This document shows, piece after piece, positions 1-53,360 of a stretch of 53,360 bases of DNA. The notes beneath the pieces were generated by a model. That model searched no databases. It was not told the DNA's origin and saw nothing but the letters and a program-made list of their open reading frames with translations. This stretch comes from Actinomycetota bacterium (GTDB lineage: Bacteria; Actinomycetota; CADDZG01; JAHWKV01), in contig DASTUJ010000193.1 in the NCBI GenBank assembly GCA_035759705.1, positions 1 through 53,360 of the forward strand, read 5' to 3'. Each line of letters begins with the position of its first letter. The stretch's first letter is position 1. Made by a program: the position numbers and the translations under genes.

Positions 1-207
1 GCGTCCTCCGACGAGGAGGCGGCCAAGCAGCTGGTGGAGGCGTTCCGAAAGATGCTGCCCGCCACCGTCGCCCTCGTGGCGCACCACTTCCGCCGGGTGC
101 TGCTGGCCACCGCCCAGGCCCGGATCGAGAAGGTGGGAGCCGAGCCGGAGAAGCTTGCGGTTCGAACCGAAGCCGAGAAGCGGCTCGAGCCCTCATGGCC
201 AACCTAA
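1..207 (+). CDS. 3' end of an unidentified upstream gene (partial at window edge)
   Basis: Frame +1 is open from base 1 to TAA at 205-207 (...AEKRLEPSWPT*). It overlaps the menG start by 13 nt. No motif recognised. Confidence 0.4.
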   Translation, partial: ASSDEEAAKQLVEAFRKMLPATVALVAHHFRRVLLATAQARIEKVGAEPEKLAVRTEAEKRLEPSWPT

Positions 208-890
208 AGGGCGAGCTCCCGACCGGAGAACAGAAGGTCAAGGCGGTTACGTCGATGTTCGACGCGATCGCCCCCCGATACGACCTCGTCAACCGGGTGA
301 TGACCTTCGGCATGGACAAGGGCTGGCGCCGGCTGACCGTCGACCGGCTTGAGCTCCCCGACGGCGCGTTGGTCTTCGACGTCGCCTGCGGCACCGGCGA
401 CCTGTGCAAACAGCTTCGCAAGTCCCGCCTCAGGGCGGTCGGTTTCGACATGTCGTCCGGCATGCTCGAGGCGGCCCACACCACCGCCCCACTGGTGCTC
501 GCCGACGGGCTCAAGCTGCCGGTGAAGGACGGCTCCGCGGACGGCGTGACCTGCGGCTTCGCGCTCCGCAACGTCGAGAGCCTCCCCAAGCTGTTCGAAG
601 AGTTCGCCCGGGTTCTGCGCCCCGGCGGCCGGGTGAGCCTGCTGGAGGTGTCCGAGCCGAAGTCGCCGGTCATCAAGATGGGCCACCACTTCTACTTCCA
701 CAAGGTCGTGCCGGTCATTGGGGGCTTGATCTCGGACCGCAGCGCCTACAGCTACCTCCCCCGCTCCACCGCTTACCTCCCGCCGCCCGACCGCCTGCTG
801 GAGATGCTGGGCGAGTCCGGCTTCACCGACATCGAACGAAAGGTCCTGGGGCTGGGGGCAGCCCAGCTGATCACCGGGACCCGGGGTTGA
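195..890 (+). CDS. menG: demethylmenaquinone / UbiE-family C-methyltransferase
   Basis: 231-aa ORF. N-terminal signature VTSMFDAIAPRYDLVNRVMTFG and SAM-binding motif VFDVACGTGD are typical of UbiE/MenG. Lies in the men cluster. Confidence 0.9.
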   Translation: MANLKGELPTGEQKVKAVTSMFDAIAPRYDLVNRVMTFGMDKGWRRLTVDRLELPDGALVFDVACGTGDLCKQLRKSRLRAVGFDMSSGMLEAAHTTAPLVLADGLKLPVKDGSADGVTCGFALRNVESLPKLFEEFARVLRPGGRVSLLEVSEPKSPVIKMGHHFYFHKVVPVIGGLISDRSAYSYLPRSTAYLPPPDRLLEMLGESGFTDIERKVLGLGAAQLITGTRG

Positions 891-2083
891 CTGGAGCCAT
901 ACGCTCCTCGACGGTCAAGCTGGAGGACGCGCCGGACCCGCATGACCTGATCCCGGCCGCCGGAGGGCTGGCCTGGCTGAGTGAAGCAATGTGCCTGATC
1001 GGCGAGGGGCCGTCGGTGGTCATTGACCCGGGCACCGGGCCCGACCGGTTCCGACGGGGCGCCGAAGCGGTGGCTGCCCTCATGGAGGGCGCCGGGATCT
1101 CCGACGAGGTTGACCTCCCCGGCACGGGCCCGGTCGTTTTCGGAAGCTGGACGTTCGACGAGGAGGCCCCCGGCTCCCGCCTGATAGTCCCGTCGACCGT
1201 CTACGGCTTCAGCGAAGGGCTTGCCTGGAAGACCACGGTCAACTTCGGATCGGAACCGCCCGCAACGCCCGCCGAGACCCACCGGGAACGCCCCGGCCTC
1301 GATCCCCAGGGGTGGCTGCGAGCGGTGGAGCAGGCGGTTGGGGAGATCGTCGCCGGCAAGCTCGACAAGGTGGTCCTGGCCCGAAAGACCGTGGTCGAGG
1401 CGGCCGAGGACATCCACCAGGGCGACCTCGCCCGGCGGCTCTCCGACGCCTACCCGGGGTGCTTCACCTTCTGCTTCGAGGACCTGGTTGGCGCTTCGCC
1501 CGAGCTGCTCGTTCGCAGGTTGGAGGATGTCGTGGACTCGGTGCCGCTGGCCGGATCCACCCGCAGGGGCGCCACACCGGCCGAGGACCTGGAACTCGGG
1601 CGGGAGCTGCAGCATTCGCACAAGAACCTGGGCGAGCATGCGCTGGCAGTCGAGACCGTGGTGAGTAAGCTTGCGCCGTTCTGCTCCGAGCTGGTGCGGG
1701 AGCCGGAGCCTTCGCTGCTGCTTCTCGCCAACCTTCAGCACCTGAGCACGAAGGTCCAGGGCAGGCTGGTCGGTTCGCCCAACGCGCTGATCCTGGCCGG
1801 CGCCCTCCACCCGACCGCCGCCGTGTGCGGGGTCCCGCAGCAGGAGGCGCTGGAGATGATCCGGGAGCTGGAGCACTTCGACCGGGGGCGCTACTCCGGC
1901 CCGGTGGGCTGGATGGACTCCCACGGAGACGGCGAGTGGGCGATAGCGCTGCGCTGCGCCCTGATTTCCGGCAACCGGGCGGAGCTGTACGCGGGAGCGG
2001 GAATTGTGGCGGAGTCGGACCCGGTGGACGAGCTGGAGGAGACGACCCTCAAGCTCCTTGCGGTGCTGGATACCCTCCCCTGA
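887..2083 (+). CDS. menF: isochorismate synthase
   Basis: Chorismate-binding family motifs GASPELLVRR, PLAGSTRRG, HPTAAVCGVP, RGRYSGPVGW and AGAGIVAESDP. The TTG at 887 forms a TTGA overlap with the menG stop. The ORF-track start at 404 gives an Arg/Pro-rich extension that overlaps menG out of frame. Confidence 0.85.
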   Translation: MTGAIRSSTVKLEDAPDPHDLIPAAGGLAWLSEAMCLIGEGPSVVIDPGTGPDRFRRGAEAVAALMEGAGISDEVDLPGTGPVVFGSWTFDEEAPGSRLIVPSTVYGFSEGLAWKTTVNFGSEPPATPAETHRERPGLDPQGWLRAVEQAVGEIVAGKLDKVVLARKTVVEAAEDIHQGDLARRLSDAYPGCFTFCFEDLVGASPELLVRRLEDVVDSVPLAGSTRRGATPAEDLELGRELQHSHKNLGEHALAVETVVSKLAPFCSELVREPEPSLLLLANLQHLSTKVQGRLVGSPNALILAGALHPTAAVCGVPQQEALEMIRELEHFDRGRYSGPVGWMDSHGDGEWAIALRCALISGNRAELYAGAGIVAESDPVDELEETTLKLLAVLDTLP

Positions 2084-2244
2084 TCAATTGTTCCTCCGAA
2101 TCGACCGCTCTCTCACGCAGGCTAGGAAACCTAGGAAACCGCTAGGACTCGGACCGACCTAGCGACTCCTAGTACCGTCCAAGGCGCCTCTTTCAGTGTT
2201 CCCCCATCGAAGTTTCCGTTGGAACACCAAGAAGGAGGAACGTG

Positions 2245-5208
2245 ATGCACCAGCAGCCCCAGACCCCGAGTTGGCCCGGACCCAAGACCTGGGATTGGGG
2301 GCCGTCGTACCGCCGCCTCGCCGCACTCGCACTGGCTTTCGCCCTGCTTCTTACTATCGCCGGCACCGCCGTTCCGGCCCTGGCCCTGGAATGCGGCTGC
2401 ACCGCCACCGGCGACTACAAAGCCCCCGCCGTGAAGAGGGCCGCCAAGCTGGAGTTCTCGCCCGGCGGCGGCAAGTACCGGCTGACCACCTCCTCCACGC
2501 CGACCGAGGTCACCCTCCGGGTCGGCCTCGCCTCCGACAACTCCCTGGTCAAGCTGGTCCCGATGTCGCTGGTCCGTGCCGACTGGGGCTTCAGCCCCGA
2601 CGGCGAGCGGTTCATGTACCGCTCGGCCACCGACACCCACATCGACCAGATCAACGTCTGGGACCTGGAGCACGACCGGCTGGTCCACCACACCACCACC
2701 ACCTCCGGATCCTCTTTCGGCTTCAGCCCCCACGGCCGCTGGTTCCTGATCAACTCCCTGCGCAGCCCCGGGCACGCCGACCTCGTGGTCAAGGACTCGG
2801 TGAGCGGCGACAACGCGCTCGTCACCGAGATCGGCTACGAGTCGATTCCCGGCGACCCCGGCGACACCTTCGGCGTCCTCGGCGGCGGATTCAGCCCCGA
2901 CGACGACGACCGCAGCTACGTCTACTCCTACCGCCAGCCGGGCGGCGTGGTGATGATGGTCCTCCGCAACCTCGAGACCCGCACCAACGTCCACGTCCAG
3001 TCCATGACCAGCGACTCGTGGTGGCGTTTCAGCCCGTGCGGCGACACCCTCGGCGTCGTGACCCAGCCCTTCGCCACCTCGGTTGAGGTTCGCCTGCAGA
3101 AGACCGCCGTCTCCGGCACGCTGGGCGACCTGAAGAGCTTCAGCCCCATCCCCGACCTTATCGACCTCGACACCACCGCCGACTACCACCGGGTGCTGAC
3201 CACCAACGGCGCCGGAGTTGTGACCGCGCACAACATCGCACCCAACACCGCAGACACCAACTGCCCCGCAGCCCCGGCTCTGGACCAGGTCTCGGTCAGC
3301 CCGGCCGCGGTCATCGGCGGACAGGCCAACTCGACCGGAACCGTAAAGCTGACCCTTCCGGCCGCAGCGTCGACCACCGTCAGCCTGAGCAGCAGCGACA
3401 CCGCAGCAGCCACCGTCCCGGCGTCCGTCACCCTGGCCGCCGGCGCCCAGACCAAGACCTTCACCGTTACCAGCAAGGCGGTTACCACCGCAAAGACGAT
3501 CACGATCGTCGCAACCTCCGGCTCGGTCACCAAGACCACCGCACTGACCGTGAACCCGCCGGCCCCGACCGCCAAGGTCTCCGAGGTGTCGGTCAGCCCG
3601 TCCCGGATCCCCGGCGGCCAGAACGGCACCGGCACCGTGACCCTGGACATGGCGGCAGGTAGCAGCGGCACCCCGGTCACCCTGTCCAGCAACCTGCCGG
3701 CGATCGCAGCGGTCCCCGCATCGGTGATCGTCCCGGCCGGCGCAACCAGCGCAACGTTCGCAGTCACCACCTTCCCGGTCGACGGTGACTCGCCGGTCGT
3801 CATCAAGGCCACGGGCGGCGGCCAGGAGAAGACTGCCCGCATCATGGTCCTCGTCGCCGACCGCACCTGCACCGCCGGCGCTTCCGACGAGGCAGCGCAG
3901 AGCATGGGCGCCCGGGCGTTCGCCGCCTTCGACGACGCCGGCACCGGCGCCGACTGCTTCCAGAACCCAGTACTGAAGAACGGCATCACCGTCGGCGCCG
4001 GCAGCACCGGCCTGGCCGAAGGCACCCCGGTCGAGCTGGTCCTGAAGGCCAGCCTGAAGGGAACCGTCCACACCAGCCCGCCGGTCGGCGACGGCGGCAG
4101 CCTGGCCGAAGGCGACGTCCGCTATCAGGTCTTCGACGACAGCGTCGAGGCACCCGAGGGCCGCTACCAGGCAGCCGACTTCCGGGCCAGGATCGAACTC
4201 CAGCAGCACAGGCTCTACCCCGACAACAGCCCAAACTCCTTCCGAGAGCAGAGCACGCAGATGTTCAGCAACGCATCGACCCCGCAGGAGATCTTCGAGG
4301 ACACCGAGTACCCCTCGGCCGACGCAGCAGCCCACTCGGTGGACACCGGTGAGATGGTCGCCAAGTTCACCACCAAGGTCGGCGCCCACCTCAGCCTCCA
4401 GGCCCGTCTGACTGCCGGCGCCAGCGCCTACGGCACCGGAGCCTCCGGCGTCGCGAACATGCTGAACGCCTTCAAGGCAAGCACCGTCCCGGCCGCCGGC
4501 TTCGAGGGCCTGGACCTCACCCTCGACAGCCAGGTTCCGCCGAACCGGGCCCCGGTCTGCACCAATCGTGACCTCACGACGGACGAGGACACGCCCCTGG
4601 GCGCAACCGTGGCATGCACCGACCAGGACAACGACACGATGACCTACCGGGTGATCACCGGGCCGGCCAACGGCACGATCTCGGCGATCGGCGCCGGCAA
4701 GGACTTCACCTACAGCCCCGCCGCCGACTTCTCCGGCGAGGACTCGTTCACGGTCAAGGCAAACGACGGCACCGTCGACTCGGGCCTGGCCACCATCAAG
4801 GTGACCGTGGCGCCGGTCAACGACGCCCCGACCTGCAACAACGGCTCAGGCACCACCGCCTACGGCGTACTGCTGGCCGGCGACCTGGAGTGCACCGACC
4901 CCGAGGGTGACGCACTCACCTTCTCGGTGACCACCCCGCCCGCCCACGGCTCGATGTCCCCGATTGGCGCCGACGGGAGCTTCAGCTTCACGCCGGCTTC
5001 CGGTTACTCCGGTGCGGACTCGTTCGCCTTCGAAGCCACCGACGCCGGCGGCGCCAAGGCGGCCGGACAGTTCGACATCACGGTCGGGGAGCCCGAGTTC
5101 GACCCGCCTGCCAACAAGAAGGAGTGCAGGAAGGGCGGCTGGAGGGACTTCGTCAACCCGAGCTTCAAGAACGAGAAGGACTGCTTGAAGTGGGTGCGCC
5201 AGCACTAA
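2245..5208 (+). CDS. large secreted or membrane-anchored multidomain surface protein (PD40-like propeller repeats, two ~95-aa Ig-like repeats, two cadherin-like repeats, Cys-containing basic C-terminal tail)
   Basis: AAGGAGG lies 6 nt before ATG 2245. N-terminal hydrophobic anchor LAALALAFALLLTIAGTAVPALA. Recurrent FSP(D/H/C)G motifs (FSPDGERF, FSPHGRWF, FSPDDDD, FSPCGDT). Duplicated VSVSP..GGQ..TGTV..L..VPASV..AGA..TF.VT units. Duplicated unit D.P.....CTD.(D/E)GD..T(Y/F)....P..G......G.F.(Y/F).P...(F/Y)SG.DSF. Tail KKECRKGGWRDFVNPSFKNEKDCLKWV. Confidence 0.8.
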   Translation: MHQQPQTPSWPGPKTWDWGPSYRRLAALALAFALLLTIAGTAVPALALECGCTATGDYKAPAVKRAAKLEFSPGGGKYRLTTSSTPTEVTLRVGLASDNSLVKLVPMSLVRADWGFSPDGERFMYRSATDTHIDQINVWDLEHDRLVHHTTTTSGSSFGFSPHGRWFLINSLRSPGHADLVVKDSVSGDNALVTEIGYESIPGDPGDTFGVLGGGFSPDDDDRSYVYSYRQPGGVVMMVLRNLETRTNVHVQSMTSDSWWRFSPCGDTLGVVTQPFATSVEVRLQKTAVSGTLGDLKSFSPIPDLIDLDTTADYHRVLTTNGAGVVTAHNIAPNTADTNCPAAPALDQVSVSPAAVIGGQANSTGTVKLTLPAAASTTVSLSSSDTAAATVPASVTLAAGAQTKTFTVTSKAVTTAKTITIVATSGSVTKTTALTVNPPAPTAKVSEVSVSPSRIPGGQNGTGTVTLDMAAGSSGTPVTLSSNLPAIAAVPASVIVPAGATSATFAVTTFPVDGDSPVVIKATGGGQEKTARIMVLVADRTCTAGASDEAAQSMGARAFAAFDDAGTGADCFQNPVLKNGITVGAGSTGLAEGTPVELVLKASLKGTVHTSPPVGDGGSLAEGDVRYQVFDDSVEAPEGRYQAADFRARIELQQHRLYPDNSPNSFREQSTQMFSNASTPQEIFEDTEYPSADAAAHSVDTGEMVAKFTTKVGAHLSLQARLTAGASAYGTGASGVANMLNAFKASTVPAAGFEGLDLTLDSQVPPNRAPVCTNRDLTTDEDTPLGATVACTDQDNDTMTYRVITGPANGTISAIGAGKDFTYSPAADFSGEDSFTVKANDGTVDSGLATIKVTVAPVNDAPTCNNGSGTTAYGVLLAGDLECTDPEGDALTFSVTTPPAHGSMSPIGADGSFSFTPASGYSGADSFAFEATDAGGAKAAGQFDITVGEPEFDPPANKKECRKGGWRDFVNPSFKNEKDCLKWVRQH

Positions 5209-5227
5209 CAAACTGCAGTAAGGAATT

Positions 5228-5252
5228 GCCCCCGGGATTCCCGGGGGCTTTT
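5228..5252. terminator. hairpin plus T-tract between convergent genes (likely bidirectional intrinsic terminator)
   Basis: Perfect 9-bp stem GCCCCCGGG / CCCGGGGGC (5228-5236 and 5240-5248) with loop ATT, followed by TTTTCTT. Sits between the stop at 5208 (+) and the stop at 5254 (-). Confidence 0.6.
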
Positions 5253-5253
5253 C

Positions 5254-6105
5254 TTATTCGTCCAGGTTGGCCGAAGGAGACTCCATGGGGCCCAGGCGGT
5301 CCCGGACCTTGCGAAGGGTGCCCGAGAGCAGCCGGGAGACGTGCATCTGTGAGATGCCCAGCTCGGCCGCAATCTGGGTCTGGGTCATGCCCTTGAAGAA
5401 ACGCAGGTGCAGTATCTTGCGGTCGCGGTCGGGAAGGGTCTTCAGCACCGACTTCACGCTGACCCAGCTCTCAAGCACCTCCAACGAGTCGTCCTGGATG
5501 CTCAGCCGGTTGAGCGGCGAGGACTTGTCCTCGTCGGTCGGGGCGTCGAGCGGCGTCGTCGAGTAGGCGTGCATCGCCTCGATGCCCTCGACGACCTCCT
5601 CCTCGGTGGACCCGGTGTACTCGGCGATCTCCTTGACCGTCGGCGAGTGACCGAGCATCTGGTTCAGCTCCGAGACGGCCCGCTCGACGTGAAGCGAAAT
5701 CTCCTTCACCCGGCGGGGGACGTTCAGCGCCCAGCCCTTGTCCCGGAAGTGGCGCTTCAGCTCGCCCACGATCGTGACCGTGGCGTAGGTCGAGAACTTG
5801 ACCTCACGGCCCCGGTCGAACCGGTCGACGGCTTTGATCAGGGCGATCGATGCCACCTGCTCCAGGTCCTCCACCGGCTCCCCGCGGCCGGCGAACCGGC
5901 GGGCCAGGTAGCGGGCAAGGGGACGGAACAAAAGGACCAGCTCGTCCCGGGCCGCAGCGTCGGGCAGGCGCTGGAAGAGCTCGTCGGCGATCTCCGCGGT
6001 GGTCGGAGGGAGGACCACGGTTTCTTCCGGCGCTTCGGGCGGAGCCTCGGGGGCTGCCTCCGGATCTGGAGGGGTGGACTCCACCTCCGGCGTGGGGACC
6101 ATCAA
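5254..6105 (-). CDS. RNA polymerase sigma factor, group 3 (SigB/SigF/SigG type)
   Basis: Region 2 (IALIKAVDRFD, FSTYATVTIVGELKRHFRD), region 3 (SPTVKEIAEYTG) and region 4 HTH (MTQTQIAAELGISQMHVSRL). ATGA overlap with the upstream RsbW-like gene. Confidence 0.9.
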   Translation of the reverse strand: MMVPTPEVESTPPDPEAAPEAPPEAPEETVVLPPTTAEIADELFQRLPDAAARDELVLLFRPLARYLARRFAGRGEPVEDLEQVASIALIKAVDRFDRGREVKFSTYATVTIVGELKRHFRDKGWALNVPRRVKEISLHVERAVSELNQMLGHSPTVKEIAEYTGSTEEEVVEGIEAMHAYSTTPLDAPTDEDKSSPLNRLSIQDDSLEVLESWVSVKSVLKTLPDRDRKILHLRFFKGMTQTQIAAELGISQMHVSRLLSGTLRKVRDRLGPMESPSANLDE

Positions 6106-6512
6106 GACACTTGCCGGTTGCTTTTGGTCAACCGAACGGCCGGGAGTCCGCCGTCCTCGATGTCCACGCTGTCCGACAGGGCCGAGAGGATCGTCCAGGC
6201 CATGGACTCCTTGATGTCTTCGGGGGTTTTGGACGAGGACCCGTCCCCGGCGACGGTCAACTCGAGCGCACCATCATGGAAGCCGATGGTCAGGTTGAGC
6301 ACCGTCGAGTCTGGGGACAGCTCCAGAACCTGCCCGCAGGCCTCGTCGACCACCAGACGGAGGTCGTCGATGGCGTCGATGGTGAAGTCCCTGGATGCGG
6401 CCGCACTGGCCACGACCGAGCGCAGTATGTGCAGGAACTCGGGCTGGGCAGGCAAAGAGACTTCGATGTCGCCGGGCAATGGGACTCCAGACTGTCTAGG
6501 ACGGTGAGACAT
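6102..6512 (-). CDS. anti-sigma factor, RsbW/UsfX-like (HATPase_c-like fold, degenerate ATP motifs)
   Basis: 136 aa. Start LPAQPEFLHILRSVV..., N-box-like LVVDEACGQV (lacks the usual Asn/His), then LELTVAGDG. Translationally coupled immediately upstream of the sigma gene. Confidence 0.7.
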   Translation of the reverse strand: MSHRPRQSGVPLPGDIEVSLPAQPEFLHILRSVVASAAASRDFTIDAIDDLRLVVDEACGQVLELSPDSTVLNLTIGFHDGALELTVAGDGSSSKTPEDIKESMAWTILSALSDSVDIEDGGLPAVRLTKSNRQVS

Positions 6513-6608
6513 ATACTAGCGGTGTAAATTCTCGCAGGACATTCGCAGGGGGCGGCCATCCAACTATCAATAGATTCCTCTTCACAGGATCCTTGGGTCG
6601 TAGTAAAG

Positions 6609-6905
6609 GTGGAGGGCGAGGTGGATCTCTCAAACGCCGCCGGGCTTCGGGACCACCTGATCGAGCAGGTACAGCAGGGCCACTACAATCTCGCCGTGGA
6701 CCTGACAGGGGTTGAGTTCATGGACTCTAGCGGCCTCGCCGTCCTCATCTCTGGCCTTCGGCGAACCAAGGAGCACGACGGGTCGCTGGTTTTGATCTCC
6801 CCGACCGCCTCGGTCAAGCGGGTCCTGACCATCACGGGCCTGGACCGTGTCTTCGACATCTACGACTCGGTCGAAAAGGCTGCAGCCGGCGCCTCCCCGG
6901 CCTGA
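6609..6905 (+). CDS. anti-sigma-factor antagonist (STAS domain, RsbV/SpoIIAA-like); the coding region probably begins upstream at a non-canonical codon
   Basis: GEVDLSNAAGLRDHL ... VEFMDSSGLAVLISGL ... VLTITGLDRVFDIY is a typical STAS core with the phosphorylatable DSSG motif. 6609 is the first canonical (GTG) start, but STAS-like sequence continues in frame back to 6528 (see finding). Confidence 0.8.
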   Translation: MEGEVDLSNAAGLRDHLIEQVQQGHYNLAVDLTGVEFMDSSGLAVLISGLRRTKEHDGSLVLISPTASVKRVLTITGLDRVFDIYDSVEKAAAGASPA

Positions 6906-6913
6906 CGCAGACC

Positions 6914-7321
6914 TTGTTTAGCATCTCTTTCCCCGCCGAGGCCGTGCACGTCAGCACCGCCCGCATCTTCTCCGCCGCCGTCGCCCGGCACTTCGGGGCC
7001 GACGCGGCCGACATCGAGGATCTCAAGATCGCCCTGACCGAAGCCTGCGGCAGCGCTATCTCCCACGCAAAGACCGGGGGTTCCGAGTCGGTGCAGGTTT
7101 CGGCAACTCCCGGTGCCGGGATGTTGACCTACGAAGTCAACGGCCACCGCCGGACCGACCTGTTGAATACGCCGGGCGGGGAGATCGAGCAGAGCACCGA
7201 GGAGCAGATGATCGCACTCAGCGCCGAGCTCATAGGCGCCCTGTTCCCGGATGCGGAGTTCATCGACAAGCCCGAGGGAACCTTCTTCCGTCTCTCGGTG
7301 CTCGCGTCGGGCGCAGGCTAG
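6914..7321 (+). CDS. second RsbW-like anti-sigma regulatory protein (degenerate HATPase_c)
   Basis: 135 aa with a TTG start 9 nt after the STAS stop. FPAEAVHVSTARIFSAAV..., N-box-like ALTEACGSAISHA. Same layout as RsbV-RsbW pairs. Confidence 0.6.
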   Translation: MFSISFPAEAVHVSTARIFSAAVARHFGADAADIEDLKIALTEACGSAISHAKTGGSESVQVSATPGAGMLTYEVNGHRRTDLLNTPGGEIEQSTEEQMIALSAELIGALFPDAEFIDKPEGTFFRLSVLASGAG

Positions 7322-7517
7322 CCCCGAACTTCCCTCCCACTCTTCGTGGGCGGATTCAGTATCTATCGGCAGATCTCAGGGAACTTTTAAAGATTTTCTC
7401 GCGCAGATAGTGATTTTCTTGCTACAATTTCAAACACTCACAGTGAGCAACTTCTAGCCCCCAAACCGATCTGCCGAACACGCCAATGCCCAAGGTCCTG
7501 CTTCACCTATGCCTGCT

Positions 7518-9227
7518 TCACCTGAGCGCTGCCGCTGTTGCCTCCCACAGGAGGCGGTGGACGGTGACGTTCGCCTCACGAGACGTCTTTGCCTCGATCA
7601 AATGTGCCCCACCCATTCCCACCGCCCGCAGCACTGCCGGCGCCAACTCGGAGGGATCATGAATCAACGAGTAGCTGCAGTTGTAGAAATTGGCCAGCCT
7701 GGAGAAATCGAGGCCGTGGGGGGTCCCGAACAACTTCTCGAATCCGGGCTGAGCAGCCTGAGGCAGGAAGGAAAATATTCCTCCTCCGTCGTTGTTCACC
7801 ACCACGAACACCACGTCAATGGAGCCCTCTGATGCGGCAAGCAAACCGTTCTGATCGTGGAGAAGTGAAAGGTCGCCGGTCAATGCAACAACTGGCCCGG
7901 AGTGCGAAAGGGCAGTTCCTAGGACGGAGGAGGCGAATCCGTCGATCCCGTTCGCGCCGCGGTTCGCCAGGAGTTGCACCCCGGGCGACGTACGCATAGA
8001 CCAGTCGAGGTCGCGAATCGGCATGCTGGACGCCACGTACAGAACCGACCCGTCGGGCAGGCATCCGGCCAGATCCCGGGCGATTCGGGGCTCGGTGATC
8101 CCCTGCCCGTCCAGGAGTGTGTCGATGGCCTCCCGGGCCAGGTCATCCGCCTGAAGCCAGCCGTTTAGCCACTCCGAGTGGGGGGACTCGGAAGTGGCGG
8201 CGGCTAAAGCAGTGAAGACCTGATCCGGGTCGGCCCGAAGCATCCAGGACAGGGACCGGGCGGGGTCCAGCCAGGCGCTGGGGTCGATTGAGATCTGACG
8301 GACCGGCGAGTCGAGCAGGGCGGCGAGACTCGGAGAGGTCCCAAGGTTCCCGATCCGGATCACCAGGTCGGGGCGGTGCGACTCCGCAAACTCGGGTTGG
8401 CGCAACAAAGCTTCGAATGTCGAGATGGCCGGGGGGCCGGTACGCACGTTTGAGGTCGCCTCGGCCAGCACCGGCCAGGCGGCCTTGCGTGCGGTAGCAA
8501 GGATAGGTTCGGCGTTGTGCAGCCCGGTCCCCACCGCGATCACCCCGCGTGCGGTTCCCTCGATCTCCTCTATGAGCCGCTGCAGGTCCTCCTCCGACGC
8601 GGCTCTCGGCGAGTGCGACTCCTCGGTCCACGGACGTCCGCCCTCCCGCCCGTCCAGCGGGAATGGGAACCCGGCGGGGTCTGCGACCGGCACCAGGGGG
8701 TTGCGAAACGCCAGGTTCAGGTGCACCGGGCCGGCCGCGGGCCAGCGGCTGACTGCATAGGCCCGGGAGGCCAGCGACCGCCAGTACCCGACCGATTCCG
8801 GCCTCGCCTCGGCCACCCCGACCTCCACGAACCAGCGGACCGTGTCACCGAACATCTTGATCTGGTCGATGGTCTGCCCGGCGCCGGTGTCGCGCAGCTC
8901 GGGGGGCCGGTCGGCAGTCAGCACGATCATCGGCACCTGGGCGAAGGAGGCCTCGATCACCGCCGGGTACAGGTTGGCGGTCGCGGTGCCCGACGTCGTC
9001 GCCACCATCGCGGGGACGCCCGTCACCTTGGCCAGGCCCAGGGCCAGGAAAGCCGCCGAGCGTTCGTCGATCGACACGTGCAGGCTGATCTCCGGCCGGG
9101 CGTCCAGGGCGAGCGCCAGCGGCGTGGACCGGGAGCCGGGGCCGAGGCAGGCGTGGGTCACGCCGGCGCGGATCAGCTCGTCGACCAGGACCGTCGCCAG
9201 CGCGTGACCGGCGTTCTCCGCTTTCAT
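7518..9227 (-). CDS. menD: 2-succinyl-5-enolpyruvyl-6-hydroxy-3-cyclohexene-1-carboxylate (SEPHCHC) synthase
   Basis: 569 aa. TPP-enzyme N-terminus LVDELIRAGVTHACLGPGSRSTPLALAL, and C-terminal TPP motif GDLSLLHD...VVVNNDGGGIF. Operonic with menC/menA/menB. Confidence 0.92.
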   Translation of the reverse strand: MKAENAGHALATVLVDELIRAGVTHACLGPGSRSTPLALALDARPEISLHVSIDERSAAFLALGLAKVTGVPAMVATTSGTATANLYPAVIEASFAQVPMIVLTADRPPELRDTGAGQTIDQIKMFGDTVRWFVEVGVAEARPESVGYWRSLASRAYAVSRWPAAGPVHLNLAFRNPLVPVADPAGFPFPLDGREGGRPWTEESHSPRAASEEDLQRLIEEIEGTARGVIAVGTGLHNAEPILATARKAAWPVLAEATSNVRTGPPAISTFEALLRQPEFAESHRPDLVIRIGNLGTSPSLAALLDSPVRQISIDPSAWLDPARSLSWMLRADPDQVFTALAAATSESPHSEWLNGWLQADDLAREAIDTLLDGQGITEPRIARDLAGCLPDGSVLYVASSMPIRDLDWSMRTSPGVQLLANRGANGIDGFASSVLGTALSHSGPVVALTGDLSLLHDQNGLLAASEGSIDVVFVVVNNDGGGIFSFLPQAAQPGFEKLFGTPHGLDFSRLANFYNCSYSLIHDPSELAPAVLRAVGMGGAHLIEAKTSREANVTVHRLLWEATAAALR

Positions 9228-10135
9228 CGTGCGCCGAGCTCCGAGAGCGGGTGGGGGTCGGCGTAGCGGTCGAGCAGCGCCGGGTCAACCTGTGGCCGGC
9301 GCACCTCGATCCTCCCGTCCACCGGGACCAGCGAGTGGGCCACGAGGTCGCCCGCCAGCAGGGGGACGGTTCCCAGCCCGCACGGATAGGGCAGGTGCTC
9401 CAGGGCGGCCGCAAGGGCAACCCCGGCCGATATGCCCACCGACGTCTCCAGCATGCTCGAAACGATCGCCGGGAGACCCGACTCTTCGATCGCCTGCATC
9501 GCCCGGTTGATCCCGCCCAGGGACTGGACCTTGACCACGAGCACGTCGGTCGCCTCGAGCTCCACCAGCCGGCGAACCGACTCCAGGGAGCTCGCCAGCT
9601 CATCGGCGGCGATTGGCACGTCGACGGCCCGCCGGACCTCGGCCATCTCCTCGATCGTCCGCACCGGCTGCTCGACCAGGTCGACGGAATACCGGGAGAG
9701 GACGTTGATGCACCGAACCGCCTCGTCGACGTTCCAGGCGCCGTTGACGTCGACCACCAGCCGGCCGCCCGGTCCGAGGGCATCCCGGACCGCCTCGACC
9801 CGGGCTTCGTCGTTGCCCTCGGCCACCTTGACCTTGGCCGCAGAGCAGCCCGACGCACGGACCAGAGCCGCCGCCGCCTCCGGCTCCAGCGCCGGGACGG
9901 TTACGTGGACCGGGATGTGGTCCCGGAACGGTGCCGGCCACGATTCGAACGCGGAGGCGTAGGCACTGGATACCGCCGCCCGGTGGTCCTCCGTCCCGAA
10001 CCCGGGGAACGGCGAGAACTCCCCCCAGCCTTGGGGCCCCGAGACGACCGCTCCCCTTCGGGAGGTCTGGCCCCGGAACGGCATGCGCAACGGGATGTTG
10101 AAGTACCGCCATTCCGGACCGGCCGGTGCGGTCAC
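9224..10135 (-). CDS. menC: o-succinylbenzoate synthase (enolase superfamily)
   Basis: FNIPLRMPFRG..., KVKV, VVDVNGAW, DLVEQP, IAADE (metal and acid/base ligands of MenC). GTG at 10135 forms a GTGA overlap with the menA stop. The ORF-track extension to 10666 overlaps menA and is Arg/Gly/Pro-rich. Confidence 0.85.
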   Translation of the reverse strand: MTAPAGPEWRYFNIPLRMPFRGQTSRRGAVVSGPQGWGEFSPFPGFGTEDHRAAVSSAYASAFESWPAPFRDHIPVHVTVPALEPEAAAALVRASGCSAAKVKVAEGNDEARVEAVRDALGPGGRLVVDVNGAWNVDEAVRCINVLSRYSVDLVEQPVRTIEEMAEVRRAVDVPIAADELASSLESVRRLVELEATDVLVVKVQSLGGINRAMQAIEESGLPAIVSSMLETSVGISAGVALAAALEHLPYPCGLGTVPLLAGDLVAHSLVPVDGRIEVRRPQVDPALLDRYADPHPLSELGAR

Positions 10136-10995
10136 AACCAGAGCCCCATGGCCAGCAACACCCCGAAGGCCAGTTGAAGCCTGGCGGTACCGACCAGCAC
10201 GCCGATCAGTTCGCGGCCGCTGTCCGTGGAGACCTTGCGAAGCACCGGGATCGCCAGCGGGAACGAGAGCAGCGGCAGGAGCACCCAGGGGCCGCCTCCG
10301 CATAGGGCGATGAGGCCCAGCGACAGGTAGGAACCGACGATGAGCGCCTTGAAGACCAACCGGGTCCGGGCGTCGCCCAGAATCACCGCCAGCGTCCGCT
10401 TGCTGGTCCGGGAGTCGGTCGGGATGTCTCTTAGGTTGTTGGCCACGAGGATGGCCGCAGCCAGGAAACCGACCGGGACCGAGGCGGAGAGCGCCAGCGG
10501 GGAGATCTCCTCTATCTGGACGTAGGCCGAGCCCACGGTCGCGACGACCCCGAAGAAGATGAAGACGAACACCTCGCCGAGCCCCCGTGAGCCGTAGGGG
10601 TAGGGGCCGCCGCTGTAGCCGAGGGCCGCGATCACGCTCACCGCCCCGACGGCAACCAGCTCCCACCCGGCAACTGCCGCAAGACCGACACCGGTGGCCA
10701 CGGCCACCAAAAAGGCGGCGATCATCGCATTGCGCATCGCCCCGGGCGAGATCAAACCGGAGGAGGTGAGCCGCCGGGGGCCGAGCCGCTCGTGGGTGTC
10801 GACACCCTTCACCGCGTCGAAGTAGTCGTTGGCGAAGTTCACGCCGATCTGCATGAAGACGGCCACGACCAGCGCGCCGAGAAACCTCGGCGGCGAAAGG
10901 CGGCCGGCAGCTGCGGTGCCGGCCAGCACCGGGACGATGCCGGCCACGAGGGTGCGGGGCCTGGCAGCCTCTACCCAGTACCTTCGATCGGCCAC
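10132..10995 (-). CDS. menA: 1,4-dihydroxy-2-naphthoate polyprenyltransferase
   Basis: 287 aa, polytopic. UbiA-family motifs NFANDYFDAVKGVD and NNLRDIPTD. Confidence 0.9.
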   Translation of the reverse strand: MADRRYWVEAARPRTLVAGIVPVLAGTAAAGRLSPPRFLGALVVAVFMQIGVNFANDYFDAVKGVDTHERLGPRRLTSSGLISPGAMRNAMIAAFLVAVATGVGLAAVAGWELVAVGAVSVIAALGYSGGPYPYGSRGLGEVFVFIFFGVVATVGSAYVQIEEISPLALSASVPVGFLAAAILVANNLRDIPTDSRTSKRTLAVILGDARTRLVFKALIVGSYLSLGLIALCGGGPWVLLPLLSFPLAIPVLRKVSTDSGRELIGVLVGTARLQLAFGVLLAMGLWL

Positions 10996-11007
10996 GGCTC
11001 TCGAGGC

Positions 11008-11856
11008 CTACGGCCTGCGGGGGAACTTGCCGAAGTCCGGCGCACGCTTCTCCAGGTAGGCGTCACGGCCCTCCTGCGCTTCTTCGCTCATGTAATAAAG
11101 GAGAGTGGCGTCCCCGGCCAGCTGCTGGATTCCGGCCATGCCGTCGGTGTCTGCGTTGAACGACGCCTTGAGGAGCCGGAGCGACAGCGGGCTCTTGGCA
11201 AGGATCTTGCGGCACCACTCCACCGTCGCCGCCTCGAGCTCGGCGAGCGGCACGACCTTGTTGACCAGCCCCATGTCCAACGCCTCCCGGGCGTCGTACT
11301 GGTCGCAGAGAAACCAGATCTCCTTGGCCTTTTTCAGGCCGACCATCCGTGCCAGCAGGCCGGCGCCGTAACCCCCGTCGAAAGAGCCCACCCGCGGACC
11401 GGTCTGGCCGAAGCGTGCGTTGTCGGCCGCGATGGTCAGGTCGCAGACCACGTGCAGGACGTGCCCGCCGCCGATGGCGTACCCCGCCACCATCGCGACC
11501 ACCGGCTTCGGGAGCCGGCGGATCTGCACCTGCAGGTCGAGGACGTTAAGGCGCCCGACGCCGTGGTCGTCGGAGTAGCCGTCGTCGATGCGGACCCTCT
11601 GGTCCCCGCCGGAACAGAAGGCAAGGTCACCGGCGCCGGTGAGGATCACCACCCCGACCGTCGGGTCGTCACGGGCCAGGTCGAAGGCCTTGATCAGCTC
11701 GAAGACGGTCTTCGGGCGGAAGGCGTTGCGTACCTCGGGCCGGTTGATGGTGATCTTGGCGATGCCCTCGAAGGTCTCGTAGAGGATGTCCTCGAAGTCG
11801 CCGGAGCCTTCCCAGGCGAAAGTCGCCACCTCTTCAGCTTCTGAGCTCATACGCAT
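11008..11856 (-). CDS. menB: 1,4-dihydroxy-2-naphthoyl-CoA synthase
   Basis: Crotonase-fold MenB signatures: [48 protein letters not shown], and the C-terminal [14 protein letters not shown]. Confidence 0.95.
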
Positions 11857-11938
11857 TGACTCCTGAGTGATAACTCGAATCGTTAGAGTAACTTATCAGA
11901 CGAAGTCACTCTATCCTGGACTACCCGACAGGAGCGTC

Positions 11939-13114
11939 GTGAGCGACAGACGTCTAATAGCCCTACGCTACCCAAACCGCACGATGGCCGCCCGGCTGAA
12001 CGAGCTGTGGGACGGCGGTTTCGCCGCCCTCCCGCTCAGCCCATCGCTGCCCGGCGCCGAGGTTGGCGCCCTCCTCGAGGAGCTCAAGCCCGCCCGTATA
12101 GAGGACGAATCCGGCTGCACCGACCTGCCCGGCGGAGTGCCGGTGGCGGAAGGGGTGGCCGTGGTGATCGCCACCTCCGGGGCTTCGGGGAAGCCGAAGG
12201 GGGTCGAGCTTTCCCACGCCGCACTGGAGTGGTCCGCCCGGGCCTACGCCGAACGGCTGGGCACCCGTCCCGGGGAGCGCTGGCTCGGCTGCCTGCCGCT
12301 TTCCCACATTGGAGGCCTGGGCATTCTGGTCCGGTCTCGCCTGGCGGGCACCGAACCGGTGATCCACGACCGGTTCGACCCGGAGGCGGTCGCAGCCGAG
12401 CAGGATACGACGCTGATCTCGCTGGTCCCCACCACGCTGATGCGCCTGATGGACGCGGGGGTCGACCTGGCCCGGTACTCCGCCGTGCTGATCGGCGGCG
12501 CAGGACTTCCGGCCGCAACCGCTGAGCGCGCCCGCTTCGCCGGGATCCGGCTGGTCCACACCTACGGGCTGACCGAGACCTGCGGGGGCTGCAACTTCGA
12601 CGGGGTGCCGCTCGACGGCGCCGAGTTCCGGGTGGTCGACGAGATGATCCGGGTCCGGGGACCGATGCTGATGAACGGCTACCGCCTGAACCCGGAGCTC
12701 ACCTCGGACGCGCTGGAGGGCGGGTGGCTGCACACCGCCGACCGGGGCCGGATCGACTCGAACGGGGTCCTGGAGGTTTTCGGCCGGGCCGACGACCTGA
12801 TCGTCACCGGCGGGGAGAAGGTTTCGGCAATCGAGGTGGAGAACCTGATTCAGACCCACCCCCTGGTCGCCGACGCGGCGGTGGCCGGGATCGACGACTA
12901 CCGCTGGGGCCAGGCGGTGGCCGCCCTGATAGTCCCCCGGGGAAGCTCGGTCCCAACCCTGCGGGAGCTCAAGGGCTTTCTGACCGGGAAGCTTGCCGGC
13001 TTCAAGGCGCCCAAGAGGATCCTCATCGTCGACGAGGTGCCGCGCACCGCCTCGGGCAAGGTCCGGCGGCAGGCGGTGAGGGACCTGCTGGAGTCGTCCG
13101 AGGTAACCGGTTGA
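11939..13114 (+). CDS. menE: o-succinylbenzoate--CoA ligase
   Basis: AMP-binding motifs TSGASGKPKGVELSH, TYGLTET, and GWLHTADRG...TGGEKV, ending SGKVRR. GGAG sits 5 nt before GTG 11939. The track start at 11867 would leave only 10 bp to the divergent menB. Confidence 0.85.
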   Translation: MSDRRLIALRYPNRTMAARLNELWDGGFAALPLSPSLPGAEVGALLEELKPARIEDESGCTDLPGGVPVAEGVAVVIATSGASGKPKGVELSHAALEWSARAYAERLGTRPGERWLGCLPLSHIGGLGILVRSRLAGTEPVIHDRFDPEAVAAEQDTTLISLVPTTLMRLMDAGVDLARYSAVLIGGAGLPAATAERARFAGIRLVHTYGLTETCGGCNFDGVPLDGAEFRVVDEMIRVRGPMLMNGYRLNPELTSDALEGGWLHTADRGRIDSNGVLEVFGRADDLIVTGGEKVSAIEVENLIQTHPLVADAAVAGIDDYRWGQAVAALIVPRGSSVPTLRELKGFLTGKLAGFKAPKRILIVDEVPRTASGKVRRQAVRDLLESSEVTG

Positions 13115-13187
13115 CGCAACTTCGGACTCGAGCTTAAGCCCGGGCCCTAATCGGCCGAAAGTACTGGTAAACGGCCGGGGAGAAGGT

Positions 13188-13565
13188 GTGGGCACCAAAC
13201 TTGGGGCAGTTGCGGAGATCCAACCGTCCGCAAGCAGGTCCCGGCGGCGCGCAATCGTGCTGTTCTGCGCTGCGTTCATCGCGGTTCAGATCCTCGTGCC
13301 GATTTACAGGCTTGCCTTGCCCCCGAACCAGCCGTTCGGCTGGCAGATGTACTCCTCGGTCGCCGGATACCGCTACGAAGTGAAGCTGGCCGACGGGACC
13401 ACCTCCGAAGCCGACCCGGTCGACTACGTTCTGCGGTACCGGACGGAGATCGACTTCCGGGATCACCTGCCCCCGGTGCTCTGCCGGGCGTTCCCCGATG
13501 CCACCGAGATCGTGACCTCCAACCGGCTCCTCGGGAGCAACGAGAGCTTCCCGTGCGACCGCTAG
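13188..13565 (+). CDS. small N-terminally anchored hypothetical protein, translationally coupled to the HTTM gene
   Basis: GTG start with GGGGAG 5 nt upstream. RRR followed by hydrophobic helix AIVLFCAAFIAVQILVPIY, then a ~85-aa soluble part with 2 Cys. 13-nt overlap with the next gene. Confidence 0.55.
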   Translation: MGTKLGAVAEIQPSASRSRRRAIVLFCAAFIAVQILVPIYRLALPPNQPFGWQMYSSVAGYRYEVKLADGTTSEADPVDYVLRYRTEIDFRDHLPPVLCRAFPDATEIVTSNRLLGSNESFPCDR

Positions 13566-14410
13566 CCGCCCTCAAGGCGCTCCCCGACACCGAGGCCGCC
13601 TCCCTGCCGATCGGCCTGGCCCGGGCCGGGCTGGGCGTGGCCACGCTACTCGGCGCCGCCGAGATGGCCCGTGGCCTGAAGGCGTTGCACACGCCCGGCG
13701 TTCTCAGGATTCCGAGGTTCGAATCCCTCCCGGTGCTGCCGCAGTCCGCGGTCGCCGTGTTTCTCGGCGCCTGGGCCCTGGCGTCCATCGCCTTGCTCCT
13801 GGGGTGGCATACCCGGACCGCCGGCGTCCTTCTAATAGGCTTTCAGGCCTACGCACTGGCTCTCGACCATCAGCTCTACAGCAACCACCTGTACCTGATG
13901 GCCCTGTTCACGCTACTGCTCACCCTGGCCGACAGCGGCGCCTCCTTTTCGCTGGATGCGCACCGCAGGGGAAGTGTGCCTTATATACCCGCCTGGCCGG
14001 TGGCGTTGATGCGCGTGCTGATCAGCATCGTCTACAGCTTTGCGGTCCTGGCCAAGCTGAACGCGTTCTTCCTGTCGGGCATCGTCCTTCGACAGAACAT
14101 GAAGGTCCCCGGGATGGAGCACCTGCCCAACTGGGTTTTTATGATCCTTGCCCTGGCGTCGGTGGCAACCGAGGCCTTCCTCGCCTACGCCTTCTGGAGG
14201 AAGCGGCTGAGGGTCTTCGCGTTCCTGGTCGGGCTCGGATTCCACGTGACGATCGTGTTCACGATGTGGCTCTTCCCTGACCTGCTCACCTTCGCAGTGA
14301 TCATGGGGTCGGCGTACCTGGCGTTCTTCAGCCGGTTCCGGCCGGCCGAGCTTGGCCTTGCGCTGCCGGACCGGGATGGCGAGGGCCTAGCCCTGCAGCT
14401 CAGCCGCTAA
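13553..14410 (+). CDS. polytopic membrane protein with HTTM / vitamin-K-dependent gamma-carboxylase-like domain (tentative)
   Basis: 285 aa with multiple TM helices. LLLGWHTRTAGVLL...LALDHQLYSNHLYLMALFTLLLTLADSGASFSLDA resembles the HTTM core pattern (G..tR ... NH.YL..L..LL ... fSlD) as I recall it. Not verified by HMM. Confidence 0.6.
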   Translation: MRPLAALKALPDTEAASLPIGLARAGLGVATLLGAAEMARGLKALHTPGVLRIPRFESLPVLPQSAVAVFLGAWALASIALLLGWHTRTAGVLLIGFQAYALALDHQLYSNHLYLMALFTLLLTLADSGASFSLDAHRRGSVPYIPAWPVALMRVLISIVYSFAVLAKLNAFFLSGIVLRQNMKVPGMEHLPNWVFMILALASVATEAFLAYAFWRKRLRVFAFLVGLGFHVTIVFTMWLFPDLLTFAVIMGSAYLAFFSRFRPAELGLALPDRDGEGLALQLSR

Positions 14411-15438
14411 CCGCGCGGCCGGCGCCGGTATTCGGGCTGGAGCCAGGCCGGGTCGAATCCGTTGTCGGCAGGGTTCAGCGTCACGCCGGGAGGAACCAGC
14501 TCGTCGATGGCGTCCAAAGCCTCGGTCGAGAGCCTGATCTCGGCCGCGCCCAGCTGCCCTTTTAGCTGGTCCAGGTTTCGGGGGCCGATGATCGCGGAGG
14601 TCACCGCCGGGTGCTCGAGCACCCAGGCGACCCCAAGCTCAACCAGGGAGATCCCTTCCTTCTCCGCAAGGGGGATCAGCCCCTCAATCACCTCGTACTT
14701 GCGCTTGTTGCCGGGCAGGGCCTCGTCGAACCGGGCCGGGATCCGCTCTGCCCTGCCGGTCTTCTCGACCGGCTTGCCCTTGCGGAACTTCCCGGAGAGC
14801 CAGCCTCCGGCGAGGGGGCTCCAGACGATCACCCCCATCCGGTGCTTGACCGCCGCCGGCAGCACGGCCCTTTCTATGTCCCGCACGAGGATCGAGTAGG
14901 GAGGCTGCTCGCAGACATACCGCTCCAGACGCCGGTCGGCGGCCACCCACTGGGCCTCGACGATGTCGGCGGCAGGAAAGGTGGTCGACCCGGCGTAGCG
15001 GATCTTGCCCTGACGAATCAGGTCGGTCAGCGCCCCGAGGGTCTCTCCGGCGTCCATCAGCTGGTCGGGCCGGTGCGCCTGGTAGAGGTCGATGTAGTCG
15101 GTGCCCAGGCGCCGAAGCGACGCCTCCACGGCCCGGAATATGTACTTGCGGGAGGTTCCACGGTCGTTGGGCCCCTCGCCCATCGGGTTGTAGAACTTCG
15201 TGGCGAGCACGATGTCGTCGCGGTTGCGGCCCTTGATGGCCTTGCCGACGATCTCCTCGCACTCCCCGTCGGAGTAGATGTCGGCGGTGTCGACGAAGTT
15301 GATGCCGGCGTCGAGCGCGGCGCGGATCACCTCGATCCCCTCTTCGTGGTCCGGGTTGCCCCACTTGCCGAACATCATCGTGCCCAGGCAGAGCGGGCTG
15401 ACCATCACGCCGGTGGCGCCGAGCCGCACGTACTCCAT
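14407..15438 (-). CDS. aldo/keto reductase
   Basis: MEYVRLGATGVMVSPLCLGTMMFG ... INFVDTADIYSDGECEEIVGKAI ... ATKF ... IDLYQAHRPD, typical AKR motifs. Confidence 0.92.
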   Translation of the reverse strand: MEYVRLGATGVMVSPLCLGTMMFGKWGNPDHEEGIEVIRAALDAGINFVDTADIYSDGECEEIVGKAIKGRNRDDIVLATKFYNPMGEGPNDRGTSRKYIFRAVEASLRRLGTDYIDLYQAHRPDQLMDAGETLGALTDLIRQGKIRYAGSTTFPAADIVEAQWVAADRRLERYVCEQPPYSILVRDIERAVLPAAVKHRMGVIVWSPLAGGWLSGKFRKGKPVEKTGRAERIPARFDEALPGNKRKYEVIEGLIPLAEKEGISLVELGVAWVLEHPAVTSAIIGPRNLDQLKGQLGAAEIRLSTEALDAIDELVPPGVTLNPADNGFDPAWLQPEYRRRPRG

Positions 15439-15501
15439 CGATCCAGCTTAGTTGAAGCTCCCGGCCTGCGCCGCCCGGCCCCCGCCTTTACACTGGCGCC
15501 C

Positions 15502-15906
15502 ATGAAGACCCACCGTATGAAGCTGGAGACCGGGAACGTCCGGGCGCTCGTCGACCTGACCCACGAGGTCCGGAGATTCGTACAGGACGCGGGTGACGGC
15601 CTGGTCAACATCTCGATTCCGCACGCCACCGCCGGCCTGGTCCTCATGGAGCTGGGCTCCGGCAGCGACGAGGACCTGTGGGAGCGGCTGGACGCCCTCC
15701 TGCCGAGGGACCGGCGTTACACGCACTCCCACGGGTCGCCCGGCCACGGCGCCGACCACCTCCTTCCCGCCTTCATCACGCCCACGCTCACCCTCCCGGT
15801 GATAGACGGAGAGGTTTCGCTGGGGACCTGGCAGAGCATCGTGCTGGTCGACTCCAACGTCGACAACCCCCGGCGCGAGGTGCTGTTCGCCTTCCTGGCC
15901 GGCTGA
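15502..15906 (+). CDS. YjbQ/UPF0047 family protein (secondary thiamine-phosphate synthase-like)
   Basis: ATG at 15502. VNISIPHATAGLVLMELGSG ... HLLPAFITPTLTLPV..G...LGTWQSIVLVD matches the UPF0047 pattern. The long ORF-track extension back to 14611 is antisense to the AKR gene. Confidence 0.8.
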   Translation: MKTHRMKLETGNVRALVDLTHEVRRFVQDAGDGLVNISIPHATAGLVLMELGSGSDEDLWERLDALLPRDRRYTHSHGSPGHGADHLLPAFITPTLTLPVIDGEVSLGTWQSIVLVDSNVDNPRREVLFAFLAG

Positions 15907-15907
15907 G

Positions 15908-16639
15908 GTGTCCTTAAAGGACGAGCTGAGGGCGCTTGCCGTCGAGCTGGCCACCGAAGCCGGCGAGATTCTTCTGCGTATGGGCACGGGCGGCGTGACC
16001 ACGGCCAAGTCCACCCCCACCGATCTGGTCACCGAAGCCGACCGGGCCGCCGAACGCCACATTGTCGACAAGCTGCGCCGCCTCCGCCCGGACGACGCGA
16101 TCGTCGCCGAGGAGGGCTCGGCCAACACCGGCACCAGCGGCATCCGGTGGGTGGTAGACCCCCTGGACGGGACCGTCAACTACACCTACGGGTTCCCGCA
16201 CTGGTGTGTGTCGATCGGAGTCGAGGGGGCCGAGCGCCTGGGGGTGGTCCACGACCCGAGCCGGGGCGAAACCTTCTACGACCCGGCACTGCTCACGCCG
16301 AGCCGCAAGACCGATCTTTCAGACTCGCTGATAGGCACGGGGTTCGCCTACTCGGCCGAGACCAGGGCCCGCCAGGCCGCGACGGTCGCCAACCTTCTTC
16401 CGATCGTCAGGGACATCCGCCGGGTCGGCTCTTGCGCGCTGGACCTGGCGTGGGTGGCGTGCGGGCGGCTGGACGGCTTCTACGAGGAGGGCGTCCAGCA
16501 CTGGGACGTCAGCGCCGGCATCGCCCTGGTGAACGATGCCGGCGGAGTGGCCCGGACCTCGGGTCCCATGACGGTGGCCGCGGGGACCGAGGAGCTGTTG
16601 GTGAAGCTGGAGAAGCTGGTACTACCTACTCGTCGGTGA
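15908..16639 (+). CDS. inositol monophosphatase family protein
   Basis: IVAEEGS, WVVDPLDGTVNY, and the C-terminal WDVSAG motif. Confidence 0.9.
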   Translation: MSLKDELRALAVELATEAGEILLRMGTGGVTTAKSTPTDLVTEADRAAERHIVDKLRRLRPDDAIVAEEGSANTGTSGIRWVVDPLDGTVNYTYGFPHWCVSIGVEGAERLGVVHDPSRGETFYDPALLTPSRKTDLSDSLIGTGFAYSAETRARQAATVANLLPIVRDIRRVGSCALDLAWVACGRLDGFYEEGVQHWDVSAGIALVNDAGGVARTSGPMTVAAGTEELLVKLEKLVLPTRR

Positions 16640-17141
16640 TCTGAACTTCCTCCAGGACGATGTCCTCGAAGGGACGGTCGCCCGAGCGGGTGGCAACGAG
16701 TGAGATCGCGTCGGCGACGTCCTGGCCCTCTACGACCTTGCCGAAGATCGTGTGTTTGCCGGTCAGCCACGAGGTGTTTGCCGTGGTGATGAAGAACTGG
16801 CTGCCGTTGGTTCCGGGGCCGGAGTTGGCCATGGCCAGCCAGCCGGGTCCGTCGAAGGAGGGCCCGCCGCTGACCTCGTCGGCGAACTTGTAACCGGGGC
16901 CTCCGGTGCCGGTGCCCAGCGGGTCGCCGCCCTGGATCATGAAGTTCGGGATCACCCGGTGAAAGATGGTTCCGGCGTACAGGGAGTCGCCGGTGTGGCG
17001 CTCGCCGGTCCTCGGGTGCGTCCACTCCTTGGTTCCGGTCGCAAGGCCGATGAAGTTCTCGACCGTCTCCGGTGCGTGCTCCGGTAGGAGCTCCACTTTG
17101 ATGTTGCCTTTGTTGGTGACAAACGTCGCGTGCTTAGCCAT
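16626..17141 (-). CDS. peptidyl-prolyl cis-trans isomerase, cyclophilin type
   Basis: FHRVIPNFMIQGGDP, GYKFADE, LAMANSGPGTNGSQFFIT, HTIFGKV. Confidence 0.95.
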   Translation of the reverse strand: MAKHATFVTNKGNIKVELLPEHAPETVENFIGLATGTKEWTHPRTGERHTGDSLYAGTIFHRVIPNFMIQGGDPLGTGTGGPGYKFADEVSGGPSFDGPGWLAMANSGPGTNGSQFFITTANTSWLTGKHTIFGKVVEGQDVADAISLVATRSGDRPFEDIVLEEVQITDE

Positions 17142-17448
17142 TAGGCCTCCTGGGTTTTGTGGTCCTCAGGGCCAGTCTATTGGCCCTTCTCCCCTTAAGG
17201 CCTCGCCCGCAGGCGTGCGGCCGCGCGGTACCCCCTTTGGAGCCTTCCAAACCAGGTCGATTCGGGCCGGTACAAATTTTTTCTGAAAATCGTTAAAGCC
17301 CTTACTAAAGCTGCCGATAACTAGGGCGTCGCAAGAACAGCAAGCCCGGAGCACAGACCGGAAGAACAACAGCGACACACCGAAGTTTTGAAGCACAGGG
17401 AAGTTCTCGAAACCTAAACGCAACACCGACAGGAAAGGAAGTGACCCC

Positions 17449-17661
17449 ATGGTTGCAATGCACCTTTGGCTTCAGTACCGCATCGCAGAGCTCAGGAACT
17501 CCGAAGACGGCGCCGCTGCAGTTGAGTACGGCCTGCTCGTCGGCCTGATCGCAATCGCCATCATCGCCGCAGTCATCGTTCTGGGCGAAGAGCTGACCGA
17601 CCTCTTCGAGTTCGTAGGCACCGAGCTGGCGGACGTTCCCGCAGCCCCCGTCGCTCCGTAA
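17449..17661 (+). CDS. flp: Flp-family type IVb pilin
   Basis: 70 aa. Flp prepilin motif G/AAAVEYGLLVGLIAIAII. RBS GGAAAGGAAG upstream. First gene of the tad locus. Confidence 0.85.
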   Translation: MVAMHLWLQYRIAELRNSEDGAAAVEYGLLVGLIAIAIIAAVIVLGEELTDLFEFVGTELADVPAAPVAP

Positions 17662-17677
17662 CCCTTCTAGCAGCTTC

Positions 17678-17729
17678 GCCGGAACCCGGTCAGACCCCGA
17701 AACGCACTTCGGGTTCGCCGGGTTCTGGC
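17678..17729 (+). terminator. strong compound stem-loop just after flp (attenuator/terminator candidate)
   Basis: Outer stem GCCGGAACCCGG (17678-17689) pairs with CCGGGTTCTGGC (17718-17729). Inner stem CCCGAA (17696-17701) pairs with TTCGGG (17708-17713). No clear U-tract. Confidence 0.5.
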
Positions 17730-17806
17730 ATCTAGACCTCAGTACGACCGACGCACCACGAAAACGCACTTTCACCAGCTCGTAGCAAGAAAAGGGGGTT
17801 GAAAAC

Positions 17807-19153
17807 TTGCAAGCTCACGCACGCGACGAACGAGGAGCCGTCCTCGTTATCGTCGCCTTAGTCATGTCTGTCCTCCTGACTCTTACTGCGGGCGGCGTCA
17901 TGCTCTTCACTCTTTACGGAAGCCAGCGCGAAATGCAGAAGGCGGCCGACCAGGCAGCCCTTGCAGGAGCCGCCGGCATGCCCCTGCTCAGGCCCGGTGT
18001 GGCTCTGAGCAGCCTTCCCCTCAACACCGTCTACGACCTCACCGACGACGTGGGCCTGGACGTGCCACTCAAAGGATTGAACAACGTTCCGGACCCCCGG
18101 GCCGTCGCATGTGCCTACGGCACCAGCGGCCTGGCCGCCGACTCGGCGAAGTTCGTGAACTCTTTCGGCGTTACGGCGTCAGGCCTGCCCAGCAGCTACT
18201 GCTCGAGCAGCCCGTGGTCCGACGCACGCGTCAACCCCTCCCTCAACTCGCTGACCACGCCCCTGTCCACCTGTGTCAACGGGCTGACCACCTCCATCAA
18301 CGGCGTCATCTCCCAGCTGCAGGGCAGCTTGGCCGGCCTGTTGAGCAACCCACTGATCGGCCTCTTGCTTGCGCCGCTCGGCTTGAACGTCACAAGTTTG
18401 ACCAATACCGTCACCGGCACGATCACAACGCTGACCGGGACTCTGGATTCGGTGAAGAACCTTGAGGCCCTGGCGCCGGCTCTTCTGACCCCCGAGATGA
18501 CCGTTACCGTCACCGACAAGGTGAAGCCGCCCATCGTCGGGCTGGTCACCGGCGGCGACGGCGTGCAGATGAAAGTTACGGCCACCGCCCAGCGGCGCCT
18601 CAAGAACGCCGTCGTGCTCCCGGCCACGCCCGGCCTGCTCAACACCGACCTGAACACCGCCTTGAACACCACGAAGCCCCAGGTGCTCAACGCCCTTACC
18701 GCCGCCAACACGCAGCTCAACGGCCTGATGACCAGGTTTGGACTCAGCTCGTGCCAGAACCTTCTGGCTCCGACCTCGAGCATCTACCAGGACATCAGCG
18801 ACATCTATTCCCCGCCGGCAAGCGGCACCTACACCGGCAGGGACCTGATCGAGGGCGCGACCGATGCGGTCAACCGGATTGCGGGTGAATCCGGAACGGC
18901 CACCAACGCTCTGGCCGGGGAAGCCTTCCTGGTGATCCGCCAGGGAGCGACTCCGACCACACTGTCCGGCTTGCTGGGCCCGGTTACGAGCCTGTTGGGC
19001 CTGAGTTCCACGCTTCAGACGCTGCCGATACCGGCGCTCGATGTGGCGATGGTGGCGGCGCACAACCTGGAGGACGGCAACATCTCCAACCCCGACCTGA
19101 TTACCGACGCAGCGGCGGCTCGTGGACTGTTCACGGCCACCCTGGTGAAGTGA
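17807..19153 (+). CDS. TadG-like pilus assembly protein (TadE/G-like N-terminal domain)
   Basis: TTG start. N-terminus DERGAVLVIVALVMSVLLTLTAGGV...QKAADQAALAGA is typical of TadG-like proteins. Position in the tad locus. Confidence 0.7.
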   Translation: MQAHARDERGAVLVIVALVMSVLLTLTAGGVMLFTLYGSQREMQKAADQAALAGAAGMPLLRPGVALSSLPLNTVYDLTDDVGLDVPLKGLNNVPDPRAVACAYGTSGLAADSAKFVNSFGVTASGLPSSYCSSSPWSDARVNPSLNSLTTPLSTCVNGLTTSINGVISQLQGSLAGLLSNPLIGLLLAPLGLNVTSLTNTVTGTITTLTGTLDSVKNLEALAPALLTPEMTVTVTDKVKPPIVGLVTGGDGVQMKVTATAQRRLKNAVVLPATPGLLNTDLNTALNTTKPQVLNALTAANTQLNGLMTRFGLSSCQNLLAPTSSIYQDISDIYSPPASGTYTGRDLIEGATDAVNRIAGESGTATNALAGEAFLVIRQGATPTTLSGLLGPVTSLLGLSSTLQTLPIPALDVAMVAAHNLEDGNISNPDLITDAAAARGLFTATLVK

Positions 19154-19617
19154 TGGAGACCACGATGAGAGCCAAGTTCAAGCGTTTCACCGAGCTCCGG
19201 AAGGAGGAGCGGGGCGCCGAGGCAGTGGAGTTCGCTCTTATCTCACCGCTGCTGTTCTTCCTGGTGTTCGGCCTGATCTACCTGCTGTTGATGTTCGCAG
19301 CCCAGCTGTCCCTTGGCTACGCAACCAACGTCGCAGTGCGGTACGCAGCAATCCCGGTCTCGGGGACCGTGTACCCCACCACGGCTCAGGTGCTGGCCAA
19401 GGCAGCCGCTTCGACTCCGTTCTTCAGCACTACAGCCTGCACACCGGTCATGGCTTCCGGAGGTACCAACGCTCCGATCACCCTGACCCTGAACTGCGAC
19501 TTTCCGAACCCAGCCGGCGGCGCCGCCAATGCAATGAAGCAGGCGTTCTTCGGCGGGGGCGACGAAATCGATACCACGCTCGAAATGACGGCCACCGCAC
19601 AATCGAGAAAGGAGTGA
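19150..19617 (+). CDS. TadE-like pseudopilin
   Basis: ERGAEAVEFALISPLLFFLVFGLIYLL, the TadE N-terminal motif. Start is one of 19150, 19153 or 19165. Confidence 0.8.
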   Translation: MMETTMRAKFKRFTELRKEERGAEAVEFALISPLLFFLVFGLIYLLLMFAAQLSLGYATNVAVRYAAIPVSGTVYPTTAQVLAKAAASTPFFSTTACTPVMASGGTNAPITLTLNCDFPNPAGGAANAMKQAFFGGGDEIDTTLEMTATAQSRKE

Positions 19618-19619
19618 AG

Positions 19620-20090
19620 ATGCGTCGAATTCTGCGCCGGGACGATGGCGCTGCCGCACTGGAGTTCGCCATCATCCTCCCGATCCTGCTGGCGCTCATG
19701 GCCTTCGTAGCCCCGTTCATCAAGTTCGGCTACGACTACATGGTTCTCCAGCGGGCCGTCGCACACGGCGTTCGCTACGCCAGCCGTGCCGACATCAACC
19801 CGGTAGTGCGATCCGACGGATCCGTGGGCCGCAGGCCCCTTCCGTCGGAGGTGAAGACGTTCGTAAGCAACTCGTCAAACGGCAAGGTTCTTGCCAGCAC
19901 GGTCGACGTGACACCGAACCCGACCCTTGCAGTCCCGGGTGAGCTCATCACGGTGGAGGTCGACTACGAAATGTCGTACGGACCATTGGCGGAGATCGCC
20001 AATGGAGTAAAGGAACTTTTCTTCGGTGGGGGTGCGTTCCTACCGAGCTCGACAACGGTAACTGTCTCCGCTCGGGGACGCGAGGAATAG
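19620..20090 (+). CDS. TadE-like pseudopilin (second copy)
   Basis: DDGAAALEFAIILPILLALMAFV. GGAG (19611-19614) lies 5 nt before ATG 19620. The GTG at 19614 overlaps the SD, so it is less likely. Confidence 0.8.
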   Translation: MRRILRRDDGAAALEFAIILPILLALMAFVAPFIKFGYDYMVLQRAVAHGVRYASRADINPVVRSDGSVGRRPLPSEVKTFVSNSSNGKVLASTVDVTPNPTLAVPGELITVEVDYEMSYGPLAEIANGVKELFFGGGAFLPSSTTVTVSARGREE

Positions 20091-20100
20091 GAGAAAAAGG

Positions 20101-20832
20101 ATGAACAAGAGGTCAAGTGGAGTCGTGGTGGCAGGAATCGTTGTGGCCCTTCTGGGGATGGTTCTTGTCTTCACATACGCCGGTCGAGTTCGCGCCGGCG
20201 CTGGAGTTTCGGGAGCAGCGGGCACCGCTTACGTTGCAACCAACGACATTCCTGCAGGAACCCGCTGGGAAGACATGGTGGGCGCACTGAAGAAGAAGGA
20301 TGTTCCGGCCGACGTTCGCCCGGCAACCGCCGTGGCAACCACCAGCCAGCTGAACGGTAAGGCAGCCATCCGAGGCATCGCCAAGGGTGAGATCGTCACC
20401 ACGTCGCAGTTCAACACTTCGAGCTCCGGCGGCCTGGACATCCCGGCCGGCAAGAACGCAGTGACAGTCAACCTGACCGTCCCGCAGGCAGTTGCCCGTT
20501 ACATCCAGCCCGGCGCGGACGCCAACGTCTACGTCAGCTACAAGGGCCTGCCCACGGCCGGCAACCCCGCCGACGCCAACGTCACCAAGCTGTTGCTCAG
20601 CAACATCAAGGTGCTCGCGAACCAGCCGATGCAGGCTCCGACGGCCGAGGCAGCAGACGCCGCAACAGCCAACCAGGGCAACGAGGTCCTGCTTACCCTG
20701 TCTCTGTCTCCGGACGAGGCCGAGAAGCTGATCTTCGCCAAGGAAAACGGATCCCTGCACCTGGGTCTCGTCCACCCGGGCGACGCACCCGTGACCTCCG
20801 CCGGCCGGACGTTCAAGACCGCACTGGTCTGA
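20101..20832 (+). CDS. cpaB: Flp pilus assembly protein CpaB/RcpC
   Basis: N-terminal TM anchor, then a SAF-like segment (VATNDIPAGTRWED...) and the conserved tail LTLSLSPDEAEKLIFAKENGSLHLGL. Confidence 0.8.
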   Translation: MNKRSSGVVVAGIVVALLGMVLVFTYAGRVRAGAGVSGAAGTAYVATNDIPAGTRWEDMVGALKKKDVPADVRPATAVATTSQLNGKAAIRGIAKGEIVTTSQFNTSSSGGLDIPAGKNAVTVNLTVPQAVARYIQPGADANVYVSYKGLPTAGNPADANVTKLLLSNIKVLANQPMQAPTAEAADAATANQGNEVLLTLSLSPDEAEKLIFAKENGSLHLGLVHPGDAPVTSAGRTFKTALV

Positions 20833-20833
20833 C

Positions 20834-22891
20834 ATGACTCATAACTCGGAAACCGACCTGACCAGGAGGGCTCATAAAATGGGTGGCTTCAGGCTGGGCA
20901 GTCATCGGAAGGACCGGGGGCATCTGCCCCCGGCTCCGGCCGAGGCTCCGGGCAGTGGTCGGCCGGTTGCCGAGAGCCCCGTGGCGCGGAACAGGATTCA
21001 GCCCACGGAGTTCGGCAACATGGCCAACCCTCTTGCCTCGAGCGCCCGCAAAGCATCTAAGGCAGACGTTTGGGCCTCCACCGGAGCAACCGCTCCTCAG
21101 GAAGCTAACAGCTACTCCCGACCGGGACGGGCCGGCAGGCCCAACTGGGCTCCGGAGCAGGCTCCCGTCGCACAAAGCGGCGCCGGACAGCCTGTGAAGG
21201 CCCGGTGGCAGGCACCTGCACCGGCCCCGGCGGCTCCTGCCGTCAACCGCAACGGTCACTCCACGATCCAGCCGCCTCGTTCCGGCTACAACCCGGAGGC
21301 GCCGCAAAGCGCCAACGGGAACGCTCGGACCGAGATCGACTATGTCGAGGAGAGGCCCACGCCGCGCTCCAACTCGGGAAGCTCGCACCAGTCCGCGCTT
21401 TCGGTCGCTCTCGACAGCCAGCTGTCGGATCCGGCCGCCCGCACGGCGCCGGTTCACGAGCCCGTCAACGAAAACAAGAGCAACGGACGTTCCGCCCAGG
21501 GTGCCTGGGCCGAGGGGATCCAGGACGACGACTGGGACTCCGAGGATGAGGACGAGTCGGTAGACGGCGATCGGGTTCCCAGGGTTCTGGTGCTCGACCG
21601 TGTCGGCGACTTCTCCAACGACCTCGCCCGTGCAACGGTCGACCTGGACCCGGCGCCGGAGATTCTCCGGTTGAGCCGTTCCACCCAGGTGATCGACGTG
21701 GTGGAGCAGGAGGAGCCGGACGTCATCGTGGTAGCTCCGGAAGAGGTGACCGGTGCAGGCCTCAAGCGCCTGGCCGAGATCCACCGGAACGACCCGAAGA
21801 TCGTCATCGTCCTCTCCGAGGGCACCAAGCCGGTGACCTCGGCTCAAACTGCTGCATGCGGGACGAGTGACATCATCCCGGCCGGTACCACCAAGGCACG
21901 TCTGCGGAGCAAGATGATGCGAGCTCTTCAGACCGCCGAGGAGCTGCGCCAGGAACACCTCGTGGTTGAGGAACGGATAGTCATCCAGGAACCCTCTTTC
22001 CTCGAGCAGACGCTTGAGCCCGAGCCGGTCGAGGAGTTCAAGCCGGCGCCGTTTGTCGCCAGGCCCGCCGCCCGCAACACCAAGCTGGCACGGGTCTTCA
22101 CGGTGGCATCGGCATCGGGAGGCTGCGGCAAGACCTTCTACGCCACCAACTTCGCTGCTTACCTGGCGAAGGCAACCGGCGGCAGGGTACTGCTCGTGGA
22201 CCTGGACCTGCAGTTCGGCGAGGTTGCGATTTCCTTGCACCTTCGCCCGAAGCGGACGATCTCCGAGCTCGTACAGGAGGAGGACATCGCCGCAGCGCTC
22301 AGCGACTACGTCGTGGACCACGGCGCGGGCTACAAGGTGCTTTGTGCGCCGCGTGACCCGATCGCCGGCGACAAGGTCGGGCCCCGGGAGACCACCGCAG
22401 TTCTGGAGGCCGCCCGTACCCAGTTCGACTACATCGTGGTGGACACCCCGCCTTCGATCAACGAGACCTGCCTGGCCGCTTTCGACCAGTCCCAGTCGCT
22501 CGTGATCATGGCGACGATGGACCTCCCGTCACTTAAGAATCTGAGGGTTTTCCTTGAAACCCTTAAGAAGTTGAACCTTCCTGCCGATCAGGTATCGCTG
22601 GTCGTCAACAAGGCCGAGTCCGGAACCGGAATCGATCTGAAGGAAGTGGAGCCGCTCTACCCCCAGGGCTTCTCCGCGGTTCTTCCGTATGCCAAGCAGG
22701 TGTCCTGGTCCATCAACATGGGGATGCCCGTCCTGGTAGCCGACCCCAACGCTGACATCAGCCGCAAGCTGTTTGAAGGTGCGGTGAAGCTTGTTGCGCC
22801 ACTTCCGGGGAAGCAAGTTCCCTGGATGGCACCCGCAGCTGCCCCCCGGCGCGGATGGTTCTCTAGGTTATTGAAAGGAAAGGCCAAATGA
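20834..22891 (+). CDS. CpaE/TadZ-type ParA/MinD-family ATPase with a long low-complexity N-terminal extension and a receiver-like domain
   Basis: Deviant Walker A in VFTVASASGGCGKTFYATNFA, then LLVDLDLQFGE and IVVDTPP. Preceded by a REC-like segment (PDVIVVAPE...IVIVLSE). The first ~250 aa are Pro/Ala/Ser/Gly-rich. The exact start is uncertain. Confidence 0.8.
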   Translation: MTHNSETDLTRRAHKMGGFRLGSHRKDRGHLPPAPAEAPGSGRPVAESPVARNRIQPTEFGNMANPLASSARKASKADVWASTGATAPQEANSYSRPGRAGRPNWAPEQAPVAQSGAGQPVKARWQAPAPAPAAPAVNRNGHSTIQPPRSGYNPEAPQSANGNARTEIDYVEERPTPRSNSGSSHQSALSVALDSQLSDPAARTAPVHEPVNENKSNGRSAQGAWAEGIQDDDWDSEDEDESVDGDRVPRVLVLDRVGDFSNDLARATVDLDPAPEILRLSRSTQVIDVVEQEEPDVIVVAPEEVTGAGLKRLAEIHRNDPKIVIVLSEGTKPVTSAQTAACGTSDIIPAGTTKARLRSKMMRALQTAEELRQEHLVVEERIVIQEPSFLEQTLEPEPVEEFKPAPFVARPAARNTKLARVFTVASASGGCGKTFYATNFAAYLAKATGGRVLLVDLDLQFGEVAISLHLRPKRTISELVQEEDIAAALSDYVVDHGAGYKVLCAPRDPIAGDKVGPRETTAVLEAARTQFDYIVVDTPPSINETCLAAFDQSQSLVIMATMDLPSLKNLRVFLETLKKLNLPADQVSLVVNKAESGTGIDLKEVEPLYPQGFSAVLPYAKQVSWSINMGMPVLVADPNADISRKLFEGAVKLVAPLPGKQVPWMAPAAAPRRGWFSRLLKGKAK

Positions 22892-24309
22892 AACTGTCGG
22901 ACCGGGTTGAGCTTATTGAAGTAGAAGCAACGCGCTCGGGCACCAAGGGCGGCAGGCGGCGTACGGCTGCTGCGGCGGGTACCGAGAACTGGGGACAGAT
23001 GAAGCGCCGGGTGCGCGACGCGCTCCTGGAGGAGCTGGGCCCCAAGCTGTACCAGAAGACCAAGCCTGAAGAGCTGAAGGCAACGGTCATGGAGAACCTG
23101 GATGCAGCCCTCGAGAAGGCCGGTGTTTCGGTCTCCCTCACCCAGCGGGCGAAGTTCGCCGCCGAGGTGGCCGCGGACCTGCTGGGCTACGGCCCGCTCG
23201 AGGAGCTTCTGGCGGACCCAACCCTCACTGAAATCATGTGCAACGCCTACGACGACATCTACGTGGAGCGCAACGGAAAGCTGGAGCACGTCAACACGGT
23301 CTTCACCGACGAGGCGCACCTGCGCCAGATCATCGAGAAGATCGTGGCGACTGTGGGTCGCCGCATCGACGAGTCCTCGCCGATGGTCGACGCCCGCCTT
23401 CCCGATGGATCCCGTGTCAACGCGATCCTGCCTCCGGTTGCCGTCCACTCACCGGTGCTTACGATCCGGCGATTCCCAGCCGAGCCGTACGGCATGAAGG
23501 ACCTGATCAACTTCGGGTCCATCACGCTGGACGCAGCCATGTTCCTCGAGGCCTGCGTTCGCGGCAAGCTGAACATCCTGGTGTCCGGAGGAACCGGCAC
23601 CGGTAAGACCACCATGCTGAACGTGTTGACGGAGTTCGTTCCGGAGTCGGACCGCATCGTGACCATCGAGGACGCAGCCGAAATCCGGCTGCACCAGCCT
23701 CACGTGATCACGCTCGAGGCCCGGCCGGCCAACATCGAGGGCGCCGGCCAGATCACCATCCGTGACCTGGTCCGCAACGCTCTGCGTATGCGGCCGGACC
23801 GCATCGTCGTCGGTGAGGTCCGAGGCGGAGAAGCCCTGGACATGCTGCAGGCGATGAACACCGGTCACGAAGGCTCGTTGACCACCATCCACTGCAACTC
23901 GCCTCGCGATGGTCTGGCCCGTATGGAGACCATGGTCCTGATGGCCGGTTACGACCTGCCGCTCAGGGCTATCCGCAGCCAGGTGGCGTCGGCAGTCGAC
24001 ATCATCATCCACATCGACCGCTTCGGAGACGGCAGCCGCAGGGTTACCCACATCTCCGAGGTCCAGGGGATGGAGGGCGACATCATCACCCTTCAGGACA
24101 TCTACCGCTTCAACTTCGCCGAAGGCGGAACCCAGTCGGCCCGTTCCACCGGCCGCCTGCGTCCCACCGGTCTTCGCCCGAAGGTTGTCGAGAAGCTGCA
24201 GGAAGCCGGCGTCAACGTGCCGCCCAAGCTCTTCCGGCCCACCGACAACGAAGCAGCGGCAGCTCCCGGGTCGCTTCGTGCAGTGACCGGCACCGTTAGG
24301 AGGGGGTAA
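22888..24309 (+). CDS. tadA: CpaF/TadA secretion ATPase
   Basis: Walker [15 protein letters not shown], Asp box, Walker [13 protein letters not shown], and His box [15 protein letters not shown] overlap with the upstream gene. Confidence 0.95.
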
Positions 24310-24311
24310 TC

Positions 24312-25259
24312 GTGACGTTTCTGGCAGCAATTTTCGTCGGAGCCGGGCTGCTGATGGTCGTTTTCGGCATCAGCCAGCGCAGCTCCGGCCGGAGGGAGGA
24401 GCTCCGCCAGCTTCTCGAGATCGAGCTGGAGCAGCCGACCAAGTCGCCGGAAGCTCTGTCCGACCTCATGGAGAAGGCAGGAGCCTACGCCGAGCGTGCA
24501 ATGGGCAAGACGGCCACCGCAGTCAGCCTGCGGGGCCGCCTCACCCAGGCCGGCTCGAATTTGAAGGCCGGTGAGTTCGTAGCGATCGTGGCAATAACGG
24601 CCGCAGTCGTGGGCCTGCTGTTTGCGACGCTCGCCAACTCGGTGGTCCTGGGCCTGCTGCTCGCCCTGGCAACCCCGCTGTTGGGCCTGATGTACCTGAG
24701 AAGCAAGGCTCGCAAGCGCCTGATAGCACTCGAGGGCCAGCTTCCGGCAGTGCTTCAGCTGCTGGCGGGTTCGCTCGACTCCGGTTCTTCGCTTCTGCTG
24801 GCTCTCGAGCTGGCGGCCGAGGAGGGCGACGCCCCCCTGGCCACCGAGCTCAGCAGGGTCATCGTTGAAACCAGGGTCGGCCGGCCGCTCCTCGAGTCGC
24901 TCGAGGCAATGGCCGAACGAATCGGGTCCAAGGACATCTCGTGGACGGTGGAAGCCATCCGCATCCAGCACCAGACCGGTGGCAAGCTCGCCGACACCCT
25001 GAGGATCCTGGCCGAGTTCATGCGGGCACGCCTCGAAGTTCGTGGCGAGGTTCGGGCCCTGTCGGCTGAGGCACGGATCTCCGGCAAGGTGCTTATCGCC
25101 CTGCCGGTCGGAATCGGGTTGTTCCTGTTCTTCATTCAGCCCACGTACCTGGAGCCCATGCTCACGACCACCATCGGCAAGTTGATGATGGGCGGCGCAG
25201 TAGTCGGAATGATCCTCGGATCGTTGTGGATGAAAAAACTAGTCCAAGTGGAGGTGTGA
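24312..25259 (+). CDS. tadB: type II secretion system F-family protein TadB
   Basis: 315 aa. TM-cytoplasmic-TM layout; LPAVLQLLAGSLDSGSSLLLALE is the T2SSF motif. Confidence 0.85.
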   Translation: MTFLAAIFVGAGLLMVVFGISQRSSGRREELRQLLEIELEQPTKSPEALSDLMEKAGAYAERAMGKTATAVSLRGRLTQAGSNLKAGEFVAIVAITAAVVGLLFATLANSVVLGLLLALATPLLGLMYLRSKARKRLIALEGQLPAVLQLLAGSLDSGSSLLLALELAAEEGDAPLATELSRVIVETRVGRPLLESLEAMAERIGSKDISWTVEAIRIQHQTGGKLADTLRILAEFMRARLEVRGEVRALSAEARISGKVLIALPVGIGLFLFFIQPTYLEPMLTTTIGKLMMGGAVVGMILGSLWMKKLVQVEV

Positions 25260-25260
25260 G

Positions 25261-26190
25261 ATGGAAACCCTGTTGTTGGCAATGAGTGTCGCGGCAGTCG
25301 CCGGGGGACTCGGGCTAGCCGCTGTTGGGGTTGGCCAGACTCTGTCCGGTCGCCGGGTGGCCACCTCCGCTAGTGAGGTGCTGCTCAGCGAAGGCCCCGG
25401 ATACGACGAGGAGATCGATCGTCCGTTCTCCGAGCGCCTCCTCGGTCCCGCATGGGGCAGCTTCCGGAAGGTGGGACGCATCGTCACGCCTACCTGGCAG
25501 ATGAAGCGGATGCGCCGTCACGCACAGCTCGCGGGCCTCGGCCCCGGTGGTGTCGAGGGACTCCTCGCCATCAAGGCTGCTGCAGTGGCAGTGGGCGCAA
25601 CCGTGATTCCGCTGGCGATGGCAGCCCTGGGAGCCAGCTTCGGTCCCGTGGTGTTGTGGGCGATCATGGGCGGAACCTTCGGGTTCTTCCTCCCGGACCT
25701 CTGGATTGCACGCAAAGGCGAGGCCCGTCAGAACGACATTCGCCGGATGCTTCCGGAGACCATCGACCTGATGGCAATCGCGGTGCAGGCCGGAATGGGC
25801 CTCGAGGGCTCCATCGAGCTCGTGGCCCGCAAGCTGCCCGGTCCTCTGGGTGAGGAGCTTCAGCGCCTCCTCCAGGAGATCCAGCTCGGTTCCAGCCGGC
25901 GTCAGGCCCTTCAGAAGCTGCGGGAGAGGACCGAGATCGGTGAGCTCTCGACCTTCGCCATGGCTCTGATCCAGGCGGACACCATCGGCAGCCCGGTATC
26001 GGATGTTCTGCAGACGCACGCCTCAGAGATGCGGCTCGTGCGGCGGCAGAGGGCACGTGAGTCGGCGGCGAAGCTTCCCGTGAAGCTGCTGTTCCCGCTG
26101 CTGCTGACGATCTTCCCGGCACTGATGATCATCGTCATAGGTCCGGCCGTCATCTCGATCATCGACGCTTTCAGCGGAGGTGCTCTGTAG
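25261..26190 (+). CDS. tadC: type II secretion system F-family protein TadC
   Basis: 309 aa. LPETIDLMAIAVQAGMGLEGSIE, and the C-terminal LPVKLLFPLLLTIFPALMIIVIGPA. Confidence 0.85.
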   Translation: METLLLAMSVAAVAGGLGLAAVGVGQTLSGRRVATSASEVLLSEGPGYDEEIDRPFSERLLGPAWGSFRKVGRIVTPTWQMKRMRRHAQLAGLGPGGVEGLLAIKAAAVAVGATVIPLAMAALGASFGPVVLWAIMGGTFGFFLPDLWIARKGEARQNDIRRMLPETIDLMAIAVQAGMGLEGSIELVARKLPGPLGEELQRLLQEIQLGSSRRQALQKLRERTEIGELSTFAMALIQADTIGSPVSDVLQTHASEMRLVRRQRARESAAKLPVKLLFPLLLTIFPALMIIVIGPAVISIIDAFSGGAL

Positions 26191-26212
26191 CAGCATTTGA
26201 CGGCTAGGTTTC

Positions 26213-26243
26213 AAAGGGCTCCCGTCCCCCCCGGGAGCCCTTT
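26213..26243 (+). terminator. perfect 12-bp hairpin after tadC (end of the tad operon)
   Basis: AAAGGGCTCCCG (26213-26224) pairs with CGGGAGCCCTTT (26232-26243), with a 7-nt loop. Starts 23 nt after the tadC stop. Confidence 0.6.
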
Positions 26244-26298
26244 GTCATTCCCGGAACAACACACCGACCCATCTTCGTGGCGTCGCTAGAATTGTCGA

Positions 26299-27693
26299 AT
26301 GGCGAAGACGACGGCTGGGGATAGGGCTCTGGAGTTGCGCAACCTGCCCCAGGTCGACCGGCTGAGCGGCGCCCTTCCCCGGTCGGTCCCTCCATCGCTG
26401 AGGGTAGCCGCCGCCCGAGCGTCGATCGCGGCAGCCGCCGAATCCATCCTTTCCGGGGAGGCCGCCCCCTCTTTCGACGAGCTGGTCGCTTCGGCGACCG
26501 GACGGCTGGACGCCCAGGGCCGCCGGCGGCTGAGGCCCCTGGTCAACGCCACAGGGGTCCTCCTGCACACCAACCTGGGGCGTGCGCCCCTGGCGGGTGG
26601 AGCGCTCGACGCCGTCCGCGACGTGGCTTCCGGCTACTCCAACCTCGAGTTCAACCTGGAGACGGGGAAACGGGGCACCCGCTACGAGCACTCCGCCGAG
26701 ATGCTGGCGTCCCTGACCGGCGCCGAGTCCGCCCTGGTGGTAAACAACAACGCTGCAGCGGTGCTTCTGGCGCTCTCCGGACTGTCCCGGGGCAAGGAGG
26801 CAATCATCTCCCGCGGAGAGTTGATCGAGATCGGCGGCGAGTTCCGGATTCCCGAGATCATGGCGGAGTCCGGTGCGGTCATGCGGGAGGTGGGAACCAC
26901 CAACCGGACCCACCTGAAGGACTACGTCAACGCAATCACGCCGGAGACCGGGGTCATCCTCAAGGTTCACCCCTCCAACTACGAGGTCACCGGCTTCACC
27001 AAGACCGTGTCCGGGCGGGAGCTGTCCGAGCTGGCGCACTCTCGGGACATCCCCCTCGTCCACGATGTGGGCAGCGGCCTGCTCTCCCGCCACCTGCCGG
27101 GCGGGGTCCCCTCCTGGCTCTCCAGGGAGCCCTCGGTGAACGATGCGGTGGATGACGGCGCCGACATAGTCACGTTCTCCGGCGACAAGCTTCTCGGCGG
27201 CCCCCAGGCCGGAATCCTGGTAGGCAGGTCCGACGCGCTCGCCAAACTCCGCAAGAGCCCCCTCCTGCGGGCGTTCCGCACCGACAAGACCACGCTGGCC
27301 GCCCTGGACGCGACCCTGATGGCGTACCTGTCGGGCGAGGTCGCCCGCATCCCCTTCTGGCGGATGGCTCTTGCCGGCGCGGAGGAGATCGGCGTGCGGG
27401 CTAAGGCCCTGGCCGCCGGGCTGCCCGAAAACCGGGCCCGAGTCGAGGTCGTAAGCGGGTTCTCCACCACCGGCGGCGGCTCGGCCCCCGCCAGCCGGAT
27501 CCCCACCGCCCTGCTTCGGGTCGAGCCGGAGAACGGCGGCGCCCAGGCCCTGGCCGAAGCCCTCCTGGCGCACGACCCCCACGTCGTGGCCCGGATCGAG
27601 GACGGCGGGTTGGTGGTGGATCTGAGAACGGTCGACCCGCCGGACGACCGGGTGGTCGCCTCCGCCCTAAGCAGCGCCTTGAAGGGAACTTAG
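26299..27693 (+). CDS. selA: L-seryl-tRNA(Sec) selenium transferase
   Basis: NATGVLLHTNLGRAPL, NNNAAAVLL, FSGDKLLGGPQAGILVG (PLP lysine context). Confidence 0.92.
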   Translation: MAKTTAGDRALELRNLPQVDRLSGALPRSVPPSLRVAAARASIAAAAESILSGEAAPSFDELVASATGRLDAQGRRRLRPLVNATGVLLHTNLGRAPLAGGALDAVRDVASGYSNLEFNLETGKRGTRYEHSAEMLASLTGAESALVVNNNAAAVLLALSGLSRGKEAIISRGELIEIGGEFRIPEIMAESGAVMREVGTTNRTHLKDYVNAITPETGVILKVHPSNYEVTGFTKTVSGRELSELAHSRDIPLVHDVGSGLLSRHLPGGVPSWLSREPSVNDAVDDGADIVTFSGDKLLGGPQAGILVGRSDALAKLRKSPLLRAFRTDKTTLAALDATLMAYLSGEVARIPFWRMALAGAEEIGVRAKALAAGLPENRARVEVVSGFSTTGGGSAPASRIPTALLRVEPENGGAQALAEALLAHDPHVVARIEDGGLVVDLRTVDPPDDRVVASALSSALKGT

Positions 27694-29522
27694 TGCCCGT
27701 AATCGGCACCGCCGGGCACGTCGACCACGGAAAAAGCACCCTCGTAAACGCCCTGACCGGGATCGACCCCGACCGGCTGGAGGAGGAGAAGCGCCGTGGC
27801 CTGACCATCGACCTCGGGTTTGCGTGGTTCACCACCCCGGCGGGACGGGAGGTCGGCATTGTCGACGTCCCCGGCCACGAGCGGTTCATCAAGAACATGC
27901 TGGCCGGCGCCGGGGCGATCAACCTCAACCTGTTCGTGGTCGCCGCCAACGAGGGGTGGAAGCCGCAGTCGCAGGAGCACCTCGACATCCTCCACACGCT
28001 GGGGATCTCGGCGGCGATCGTCGTGATCACCAAAACCGACACCGTCGACGAGGAGACGCTGGCGGCGGTGCGCGACTCGGTCGCTTCGAAGATCGAGGGC
28101 ACCAGCCTGGCCGGGTCGCCGATCCTGGGGGTCTCTGCGACCACCGGCGAGGGGCTCGGCGAGCTGGTCGCCGCCGTCGACCACCTGCTGGCGACGACCC
28201 CGGAGCCGGCCGACCTCGGAAGGGCGCGGCTGTGGATCGACCGGGTGTTCACGATCAAAGGGTCCGGGACCGTGGTCACCGGGACTCTGAGCGGGGGCTT
28301 TTTGGAGGTCGACCAGCCGGTGGAGGTCCTGCCGGGCGACACCCGGGCCCGGGTGCGCACGATCCAGTCGCACCGGACGCAGTGGACTCGCCTGGGGCCG
28401 GGAAACCGGACCGCGCTGAACCTGGTCGGGGCCGACGCCAAGGCGCTGGGGCGCGGCCACAGCCTCGGGCCGCTGGGGGCCTGGCGGACCACCGACAAGC
28501 TGCTGGCGTCGCTCAGCTTCCTCCCCCACCTGGACCACACTCCCCAGGAGCGGGGGGCGTACAAGTTTCACGTCGGGTCGGTGGAGATCGACGCTACCCT
28601 TCGCTTTCTCCAGGCGCCGGGACAAAACGGGGAGGCCGGGCTGGCCGCGATCCGGCTGGCGAAGCCGACGGTCCTGGACTTCTCCGACCGGTTCATCATC
28701 CGTGACTCCGGCCGGCAGCAGACCGTCGGCGGCGGAGTGGTGCTGGAGGCTCACCCGGGCAAGTTCCGGGGGGACGCCGCAGTCACCGCCGCCCGGGCCC
28801 GCATGCTGGCCGGCAGCCGGCACGACTACGTCCTCGTGCTGCTCGAGGAGTCGGGCTTCCTGCCGCTGGACGAGATATTCGTGAGGACCGGGGTGACACC
28901 CCAGGCCGCCCAGGACCTGCAGATCCTCACCCTGCCCAACTTCGCGGTGTCGCCGGAGGCGTTCGACCGGATTGCGGCCCAGGCGATCTCCCACGTCCGG
29001 GCGTACCAGGCTTCCCACTCGCTCGATCCGGGCCTGCCGCTGACGACCCTGCGAGCTGCGCTGCGCCTCGACCACCGGTTCGTCGACGAGCTGGTGGACG
29101 AGCTGGACCGCCGGAAGCTGGTGGCGGCCGACGGCACGGTCGTGCGCACGCCGGACTTCAAGCCGATGATCCTGGCGCCCGAGCGGGATCAGATCCTCCG
29201 GGAGCTGAACGAGGCCGGCGCCTCTCCCCCGACCGTTGCCTCGCTGTCCCAGGGGTATGGCGCCGACATGGTGCGGGCGCTGGTGCGTTCCGGGGACCTG
29301 GTGCAGGTCAGCCCGGACTTCGTCTACCCAACGGAGTGGGTCGACCGGGTCAAGGAGTCGCTGCGGGCACGGATCGCCGAGGCCGGGCCGTTCACCGTGG
29401 CCGAGTTCCGGGACCTGGTGGGGACCACCCGCAAGTTCGCGGTGCCGTTCCTGGAGTTCCTGGACCGGACCGGCTTCACCACCCGCCAGGGCGACGTCAG
29501 AAAGCTGGGCCCGAAGGCTTAG
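27693..29522 (+). CDS. selB: selenocysteine-specific translation elongation factor
   Basis: GTPase motifs GHVDHGKSTL, DVPGHERF and TKTD. ~600 aa with a C-terminal winged-helix extension. GTG overlaps the selA TAG (TAGTG). Confidence 0.92.
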   Translation: MPVIGTAGHVDHGKSTLVNALTGIDPDRLEEEKRRGLTIDLGFAWFTTPAGREVGIVDVPGHERFIKNMLAGAGAINLNLFVVAANEGWKPQSQEHLDILHTLGISAAIVVITKTDTVDEETLAAVRDSVASKIEGTSLAGSPILGVSATTGEGLGELVAAVDHLLATTPEPADLGRARLWIDRVFTIKGSGTVVTGTLSGGFLEVDQPVEVLPGDTRARVRTIQSHRTQWTRLGPGNRTALNLVGADAKALGRGHSLGPLGAWRTTDKLLASLSFLPHLDHTPQERGAYKFHVGSVEIDATLRFLQAPGQNGEAGLAAIRLAKPTVLDFSDRFIIRDSGRQQTVGGGVVLEAHPGKFRGDAAVTAARARMLAGSRHDYVLVLLEESGFLPLDEIFVRTGVTPQAAQDLQILTLPNFAVSPEAFDRIAAQAISHVRAYQASHSLDPGLPLTTLRAALRLDHRFVDELVDELDRRKLVAADGTVVRTPDFKPMILAPERDQILRELNEAGASPPTVASLSQGYGADMVRALVRSGDLVQVSPDFVYPTEWVDRVKESLRARIAEAGPFTVAEFRDLVGTTRKFAVPFLEFLDRTGFTTRQGDVRKLGPKA

Positions 29523-30916
29523 GCGTCTTCCTCGATCTCCACCGGCGTGTCGACGTCCGACTGGGCCGGCGCTTCGTTCGTCGGCTCGACCATCAGCATC
29601 AGGCCGGAGATGCCCTTCACCTTCACCGCGGTCCCCTGCCCTATGGCCGCTCCCAGCGTGCGGGCCCTCCACAGGGTGCCCCGGGCCATGACCTGGCCGT
29701 CCGGTGCAATGTCGGTGCGGGCGACGCCGACCGCCTCCAGGATCCCGTCGGATCCGGGGAGTGGCTTGGCCGTCCGGGCCCGGATTGCCGAGGTCATGAC
29801 CGAGACGAAGAACAGCACGGTCATCACGATGCCGCCGATCGCCGCCCACCAGCTCAACCGGATCGCAGGGTGCGACCCGCCGTAGAGCAGGAAGGTCCCC
29901 GCGATCAGTGAGATCACACCCAGGATCGAAAGGATGGCCAGGGTCCCCCGGCTGAGGTCCCAGGTCAGCAACCAGATCGCCAGGACCAGCAGCGCCACCG
30001 CGATCCACGAAACCGGCAGGGCCGTGAAGGCGTAGAAGCTGAACCCGAGGGCGATGGTCCCGGCCACCCCTCCGGCGCCGAGGCCGGGGTTGTAGAGCTC
30101 GAAGATCAGTCCGAAAAAGCCGATCAGCAGGAGAAGGTAGGCGTACTCCGGGCGCATCGCGCTGTGGGCGAGCCGCTCGAGCACGCCCATCTTCACGAAG
30201 CGGAGGGTGAGCGGTTCGTCCGGGATCGTGGCTGAGCCGTCGAGGAGGGGAACCTCCACGCCCCGGATGGACTGCAGCAGCTCCTGTACGGTCGGCTCGA
30301 TGCCGTCGGCCACGCCCAGGTCCACCGCTTCTTCGGCGGTCAGTGCGTCGGAGACCAGCCGGTCGACCGCCTGGGGGCTGAGCTGCTTGTTGCCGTCGGC
30401 GGCCACCTGCTGGATGGCCTCGGCGGCGGTGCCGTCGTCACCGGTGTCCTCCCCCCGGTAGTCCCGGAGGTCCAACGGGTAGGCGGGTCCGACGGTGGCG
30501 CCGGGCGACATCACGGTCAGATGCCCGGCGAGCGCCAGCAGGGAGCCGGAGGAGCCGGCCTCGGCGTCGCCGGGGGCAACCCACACCAGGACCGGCACGG
30601 TCGACTCGGACATCGCGTGGAGCACCGGGCCCATCGACGCATCGAGCGCGCCCGGGGTGTCGACCCGAAGAATCACCAGTGCCGAACCGGCCTCCTGCGA
30701 GGCGGTGATGTGCCGCAGGAGGAAGCTGGCGGCGGAGGAGTCGAGCGCCCCGCTGACCTCTACGTAGTCGGCGACGTTCGACTGCTCGGCCGGGGCGGCC
30801 TGGGTAGCCGCCGGGAAGGCGAGCGCGAGCACCCCGAGGGCGATCAGAGTGAGCAGAAACAGCGACCCTCTGCGGGGTGGGGCGGTAGCGACCAACGAGC
30901 CTCCTGAACTGTCCAT
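29519..30916 (-). CDS. NfeD-family membrane-bound serine protease (ClpP-class N-domain, TM block, C-terminal OB domain)
   Basis: Signal peptide. ALVILRVDTPGALDASM (ClpP-like segment), 4-5 TM helices, and the C-terminal VARTDIAPDGQVMARGTLWRARTLG..IGQGTAVKV NfeD OB motif. Confidence 0.8.
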   Translation of the reverse strand: MDSSGGSLVATAPPRRGSLFLLTLIALGVLALAFPAATQAAPAEQSNVADYVEVSGALDSSAASFLLRHITASQEAGSALVILRVDTPGALDASMGPVLHAMSESTVPVLVWVAPGDAEAGSSGSLLALAGHLTVMSPGATVGPAYPLDLRDYRGEDTGDDGTAAEAIQQVAADGNKQLSPQAVDRLVSDALTAEEAVDLGVADGIEPTVQELLQSIRGVEVPLLDGSATIPDEPLTLRFVKMGVLERLAHSAMRPEYAYLLLLIGFFGLIFELYNPGLGAGGVAGTIALGFSFYAFTALPVSWIAVALLVLAIWLLTWDLSRGTLAILSILGVISLIAGTFLLYGGSHPAIRLSWWAAIGGIVMTVLFFVSVMTSAIRARTAKPLPGSDGILEAVGVARTDIAPDGQVMARGTLWRARTLGAAIGQGTAVKVKGISGLMLMVEPTNEAPAQSDVDTPVEIEEDA

Positions 30917-30921
30917 ATAAT
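30916..30921 (+). promoter_or_regulatory. -10 box (TATAAT) positioned for a leaderless transcript of the 30928 gene
   Basis: Perfect TATAAT at 30916-30921. The A of ATG 30928 is the 7th nt downstream. No SD is possible in the 11-bp gap to the divergent NfeD start. Confidence 0.4.
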
Positions 30922-30927
30922 GCGGTC

Positions 30928-31896
30928 ATGCTTAAGACCAAGAAAGTCACCATTCAGGAAATCAAGGCCCAGCTCGCCAATCGTATCGCCGAATACGACA
31001 TCCCCAGCGGCGTGGGCTCTGCAGGAACCGTCGAGATCTCGCTGGCCCAGGGCGTAACCCGCACGTTTCGCGCCCACTGGACCGGCTTCCGCCTCACCTA
31101 CCAACGGCCCACTCTGGTCCTGAAGGCGTCTCTCAAGGACGGCAGCTTCTGGTCCGAGGGCTACATCTCCCCCGATCAGCCCAGCTTCGTCCTCGTCTTC
31201 CGCAAAAAGCCGCACAAGTCTCGCGGCACCGGCGCCGAGCGCCCGGACGACAAGTTCTCCTCGGCCCAGGCGCTGGAGACCTCCCGGTCCATCACCGCGG
31301 CTCGGGTGGAGGAAGGCGTGGTCGCCGACGAGGAGATCATCCGCTACGAGGATTTCGACGACCCCTTCGAGGCGGTCGACGAGTTCTTCAACTACACCTC
31401 GTTCTACGGCCTGCGGGCGGTCGACCTCGAGCTCTCGCAGTTCGGGTTCGTGGCCGACGAGTCGGTTCGCTGGGAAGACCAGGCGATCGACTACAAGGCT
31501 ACGCCGGACCTGGCCAAGATCGAGGAGGGCCTCAAGCGCTCCGACATCCTGTGGCTCTCCGTCGACACCGACCCGGGCGGCAAGCCGGTCCCCTGCTGGT
31601 TCCTCTACACCAAGGACAAGCGGCTGTTCATCCTGTCGGGAGAGCCCGAGCAGCGGATTCCGTTCGCCGGTCAGGTCAAGAAGGCGCACGTCCAAACCCG
31701 CTGGAAGGGCCGGGACGCCACCATGGTGGACTTCGACGCCAGGGTGCGCCCGATCACGGCCGCCGACGGCGACGAGTTCCGGGAGGTCGCGCAGCTTTTG
31801 GTGGCAAAGCGCCAGTCGGTAAGGGGCAGTGCGGCGGACACCATCGACGCCTGGATGCGTGACGCGGTGATCCTGGAGCTCTTCCCCGGGGGTTAG
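30928..31896 (+). CDS. hypothetical protein (C-terminal half loosely resembles a PNPOx-like split beta-barrel)
   Basis: 322-aa ORF with normal composition and codon bias. The segment ILWLSVDTDPGGKPVPCWFLYTKDKRLFILSG...VDFDARVRPI only suggests a PPOX-like fold. Confidence 0.6.
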   Translation: MLKTKKVTIQEIKAQLANRIAEYDIPSGVGSAGTVEISLAQGVTRTFRAHWTGFRLTYQRPTLVLKASLKDGSFWSEGYISPDQPSFVLVFRKKPHKSRGTGAERPDDKFSSAQALETSRSITAARVEEGVVADEEIIRYEDFDDPFEAVDEFFNYTSFYGLRAVDLELSQFGFVADESVRWEDQAIDYKATPDLAKIEEGLKRSDILWLSVDTDPGGKPVPCWFLYTKDKRLFILSGEPEQRIPFAGQVKKAHVQTRWKGRDATMVDFDARVRPITAADGDEFREVAQLLVAKRQSVRGSAADTIDAWMRDAVILELFPGG

Positions 31897-31923
31897 GCCG
31901 TCCCACCCCACCCTCCAAACAGC

Positions 31924-32949
31924 TTGAGCGAACAACCCGATCCCACCGAACTCACATCGGCTGCCTTTCTGCTGAGGCTTTCGGCGCGCCCGGTGATCCT
32001 GGCCGGCGGCGGGGTCGCAGAAGCCGGGGCCTTCGACGAGCTGGCGTCGATCGCCGAAAAGCTCGACACCCCGGTGGTGACCACCTGGAACGGCAAGGGC
32101 ACGATCTCCGACCGCCACGAGCTGTCCGCCGGGGCGCTGTTCGGGACCGCGGAGGCCCGGGCCGCGCTGGAGTCGGCCGACACGGTCCTCGCCGTCGGCA
32201 CGACCTTCGACGCCGGGCCCGGTGACCCCGATCTCAACCTGCCCGCCCAGATGATCCAGATCGACAGCGACCCCGGGCAGATCGGACGCAGGTACCCGCT
32301 GCGACTGGGCATCGTCGGGGACGCCAAAGCGGTGCTTTCGGGCATCCTCACCGCCCTCGAGGCGCCCAACCCGTTGCAGGGAGTTGCCGACCGGACCTCG
32401 ATCGAAGAGCCCGACCGAACCGGCCCGGCCCGGGCGAAAGAGCTGCGCGACGCGGCCCGGAGCCGGGCGGCAACGGGTGGCCCCGACCAGCTGGCGGCAC
32501 TGGAGGGCATCCGCCGCGCCCTGCCCGACGACACCTCGATCCTCCACCGGCACCCGGGGTCGGCGGCCTGGTTCCACCCGTTCTTCGAGGTGGCCGAGGC
32601 CGGCACCTGGCTGGCCCCGACGAACCCCGACTACCCGGTGGCCGAAGCTGCCGCCGACGCAGGCGGCGCCTCCGGGACCACGGTGACCTTCTGCGAGGAG
32701 GACGAGCTGATCCCGCACCTGCAGGAGCTGGAGGGCGTGGAGGAGCCTGCCAGCCTGGTGTTCGTGGTGTTCACCGACCGGTCCGATGCGGACAAGGAGT
32801 CGGCGCTCGCCCGGGCGGCGAACGAGACCGGCCTGTCGGTGGCGGTCACCTCGGGGACCGGCGAGCTCGAAGCTGCGCTCGCCCGGGCGGCCGCCTCCGC
32901 CAGCCACACGATCATCGAGTCCGACCTCGGTTGGGGGACTCCTGCCTAA
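31924..32949 (+). CDS. TPP-enzyme central-domain protein (acetolactate-synthase-like relic lacking the N-terminal PYR domain, with a degenerate TPP-binding motif)
   Basis: RPVILAGGGV...LAEKLDTPVVTTWNGKG...ADTVLAVGTTFD...IQIDSDPGQIG...IVGDAKAVL matches the TPP_enzyme_M pattern. There is no room upstream for a PYR domain. The GDG...NN motif is replaced by CEEDE...FTD. Start (TTG 31924) is uncertain. Confidence 0.6.
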   Translation: MSEQPDPTELTSAAFLLRLSARPVILAGGGVAEAGAFDELASIAEKLDTPVVTTWNGKGTISDRHELSAGALFGTAEARAALESADTVLAVGTTFDAGPGDPDLNLPAQMIQIDSDPGQIGRRYPLRLGIVGDAKAVLSGILTALEAPNPLQGVADRTSIEEPDRTGPARAKELRDAARSRAATGGPDQLAALEGIRRALPDDTSILHRHPGSAAWFHPFFEVAEAGTWLAPTNPDYPVAEAAADAGGASGTTVTFCEEDELIPHLQELEGVEEPASLVFVVFTDRSDADKESALARAANETGLSVAVTSGTGELEAALARAAASASHTIIESDLGWGTPA

Positions 32950-32971
32950 AAACCCCCGTGCGATCTTCAAG

Positions 32972-33826
32972 GTGCTCGCCGGACTGGCTGCCGCCGGCCT
33001 GGCGCCGGTGGCTTACGGATTTGTCGAGGCCAAGCGGTTTCGCATCGGCCGTTACGAGGTTCCGATCCTGCCCCCGGGCGCCAACCCGATCCGGATCCTC
33101 CAGGTCTCCGACTTCCACCTCAGGCCCCAGAACCGGCTGATGATCAAGTTCCTGAAGTCGCTCGGCTCCGAGGAGTACGACCTGGTGTTCGCCACCGGCG
33201 ACCTGCTCGGGGGCCTCGATGCGGTCGACGACTGCCTGGAGGTCCTGAACGGACTTCGCGGCCGGGCGGGGCGGCTCTTCGTGTTCGGCTCATCCGACTA
33301 CTTCGCGCCGGTGCTGAAGAACTACTTCGACTACTTCCGGAAACGCCGCCGCCACGGCAGGATGCGCAACCCTACGCAGCAATTCCGCCGCAGCCTGCTG
33401 GAGGCCGGCTGGCTGGACATGAACAACGCCAACGTCGTCCTGGACGTGAACGCCACCCGGACCCAGCTGACCGGCCTGGACGACCCGTACCTCAAGTGGG
33501 ACAACCGGGCTCTGCTCAAAAAGGACCCGTCGGCCGAGATCTCCATCCTGGTGGTCCACGCCCCCGACCCGTACGAGGACGCGTTCAAGGAGGGTTACGA
33601 CCTGCTGGTCGCCGGCCACACCCACGGCGGGCAGGTGCGGTTCCCGTTCGTCGGGGCGGTGGTGACCAACTCCACCCTGCCGACATCGCTGGCGATGGGC
33701 CTTTCGAAGGTCGGCCGCTCGTGGCTGTTCGTCACCCCCGGCGTCGGCACCGGCAAGTTTGCCCCCTTCCGGTTCCTCTGCCCGCCCGAGGCGTCGGTCC
33801 TGACCCTGGTCCCCCGCCAAGACTAG
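32972..33826 (+). CDS. membrane-anchored metallophosphoesterase (calcineurin-like, YkuE-type)
   Basis: TM helix, then ILQVSDFHL, FATGDLLGG and AGHTHGGQV. GTG 32972 is the first canonical start after the upstream gene. The track start at 32786 gives an Arg-rich 164-nt overlap. Confidence 0.75.
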   Translation: MLAGLAAAGLAPVAYGFVEAKRFRIGRYEVPILPPGANPIRILQVSDFHLRPQNRLMIKFLKSLGSEEYDLVFATGDLLGGLDAVDDCLEVLNGLRGRAGRLFVFGSSDYFAPVLKNYFDYFRKRRRHGRMRNPTQQFRRSLLEAGWLDMNNANVVLDVNATRTQLTGLDDPYLKWDNRALLKKDPSAEISILVVHAPDPYEDAFKEGYDLLVAGHTHGGQVRFPFVGAVVTNSTLPTSLAMGLSKVGRSWLFVTPGVGTGKFAPFRFLCPPEASVLTLVPRQD

Positions 33827-34434
33827 AGCTCGTCCGGTGAGCTCCAACGCTCCCGGTGCACGACCTCGGCCTCCGGCTTGTGTCCCCGCGCCAGGGAGCC
33901 CGACCGGCGGTCCGGGGCCGGCACCCCGATGGTGACCAGCCCAATCGGCTGCACCTCTCCAGGGATCCCCAGCAGCCGCTTTAGGGCGCCGTAACCTTCC
34001 GCATCGAGGTCCAGGAACCCGGCTCCAAGGCCTTCGTCGGCCGCCGCCAGCAGCATCAACATCAGGGCGCACCCCCCGTCGACGAACCAGTAGGGCACCG
34101 GCCAGGGCCTTTCGGCGCCGCCGGAGAGCTTGTCCGGCTCGCGGTAGCGCTCGTGGTACGCCTGCTCGCTAACGCAAATCACCACGTGAACCGGGGCGCT
34201 CGACAGCCAGGGGTCGAACCCACGCTTGACATAGGCGGGCTCCCGGGCGATCCCGGCGATCTCGGCGCGCCGGGCCGGGTCGGTCACCACCACGAAGGAC
34301 TGCCCCTGCGTGAACCCGGCGCTCGGCCCCCTTCGGGCGGCCTGCAGGATCCGGTCGAGCCGGCGCTCGGCGACCGGCTCGGGGGCGTAGTGGCGCACCA
34401 TGCGACGGCGTTTGAGCAACTCCTCGAACTCCAT
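33823..34434 (-). CDS. nitroreductase family protein
   Basis: RRMVRHYAPEPV...ILQAARRGPSAGFTQGQSFVVV, a typical nitroreductase N-terminus. Confidence 0.85.
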   Translation of the reverse strand: MEFEELLKRRRMVRHYAPEPVAERRLDRILQAARRGPSAGFTQGQSFVVVTDPARRAEIAGIAREPAYVKRGFDPWLSSAPVHVVICVSEQAYHERYREPDKLSGGAERPWPVPYWFVDGGCALMLMLLAAADEGLGAGFLDLDAEGYGALKRLLGIPGEVQPIGLVTIGVPAPDRRSGSLARGHKPEAEVVHRERWSSPDEL

Positions 34435-34488
34435 GAAGGCCTACCCTATTGCCAACGGCCGGGCTTGTGACAGGCGCGACGTGAAAGG

Positions 34489-34860
34489 ATGGCGGCCATG
34501 GCGATCAACGGCGCTCATGTGCTGATCTACACCCCGGAGCCGGAGGCTCTGAGGGCGGTCTTCAGAGACGTTTTAGACTGGCCCCACGTCGACTCCGGGG
34601 GCGGGTGGCTGATCTTCCGGCTCCCTCCGGCCGAGCTGGCGTTCCATCCGGCTGAGGGGCCGACCTACGACAGCGGTGTCCGCACCCAGCTGACGTTCAT
34701 GTGCGACGACCTCCGCACGACGATCAAGGAGCTGACCGACCGGGGGCTCGAGATCCGCGGAGAGCCCGAGGACGAGGGCTGGGGGATCACGACGACCCTG
34801 GTGCTTCCCGGCGGCGTGGAGCTGATGTTGTACGAGCCTAGGCACCCCACCGCCATCTGA
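34489..34860 (+). CDS. VOC/glyoxalase-bleomycin-resistance family protein
   Basis: 123 aa with the beta-alpha-beta-beta-beta pattern: GAHVLIYTPEPEALRAVFRDVL ... LAFHP ... GGVELMLYEPRHP. Confidence 0.8.
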   Translation: MAAMAINGAHVLIYTPEPEALRAVFRDVLDWPHVDSGGGWLIFRLPPAELAFHPAEGPTYDSGVRTQLTFMCDDLRTTIKELTDRGLEIRGEPEDEGWGITTTLVLPGGVELMLYEPRHPTAI

Positions 34861-34878
34861 GTCCGCTCGCTGCGTCGA

Positions 34879-35229
34879 TCAGACCCGGTGGTTGCCCGCC
34901 GACTCCATGGTCGAGTACACGGGGATAACCGCAATGACCCCGCCGATCTCCAGCGCCTTGCGGAGGACGGAATTTGACGGCACGACCAGTAGCAGCCGCT
35001 GCTGGCGGTCCTCCAGGAGCCGCCTCATGTTGAGCAGCGAGCGGATTCCGGCGCTGTCCAGGTAGGTGACGAGTCCTAGGTCGATTGTCAGTCCGTCGTC
35101 GGAGTTGTGCATCGCGCCCAGGGCCGCCTGCTCCAAACCGGCGGCGTTGGACATGTCGACGTCCCCGTCCCAGGTCGCGCTCACCCAGCGGCCGTCCCGG
35201 TGGATCCCGGCCGGTTCGGCGCCGCTCAC
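34879..35229 (-). CDS. anti-sigma-factor antagonist (STAS)
   Basis: DGDVDMSNAAGLEQAAL ... VTYLDSAGIRSLLNM ... LRKALEIGGV. GTG 35229 forms a GTGA overlap with the upstream phosphatase/kinase gene. Confidence 0.8.
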   Translation of the reverse strand: MSGAEPAGIHRDGRWVSATWDGDVDMSNAAGLEQAALGAMHNSDDGLTIDLGLVTYLDSAGIRSLLNMRRLLEDRQQRLLLVVPSNSVLRKALEIGGVIAVIPVYSTMESAGNHRV

Positions 35230-36827
35230 GTCGGAAACCTCAGCCGTGTGCGGAGGGTGACGCACGTTCCGTGCTCGTCGGTCACGAAGTCCACCTCATC
35301 CATAAGCTTGCGCATCAGGGAACGGCCCAGCCCCCGGTTGGTACCCCGCGGCTCCCGCCACGAACCCCGGTCACAGACCGATATCTCCAAAATCGAGTCC
35401 TTGCGGACCGCATCGATTCGGATTGACCCGCCGCCCGGGCCATGGGCATGCTCGATGGAGTTTGAAACCGCCTCCCCTACGGCAACCAGGACGTCCTGGG
35501 TTTGCTGCGGGTCGGCGCCGTTGGCGGCAAGCCACCTGCGAAATGACCGGCGCAGCGGGCCGAGCTCTCTGGGGTCGGCCGCAATCGTGGCGTGAATCTC
35601 CTCCAGGAGGTCGACCCCGGCGAGCCGGACGGCCAGGATCGCAAGGTCGTCGGCAAGAACCGGGGCCCGGTCGTTGAACACGTCCCCCCGGAGAGCGTCG
35701 AGGCTCCTCCAGGGGTGCTCCGACGCTGCCCTGAGTGCTTCCAGACCCTCCTCCAGGGGGCGACCCCGCCGCTCGACCAGGCCGTCGGTGTAGATCAGGA
35801 GCGTGGAGCCCGGCTCCAGCCGGAGCGTTCGCTCCCGGTAGCTCATGAAGTCCACGCCTCCGAGCGGCGGCTCTGCCGGCTCCTCGATGAGGTGAGCCCG
35901 ACCCAGCGAGTCCACGTAGACCGGCGGCAGGTGCCCCGCGTTGGCATACCTCATCGTCCCGTCGGGCTCCAGCAGTCCGACCAGAACCGTGGCCATGACC
36001 CCGGGGTCGAAGTGAAGAAGGAAGTCGTTCAGCTGGGAAACCGTGAGATCCGGTTTGCCGTTGACGAACACCAGCGCCCTCACCGCGTTCCGAAGCCTGC
36101 CCATCGCGATGGCGGCCGGGACTCCCCGGCCGGCTATGTCTCCTACCACCACGCACAAAGACTCGGCGCCCACCACGAAGACATCGAACCAGTCGCCGCC
36201 GACGATTCCTCCCTCGGCGGGCTGGTAGTGCCCGGAGATCTCCACCCCGTGCACCTTCGGGAACCGGTCTGGAAGCAGGCTTCGCTGCAGCGTCTCAGCC
36301 AGCGCGCGCTGGCTGTGTTCACGCCGGATGTGAACCGCCATGGCAACCCGGTCGGCCACGAGCTGCATCAGCTCGACGTCTTCGGTGACGAAGGTCCGGG
36401 GCGTGAGGGTCCCGACGTGCAGGACACCGATCACGTTGCCGTGGACGATGAGCGGAACCCCGAGCATCGACCGGATTCCCTTGGACAACAAAAGCGGGTT
36501 CAGGACCTTGCGGTGATCGACCTCCTCGAGGATGACCGGCCGCCCGGTGGCTGCGATCCGGCCGGCGAACCCGCCCCCCACGGGGAGGCGGACCCCCTGC
36601 TCGACCTCCTCCTCCAACCCTTTGGCCGCCGTCGCCACCAGCTCCTGATTCTGCTCGTCCAGGAGCAGGACTGCCGCGGTGTCTGCGCGGAGGAGGTCGC
36701 GGATGCGGACGAGCAGCTCGTCGAGGAGGGATTCGACCGTGAGGTGCGCCAGTGCGGAGTCGGTGACGCTCTGGAGCCGCCTGAGGTGTTCCTCGGCGAT
36801 GTTGGCTTGGCTCTCGCTGGTCGCCAT
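35226..36827 (-). CDS. GAF - PP2C (SpoIIE/RsbU-type) phosphatase - HATPase_c (RsbW-type) fusion protein
   Basis: GAF region: LLDEQNQELVATAAKG...GFAGRIAATGRPV...MLGVPL. PP2C region: LQRSLLP...GGDWFDV...VVVGDIAGRG...YANAGHLPP...LLIYTDGLVE. Intact kinase-like motifs: GEAVSNSIEHA, VCDRGSW, GLGRSLM. ATG 36827 (MATSES) is preferred over 36938. Confidence 0.85.
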   Translation of the reverse strand: MATSESQANIAEEHLRRLQSVTDSALAHLTVESLLDELLVRIRDLLRADTAAVLLLDEQNQELVATAAKGLEEEVEQGVRLPVGGGFAGRIAATGRPVILEEVDHRKVLNPLLLSKGIRSMLGVPLIVHGNVIGVLHVGTLTPRTFVTEDVELMQLVADRVAMAVHIRREHSQRALAETLQRSLLPDRFPKVHGVEISGHYQPAEGGIVGGDWFDVFVVGAESLCVVVGDIAGRGVPAAIAMGRLRNAVRALVFVNGKPDLTVSQLNDFLLHFDPGVMATVLVGLLEPDGTMRYANAGHLPPVYVDSLGRAHLIEEPAEPPLGGVDFMSYRERTLRLEPGSTLLIYTDGLVERRGRPLEEGLEALRAASEHPWRSLDALRGDVFNDRAPVLADDLAILAVRLAGVDLLEEIHATIAADPRELGPLRRSFRRWLAANGADPQQTQDVLVAVGEAVSNSIEHAHGPGGGSIRIDAVRKDSILEISVCDRGSWREPRGTNRGLGRSLMRKLMDEVDFVTDEHGTCVTLRTRLRFPT

Positions 36828-36874
36828 GGCCCGATGAGGATACTTGGCCTCTTCAGCCGTGTCGAAGCTTAAAG

Positions 36875-37060
36875 ATGACCGGCACCCTTCCGGCCGCCGC
36901 GCGAGCGGCCGGCGGCCGGCTTTGGAAAGACCGGGCAACGGGCGGCTGCGACAACCTGCACGCCGCCCACCTGGCGGAGGACGAACAAGTCCGAAGGCAA
37001 TTGAACCAAGCCGTCTTCGAGGCGATCTACGTCACTCGGGACGGCGTTACCGAGAGTTGA
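36875..37060 (+). pseudogene. C-terminal remnant of a (large serine) recombinase
   Basis: ...GGCDNLHAAHLAEDEQVRRQLNQAVFEAIYVTRDGVTES* resembles the conserved C-terminal ...Y..A.d..RR.lNQA.F..i.v segment of actinobacterial recombinase-family proteins, from memory. Only ~40 homologous codons are present, with no catalytic domain upstream. Lies 187 nt from the 3' end of tRNA-Pro. Confidence 0.45.
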
Positions 37061-37246
37061 ATACACGCATGGCATGGCCGACCTAATGGCACCGGGCCGG
37101 CCCGGTGAAGCTCTGGTCGAGACGTCGCTGCCACCAGATATCCAGATGATTCGAACTGCCGAGGCCCCAAATGACAAACGTGCTGAGACCCGAGTCCAGG
37201 ACGTATCACCGAATTTCTCACGCTGACGGTGGGAACGTCAGTCGTT

Positions 37247-37323
37247 TGGTCGGGATGGCGGGATTTGAACCCACGACCTCCTCGTCCCGAACGAGGCACG
37301 CTACCAAGCTGCGCTACATCCCG
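37247..37323 (-). tRNA. tRNA-Pro (anticodon CGG), CCA encoded
   Basis: Reverse complement CGGGATGTAGCGCAGCTTGGTAGCGTGCCTCGTTCGGGACGAGGAGGTCGTGGGTTCAAATCCCGCCATCCCGACCA folds as a cloverleaf: 7-bp acceptor, anticodon stem CCTCG/CGAGG with loop TTCGGGA, and T-arm GTGGG-TTCAAAT-CCCGC. Confidence 0.95.
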
Positions 37324-37359
37324 TAGCCGGTCCATCTTAAAGGGTTCTCAGGCCTCCCG

Positions 37360-37779
37360 TTACCCGGCGGCCTCAACCACCTTGCGAATGGCTGCCGCAA
37401 CCGCCCCGGCGTGTGCCTCGTCGTCGTACCTCTGGCGGGGCCAGAAGAACCCCCTCAAGCCGTCCTTGAACTTGCGGGGGATCACGTGGACGTGCAGGTG
37501 GGGGACGCTCTGGCTCACCTTGTTGTTCACCGCGACGAACGTCCCATCTCCGCCCATCGCCTCCGGCATGGCTGTCGCCAGGCGCCGGGCCGCCGCGAAA
37601 AGCGGGACCAGCAGGTCGTCAGGAAGTTCGGGAAGCGTTTCGATGTGCGCCCTCGGGACCACCAGCGTGTGTCCCGGAAAAACCGGCCTGCTGTCCAGGA
37701 ACGCCAGGGTGTGTTCGTCCTCCCAGACCACGTGTGCCGGGATGGACCCGTCCAGGATGCCGCAGAAGATGCAGCTCAA
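37360..37779 (-). CDS. HIT (histidine triad) family protein
   Basis: CIFCGILDGSIPAHVVWEDEHTLAFLD ... SVPHLHVHVIPR (HxHxHxx). TTG 37779 forms a TTGA overlap with the asd stop. The rest of the 398-aa track ORF is an asd shadow. Confidence 0.85.
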   Translation of the reverse strand: MSCIFCGILDGSIPAHVVWEDEHTLAFLDSRPVFPGHTLVVPRAHIETLPELPDDLLVPLFAAARRLATAMPEAMGGDGTFVAVNNKVSQSVPHLHVHVIPRKFKDGLRGFFWPRQRYDDEAHAGAVAAAIRKVVEAAG

Positions 37780-38804
37780 CCGGGTAGCAGGATCTCCGCG
37801 ATCTGGACCGCGTTTAGCGCGGCCCCCTTGCGCAGGTTGTCGGACACGGTAAAGAAGCTGATCGAGTTCGGGTCGAAGGGGTCCCGGCGCACCCGGCCGA
37901 CATAGCAGGCGTCCTTGCCGGCCGCCTCCTGGGCGTTCGGCAGCGCCGACATCCTCACGCCGGGGGCGTGCCTCAGGATCCCCTCGATCTCGTCGAAGTC
38001 GACCGGCTGCGAGAATCGGGCGTGTACCGCAGCGCCGTGGCCGACCGCGGTCGGCACCCGGACGCAGGTGGTGATCACCTGAACGTCGGGCAGAGAAAGG
38101 ATCTTGCGGGTCTCGACCAGCATCTTGATCTCCTCGGAGGTCGAGCCGTCCTCCTTGATGCTGCCGATCTGCGGGAGGATGTTGAATGCGATGGGGGCGG
38201 CGAACATCTGCGGCTGGGGCGCAACGCCCGAGCCGAGGCCCTCGGAAAGGCTTTCCATCTCGCTCGCGAGCTTCTGCGACTGCTCGGCCAGCTCTTCGAC
38301 CCCTCCCCTTCCGGCGCCGGAGGTGGATTGGTAGGTGGAGACAATCATGCGCTCCAGTCCGTAAACCTTGTGCAGCGGGGCTACCGGCACGATCACGCCG
38401 ATGGTGGCGCAGTTGGGGTTGGCGATGATGCCCTTGTGGCGGTCGACCGCCTCCGGGTTGGCCTCGGGGATCACCAGCGGGACATCGGGGTCGGTCCGCC
38501 AGGCGGCCGAGTTGTCCACGACGATTGCCCCGGCTTCGACGGCGGGACGGGCCCACTCGGCGGCGACGTCGTCGGGGGTGTCGAGCAGGACGAGGTCGAT
38601 ACCGTCGAAGACGCCCGGCTCGAGCGCCCTCACCGTGAGCGTGCCGTTGCCGTAGCGGATCTTCTTGCCCGCCGAACGCTGGGAGGCGATGGCGATGACC
38701 TCGGAGGCCGGATAGTGGCGCTCGGCCAGTATGTCGAGCATCACGCGTCCGACCGCGCCGGTGGCACCGACGACCGCGACGATAGGAGCGTGGGGCAGTT
38801 TCAT
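37776..38804 (-). CDS. asd: aspartate-semialdehyde dehydrogenase
   Basis: VAVVGATGAVG, IIANPNCATI (active-site Cys), STYQSTSGAG, VRVPTAVGH. Confidence 0.93.
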   Translation of the reverse strand: MKLPHAPIVAVVGATGAVGRVMLDILAERHYPASEVIAIASQRSAGKKIRYGNGTLTVRALEPGVFDGIDLVLLDTPDDVAAEWARPAVEAGAIVVDNSAAWRTDPDVPLVIPEANPEAVDRHKGIIANPNCATIGVIVPVAPLHKVYGLERMIVSTYQSTSGAGRGGVEELAEQSQKLASEMESLSEGLGSGVAPQPQMFAAPIAFNILPQIGSIKEDGSTSEEIKMLVETRKILSLPDVQVITTCVRVPTAVGHGAAVHARFSQPVDFDEIEGILRHAPGVRMSALPNAQEAAGKDACYVGRVRRDPFDPNSISFFTVSDNLRKGAALNAVQIAEILLPG

Positions 38805-38855
38805 GGGATCTAGGTTAACCGCAACCAGGCGGCCCCGGCCATTGGGCCGCTACGG

Positions 38856-41800
38856 CTACGGCTCGTCTCCGTCGCCCGAGTCGCCGCTGTCGCCCGAGTT
38901 CCCGGTGCCGCCGGTTCCGCCGCCGTCACCCGATCCTCCCGAATTCCCGCCGCTTCCGGCGTTGCCCGAGTCGCCGCTACCCGCCGGACCTCCGTTGCCG
39001 CTGCCGCCGCTGCCCGACCGGGCCGGGGCGCCGTTACCGGCGCTGCAGCCGCCCTTGCAGCCGCCTCCGCCGCCGCCTCCGCCGGAGCCTCCGCCGCCGC
39101 TCCCGCGGCCCGTCGTCGCCCCCGAGTAACGCCCGCTGCCGCCGGCCGTGCCGCCGGGACCGCCTGCGCCGCCCTGTCCGCCGCCGTCTCCGCCTGCCCC
39201 CCCGACCGCAGGCCCGGCGTCCCCGCCGTTGCCGCTGCCGCCGGTGGCGTCACCGGTAGGTGCGCTGTCGCCGCCGTCACCTGCGTCTCCCGAGTCGCCG
39301 CCGTCGCCTGCATTGCCGGAGTCGCCGGTATCCCCGGCGTCCCCGGTTGTCTGGCTTCCGGCCTGCTCGTTCAGCTGCTCGACGATCCCCGGGAACAACT
39401 GAATAAGGCACACGGCCGTCCCGCCGCCAATCGCGCCTACCGAATTTCCGCAAACGTTGATCGGGAACTGAAGCACAGAACCCGCCAGGTTGTTGAAGAT
39501 CGTCCGGATCGATATGCCGCCGGCGCCGCCTGCGTTTCCGGTGCGCCCTGAGCTGCCGCCGTCCCCGGCCGCGCCGGATTCGCCGCCGTCCCCTGCGCTG
39601 CCGGAGTTGCCGCTAGACGCACCGCCTCCGTTTCCGGTGCCGCCGTCGCCCGAGGTGGCCCGGCCGCCGTTGCCGGCGTTGCAGCCGCCGTCACAGGAGC
39701 CCGTTCCCCCGCTACCGCCGCTACCGCCCCCGCCGTTCCCGCTGCCCAGGGTGGCGCCTGCAAAGGCTCCGCTGCCTCCCGCCGCTCCGCCTTCACCTCC
39801 GTCTCCGCCGTTACCGCCGCCGTTGCCGCCTGCTCCACCTCTGGCCGGCCCCCCGTTGCCGCCGTCCCCGCTTCCTCCGGTTGCGCTACCGGTGCGGCCG
39901 CTGGTCCCGCCGTCGCCGCCGGTCCCCGAGTCGCCGCCGTCACCTGCTGCGCCCGACTCTCCGCTGTCGCCGCCGTCTCCGGCGGTGATCCCCGCTATTG
40001 TCGAGGCGACCTGCGGAGCGAACTCCAACAGCGCCGTCACTGCACAGATAGCTTCGCTCGCTACCCCCGGGCCGTCGGCGTTTCCGATTCCGTTGCCGCA
40101 GACGTTGAGGGCCACCTGGGTCACATCCCCGATAAAGCTCGAGCTGGAGAGGATGTCGACTAAGCCGCCGTCACCACCCTCGCCGGTGCGCCCGGAGCTC
40201 CCTCCGTCTCCGGCCCTTCCGGAGTCCCCGCCATCGCCGGCGTTGCCGGAGTTCCCGCTGTCCGCCGGCCCTCCGTTGCCGGATCCCCCCGAGCCCGAGT
40301 CGGCCGGGCCGCCGTGACCGGCGTTGCAGCCGCCCTCACAAGAACCCGCTCCTCCGGAGCCGCCGCTTCCGCCTCCGCCGTCCCCGCTGCCAAGGGTCGC
40401 TCCGGCGTAGTCGCCGCTTCCTCCGGCAAATCCTCCGGCGCCGCCGTCGCCGCCCCGGCCGCCGCCGTTACCGCCGCCGCCTCCGGTTGCCGTGCCCCCG
40501 TTCCCGCCGTTCCCGCTGCCGCCGGTTGCATTCCCGGTGCGGCCGCTGTCGCCCCCGTCGCCCGCCGCGCCCGAGTCCCCTCCGTCGCCTCCCGGGCCGG
40601 AGTCGCCGCTGTCGCCTCCGTCACCCGTGGACACCGAATCGATGAGCGTGGTGAGCTGGGGAGCGAAGTTGATGATGGCCTCGGCGATGCAGGATTCGGC
40701 AATCCCAACGCCCGGGTTGACGTTGCTCACGCCGTTTCCGCAGATGTTCACCGCCGCCTGGAGGACATCGCCCACGAAGTTGGCCTGCGACCTGATGCGA
40801 GCGTCTCCCCCGTCGCCTGCGTCCCCTGTAGCTCCCGAGTTGCCTCCGTCGCCGGCGGCGCCCGACTCGCCGCCATCACCGGCGTTGCCCGAGCTGCCGC
40901 TGGACGCCGAGCCTCCGTCTCCGTTCCCGCCACCGCCCGAGGTCGCCCGGCCGCCGTTCCCGGCATTGCAGCCGCCCTCGCAGGAACCCGGGCCGCCTAC
41001 TCCTCCGTTTCCGCCACCGCCGTCGCCGCTGCCCAGCGTGGCGCCGGTAAAGTCGCCGCTACCCCCGGCCCCACCCCCTGCACCGCCGCTGCCGCCGGTT
41101 CCCCCTCCGTCGCCGCCGGAGCCCCCGTTAGCGGAGCCGCCGTTGCCGCCCCGGCCGCGGCCTCCGGTTGCGTTGCCGGTACGGCCGCTGTCGCCGCCGT
41201 CTCCGCCCGCGCCGGAATTGCCGCCGTCCCCGGCTGCGCCCGACTCACCGCTGTCGCCACCGTCGCCGGTAGAGAGAGAGCCGACCAGCGTCGCGATCTG
41301 GGGTGCGAAGTTGAAGACGGTGCGCGCGATGCACTCGTTGGCGGTGCCGCTGGCCGGAGCGTCGTCTGTCCCGATGGCGTTGCCGCAGACATTTGCCGAT
41401 ACCTGGACCAGGTCTCCGAGACGCTCGGCCGTCGCCCGCAGGCTGAAGTCCCCGCCGTCACCGCCGTCACCGGTGCTCCCGACCCTGCCCGCGTCCCCGG
41501 CGTCGCCGGATTCCCCGGCCCGGCCCGATGCCCCCGAGCTGCCGGTGGATGCGTTGCCCCCATCTCCCGACCCGCCGGGACCGCCGCTCGCCGGGCCTCC
41601 TGTGCCGGCGCGGCAGCCGCCCTCACACGAACCGGGTCCCCCGGCGCCGCCGTCTCCGCCGCCGCCCGAGCCGCTGCCGAGGGTCGCTCCCGCAAAATCG
41701 CCTTCGCCGCCTGCGGGGCCTCCGTTTCCTCCACCGCCCCCGGTTCCACCCCCGTCTCCCCCGTCGCCGCCTGTGGCCGACCCGGCGTCCCCGCCGTCTC

Positions 41801-42143
41801 CCCGGCCGGCCGAAGCGTCGCCTATTCGCCCGGTGCGGCCGGCGTCGCCGCCGGGTCCGGAATCGCCCGCCAGGCCCGCTGCCCCGAGCTCACCGGAGTC
41901 ACCTCCGCCACCGAGGTCGGCCGAGCCGCCGCTAATGATCGATGTGCCCACCTCGAAGATGGCTTCGGTGAAACAATTCGCAAACGCCGTTCCCGTCCCC
42001 AGGACGTTTCCGCAGATGTTGATGCTGATCTGGGCGTCGACCGCGTTGGCCGAAGTAGGAATCGCAAGGCCGGCCAGCAGGACGCCGGTGATGAGGATCG
42101 ACTTCAGCGCTGCCGAAACTCTTGGCGGCCTGCCTGAGTTCAT
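38856..42143 (-). CDS. secreted glycine-rich repeat protein with five chaplin-like (N[IV]CGN...C) motifs
   Basis: 1095-aa ORF. GGGGAG before the ATG. Sec signal ...LAGLAIPTSANA/VDAQ. Five ~210-aa modules (details in findings). The only frame with a signal peptide and a single uninterrupted reading across the whole repeat. Confidence 0.75.
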   Translation of the reverse strand: MNSGRPPRVSAALKSILITGVLLAGLAIPTSANAVDAQISINICGNVLGTGTAFANCFTEAIFEVGTSIISGGSADLGGGGDSGELGAAGLAGDSGPGGDAGRTGRIGDASAGRGDGGDAGSATGGDGGDGGGTGGGGGNGGPAGGEGDFAGATLGSGSGGGGDGGAGGPGSCEGGCRAGTGGPASGGPGGSGDGGNASTGSSGASGRAGESGDAGDAGRVGSTGDGGDGGDFSLRATAERLGDLVQVSANVCGNAIGTDDAPASGTANECIARTVFNFAPQIATLVGSLSTGDGGDSGESGAAGDGGNSGAGGDGGDSGRTGNATGGRGRGGNGGSANGGSGGDGGGTGGSGGAGGGAGGSGDFTGATLGSGDGGGGNGGVGGPGSCEGGCNAGNGGRATSGGGGNGDGGSASSGSSGNAGDGGESGAAGDGGNSGATGDAGDGGDARIRSQANFVGDVLQAAVNICGNGVSNVNPGVGIAESCIAEAIINFAPQLTTLIDSVSTGDGGDSGDSGPGGDGGDSGAAGDGGDSGRTGNATGGSGNGGNGGTATGGGGGNGGGRGGDGGAGGFAGGSGDYAGATLGSGDGGGGSGGSGGAGSCEGGCNAGHGGPADSGSGGSGNGGPADSGNSGNAGDGGDSGRAGDGGSSGRTGEGGDGGLVDILSSSSFIGDVTQVALNVCGNGIGNADGPGVASEAICAVTALLEFAPQVASTIAGITAGDGGDSGESGAAGDGGDSGTGGDGGTSGRTGSATGGSGDGGNGGPARGGAGGNGGGNGGDGGEGGAAGGSGAFAGATLGSGNGGGGSGGSGGTGSCDGGCNAGNGGRATSGDGGTGNGGGASSGNSGSAGDGGESGAAGDGGSSGRTGNAGGAGGISIRTIFNNLAGSVLQFPINVCGNSVGAIGGGTAVCLIQLFPGIVEQLNEQAGSQTTGDAGDTGDSGNAGDGGDSGDAGDGGDSAPTGDATGGSGNGGDAGPAVGGAGGDGGGQGGAGGPGGTAGGSGRYSGATTGRGSGGGGSGGGGGGGGCKGGCSAGNGAPARSGSGGSGNGGPAGSGDSGNAGSGGNSGGSGDGGGTGGTGNSGDSGDSGDGDEP
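38860..42040. repeat. five imperfect tandem coding modules of ~627-648 bp
   Basis: The Cys codon of the CGN motif recurs at 42014, 41387, 40742, 40100 and 39452 on the minus strand. Long GGN-rich stretches are near-identical between modules. Confidence 0.8.
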
Positions 42144-42250
42144 GTGCTCCCCAATGTCCTCAACTCCGGGCGCCCGGCTTAGGACCGGGGGGCACTATTA
42201 AGTCACTGCGGGGCGAGGCTTCGCAACCCCCAAGCCGGCGGGACGACTCT

Positions 42251-43495
42251 CTAAGCCTGGCCCACCGCGGACATCGAAGGCTTACCCTCCAGGCCGAACC
42301 GGTCGTGAATGAGGGTCACCGCCCGGTTGATTTCTACCGACCGCACCACACACGAGATTCGGATCGAGGAGGTGGAGATCATCTCGATGTTGATGCCGGC
42401 CTCCGCCAGGGCGGCGAACATCTCCGCCGCCACCCCCGGGTCGGTCTTCATGCCGGCCCCGATGAGCGAGAGCTTGGCGATGTCGGAGTCGGCCGAGAAG
42501 CCCTCGGCGCCGATGTCGGCCACGATCCGCCGGATTGCGTCGCCCGACCGGATCAGGTCCTCCTTGGGCATGGTGAAGGTCAGGTCCGTCTTTCCTTCGT
42601 GGGAGATGTTCTGCACGATCATGTCGACGTTGATCCGCTCCTTGGCGATGTCGCTGAAGATGCGTGCGGCAATGCCCGGCCGGTCGGGGACCCCGTCGAC
42701 CCGGATCATCGCCTCGGAAGTGTCCTGCGCCACCGCAGTGACAAGAGCCTTTTCCACCTGTTCAACCTCCTCTTTGACCACGGTGCCGGACTCATCGGTA
42801 AACGACGACCGGCAGTGGATCACCACGCCGTGGGTGCGGGCAAACTCAACAGAACGCAGCGCAAGCACGCCGGCGCCGGACGCCGCCATCTCGAGCATCT
42901 CGTCGTAGGTCACCGCGTTCAGCTTGCGGGCCTTCGGCACGATGCGGGGGTCGGCGGAGAACACGCCCGCCACGTCGGTGTAGATCTCGCACACCTCGGC
43001 GCCGAGGGCCGCCGCCAGAGCAACTGCAGTGGTGTCGGACCCGCCCCGGCCCAGCGTGGTGACGTCCTTGTCGGACGAAACGCCCTGGAAGCCGGCGACG
43101 ATGACGATCTGACCTGCTGACAGCGCGGCTTCGATCCGGTGCGCCTTGACCTCGACGATGCGGGCCTTGGTGTGGGAGGTGTCGGTCATGATGCCGGCCT
43201 GGCTGCCGGTGAAGCTGATGGCGTCGTGGCCCATCTCGTTCAGGGCCATCGCCAGCAGAGCCATCGAGATCCGCTCCCCGGCGCTCAGCAGCATGTCCAT
43301 CTCCCGGGCGTGCGGCACCTCGGAGATCTCGTGAGCCAGCTTGACCAGGTCGTCGGTGGCCTTGCCCATGGCGGACACGACGACGACCATGGAGTTGCCC
43401 GCAGCGGCGCACCGGGCGATGCGCTCGGCGACCACCTTGATCCGCTCCACGCCGGCGACTGAGGTTCCGCCGTACTTCTGAACGACTATGCCCAC
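42251..43495 (-). CDS. ask: aspartate kinase
   Basis: [40 protein letters not shown], and two C-terminal ACT domains. Confidence 0.95.
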
Positions 43496-43499
43496 AGCC

Positions 43500-44099
43500 C
43501 TACACTCCTAGTTCTCTACGTCCTTGCAGCGCCCGGCCGAGGGTCACCTCGTCGGCGTACTCCAGGTCTCCGCCCACCGGCAGTCCGCTGGCGATACGGG
43601 TCACCTTCACCCCAACCGGCACCAGCAGGCGGGCGAGGTACATCGCGGTCGCCTCACCCTCGACGTTCGGGTTGGTAGCGACAATGACCTCGCGGACGCC
43701 GTCGGAGGATATCCGGGTCAGCAGCTCCTGCAGATGCAGGTCGTCGGGACCGATGCCGTCGATTGGCGATATCGCCCCGCCCAGGACATGGTACCGGCCG
43801 CGGAACTCGCCGGTCTTCTCGATGGAGACGATATCCGGTGCCTCCTCCACAACGCAGACGATCGCGTCGTCCCGGCGGGGGTCCGAGCAGTACTCGCACA
43901 GGTTGCCGGCGGCGAAGTTGAAGCACTTCGGGCAGAAGCGCACGGTGTCCTTCATCACGACGATCGAGCTGGCCAGCTTCTTAGCCGCCGCCGCGTCGAT
44001 CTTCAGCAGGTGGAACGCCAGGCGCTGGGCCGTCTTGCGGCCGATGCCGGGAAGTTTGGCAAGCTCGTCGATGAGGTCCTGGACCGGAGGGGCGAACAT
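43500..44099 (-). CDS. recR: recombination protein RecR
   Basis: [24 protein letters not shown] (HhH), zinc finger CPKCFNF...CEYC, and Toprim VVEEAPD. Confidence 0.95.
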
Positions 44100-44139
44100 G
44101 GGGAAAGTGGGGCCGAAGGCCCCTAAACGCTCGCGGGCA

Positions 44140-44460
44140 CTAGAACGACGGCATCTGCATGCCGGGGATGTTCATCCCGGCGCCGAGGCCACTCATCCGC
44201 TCCTCCGCCAGCTCCTGCTGGATGCGGACTGCGTCGTTGATCGCGGCCAGGACCAGGTCCTCGAGCATGGTGGGGTCGTCGGGGTCGACCGACTCGGGCT
44301 TGATCTTGATCCCGGTGAACTCGCCCTTGCCGGTGACGGTGACGGTGACCATCCCGCCGCCGGAGGTGCCGGTGACCTCGGTCTCGGCCAGCTCCTCCTG
44401 GGCCTTCGCCAGCTCCTGCTGCATCTTGGCGACCTGCTTCATCATCTTGTTCATGTCCAT
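44140..44460 (-). CDS. ybaB: YbaB/EbfC-family nucleoid-associated protein
   Basis: MNKMMKQVAKMQQELAKAQEELA...V.GTSGGGMVTVTVTGKGE, the canonical YbaB sequence. Lies between dnaX and recR. Confidence 0.95.
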   Translation of the reverse strand: MDMNKMMKQVAKMQQELAKAQEELAETEVTGTSGGGMVTVTVTGKGEFTGIKIKPESVDPDDPTMLEDLVLAAINDAVRIQQELAEERMSGLGAGMNIPGMQMPSF

Positions 44461-44475
44461 TGGGCGGTTCCTCTC

Positions 44476-46599
44476 TTAAGGGTCCTCGACAACGACTGTT
44501 CCCTTGAACGCTCTGCGGATCAGCTCGATGGCATCCTCCGGCGGCTCGGTCCCGTCCGAGTCCGACGGCCCTCCCGCATCGTCCGGCGGCGTTCCTGCCG
44601 GGTCCGACGCCGGATTCTGCGCCGCCGGCTCCGCGCCGATCACACAGTTCAGCCTGGGGGTTACCCCCAAAATCTCCTTGAAAGCCTCCAGGAGCGGTCC
44701 GTTCTGGGTCTGGTCCGCAACCTTGTCCCGGTGGAAGCGGGAACGGGGGCCGAACTCCAGCACCAGCTCGCCGTTTCTCCAGGCGACCGGCTCGGCCGGG
44801 AGGAGCACCGCGTGGAACGAGATCTTGCGCCGCTTCACCTTATCCCTGATTAGCGGCCAGGCCCGGACAATTGTCTCGAGGTCCAGCTCACCGGCCGGGA
44901 CCGGAGTCCTCGCGCCCGCGGCGGGGGAAGGGGAGGCGGCGGTTTCGGGGGCCGGGGAGGGGGCGTTATCTGCGACCGGGGCCGGGGAGGCCGGTGGCAG
45001 CGGGGCAGGGGCGGCCGGGCGGGAGGGTGCGGCAGGCGGTTGGGTCTGGACGGCCGGCGGCGGGGGTGCTGCGGCCGAAGGCGGTGAGGTGGCCGGAGCC
45101 GCAGCGTGCCGGGGAGCGGTGGCCGCCGGCTCTGGGTAGGGGGCTTTGGCGGGCGGAGTGGGTGGTTTCGCGGCTGCCGCGGGCCGCGCCGGGGCGTCGT
45201 CCGATCCCCACAACCAGCCTGCCCCGATCTCGGGCGGGGCGTCGGATTCTGCGGCCTCCGGAACCGAAGGTGGGGGGGCCGGGGCGCTCGGCCCTGCGGC
45301 CGGGGCCGCCCCAGGGGGCTCGGGCGCTGCAGGGGGTTTCGCCGCAACCGGGGGACGAACAGCAACCGCGGCCCGCGCCGGCTCGGGGCGAGGGGCCCGG
45401 CCCTCGGGGGGCGCCATCCGGGGCATCGGCATCGACGCGGCACCCATCGGGGCGTCTCCCTGGTTTCGTTCCAGCCTTTCCAGCCGCGCCAGCAGCGATG
45501 CCGGGGTCGCGTGCAGGTCGGGCCGGGTCATCCGTGCCAGGCCGACCTCGAGAGCAAGCCGGCCCTCCACCGCCTGGCGGAGCTGCAGGCCGATCTCGTT
45601 GGTCAGGTCGATCAGGCGGAGCACCTCGGCGCTTCCCAGGTGGTTGGCCTGTTCCTGCAGGCGGGTGAGCCCGTCGTCGGTGACCTCGAGGATCTCCCGG
45701 GCCGCCGGGGCGTGCAGGACCAGGAACAGCGACCGCAGGTGGTCGGTCAGCGCCCGGGAGAACTCCCGGATGTCCACACCAGAGCGGATCAGGCGCTCGG
45801 CAAAGACAAATACTGCGCCGATGTCCCGCTCCGAGATCAGGTCGATGGCTTCGAACAGGACCTCGTCGGGCATCCGGCCGAGCAGTTGGGCCAGGTCCCC
45901 CACCGCTACGGTGTCGCCGGCGAAGGCCCGCAATTGGTCGAGCAGGCTGAGAGCGTCCCGCATCGACCCGCCGGCCCGGCTGCTGATCAACGTCAGGGTC
46001 TCGGGGTCGGCGTTGATGGCCTCCAGCTCGCAGATCTGCGACAGCCGGCCGGCGGTGTCCAGGCTGTTGATCGACCGGAACTCGTAACGCTGACAGCGGT
46101 CGAGGACCGTCTGCAGGACCTTGTGCGGCTCGGTGGTGGCGAATACGAACACCACGTGGCTCGGGGGCTCCTCCAGGACCTTCAGCAGGGCGTTGTTGGC
46201 CGCCGGCGAGAGCATGTGGCACTCGTCGATGATGTACACCTTCCAGCGCCCGGCGTAGGAGGCGTACGCCACCTTCTCCCGCAGGTCCCGGGCGTCGTCA
46301 ACCGAGCCGTGGGACGCAGCGTCGATCTCCACCACGTCGAGCGACGACCCCGAGGTGATCGACAGGCAGGAGGAGCACTCGCCGCACGGCTCGTCGCCGT
46401 CCCGCTCGCAGTTGAGGGCTTTGGCCAGGATGCGGGCCGTGGAGGTCTTGCCGGTCCCCCGGGGGCCGCTGAACAGCAGGGCGTGCGCCAGGCGGTCCTG
46501 CTTGATTGCGGTCTGCAGCGTCTGGGTGACGTGCTGCTGGCCCACGACTTCGCCGAAGTTCTGGGGACGGTACTTCCGATAAAGAGAGAGGTGGGCCAT
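44476..46599 (-). CDS. dnaX: DNA polymerase III subunit gamma/tau
   Basis: YRPQNFGEVVGQ, GPRGTGKTS, zinc module CGECSSC, IIDECHML, and a long Pro/Ala-rich linker before the C-terminal tau domain. Confidence 0.93.
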   Translation of the reverse strand: MAHLSLYRKYRPQNFGEVVGQQHVTQTLQTAIKQDRLAHALLFSGPRGTGKTSTARILAKALNCERDGDEPCGECSSCLSITSGSSLDVVEIDAASHGSVDDARDLREKVAYASYAGRWKVYIIDECHMLSPAANNALLKVLEEPPSHVVFVFATTEPHKVLQTVLDRCQRYEFRSINSLDTAGRLSQICELEAINADPETLTLISSRAGGSMRDALSLLDQLRAFAGDTVAVGDLAQLLGRMPDEVLFEAIDLISERDIGAVFVFAERLIRSGVDIREFSRALTDHLRSLFLVLHAPAAREILEVTDDGLTRLQEQANHLGSAEVLRLIDLTNEIGLQLRQAVEGRLALEVGLARMTRPDLHATPASLLARLERLERNQGDAPMGAASMPMPRMAPPEGRAPRPEPARAAVAVRPPVAAKPPAAPEPPGAAPAAGPSAPAPPPSVPEAAESDAPPEIGAGWLWGSDDAPARPAAAAKPPTPPAKAPYPEPAATAPRHAAAPATSPPSAAAPPPPAVQTQPPAAPSRPAAPAPLPPASPAPVADNAPSPAPETAASPSPAAGARTPVPAGELDLETIVRAWPLIRDKVKRRKISFHAVLLPAEPVAWRNGELVLEFGPRSRFHRDKVADQTQNGPLLEAFKEILGVTPRLNCVIGAEPAAQNPASDPAGTPPDDAGGPSDSDGTEPPEDAIELIRRAFKGTVVVEDP

Positions 46600-46699
46600 T
46601 GGGTAACCCAGGATACCGTGCCCGGGTGACGCGCCTCAGAGGGAATCTGAGGGGAATTAAGTGTCGCGCACCCACCTTCGACTCTAGGCCCCGGGCGTA

Positions 46700-46820
46700 T
46701 CCGCGGCAGCCAGCTCGGGCCAGGTGACCCCGCGGCGCAGTGCCTTGAAGCTTAAGGCTGCTTCGTTCCCGACCTGACCTGGTTCACCCCGGTCACTCGC
46801 GCGGGACCCAGCCGTCAACA
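46700..46820 (-). ncRNA. ffs: signal recognition particle RNA (small bacterial type); ends approximate
   Basis: Minus strand reads GTGAACCAGGTCAGGTCG-GGAA-CGAAGCAGCC (plus coordinates 46756-46787). This is the conserved SRP domain IV with a GGAA tetraloop (compare E. coli 4.5S ACCAGGUCAGGUCCGGAAGGAAGCAGCC). The position upstream of dnaX is common in bacteria. Confidence 0.75.
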
Positions 46821-46995
46821 CCGCTTACCGGGACCGTCCCCGAGAGCTTTCGAGCCTAGGGTGGGAATTCAGCCTCCCATAAGGCGGATTTGGAGTTACA
46901 GGCAACCGCCGACTGCCCACCTAGCGCGACTTAACCAGTCTAACCGTTGGGCCGGCTTGGGGCGGACGGCTGCCGTAAGACTGTGCCGATCCGTA

Positions 46996-47024
46996 TTGAC
47001 AGACGAACCTGCCGGGGACAGAGT
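46996..47024 (+). promoter_or_regulatory. candidate promoter of the AhpD-like gene
   Basis: TTGACA (46996-47001), a 17-nt spacer, then CAGAGT (47019-47024, fits actinobacterial TAnnnT only at A2/T6). Overlapped by the small inverted repeat GGGAC-AGA-GTCCC. Confidence 0.3.
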
Positions 47025-47063
47025 CCCGTGCTAACTCGGTGTTGTCGCCGGAAGGAGATGGCC

Positions 47064-48347
47064 ATGGACCGGCTGCAGGATCGGGATCGCCCGGCTGCGT
47101 CACTGACACCGTTGCTGCACGAGTCGAGGGTCGGCTGGGATGTGCTCAACGATCGCTACGGTGCCTTGCTGCAGCTCGTCGAAACCGTGCTCGGGGTCGT
47201 GCCGAACTGTGATCGCTATATGGAGATCTGGCCGCCGGCGTTTCGGACCTACAACATCATGGCGCCGAACCTCCTCAACCTGCCGGTACCCGTGTTCGGG
47301 CTGGGTGGGCCGCCTCCGGGCGTCGTCGGCCTGGCAATGTATGTGGCGAGCCGCGCAGCCGGCTGCCCGTACTGCTCGGCGCACAGCTGCACGTTCGCGA
47401 TGCGGCGCGGGGCCGCCCCCGACAAGGTTGCGGCGGCGTTGGTCCCGGACCGAGCCTCGTTCACCCGCGGCGAGCTTGCGGCGATCGCGGTGGCTCGGTC
47501 GATGGCGCGCATTCCCTGCGAGCTGACCGAGGGCGAGCGGGAGGAGCTGGTCGACGTCTACGGCGAGCGAAACGCAGAGTGGGTCGGGCTCGCCGCAGTC
47601 ATGATGGGATTCCTCAACAAGTTCATGGACTCGATAGGAGTCGAGCTCGAGCAGGCCGTGGTCAGCGAGGTCTCGTCAACGATGGGGGCCGGCTGGTCAC
47701 CGGGAAAGGCCGGAACTCTGCTCGACCCAGGCGCTGCCGAGCAGCCCGCCCCGGCTGTCGACGGGCTGCGGACGAGGATGCGACTGGTTCGGCTCATGCC
47801 TGCCGCAATCCGGTTCGACCGTCGCTGGCAGCGCGAGACACCCAGCAGGTGGCCGGAGGTCGGCGCCTTCCTGGCCGAGCGGACGGGCCACGACTTCCCG
47901 GTGTTGGAACGGCTGCACTCGCGCCGCGCCCGCCGCGCCATAGCGTCGATGCTCGCTCTGAATCTCGATCCGGCATGCTCCGTCGTGGGGCTCGAGCTCA
48001 AAGTTCGGGTGGGAGCGATCTTCGCCGAGATAGCCGGCGATGAGCGCCTGGCCGGCGACATTGGTGCCCTGGCGGCTCACGCCGGCATCGACGGCGAGAA
48101 GATCGATGAAGCCATCGCGTACGCCCGGGGCGGGGACACGGCCGCGCCCGCCGGCGGCCGCACCGAGTCGGGGGCACTGGCTCTGGCCCGCGCCGCGTCC
48201 TACAGCCCCGCCCGGACCGAACCCTCCACCGTAGAGGCCTGTCGGGAGAGCGGCCTGTCTCCGGCGGCGATCGTCGAGATCATCACCTGGTTGTCCGTGC
48301 TGCAGATGCTGCACCGCCTCACGTGCTACCTGACGGCCGGCGACTGA
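47064..48347 (+). CDS. AhpD-like / carboxymuconolactone decarboxylase-family protein with CxxC motif
   Basis: AAGGAG lies 6 nt before ATG 47064 (ATG 47058 is an alternative). GCPYCSAHSCTFAMRRG, the CxxC-His context of the AhpD-like fold. The size suggests two tandem domains. Confidence 0.7.
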   Translation: MDRLQDRDRPAASLTPLLHESRVGWDVLNDRYGALLQLVETVLGVVPNCDRYMEIWPPAFRTYNIMAPNLLNLPVPVFGLGGPPPGVVGLAMYVASRAAGCPYCSAHSCTFAMRRGAAPDKVAAALVPDRASFTRGELAAIAVARSMARIPCELTEGEREELVDVYGERNAEWVGLAAVMMGFLNKFMDSIGVELEQAVVSEVSSTMGAGWSPGKAGTLLDPGAAEQPAPAVDGLRTRMRLVRLMPAAIRFDRRWQRETPSRWPEVGAFLAERTGHDFPVLERLHSRRARRAIASMLALNLDPACSVVGLELKVRVGAIFAEIAGDERLAGDIGALAAHAGIDGEKIDEAIAYARGGDTAAPAGGRTESGALALARAASYSPARTEPSTVEACRESGLSPAAIVEIITWLSVLQMLHRLTCYLTAGD

Positions 48348-48361
48348 AGAGGCCGATTTTG

Positions 48362-48450
48362 CGGAGGCGGCGAGATTTGAACTCGCGATGGGGTTGCCCC
48401 CAAACCAGCATTCCAAGCTGGCGCCATAGGCCGGTCTAGGCGACGCCTCC
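48362..48450 (-). tRNA. tRNA-Ser (anticodon GGA), long variable arm, CCA not encoded
   Basis: Reverse complement GGAGGCGTCGCCTAGACCGGCCTATGGCGCCAGCTTGGAATGCTGGTTTGGGGGCAACCCCATCGCGAGTTCAAATCTCGCCGCCTCCG. Acceptor GGAGGCG/CGCCTCC, anticodon stem CCAGC/GCTGG with loop TTGGAAT, variable stem GGGG/CCCC, T-arm GCGAG-TTCAAAT-CTCGC. Confidence 0.93.
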
Positions 48451-48487
48451 GCTACCGATTGTAGTGGCTGATCGATCCGGAGGTGTT

Positions 48488-51325
48488 CTACCGCTCCAGC
48501 GCCTGCACAAGCTGGGTGCGGGACGAGATGCCGAGCTTTTGATAGGCATGGGTGAGGTGGTGCTCGACGGTTCGGGTGGTCAGGAAAAGATCCTCGGCGA
48601 TCTGCCGGTTGGTCAGACCCGCCGCCGCCAGGTCGGCCACCCGCCGCTCGCCCGCGGTCAGCGACTCGGCTCCCGACAACGCACGCCGGCGGGGACGGGC
48701 CCCCAGCATTACCAGCTCGGACCGCGCCCGCTGGGCCAAGCCCTCGGCGCCACAGCGGTGACCGAGGTCCAGCGCCCGGCGTAGGACCTCGACTGCCTCG
48801 GACCGCTTCCCGGTCCGGCGGAGGGCGGACCCGAGTTCGGCAAGGGCGGAGGCTTCGGCAAGACGGGCCGTCGACCCTGCGGCAACCTGGGCCGCCTCCC
48901 GAAATAGCTCCAGCGCGGCATCTCCGTCCAGCACCCGCCCCGCCATCGTCAGCGTTAGGCTCAAGATCCGGGCGGAGCCCCAGTTCCGGGCTGTGGCAAT
49001 CTCGCCGGTGATCGTCTCGACCGCGTGGTCCAGGGCGCCCATCTGCATTTGCGCCAGGGCGACCCATGGCCGGTATGGGGTGAGATAGAGGTTGGAAGCG
49101 CCCTTCTCCTGCTCGGTCCTGCTCAGCTCCACCAGCTCGGCCAGGCCCTCCTCGGTTCTTCCCTGGGCAATTCTCAGCCGGCCCCGCGAAGCCCGGAAGA
49201 TCCGTCCCGGCACAGTGTCGGCTACCGGGCCGATCAGGTTCCTCTCCACGAGAAGCTGTTCCGCCTCCTGCAGCCTCTCCGAGAGAATGAGCGACTCGAG
49301 CCACGCCCCGATGGACACGATCGGCATGAAGTCGAGTCCGAAGCTGGACATTGTCTGGGCAGCCTCGGCGGACTCCGACTCCGCTGATTTCAGCTCGCCG
49401 AGGGCCAGCGACAGGTTGGCCTTGAAGCTGAAGGCGAGGGCAAAGGCCGCCGGCGACCCTCGTTCGCGAGCCAGCTTGAGGGCCAGATCCAGATACCTCC
49501 CAACGGTGGAGAACTGGTCGGCACACAGCAACGGGTAGAGCGGCAGGTAGGCAGCCAGGGAGTCGGGCGACTGGTCGACCAGAAGCAGTCCCTCGCCCAG
49601 TGCCGCTTCGGCCATCTGCACCACCTCGGAAGCCGGGGCACCCGAGAGCGCCGATCTGACCGCCAGCTGGGAGAGGATCAGCCGCTCCGCCGGGGTGGAA
49701 CCATCGATCCGGCCGCTCCACTGGTCCAGGCGGGAGTCGGCAAACGGAGTGGACGCCCGACCCTGTCGCATGGCCACGATAAGCTCCGCGTCCAGCTGAA
49801 GAGCGAGGTCCTGGTCGACCTTGAGAAGATCCCGGATGACCGGGACCACGGCCCTCTCGGCCTGGCTCACCGAGCCGGCGTACAGGTGGGCGCGGATCAG
49901 CTCGCGGCTGATCGCTCCGCGCTCGTAGTCGTCGGTGGACCTCTCCAGGGCCTTGGACAGGTGGATCAGCGCCGCCTTGGGGTCGAAGCGCATCTCGGCC
50001 ACCCCGAGGCTGCTCAGCACCTTGGCGTGATCCTCAGGCTCCGGTGGCTCTCTCAGCGCTCTCCCCAGATAGTGCTTTGCGATTTCCGGAGAGCCCCGGC
50101 CGAGCGCCGCTTCCGCCCCACCCAGGAGCAGTCGCACCACCGAGGGGTCCCCCACCGGCTCGGTGTAGAGCAGATGCGCTGCGACCAGCTCGGCCGGCGC
50201 GGATTCAAGCTCCAGCTGATCGGCCACCTGCCGGTGCCCTCGAGCCTGGGCGGAGGGCGTAAGGTCCGAGTAGATCGCCGCCCTCACCAGCGGGTGCACG
50301 AACTCCAGCGGCCGTCCGGACCGGAGGATGTCGGCGGCGGCAAGCTTGTCCGCTGCGACGCCGGCGTCCGCCTCGGAAAGTCCGGCCACGGTCGCTGCCT
50401 GTCGGAGCTCCGCCCGCCCTCCCCACAACGCAAGAGCCTGGGCCAGCTGCATCGAAGGCGGGCCAAGCCGCTCCACCCTCCTCAGCACGGACGGCGCCAC
50501 CGAGGCGGTTCCGATTTGGAGGAGCTGCTGCACCCCGGACTCGTCGGGCGCAACCCGCCTCTCCAGCAGGCCCCGAACGAGCTCGTTCAGCAGCAACGGG
50601 TTGCCCTGGGTCGCCTCGTGACAGGCGGAGCAGAAGCCCGCCTCAGCCGAGGCCGACAGGCGCGATCTTACGAGCTGCCGGGTGCTGGAGTCGCTGAGGG
50701 GCCGGAGCCTGAGGAACCGGGTCCCGGGAGCGGACGAAAGTTCGTTGAGCTGATCGGGCAGCGGCTCCCCACTCCGCACGGTCAGGAGCACAAGAACCGG
50801 GAGGCTTTCCAGCCGATTCGCCAGGTACGCCAGGTACCTCATCGACGCCGGGTCGGCCCACTGGGCGTCATCAACCGTCAGAAGAACCGGTCTACGGCTG
50901 GCCAGGTTGAACGTCAGCCACCAGAGGGCGTGCAGCAGCCTGACGCCACTCGGGTCGAAGGCAGTGGCGCCGATCGACTTTCCGAGCAGCAAAGGGCCGC
51001 TGGCTGAGGCGGAATCCATCAGCAGATCCGCCTGCTCCTTCGGGCCGGCAGCCACGACCGGCGGCTCCAGGAGCTGGCGGACAACCCCCAGCGGGAACGC
51101 CGTCTCCAACTCGGTCCCGCGGGCGCGAAGGACCGTGTAGCCCGCTCGCCGGGCCAGGGTGGCCGCGGCGGCCAGCAGAGCCGACTTCCCGATGCCTGCG
51201 ACCCCTTCGACGACGATCATTCCGCCCGAGCCCCCGGCGATGTCGCTGAGGGCCCCGGCGATCACCTCCAGCTCGTACTCGCGCTCCAGCAGCGCGGGGC
51301 CGGGGCCGGGCTCAGCTTGGCTCAT
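48488..51325 (-). CDS. large ATP-binding LuxR-family (LAL/MalT-like) transcriptional regulator
   Basis: Walker A VEGVAGIGKSALL, Walker B VLLTVDDAQWAD, a long helical repeat region, and the C-terminal LuxR HTH LTAGERRVADLAAAGLTNRQIAEDLFLTTRTVEHHLTHAYQKLGI. ATG 51325 (MSQAEP) is preferred to 51433. Confidence 0.85.
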   Translation of the reverse strand: MSQAEPGPGPALLEREYELEVIAGALSDIAGGSGGMIVVEGVAGIGKSALLAAAATLARRAGYTVLRARGTELETAFPLGVVRQLLEPPVVAAGPKEQADLLMDSASASGPLLLGKSIGATAFDPSGVRLLHALWWLTFNLASRRPVLLTVDDAQWADPASMRYLAYLANRLESLPVLVLLTVRSGEPLPDQLNELSSAPGTRFLRLRPLSDSSTRQLVRSRLSASAEAGFCSACHEATQGNPLLLNELVRGLLERRVAPDESGVQQLLQIGTASVAPSVLRRVERLGPPSMQLAQALALWGGRAELRQAATVAGLSEADAGVAADKLAAADILRSGRPLEFVHPLVRAAIYSDLTPSAQARGHRQVADQLELESAPAELVAAHLLYTEPVGDPSVVRLLLGGAEAALGRGSPEIAKHYLGRALREPPEPEDHAKVLSSLGVAEMRFDPKAALIHLSKALERSTDDYERGAISRELIRAHLYAGSVSQAERAVVPVIRDLLKVDQDLALQLDAELIVAMRQGRASTPFADSRLDQWSGRIDGSTPAERLILSQLAVRSALSGAPASEVVQMAEAALGEGLLLVDQSPDSLAAYLPLYPLLCADQFSTVGRYLDLALKLARERGSPAAFALAFSFKANLSLALGELKSAESESAEAAQTMSSFGLDFMPIVSIGAWLESLILSERLQEAEQLLVERNLIGPVADTVPGRIFRASRGRLRIAQGRTEEGLAELVELSRTEQEKGASNLYLTPYRPWVALAQMQMGALDHAVETITGEIATARNWGSARILSLTLTMAGRVLDGDAALELFREAAQVAAGSTARLAEASALAELGSALRRTGKRSEAVEVLRRALDLGHRCGAEGLAQRARSELVMLGARPRRRALSGAESLTAGERRVADLAAAGLTNRQIAEDLFLTTRTVEHHLTHAYQKLGISSRTQLVQALER

Positions 51326-51452
51326 CAGGCACAGATTGTAGGCCGGGGACAAACTCTGTCGGTCCCTGCGCCCAATTACTTCGGTCCCCGCCCCGATGTG
51401 CCCAGGGGCCGCCGGATGAAAGATCGCAGGCACTCAATCCAGGAAGGACCGG

Positions 51453-51791
51453 ATGAAATCCGCCCGCAGGACCCGCGAAGCAGTCCAGTGCACCGAGGGC
51501 ATCGCACGGGTGCGCTCGGTGGAGGTCGCCGGAGCCGTCATCCAAATTGGGGCCGCACCGCAAGAGCCGGCACACAGTCCGGATTGCCGGCGTCATCCAA
51601 AGACGGCGTGTCAGCACGCACATTTCGGGTACGTCGTGAACGGCACCTGTCGCTTCCTGTCCTCCGAGGGGGCAGTGTCGTTTTCCAAGGGAGAAAAGTT
51701 CCGGGTGGGTCCGGGACACTTCACTCTGCCGGACCCCGGTGCCGAGTGGGTCATGTTCACTTCGACCATCGGTGGAGGAGGTGGGATTTGA
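51453..51791 (+). CDS. small cupin-like hypothetical protein
   Basis: 112 aa. The H...HFGYVVNG.C.F......V.F..GE.F.V..GH pattern is reminiscent of a cupin barrel. Divergent from the LAL regulator. Confidence 0.5.
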   Translation: MKSARRTREAVQCTEGIARVRSVEVAGAVIQIGAAPQEPAHSPDCRRHPKTACQHAHFGYVVNGTCRFLSSEGAVSFSKGEKFRVGPGHFTLPDPGAEWVMFTSTIGGGGGI

Positions 51792-51979
51792 AATTCACCG
51801 AGCTTCTCGGCTCACCCGATTCGAGGCACGCGTAATATCGCCTTTTGCCCAAGCTAGCCATTGCCTGGCGAAGATCCCGGAAGTACCGTTAGGGGTGCCA
51901 AGGCCGAACTTGAGTCATGAAGCCCTGCCCCTGCCGCTCGGGTCCGACCGAAATCGTATGAGGCCGCGAGGAGGTAGGA

Positions 51980-53360
51980 ATGAGACGGACTTTCGTGGTG
52001 GTAATCATCATGGCGCTGACGCTCGGAGTGTTCCCGGCCGGCGTTGGCCTAGCCGACGAAAACGACAACTCCCAGGAGCTTCGGGAGTCGGTGAGGGTCG
52101 CAGGAGTTCGGCAACACCAGCGGGCACTTCAGGCCAGGGCGGATGCCAACGGCGGAACCAGGCTCTCGGGAACCCCCGGCTACGACGCCTCCGTCCAGTA
52201 CGTCGCGCGGCGTGCAAGGGCGGCAGGTTACAGGGTCACACTTCAGCCATTCGACTTCCTGCTGGTCGGAGACGCCTCCCCGCCGATTCTCCAGCGCATC
52301 ACCCCAACGGCTCAGACCTTCGCCGACGGGCCGGACTTCATGTCCATGCAGTACTCCGGCTCCGGGGACGTCACCCTGCCGGTGACGGCGATAGACCTTG
52401 TGGTGCCCAGTCCCGCCGCCAATACGTCGACCAGCGGGTGCGATGAGGACGATTTCGCCGGCTTTCCCGTTGGTTCGATTGCGCTGATGCAGCGGGGAAC
52501 CTGCAACTTCTCGGTCAAGGCCGACAACGCCAGGGCCGCAAATGCCGGGGGCGTGATCATCTTCAACGAAGGCAACCCTGGCCGGACTGCAGTCATCGAC
52601 GGGACGCTCAACCCGCCCCTGCGAGACCTGCCGGTTGTCGGCACCACCTTTGCGGTGGGCGACAACCTGCGCAACGGCGTCCTGAACGGGCCGACCGGAG
52701 TAACTGCACGGCTCCGGGTGGACTCGGTCGCTGAAACCCGCAGCACGGTCAACGTCATCGCCGAAAGCCGGCACGGGCGGGCGGACAGCGTCGTAGTCGT
52801 CGGGGCCCACCTGGACAGCGTGAGCCGGGGGCCGGGAATCAACGACAACGGCTCCGGATCGGCAGCGATCCTCGAGGTCGCCGAGGAGATGGATGAGGTG
52901 GAGACCCGCAACCGTGTCCGCTTCATCTGGTTCGGAGCCGAGGAGGAGGGCTTGATCGGCTCGACCTTCTACGTGAACAGCCTTACGCCCGAACAGAGAA
53001 ACAACATCGCCGTGATGCTGAACTTCGACATGGTCGGTTCGCCGAACTTCGTTCGCTTTGTGTACGACGGCGATACATCCGACACCCCGCCGCCCGCCGG
53101 CGGAGCCCCGGCGGGCTCGGACGTAATCGAGCAGGTGTTCCTCGACTACTTCGCCAGCCGGGGCCTGGCAACCCAGCCGACCGCTTTCGACGGCCGGTCC
53201 GACTACGGCCCGTTCATCGCAGTAGGAATCCCGGCCGGAGGCCTCTTCACCGGAGCCGAAGGCGAGAAGACCCCCGCACAGCAGGCGATCTACGGTGGAA
53301 CCGCCGGTCAGCCGTACGACCCCTGCTACCACCTGGCATGCGACACGTTTGCCAACAACA
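51980..53360 (+). CDS. secreted M28-family aminopeptidase with PA domain (3' end outside the window)
   Basis: GGAGG before ATG 51980. Signal peptide MRRTFVVVIIMALTLGVFPAGVGLA. PA-domain segment GSIALMQRGTCNF..KA.NA.AANAGGVIIFN. M28 metal-ligand motifs VVVVGAHLDSV and GINDNGSGSAAILE, then FIWFGAEEEGLIGS. Open to the window edge. Confidence 0.85.
   Translation, partial: MRRTFVVVIIMALTLGVFPAGVGLADENDNSQELRESVRVAGVRQHQRALQARADANGGTRLSGTPGYDASVQYVARRARAAGYRVTLQPFDFLLVGDASPPILQRITPTAQTFADGPDFMSMQYSGSGDVTLPVTAIDLVVPSPAANTSTSGCDEDDFAGFPVGSIALMQRGTCNFSVKADNARAANAGGVIIFNEGNPGRTAVIDGTLNPPLRDLPVVGTTFAVGDNLRNGVLNGPTGVTARLRVDSVAETRSTVNVIAESRHGRADSVVVVGAHLDSVSRGPGINDNGSGSAAILEVAEEMDEVETRNRVRFIWFGAEEEGLIGSTFYVNSLTPEQRNNIAVMLNFDMVGSPNFVRFVYDGDTSDTPPPAGGAPAGSDVIEQVFLDYFASRGLATQPTAFDGRSDYGPFIAVGIPAGGLFTGAEGEKTPAQQAIYGGTAGQPYDPCYHLACDTFANN

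Follow-up and report, generated by a model that had tools for sequence, protein, structure and literature searches.

The window (the whole stretch of DNA analyzed, 53,360 nucleotides) carries two overlapping genes, one for a 125-residue protein and one for an HTTM membrane protein, between menE and a convergent aldo-keto reductase gene. The features of the locus are listed below.

11867–13114, + strand: menE (o-succinylbenzoate-CoA ligase), the upstream neighbor, outside the module.
13133–13161, + strand: WhiG/FliA-type promoter-like motif CTTAAG-N15-GGCCGAAAG, recognized by conservation and enrichment.
13133–13137, + strand: CTTAA, the −35-like part of the WhiG/FliA-type motif.
13154–13161, + strand: GCCGAAAG, the −10-like part of the WhiG/FliA-type motif.
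13177–13182, + strand: Shine-Dalgarno-like GGGGAG, 5 nt upstream of the GTG of the small gene, read from the sequence.
13188–13565, + strand: gene for the putative small subunit, 125 amino acids, GTG start at 13188.
13553–14410, + strand: gene for the putative HTTM subunit, 285 amino acids, GTG start at 13553.
14407–15438, − strand: aldo-keto reductase gene (PF00248), convergent with the HTTM gene, outside the module.

The menE product has an AMP-binding domain match and matches the NCBIfam menE models below their equivalog cutoffs. Its homologs begin aligning at about residue 22–30, and the true menE start probably lies downstream of 11867. A 73-nt gap separates the menE stop at 13114 from the GTG of the small gene at 13188. 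The small gene ends at 13565 and overlaps the HTTM gene, which starts with the GTG at 13553, by 13 nt, and the aldo-keto reductase gene overlaps the stop of the HTTM gene by 4 nt. The coordinates and peptides given in the initial annotation (LLLGWHTRTAG, LDHQLYSNHLYLMALFTLLLTLAD, ASFSLDA, and GWQMYSS) were verified, and all are present. It had described the pair as appended to the menaquinone cluster on the same strand. This is correct for menE, which shares the + strand of the pair, but not for menB, menA, menC, and menD, which are on the − strand and divergent from menE. Both open reading frames are real genes, as judged by 16 close homologs of the small protein at 58–99% identity and by the Pfam match of the HTTM protein. 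The GC and GC3 contents of the pair are those of the flanking genes, which rules out a recent horizontal transfer of the pair. The open HTTM frame spans 419 codons and has no start codon 5′ of 13553; a frameshifted single gene was ruled out because separate overlapping genes are kept across phyla.

The two genes strictly co-occur, and 7 of 61 relatives carry them next to each other. The HTTM gene is located directly 3′ of the small gene in 20 of the 20 genome loci found, which span at least four phyla (Actinomycetota, Chloroflexota, Acidobacteriota, and Gemmatimonadota). A stop/start overlap is found at the junction in the window and at loci L024, L030, L035, L036, and L038. The overlap measures 4–13 nt in each lineage whose junction was examined, and overlaps of this size fit translational coupling. 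The family of the small protein comprises 695 clusters at 50% identity, and its best 150 matches are all stand-alone small proteins. The pair is obligate.

To our knowledge, bacterial HTTM proteins are many, and almost none of them has a known function. The HTTM protein of the window matches Pfam PF05090 with 84.2 bits (cutoff 27.7; E = 1.5e-23) over profile positions 9–245 of 259. A phmmer search related it to GGCX, the vitamin-K-dependent carboxylase (VKGC) of animals (E = 9e-9), which was its sole PDB relative by sequence, and profile A5 matched GGCX residues 48–319 with E = 6.6e-24. The AF2 model of the protein (pLDDT 92, pTM 0.87) has eight transmembrane helices. A Foldseek search with this model (E ≤ 1e-3) returned 16 matches, all of them human GGCX chains, with query-normalized TM-scores of 0.73–0.76. 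The HTTM assignment made in the initial annotation is confirmed by the PF05090 score, which is above the gathering threshold, and by the GGCX match at the level of phmmer, profile, and fold. The HTTM protein is the counterpart of GGCX 48–319, the quinone-binding epoxidase core. Two sets of codons mark the predicted active site.

13883–13888, + strand: codons for N111-H112, the equivalent of GGCX N159/H160, nearly invariant.
14054–14056, + strand: codon for K168, the equivalent of the catalytic GGCX K218, invariant in the clade.

E207 is invariant and aligns with GGCX D263 (Asp to Glu), F247 is invariant and corresponds to GGCX F299, and H231 is conserved and corresponds in the alignment to GGCX H287. 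K218 has a catalytic role in GGCX (PMC13486548, PMC12647623), and the GGCX D263E mutant is still active (PMC13486548). In GGCX, N159 and H160 form hydrogen bonds to the Glu carboxylate, and H160 has a further part in holding CO2 (PMC12647623). The equivalents of the CO2/carbanion-pocket residues N159, H160, and F299 are all retained in the HTTM protein. GGCX W223 is not kept in the HTTM alignment, where F, Y, or L is found instead, and GGCX N290 has no equivalent there. HTTM relatives at 35–45% identity bear a C-terminal DCC1-like CxxC domain. We did not detect a DCC domain in the HTTM protein or anywhere in the host genome.

Alignments A1 and A2, an AF2 model (pLDDT 73.6), and the hydropathy profile were used to derive the layout of the small protein. 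It consists of an Arg-rich cytoplasmic N terminus, one transmembrane helix (about residues 15–47), a FGWQMYS loop, and an outward-facing outer α/β domain of about 70 amino acids that has two invariant Cys residues (C99 and C123). The loop is encoded as follows.

13335–13355, + strand: codons for the invariant motif F50-G-W-Q-M-Y-S56, the equivalent of Y397-S398-W399-D400-M401-M402-V403 in the LL9 loop of GGCX.

BLASTP aligned residues 21–92 of the small protein with residues 374–454 of the host's own full-length HTTM+PF22777 protein (E = 5e-7). The hhalign comparison of A2 with A3, which covers the PF22777 regions from nine canonical proteins, gave a 95.6% match (E = 1.1e-8) that spans only the first roughly 65 positions, and A3 matched GGCX 361–505 with E = 5e-20. 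The mapping of FGWQMYS onto GGCX is transitive, from A2 to A3 to GGCX; direct hhalign of A2 with the single human GGCX segment gave the same register with a nonsignificant E of 0.042. The LL9 loop of GGCX, with Y395 and M402, is located at the active site (PMC12647623). The Y395 position is occupied by Q or N in the loop of the small protein, which is 7 residues shorter. The small protein had no significant match in Pfam or NCBIfam, the Pfam search covering all 14 A2 members at E ≤ 10, and the PF22777 HMM does not match it. A PDB sequence search with profile A1 yielded chance WW/Tudor matches only, and the best Foldseek match to the small-protein model had E = 0.45. Very tentatively, the initial annotation had likened the small protein to the segment that comes after the HTTM domain in the longer proteins of the family, and the BLASTP, hhalign, and GGCX 361–505 matches bear this likeness out. 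By homology, and in agreement with its topology, the small protein is the ninth helix and LL9 active-site loop of a VKGC, that is, a predicted subunit of the enzyme. The partner family, about 700 clusters at 50% identity that have no Pfam entry, would represent the detached VKGC ninth helix and active-site loop.

Together, the two gene products probably make up a minimal relative of the VKGC/GGCX carboxylase/epoxidase that is split into two subunits. The HTTM protein would contribute transmembrane helices 1–8 with the naphthoquinol site and residues K168, N111/H112, E207, H231, and F247. The 125-residue protein would contribute the ninth helix, the LL9 loop, and a small domain that caps the outer membrane face. 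Both proteins are probably produced in matched amounts and would form a core of nine helices similar to that of a VKGC. If it acts as GGCX does, this complex would oxidize menaquinol with O2 to yield a strongly basic intermediate and then menaquinone epoxide. At the outer membrane face, the base would take a proton from a substrate, which might also be carboxylated. This substrate is probably not a propeptide-bearing Glu protein of the GGCX type, since the pair has lost or altered clamp B, the propeptide site, Y395, W223, and N290. Y395, W223, and N290 are not conserved, and therefore carboxylation is not assured. Menaquinol is a plausible cofactor based on the GGCX homology and on the ability of the host to make menaquinone, and not on gene order. 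The host genome encodes men genes and three heme-copper oxidase genes, and the presence of MenA in 6 of 10 other carrier genomes likewise suits such a cofactor. A search of the host genome for VKOR and DCC-type epoxide-recycling genes detected none, which rules out a local vitamin K cycle.

The idea that the pair is instead a non-oxygenase membrane factor for the maturation of exported proteins or for redox relay, either SdpA/SdpB-like or a thiol-quinone relay, is unlikely. The DCC1-like CxxC domain in relatives at 35–45% identity, the loss of Glu-binding residues, and the partner-first gene order shared with sdpAB and the DUF5819-HTTM pairs would all suit such a factor. The pair also adjoins cell-envelope genes (Tad/Flp, GT87, PMT_2, NlpC/P60, and OmpA) in other lineages, which is consistent with a role in the maturation of exported proteins. 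However, the equivalents of K218, D263 (as Glu), H160, and F299 are invariant or nearly so, and this conservation is hard to explain without quinol chemistry. Neither protein matches any NCBIfam model at E ≤ 1 in a set that would include SdpA and SdpB models, and no DCC domain is present anywhere in the host genome.

The initial annotation had derived the function of the pair from its proximity to the men genes. An accessory function in the menaquinone cluster with cotranscription from menE, such as that of a menaquinone epoxidase or tailoring enzyme dedicated to the pathway, would be in keeping with the naphthoquinol cofactor of the enzyme family and with the location of the pair on the menE strand, 73 nt downstream and with no terminator-like hairpin between. 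The menE-pair arrangement is also kept in all genomes and metagenome contigs of the host's genus-level lineage. However, none of the 18 loci outside this syntenic genus has a men gene within 10 kb of the pair. The pair in genome G018 adjoins cysDN and a SoxR-like gene, and MenA scored above the cutoff in 6 of 10 other carrier genomes, where it is encoded on other contigs than the pair. Relatives that lack the pair have menE directly against either the aldo-keto reductase gene (G014 and G010) or YjbQ. It thus looks as though the pair was inserted after menE in this genus specifically, separating menE from its ancestral neighbor, the convergent aldo-keto reductase gene. The linkage is confined to the syntenic genus, and the site is empty in the family relatives.

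Besides a lack of men linkage in other genomes, the initial annotation had named an independent promoter as a sign against its reading, and a conserved WhiG/FliA-type promoter-like motif was found between menE and the pair. The sequence CTTAA-N15/16-(G/A)CCGA is present at this position in 8 of 8 orthologous loci, with GCCGA in 7 of them, and CTTAA and CCGA are invariant and keep a fixed spacing in all 8. The motif is absent 3′ of menE in genomes without the pair. The host genome contains 29 copies compared to 6.6 expected from base composition, and the window contains 2 compared to 0.04 expected. The same elements at other spacings or in reversed order have 2–3 genome copies. The motif is about 10-fold enriched genome-wide. 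The published WhiG/FliA consensus is T(A/C)AA-N16-GCCGATAA (PMC8325347; bioRxiv 10.64898/2026.01.14.699351). The TTAA-N16-GCCGAAAG of the window has three mismatches to this consensus and one to the genome's own CTTAA..GCCGATAG class, and the host genome encodes a FliA/WhiG sigma factor. The menE-pair gap was scanned for a consensus sigma-70 promoter and a terminator, and neither was found. Read-through from menE into the pair is possible because there is no terminator after menE. These data indicate that the pair has its own promoter-like site, predicted to be of the WhiG/FliA type. With men linkage absent from all 18 loci outside the genus and a promoter-like motif separating menE from the pair, the adjacency of the men genes appears to be a misleading clue that reflects no conserved functional link, and a menaquinone-cluster accessory is quite improbable.

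The flp pilin gene 3 kb away is preceded by the perfect form of the same promoter class, and this site class also precedes many host genes whose products are secreted or located at the surface. The module is therefore more likely to belong to a cell-surface program than to menaquinone biosynthesis, and the pair may be WhiG-regulated together with pili and surface proteins. Four or five separate lineages have Tad/Flp genes no more than 10 kb from the pair. In the cultured carrier Halostreptopolyspora alba, the two genes share a strand with tadABC and a TadE-like gene and are located 3′ of them. Neighbor clustering by all-against-all BLAST of raw open reading frames was swamped by spurious GC-rich frames and gave one lineage-specific neighbor only, membrane proteins of about 520 amino acids in Chloroflexota. 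The promoter class of flp, the Tad/Flp neighbors, and the retained CO2-pocket residues hint at modification of pilins or surface proteins. It is a long shot that the pair is a VKGC-type enzyme under WhiG control, driven by menaquinol and O2, that acts at the outer membrane face on Flp/Tad pilins or on other secreted surface proteins that share this regulon. It would modify them after translation, with carboxylation of an acidic residue as one example. If true, this reading would provide a bacterial vitamin-K-type protein modification with a defined substrate class.

The small protein could alternatively be a substrate or precursor peptide of the HTTM enzyme, an option raised in the initial annotation and compatible with a gene that adjoins and is coupled to the enzyme gene and with the acidic residues of the outward-facing domain, but this is very improbable. 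The protein is homologous to helix 9 and LL9 of full-length VKGC and so matches a segment that belongs to the enzyme itself, its loop motif and helix are most conserved rather than an acidic acceptor site, and completion of the GGCX fold is predicted for the analogous DUF5819 partner.

The proposed split carboxylase/epoxidase relative resembles GGCX in the fold of the membrane core, in the equivalents of K218, N159/H160, D263 (as Glu), H287, and F299, and in a ninth helix that is followed by a W-x-M loop (GGCX 397–403). GGCX is a single chain with nine helices and a complete lumenal domain that includes clamps A and B and the propeptide site, whereas the pair is split 8+1 with the ninth-helix piece encoded first, and its lumenal domain is cut to about 70 residues. 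The pair has no clamp B, propeptide site, or C-terminal domain, it does not keep Y395, W223, and N290, and its expected cofactor is menaquinol. Full-length bacterial proteins with PF05090 and PF22777 (VKGC_lumenal_dom) include the host paralog on contig C138, a Leptospira ortholog, and MloH from the malonomycin pathway. The match of the small protein to these proteins covers the helix and the first strands in PF22777, and the catalytic residues are the same. These proteins are single chains of 440–530 amino acids with a lumenal domain of about 150 amino acids and a WTEEGYRFSW loop; the loop of the small protein is 7 residues shorter and is without the Tyr equivalent to Y395. The HTTM domain scores 84 bits in the window protein compared to 285 bits in the host's canonical paralog.

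The truncated VKGC-like epoxidases of giant viruses also have an HTTM core with K218 and a D263E-type acidic residue while the rest of the carboxylase is absent (PMC13486548). The viral proteins lack GGCX 374–418 and have no small open reading frame nearby to supply this segment (PMC13486548), whereas a separate gene would supply it here. The pair has no desaturase fusion, and the host genome has no VKOR.

A similar arrangement is that of the DUF5819-HTTM pairs, also found in Streptomyces, in which the gene immediately 5′ of the HTTM gene overlaps it and encodes a small partner with an N-terminal anchor. The AF3 model of the DUF5819 and HTTM-DCC1-like pair of Melghirimyces thermohalophilus (A0A1G6IAS5/A0A1G6IBF2) resembles whole GGCX, with the partner helix replacing a GGCX helix and the partner domain predicted to sit at the clamp position (bioRxiv 10.64898/2026.08.19.745780). 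Relatives of the window HTTM protein carry the DCC1-like fusion, whereas the window protein itself has no DCC domain. Membership of the small protein in DUF5819 was ruled out since PF19136 is unmatched in the genome (E ≤ 10) and hhalign gave 0.3%. The outer domain of the small protein is about half the size of that of the DUF5819 partner, and the small protein has detectable homology to PF22777, whereas none was detectable with the DUF5819 alignment used. The pair would define a minimal two-subunit VKGC form that drops Y395, W223, N290, and clamp B but keeps the equivalents of K218, D263, H160, and F299, and that differs from the DUF5819 type, which was described in silico in 2026.

The ORF coordinates, the 73-nt gap after menE (stop at 13114), the 13-nt overlap and all peptide motifs quoted in the initial annotation were recovered from the sequence. 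The genes are arranged as follows.

13188–13565, + strand: small ORF (125 aa), GTG start, 73 nt past menE
13553–14410, + strand: HTTM ORF (285 aa), GTG start, 13-nt overlap with the small ORF
14407–15438, − strand: aldo-keto reductase (AKR) gene, convergent, its stop overlapping the HTTM stop by 4 nt

As a correction, menB, menA, menC and menD are on the strand opposite to menE and diverge from it. The listed menE start (GTG 11867) leaves just 10 nt to the start of the divergent menB, menE homologues align only from about residue 22–30, and the same frame offers an ATG at about 11984 (window 11867–11990). The start at 11867 is probably too far upstream.

The HTTM assignment held in a profile test against PF05090 (84.2 bits; Pfam cut-off 27.7). 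Human vitamin K-dependent carboxylase (GGCX) is the sole relative of the protein among solved structures by sequence (single-sequence search, E = 9e-9), and a 33-member HTTM profile matches GGCX residues 48–319 with E = 6.6e-24. The AF2 model (pLDDT 92, pTM 0.87) has eight transmembrane helices, and all 16 Foldseek matches at E ≤ 1e-3 were GGCX chains (TM-score 0.73–0.76). By this model, GGCX is the only relative by fold as well. A clade alignment of HTTM proteins was used to map residues onto GGCX positions with published roles (PMC12647623; PMC13486548).

K168: GGCX K218, invariant in the clade
N111/H112: GGCX N159/H160, nearly invariant
E207: GGCX D263, invariant
H231: GGCX H287, invariant
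F247: GGCX F299, invariant

The GGCX W223 position is F, Y or L in the clade, and GGCX N290 has no counterpart in the clade alignment.

The small protein had no match in Pfam or NCBIfam. Its assignment to DUF5819 was rejected (no match to PF19136; hhalign 0.3%). In the family alignment, an Arg-rich N terminus precedes a single transmembrane helix; FGWQMYS and two cysteines, C99 and C123, are invariant, and a YVLRYR-E-D-R stretch is conserved. These features fit a membrane anchor with its N terminus inside and, on the outside, a small C-terminal domain in which C99 and C123 may form a disulfide. The AF2 model (pLDDT 73.6) consists of a long helix and then a four-strand, one-helix domain. A very tentative likeness to the region after the HTTM domain in longer family members had been proposed, and profile and pairwise comparisons bear it out. 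Residues 21–92 align by BLASTP with residues 374–454 of the canonical HTTM protein of the host (E = 5e-7), within its match to the carboxylase lumenal domain PF22777, and when the partner alignment was compared by hhalign with the PF22777 region from nine canonical proteins, the probability was 95.6% (E = 1.1e-8). The PF22777 region of canonical proteins matches human GGCX 361–505 with E = 5e-20. These alignments show that the small protein is homologous to the stretch that comes after HTTM in full-length bacterial members of the family. When the alignments are chained, its helix corresponds to GGCX helix 9 and FGWQMYS to GGCX Y397-S398-W399-D400-M401-M402-V403, part of the 393–404 Glu-site region and of the lumenal loop LL9. 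LL9 is conserved and reaches the active site (PMC12647623). The small-protein loop is 7 residues shorter than in canonical proteins, and the Y395 position is not conserved.

The pairing of the two genes is obligate. Both are present and adjacent in 7 of 61 relatives, and neither occurs alone in any of the 61. A scan of one genome per species located 20 FGWQMYS-type loci in Actinomycetota, Chloroflexota (Roseiflexaceae, Limnocylindria, Chloroflexia), Thermoanaerobaculia, Gemmatimonadota and the cultured Halostreptopolyspora alba. The HTTM gene is directly downstream on the same strand in 20/20, with a 4–13-nt overlap at every junction checked. In relatives at 35–45% identity, a DCC1-like CxxC domain is fused to the C terminus of the HTTM protein. 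When 1.84 billion representatives were searched by profile, 695 partner-family clusters were returned (423 at E ≤ 1e-10), and the best 150 of the 695 are all stand-alone proteins of about 100–200 aa.

The initial annotation had drawn a function from the men linkage. The neighborhood survey does not support this step: men genes were found within 10 kb of the pair at none of 18 loci outside this lineage. In family relatives without the pair, menE abuts the AKR gene (G014, G010) or YjbQ (G005, G016). The pair is therefore best read as an insertion into the menE–AKR gap, and an old one because its GC and GC3 match those of the flanking genes. Within the genus, the syntenic block runs sigma island, menDCAB, menE-small-HTTM, AKR, YjbQ, IMPase and PPIase. 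Pair identity between genomes is 43–54%, versus 86–92% for menB and 82–88% for AKR; the pair evolves faster than its neighbors. In G018, from a different genus of the family, the pair (L024, 1046–3792) has cysDN on one side and a SoxR-like regulator on the other; the regulator gene, convergent and of the MerR family, carries a SoxR-type CIGCGCLS..C redox-sensing motif. One genome of the host genus (L071, G005:C3) lacks both the pair and the AKR gene, and YjbQ follows menE by about 70 nt.

A promoter-like site, CTTAA-N15/16-(G/A)CCGA, lies in the gap from the menE stop to the small gene in 8/8 orthologous loci. CTTAA, CCGA and the spacing are fixed; seven loci have GCCGA and one (L031) ACCGA. 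The motif is absent downstream of menE in pair-less genomes. The host genome contains 29 copies, where base composition predicts 6.6; patterns with another spacing or in reversed order have 2–3 matches each, and the window contains 2 copies versus 0.04 expected. In 25 of the 29 host copies the match continues to GCCGAT, most often as GCCGATAG, and about 22 are 5–150 nt upstream of a same-strand ORF. The host promoter class can be summed up as CTTAA-N15/16-GCCGATAG, and its sequence resembles the published WhiG/FliA consensus, −35 T(A/C)AA, N16, −10 GCCGATAA (PMC8325347; bioRxiv 10.64898/2026.01.14.699351). A FliA/WhiG sigma factor is encoded elsewhere in the genome (C41:11833–12510; TIGR02479, 262.7 bits, cut-off 189.6); the one encoded in the window belongs to the SigB/F/G type. 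Genes downstream of the class, identified by reading the sequence only, include those for a TadG-like protein, an ECF sigma factor, ClpC, two ~1020-aa secreted proteins and two that look like CAP-domain proteins for secretion. Sites in the window are as follows.

13133–13161, + strand: WhiG/FliA-type promoter-like motif, 29 nt before the small-gene start codon
17293–17318, + strand: perfect TAAA-N16-GCCGATAA, with the flp pilin gene (17449) about 130 nt downstream
22562–22587, + strand: motif-class copy inside cpaE/tadZ, about 300 nt upstream of tadA
7365–7390, − strand: motif-class copy in a low-GC island (7321–7518), antisense to STAS/RsbW-like genes

Co-transcription with menE had been proposed. 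No terminator was found between menE and the pair, so read-through is possible; the conserved motif separates the pair from menE as a candidate promoter of its own.

In H. alba (L051, NZ_RJMB01000016.1, 1144–12859), the pair follows, on the same strand, tadA/B/C and genes for a histidine kinase, a LuxR regulator and TadE/G-like, OmpA-family and NlpC/P60 proteins, and a gene for a 559-aa protein without a Pfam match comes after it. In four or five separate lineages (also L050, L035 and L036), Tad/Flp genes are no more than 10 kb away from the pair, which appears to be more often than chance would give. The Chloroflexota loci (Limnocylindria, Chloroflexia; L038/L055, L044, L045, L047, L049, L057, L058) place a DCC-fused pair among GT87 glycosyltransferase genes, with recurrent ~500–560-aa membrane proteins without a Pfam match nearby, which suggests a cell-envelope glycan locus. 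The pair may be regulated together with pili and surface proteins, and this is the most useful new lead.

The analysis establishes homology, fold, conserved catalytic residues and obligate pairing, and the topology fits a division into 8+1 helices, with the break in the cytoplasmic loop that joins helices 8 and 9. The pair is predicted to be a two-subunit carboxylase-like enzyme of a recently recognized kind. Both proteins would assemble into a core like that of the GGCX family, which would oxidize menaquinol with O2; the strong base so formed would act on a substrate at the outer membrane face. Menaquinol is a plausible cofactor: the host has men genes and three heme-copper oxidase genes, and in 6 of 10 other carrier genomes MenA scores above cut-off, unlinked to the pair. 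The H160 and F299 equivalents are kept, so carboxylation may be possible. With Y395, W223, N290 and two parts of the GGCX lumenal domain (clamp B and the propeptide site) lost, GGCX-type carboxylation of Glu in propeptide-bearing proteins is unlikely. For epoxide recycling, neither a VKOR nor a DCC gene was found in the host genome. The original observation is confirmed and its interpretation partly supported, with a men-cluster link that is local and probably not functional.

Contig C138 of the host carries another HTTM gene, of the canonical type (285–287 bits), with a complete PF22777 lumenal domain. The neighbors of this gene (L029:6990–8558, in 6360–11075) encode small secreted proteins that are acidic, glycine-rich and cysteine-containing (6360–6854, with an LPRTG-like C-terminal anchor; 8598–9182; 9443–10108; 10404–11075), possible substrates of the canonical carboxylase-like enzyme. 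MloH and the Leptospira orthologue are likewise full-length bacterial forms, whereas the window enzyme would be two chains. Truncated carboxylases of giant viruses lack GGCX 374–418, and no small ORF nearby supplies it (PMC13486548); in the window, just this segment is encoded by a gene of its own. Among described systems, the DUF5819 and HTTM-DCC pair is the closest; its AF3 model (August 2026) has the partner helix replacing a GGCX helix and the partner domain at the clamp position (bioRxiv 10.64898/2026.08.19.745780). The window pair has the same architecture, but its partner belongs to a different, smaller family, which is not represented in Pfam and is still homologous in sequence to PF22777.

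What the first reader, a model, noticed from the sequence alone, without database searches (positions are those of the whole stretch)
38856..42143. Five-module poly-chaplin, glycine-rich secreted protein wedged between ask and asd
Seen: one 1095-codon minus-strand ORF with a textbook Sec signal (AIPTSANA/VDAQ). It has five copies of [IV]N[IV]CGN-x(10-15)-C, with Cys pairs at aa 44/57, 253/271, 468/485, 682/700 and 898/912, spaced 209-216 aa apart. For example, SVLQFPINVCGNSVGAIGGGTAVC. Each motif is followed by about 170 aa of Gly/Asp/Ser/Asn-rich sequence with a 9-residue register (GDGGESGAA GDGGNSGAT GDAGDGGDA). GAAGDGGNS recurs exactly 14 units later. Each tract also holds one invariant C-[EDK]-G-G-C motif. 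All 20 Cys of the mature protein lie in these two motifs. There is no LPXTG or C-terminal TM; the protein ends GDSGDSGDGDEP. Established knowledge: ...Q.P..VPVNVCGN......G..N...GN.C is the core of the chaplin (ChpA-C/DUF320) domain of Streptomyces surface amyloids. Known chaplins carry one or two such domains. Gly/Asp nonapeptide periodicity is the hallmark of RTX and PGRS-type beta-rolls. ask and asd are normally adjacent or operonic in Actinobacteria, but here 3.3 kb of repeat gene separates them in the same orientation. Inference: this is a previously undescribed surface-fibre architecture, with chaplin-like disulfide caps alternating with beta-roll-like Gly/Asp spacers. It is embedded in, and possibly co-transcribed with, a core amino-acid and cell-wall precursor operon.
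Basis: partly seen in the sequence, partly recalled or inferred. Interest (0 to 1): 0.78.

Follow-up and report, generated by a model that had tools for sequence, protein, structure and literature searches.

The report
Orphan five-module secreted glycine-rich protein
A real gene for a large, secreted, very acidic glycine-rich protein built from five old repeats, each starting with a distant chaplin-like cysteine loop, was inserted ready-made between two normally adjacent amino-acid biosynthesis genes in one uncultured actinobacterial species; its function is unknown.

Summary
ORF 38856-42143(-) encodes 1095 aa with a Shine-Dalgarno site and a Sec-type signal peptide. It has five ~215-aa modules and 20 Cys at exactly the stated positions. 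It is a real gene: only this frame is open, dN/dS between modules is 0.21-0.39, and six independent metagenome contigs match at >=99.5% identity.

- **Chaplin link:** all five heads resemble the C-terminal half of true chaplin domains (hhalign 95.6%; 17-22 bits each, best shuffle 13.7). Pfam PF03777 is below threshold, with one head at 17.7 bits against a cutoff of 21. Only one of three GN motifs is kept.
- **Beta-roll spacer:** not supported. The RTX motif occurs 0 times. The dominant period is 3, as G-[acidic]-[tiny] triplets. This fits polyproline-II or polyglycine-II-type helices better than beta structure.
- **Structure:** AlphaFold2 failed (pLDDT 30-34), so no fold is shown.
- **Insertion:** eight contigs from relatives (Asd 86-89% and 66% identical) have ask directly next to asd. 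Module dS (0.9-1.4) exceeds the dS to the nearest relatives (0.5-0.8), so the gene arrived pre-formed.
- **Homologues:** none with the full module was found.

Function is inferred only: a surface or matrix structural protein.

The parts
38856..42143 (-). CDS of the 1095-aa five-module secreted Gly-rich protein (mature ~1061 aa, ~90 kDa, 107 D+E vs 28 K+R)
   Evidence: It is the only stop-free frame of six. dN/dS between modules is 0.21-0.39. The same 1095-codon gene is present in independent contig L081 with 14 nt differences.
42042..42143 (-). Sec-type signal peptide, aa 1-34 (MNSGRPPRVSAALKSILITGVLLAGLAIPTSANA|VD): basic n-region, 14-residue hydrophobic core, A-N-A cleavage motif. No lipobox Cys and no twin-Arg.
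   Evidence: Read from the translation. Hydropathy exceeds 1.6 at aa 18-26 and only marginally (1.61) at aa 911-912 in head 5. No signal-peptide predictor was available, so this rests on inspection.
42144..42250 (-). 107-nt gap between the ask stop and the ORF start. GGGGAG Shine-Dalgarno lies 5 nt before the ATG, and there is an AT-rich island (ACTTAATAGT). No U-tract terminator.
41928..42038 (-). Head 1 (aa 36-72), a truncated chaplin-like Cys loop, C44/C57
   Evidence: 17.4 bits against a profile of true chaplin domains; best of 2000 shuffles was 13.7
41271..41447 (-). Head 2 (aa 233-291), C253/C271
   Evidence: 17.7 bits against the chaplin-domain profile; hhalign of the heads against chaplins
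40629..40802 (-). Head 3 (aa 448-505), C468/C485
   Evidence: 19.4 bits
39984..40160 (-). Head 4 (aa 662-720), C682/C700
   Evidence: 17.7 bits
39348..39512 (-). Head 5 (aa 878-932), C898/C912. This is the only head with a direct Pfam PF03777 hit, and that hit is sub-threshold.
   Evidence: PF03777 E=0.0033, 17.7 bits, cutoff 21; 21.8 bits against the chaplin-domain profile
41605..41690 (-). Module 1 invariant core G-A-T-x-G-x-G-x14-C-x-G-G-C-x-A-G. The same core lies at 40960-41045, 40318-40403, 39673-39758 and 39037-39122 in modules 2-5.
   Evidence: The degenerate DNA pattern hits exactly these five sites and nothing else in the window; 0 expected by chance
41175..41267 (-). Example of a long (G-x-x)11 run (aa 293-323, module 2). 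Each module has two such runs, one after the head and one at its end.
   Evidence: Run list. Position-specific composition: X1 is 53% D/E, X2 is 97% G/S/A/T, and Pro is 2 of 198. The internal 115-nt duplication is family D2.
38817..38863 (-). Strong hairpin overlapping the stop codon, without a U-tract. It is followed by the conserved asd leader TAACCTAGATCCC-ATG.
   Evidence: dG -33.9 kcal/mol, z = -2.1. The leader is conserved in L087 and L088.
42251..43495 (-). ask (aspartokinase), the upstream neighbour
   Evidence: Pfam AA_kinase + ACT on the identical gene in L081
37776..38804 (-). asd (aspartate-semialdehyde dehydrogenase), the downstream neighbour
   Evidence: Pfam Semialdhyde_dh and Semialdhyde_dhC

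Best explanation
SHOWN. This is a genuine protein-coding gene under purifying selection. It encodes a Sec-type exported, unanchored, strongly acidic protein of about 90 kDa. The protein consists of five anciently duplicated modules. Each module has two parts:
- A hydrophobic head of about 55 aa. Its core, Q-x3-N-[VI]-C-G-N-x(10-15)-C, is related to the C-terminal, disulfide-bearing half of the chaplin domain.
- A tract of about 155 aa that is not random low complexity. It has two runs of 11 strict G-[Asp/polar]-[Gly/Ser/Ala/Thr] triplets. These flank a GGx core with the invariant G-A-T-x-G-x-G and C-x-G-G-C motifs.

The gene is present in only one species-level lineage of an uncultured Actinomycetota group. 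There it sits between ask and asd, which are contiguous in all sampled relatives. The modules are older than the split from those relatives, so the gene arrived already assembled.

INFERRED (mechanism). After export, each head closes a chaplin-like disulfide loop and provides hydrophobic self-association surfaces. The triplet tracts adopt extended three-residues-per-turn (polyproline-II or polyglycine-II type) helices, possibly packed into bundles pinned by the C-x-G-G-C loop. This would present one glycine face, one small-residue face and one aspartate-lined face able to bind Ca2+/Mg2+ or mineral and water surfaces. The whole protein would be a beads-on-a-rod building block of a cell-surface or extracellular matrix layer.

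Expression is probably by read-through from ask and/or from its own promoter in the 107-nt gap. asd depends on transcription crossing the gene.
For: **Real gene.**
- It is the only open frame of six.
- A GGGGAG Shine-Dalgarno site lies 5 nt upstream of the ATG.
- Gly, Ala and Asp codon usage resembles the neighbouring genes.
- dN/dS between modules is 0.21-0.39 with near-saturated dS.
- L081-L086 come from six different samples, are colinear and are >=99.5% identical. The polymorphism density of the gene equals that of its flanks.

**Chaplin relation.**
- The only non-collagen hits of the module profile in 1.84 billion representatives are P0003 and P0021. They match the head positions.
- Both are true PF03777 proteins with 5 and 4 domains.
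- hhalign of the heads against those domains gives 95.6% probability over 31 columns that include both Cys.
- Each head scores 17.4-21.8 bits; the best shuffle scores 13.7.

**Structured tract.**
- Period 3 dominates.
- X1 is 53% acidic; X2 is 0% acidic and 97% tiny.
- The tract is more conserved than the heads: pN 0.18 against 0.46.
- Invariant motifs sit at fixed spacing in all five modules.
- Gly-rich PPII helical bundles with Gly every third residue, sometimes disulfide-stabilised, are an established fold class: snow flea antifreeze protein (sfAFP), Obg, phage S16 gp38 and acetophenone carboxylase (PMC8409303).

**Insertion.**
- ask and asd are 10-39 nt apart in L087-L094.
- The asd leader is conserved downstream of the insert.
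- dS between modules is 0.92-1.4. dS to the 86-89% relatives is 0.49-0.77.
Against: - **No fold evidence.** AlphaFold2 gave pLDDT 33.8 for one module with a 5-sequence alignment, and 30.4 for the full mature protein. That outcome is also what a disordered protein would give.
- **No similarity to a PPII-bundle structure.** BLASTP to sfAFP gives E=84. The PDB search found only weak collagen-like matches.
- **Chaplin similarity is motif-level.** It covers about 31 residues, is below the Pfam gathering score, and keeps one of three GN motifs.
- **No supporting context.** No partner genes (short chaplins, rodlins, sortase) lie in the window.
- **No expression or protein data.**
- **Databases are incomplete for this protein.** The protein collections do not contain even the L081 copy, so 'no homologues' is weaker than it looks.
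- **Alignment caveat.** dS in repetitive Gly codons may be inflated by alignment ambiguity.
Confidence: 0.5

Rival explanations
1. The Gly/Asp tracts are intrinsically disordered, polyanionic spacers (entropic bristles or a hydrogel-forming matrix). Only the five heads fold or interact. The triplet pattern would be a by-product of repeat expansion of a 9- or 27-nt unit.
For: AlphaFold2 pLDDT is 23-31 over every tract. There is no Pfam or PDB match. The composition is extreme, with 38% Gly and a net charge of about -79. 27-nt sub-repeats exist.
Against: The tracts are more conserved between modules than the heads (pN 0.18 against 0.46) even though synonymous sites are near saturation. Invariant G-A-T-x-G-x-G-x14-C-x-G-G-C occurs at fixed spacing in all five modules. 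Position-specific residue classes are strict. Disordered spacers normally conserve composition, not register or cysteines.
Confidence: 0.25
2. One reading: true chaplin domains capping RTX/PGRS-type Ca2+-binding beta-rolls built from nonapeptides.
For: The tracts are Asp- and Gly-rich and have local 9-aa (27-nt) repeats. Head 5 gives a weak PF03777 hit.
Against: GG.G.D.[hydrophobic]. occurs 0 times. GG.G.D occurs 8 times against 4.9 expected. PF00353 gives no hit, even on isolated tracts, and PGRS scores 7.3 bits against a cutoff of 27. The runs have no hydrophobic position for a beta-roll core. Period 3 rather than 2 or 9 dominates.
Confidence: 0.08
3. The (G-x-x)11 runs form collagen-like triple helices in a trimer, as in bacterial collagen-like proteins or phage fibres. 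The heads would be the interruptions or trimerisation knobs.
For: Most database hits of the module profile are collagen-like G-X-Y proteins. Weak matches exist to collagen peptides in the PDB and to PF01391 (13.4 bits). Gly is strictly every third residue for 31-34 aa in nine of the ten long runs and 25 aa in the tenth.
Against: Pro is only 2 of 198 X/Y positions, and Gly itself fills 34 of them. Established collagen biophysics says both features destabilise a triple helix. PF01391 is far below its cutoff of 27.2 bits. The register breaks after each run, and the central part is GGx rather than GXY.
Confidence: 0.07
4. It is not a functional gene. The alternatives are an assembly artefact, a GC-rich non-coding repeat, or an antisense Pro-rich frame that is the one actually expressed.
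For: The long antisense ORFs are the expected mirror of GGN codons. GC3 cannot separate the sense frame from the in-register antisense frame.
Against: Every antisense frame carries 3-29 stops (5 in the Pro-rich frame), while the sense frame has none. Signal peptide, SD and conserved Cys are seen only in the sense frame. Six independent assemblies agree. Modules are only 57-70% identical at the DNA level, so collapse or expansion is unlikely.
Confidence: 0.02

Closest known systems
Chaplins (ChpA-H of Streptomyces; Pfam PF03777 / DUF320), including uncharacterised multi-domain chaplins such as P0003 (5 domains) and P0021 (4 domains)
   Same: Both are Sec-exported actinobacterial proteins. They share the core Q-x3-N-[VI]-C-G-N...C with two Cys 13-18 residues apart (17-18 in heads 2-4, against 18 in P0003). 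The domain is hydrophobic and occurs as tandem repeats. Profile-profile probability is 95.6%.
   Different: The N-terminal half of the chaplin domain (G-[VI]-L-S/N-G-N-Q...P.Q.P) is missing. Only the central GN of three GN motifs is kept. The hits are below the Pfam gathering score. Each head is followed by a 155-aa acidic Gly-rich tract that no chaplin has. There is no sortase signal. The protein is overall hydrophilic and polyanionic rather than hydrophobic (definitions from PMC13251363 and PMC5618241).
Glycine-rich polyproline-II / polyglycine-II helical bundle proteins (snow flea antifreeze protein, Obg N-domain, phage S16 gp38 adhesin, acetophenone carboxylase)
   Same: Gly at every third residue, small residues at a second position, almost no Pro, and cysteines within Gly-rich segments (PMC8409303).
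   Different: There is no detectable sequence similarity and no fold could be predicted. The runs are 11 triplets long, against about 3 per helix in sfAFP. One face is Asp-rich, not Ala-rich. The resemblance is a hypothesis about how the tract works, not a family membership.
Bacterial and phage collagen-like proteins (Pfam PF01391)
   Same: Uninterrupted G-X-Y triplet runs. They are the commonest database hits of the module profile.
   Different: The runs are Pro-poor and Gly occupies X/Y positions. The score is sub-threshold (13.4 bits against 27.2). The runs are interrupted by a GGx core and Cys motifs.
RTX repeats (PF00353) and mycobacterial PE_PGRS (PF21526)
   Same: Gly/Asp-rich, acidic, and plausibly cation-binding.
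   Different: No RTX nonapeptide, no hydrophobic core position, no PE domain, and no family hits.
Actinobacterial ask-asd (lysC-asd) operon
   Same: The window has the same dnaX-ybaB-recR-ask-asd-HIT order as its relatives. The operon was described in Corynebacterium (Follettie et al. 1993, listed in the references of PMC2897130).
   Different: Here a 3.3-kb unrelated secreted-protein gene plus 107- and 51-nt gaps separate the two genes.

Membership tests
Chaplin domain (PF03777 / DUF320) | Match to the Pfam model at or above the gathering score (21 bits) | tested here: not met
   The whole protein gives 0 hits. With isolated heads, only head 5 hits, at 17.7 bits and E=0.0033; heads 1-4 give nothing.
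Chaplin domain (PF03777 / DUF320) | Two conserved Cys that can form the intramolecular disulfide, flanking the C-G-N turn | tested here: met
   Cys pairs are 13, 18, 17, 18 and 14 residues apart in the five heads. Both Cys align to the chaplin Cys in hhalign. Disulfide formation itself was not testable.
Chaplin domain (PF03777 / DUF320) | [quoted passage not shown] | tested here: not met
   Only the central C-G-N is invariant. G-D lies 11 residues upstream in heads 2-4. The third GN is absent.
Chaplin domain (PF03777 / DUF320) | Significant profile-level similarity to bona fide chaplin domains | tested here: met
   hhalign gives 95.6% over 31 columns. P0003 scores E=3e-10 in the search of 1.84 billion proteins. 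Each head scores 17.4-21.8 bits against a shuffle maximum of 13.7.
Chaplin domain (PF03777 / DUF320) | Assembly into amyloid fibrils or a surface-active film | not testable with these tools
   Needs recombinant protein (thioflavin-T, EM, X-ray fibre diffraction).
Long chaplins (ChpA-C type) | C-terminal sortase sorting signal (LAxTG + TM) | tested here: not met
   There is no L[PA]xTG and no C-terminal hydrophobic segment.
RTX beta-roll (PF00353) | Tandem nonapeptides GGxGxDxUx with a hydrophobic position 8 | tested here: not met
   The full motif occurs 0 times. GG.G.D occurs 8 times against 4.9 expected. There is no Pfam hit.
PE_PGRS | N-terminal PE domain plus PGRS repeats (PF21526) | tested here: not met
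   There is no PE hit. PGRS scores 7.3 bits against a cutoff of 27.
Collagen triple-helix repeat (PF01391) | Long G-X-Y runs rich in Pro or charged pairs, with a Pfam match | tested here: not met
   Gly periodicity is met, with 10 long runs of 9-12 triplets, mostly 11. However, Pro is 2 of 198 and Gly is frequent at X/Y. PF01391 scores 13.4 bits against 27.2.
Gly-rich PPII helical bundle fold | Gly every third residue with small residues allowing close helix packing | tested here: met
   Lag-3 autocorrelation is 0.33. X2 is 97% G/S/A/T.
Gly-rich PPII helical bundle fold | A three-dimensional bundle of PPII helices, or similarity to a solved member | tested here: inconclusive
   AlphaFold2 pLDDT was 33.8 and 30.4, so the models are unusable and no fold search was run. 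There is no PDB sequence match. BLASTP to sfAFP gives E=84.
ask-asd operon member | Co-transcription with ask and asd | not testable with these tools
   No U-tract terminator lies in either gap. A hairpin follows the stop codon. RNA data are needed.

The most novel reading that the evidence does not exclude
The ~155-aa tract is a new, autonomously folding extracellular domain built from unusually long polyglycine-II/PPII helices pinned by a C-x-G-G-C loop. It alternates with chaplin-derived amyloid-forming heads. That would make the protein the first secreted bacterial beads-on-a-rod fibre that combines a PPII-bundle fold with chaplin-type assembly, with an aspartate face that organises Ca2+, mineral or water at the cell surface.
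Probability: 0.15. Interest if true: 0.75.

Novelty: new variant of a known kind. Interest (0 to 1): 0.5.

Why it matters
- **Chaplin reach.** If the heads are functional chaplin derivatives, the chaplin Cys-loop would extend to an uncultured, probably non-streptomycete Actinomycetota lineage. It would also appear in a hydrophilic, polyanionic architecture, which is the opposite of the hydrophobic sheath role known so far.
- **A test case for structure prediction.** The conserved triplet tract is a candidate for a rare fold class (Gly-rich PPII bundles) that prediction and secondary-structure tools overlook. This protein is a concrete case where AlphaFold2 returns nothing even though there is clear purifying selection.
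- **Operon insertion.** A large foreign gene placed cleanly inside a conserved essential-pathway gene pair is a natural example of how operons tolerate insertions.

The practical importance is limited for now. It is a single-lineage orphan with no functional data.

Tried and rejected
- **Pfam and NCBIfam, whole protein and isolated tracts:** no family found.
- **Protein homology searches:** the whole protein and the head alignment against 5.8 billion proteins returned nothing. Neither the window protein nor the L081 copy is in that collection. A local hmmsearch shows that HMMER's filters would not have hidden them, since the protein scores 1223 bits against the module profile. The negative result is therefore only partly informative.
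- **Module profile against 1.84 billion representatives:** 24 hits, mostly collagen-like, with P0003 and P0021 confirmed as true chaplins.
- **Genome-collection scan with Asd:** It was replaced by the Asd protein search plus contig look-ups.
- **Metagenome scans:** a DNA pattern scan for the invariant module core gave 0 hits. The search for related loci with the module alignment gave 600 pattern matches with none confirmed.
- **AlphaFold2, twice:** pLDDT was 33.8 and 30.4, so no fold search was run.
- **PDB sequence search and comparison with sfAFP:** nothing significant.
- **Flanking repeats or a mobile-element scar around the insert:** none found, only internal repeats.
- **Promoter and terminator scan:** no promoter-like sites, and none of the three terminator-like sites lies in either intergenic gap.
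- **Other copies of the motifs:** none in the window and none in 1.38 Mb of fetched loci.
- **Sample metadata through the literature:** nothing found.

Full report

Yes. The minus-strand ORF 38856-42143 encodes 1095 aa.
They form five head pairs and five C-[EDK]-G-G-C motifs, with module spacing of 209-216 aa.
- The quoted strings, the GAAGDGGNS recurrence at 302 and 428, and the C-terminus all check out. There is no LPxTG motif and no second transmembrane-strength segment.
- The five modules align over 223 columns at 52-62% identity to module 1.

Two corrections are needed. The literal [IV]N[IV]CGN pattern fits three heads, and the invariant core is Q-x3-N-[VI]-C-G-N. The 9-residue register is local: it appears as 27-nt repeat pairs (family D3). 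It sits on a dominant 3-residue Gly period, with autocorrelation 0.33 at lag 3 against 0.15 at lag 9.

**2. Is it a gene?**

Yes, on several lines of evidence.
- It is the only stop-free frame of six. The antisense Pro-rich frame has five stops.
- A GGGGAG Shine-Dalgarno site lies 5 nt upstream of the ATG.
- The N-terminus reads as a Sec-type signal peptide ending A-N-A (inspection; hydropathy).
- Codon choice for Gly, Ala and Asp resembles the neighbouring genes.
- Between modules, dN/dS is 0.21-0.39 with dS 0.92-1.4. DNA identity is only 57-70%, so the repeats are old, selected at the protein level, and unlikely to collapse in assembly.
- Six contigs from six samples (five SRA runs assembled by Logan and one JGI metagenome) are colinear with the window at >=99.5% identity. 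L081 carries the complete 1095-codon gene with 14 nt and 8 aa differences.
- Polymorphism density in the gene equals that of its flanks.

**3. The heads and chaplins.**

Pfam finds nothing in the whole protein. With isolated heads, only head 5 hits PF03777, at 17.7 bits against a gathering score of 21. NCBIfam finds nothing.

The module profile was searched against 1.84 billion representative proteins and gave only 24 hits. Most are collagen-like G-X-Y proteins. Two, P0003 and P0021, match the head positions. Both are true PF03777 proteins, with five and four chaplin domains.

Profile-profile comparison of the five heads with those nine domains gives 95.6% probability over 31 columns that include both cysteines. 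Against a profile of those domains, every head scores 17.4-21.8 bits. The best of 2000 composition-matched shuffles scores 13.7.

By the published definition, a chaplin domain is hydrophobic and has three GN motifs 12-13 residues apart plus two Cys (PMC13251363). The heads keep the two Cys and the central GN only. They are therefore best described as divergent relatives of the C-terminal half of the chaplin domain, not as Pfam-level members. It does not hold for sequence space, as P0003 and P0021 show.

**4. The Gly-rich tracts.**

The RTX reading fails.
- The nonapeptide with its hydrophobic position occurs 0 times, and GG.G.D is at chance level.
- PF00353 never hits. PGRS scores 7.3 bits and Collagen 13.4 bits, both far below threshold.

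The tract instead has a fixed internal plan, repeated in every module.
- A run of 11 G-x-x triplets follows the head.
- A GGx core follows, with invariant G-A-T-x-G-x-G-x14-C-x-G-G-C-x-A-G. A degenerate DNA pattern for this core hits exactly the five modules.
- A second 11-triplet run closes the module.
- The two long runs are an internal 115-nt duplication (family D2).
- Within the runs, position 2 is 53% Asp/Glu. Position 3 is 97% Gly/Ser/Ala/Thr and never acidic. Pro is 2 of 198.
- The tracts are more conserved between modules than the heads, with pN 0.18 against 0.46.

A period of three with one Gly face, one small face and one acidic face is what a three-residue-per-turn helix would produce. 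Gly-rich PPII helical bundles are a known but rare fold class: snow flea antifreeze protein (sfAFP), Obg, phage S16 gp38 and acetophenone carboxylase (PMC8409303).

This remains an inference. AlphaFold2 failed on one module with the five-module alignment (pLDDT 33.8) and on the mature protein (30.4). There is no PDB sequence match. A disordered polyanionic spacer is the main rival.

**5. Genomic context.**

The window carries dnaX-ybaB-recR-ask-[ORF]-asd-HIT on the minus strand.

Asd homologues at 86-89% identity were located on contigs L087, L088 and L091-L094. Homologues at 66% identity are on L089 and L090. The named records (P0027/L088 and P0050/L089) are labelled Actinomycetota bacterium MAGs. 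Every one has the same gene order, with ask and asd 10-39 nt apart.

The asd leader TAACCTAGA(T/A)(C/G)CC-ATG of L087 and L088 is retained in the window just downstream of the insert.

dS between the window and the 86-89% relatives is 0.49-0.77 for asd, ask and recR. That is lower than the dS between modules. The five-module gene therefore pre-dates the species split and was inserted, or translocated, ready-made. The outgroup pair L089 and L090 also lacks it, which favours one gain over several losses.

No flanking repeats or mobile-element genes were seen. No U-tract terminator lies in either gap. A strong hairpin without a U-tract overlaps the stop codon (dG -33.9, z -2.1). In the relatives asd has no room for its own promoter. 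In the window, asd expression therefore probably depends on transcription through or from within the inserted gene. This is an inference and was not tested.

**6. Homologues elsewhere.**

None with the module architecture was found.
- Protein searches.
- JGI metagenome DNA.
- The window itself and 1.38 Mb of fetched loci.

One caveat applies. The protein collections lack even the L081 copy, although HMMER's filters would not have hidden it (1223 bits locally). Absence from protein databases is therefore weak evidence.

**7. Verdict.**

This is a real, lineage-restricted, secreted, polyanionic five-module protein. Its heads are chaplin-related, and its triplet tract is conserved and structurally unassigned. 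The gene was inserted pre-formed into the ask-asd pair.

The chaplin link and the insertion hold. The beta-roll model does not.

Function (surface or matrix structural protein, cation binding, PPII-type rods) is inferred only. I rate it a new variant of a known kind, with moderate interest (0.5).

Noticed in passing
P0003 (locus L095:2079-3392, JGI metagenome 3300063262) and P0021: These are true PF03777 proteins with five and four tandem chaplin domains (147.8 and 132.4 bits) and no obvious sortase signal. Such multi-domain 'poly-chaplins' do not appear in the chaplin literature consulted, which describes one or two domains.
   Followed up: partly
window 38856-42143, DNA repeat families D2 and D3: Each 640-nt module contains an internal duplication of a ~115-nt unit, which corresponds to the two (G-x-x)11 runs. 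Inside those runs there is a 27-nt sub-repeat. This implies a hierarchical 27 -> 115 -> 640 nt history of the gene.
   Followed up: partly
window 38817-38863 (-): A strong GC hairpin (dG -33.9 kcal/mol, z -2.1) overlaps the stop codon of the repeat gene, has no U-tract, and lies immediately before the conserved asd leader. It could be an attenuator or a processing site that sets asd expression.
   Followed up: no
window 46664-46929 (-), 48361-48450 (-), 37247-37323 (-): A large bacterial SRP RNA (169 bits) lies directly upstream of dnaX. tRNA-Ser(gga) and tRNA-Pro(cgg) are nearby.
   Followed up: no
window 27693-29522 (+): This is a SelB selenocysteine-specific elongation factor (GTP_EFTU + SelB wing domains), so the organism probably makes selenoproteins.
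   Followed up: no
window 35226-36938 (-); L087:9573-11258: A GAF-SpoIIE(PP2C)-HATPase_c_2 fusion protein lies next to the locus in the window and also in relative L087. In L087 it is followed by a STAS protein, which suggests a partner-switching regulatory module.
   Followed up: no
window 44476-46599 (-), especially 45000-45499: dnaX carries a ~250-aa Pro/Ala-rich linker, with local GC of 0.79. In relative L087 dnaX is called as two genes (514 + 194 aa), which could be a frameshift or a sequencing error.
   Followed up: no
window 37360-37779 (-): A HIT-family gene overlaps the asd stop by 4 nt. This arrangement is also seen in L092, while other relatives have a short gap. It suggests translational coupling downstream of asd.
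   Followed up: no
protein collections: Neither the window protein nor the 99%-identical L081 gene product is present in the 15-billion-protein collection, even though the gene is called on the Logan contig. Extremely Gly-rich proteins may be under-represented there.
   Followed up: partly
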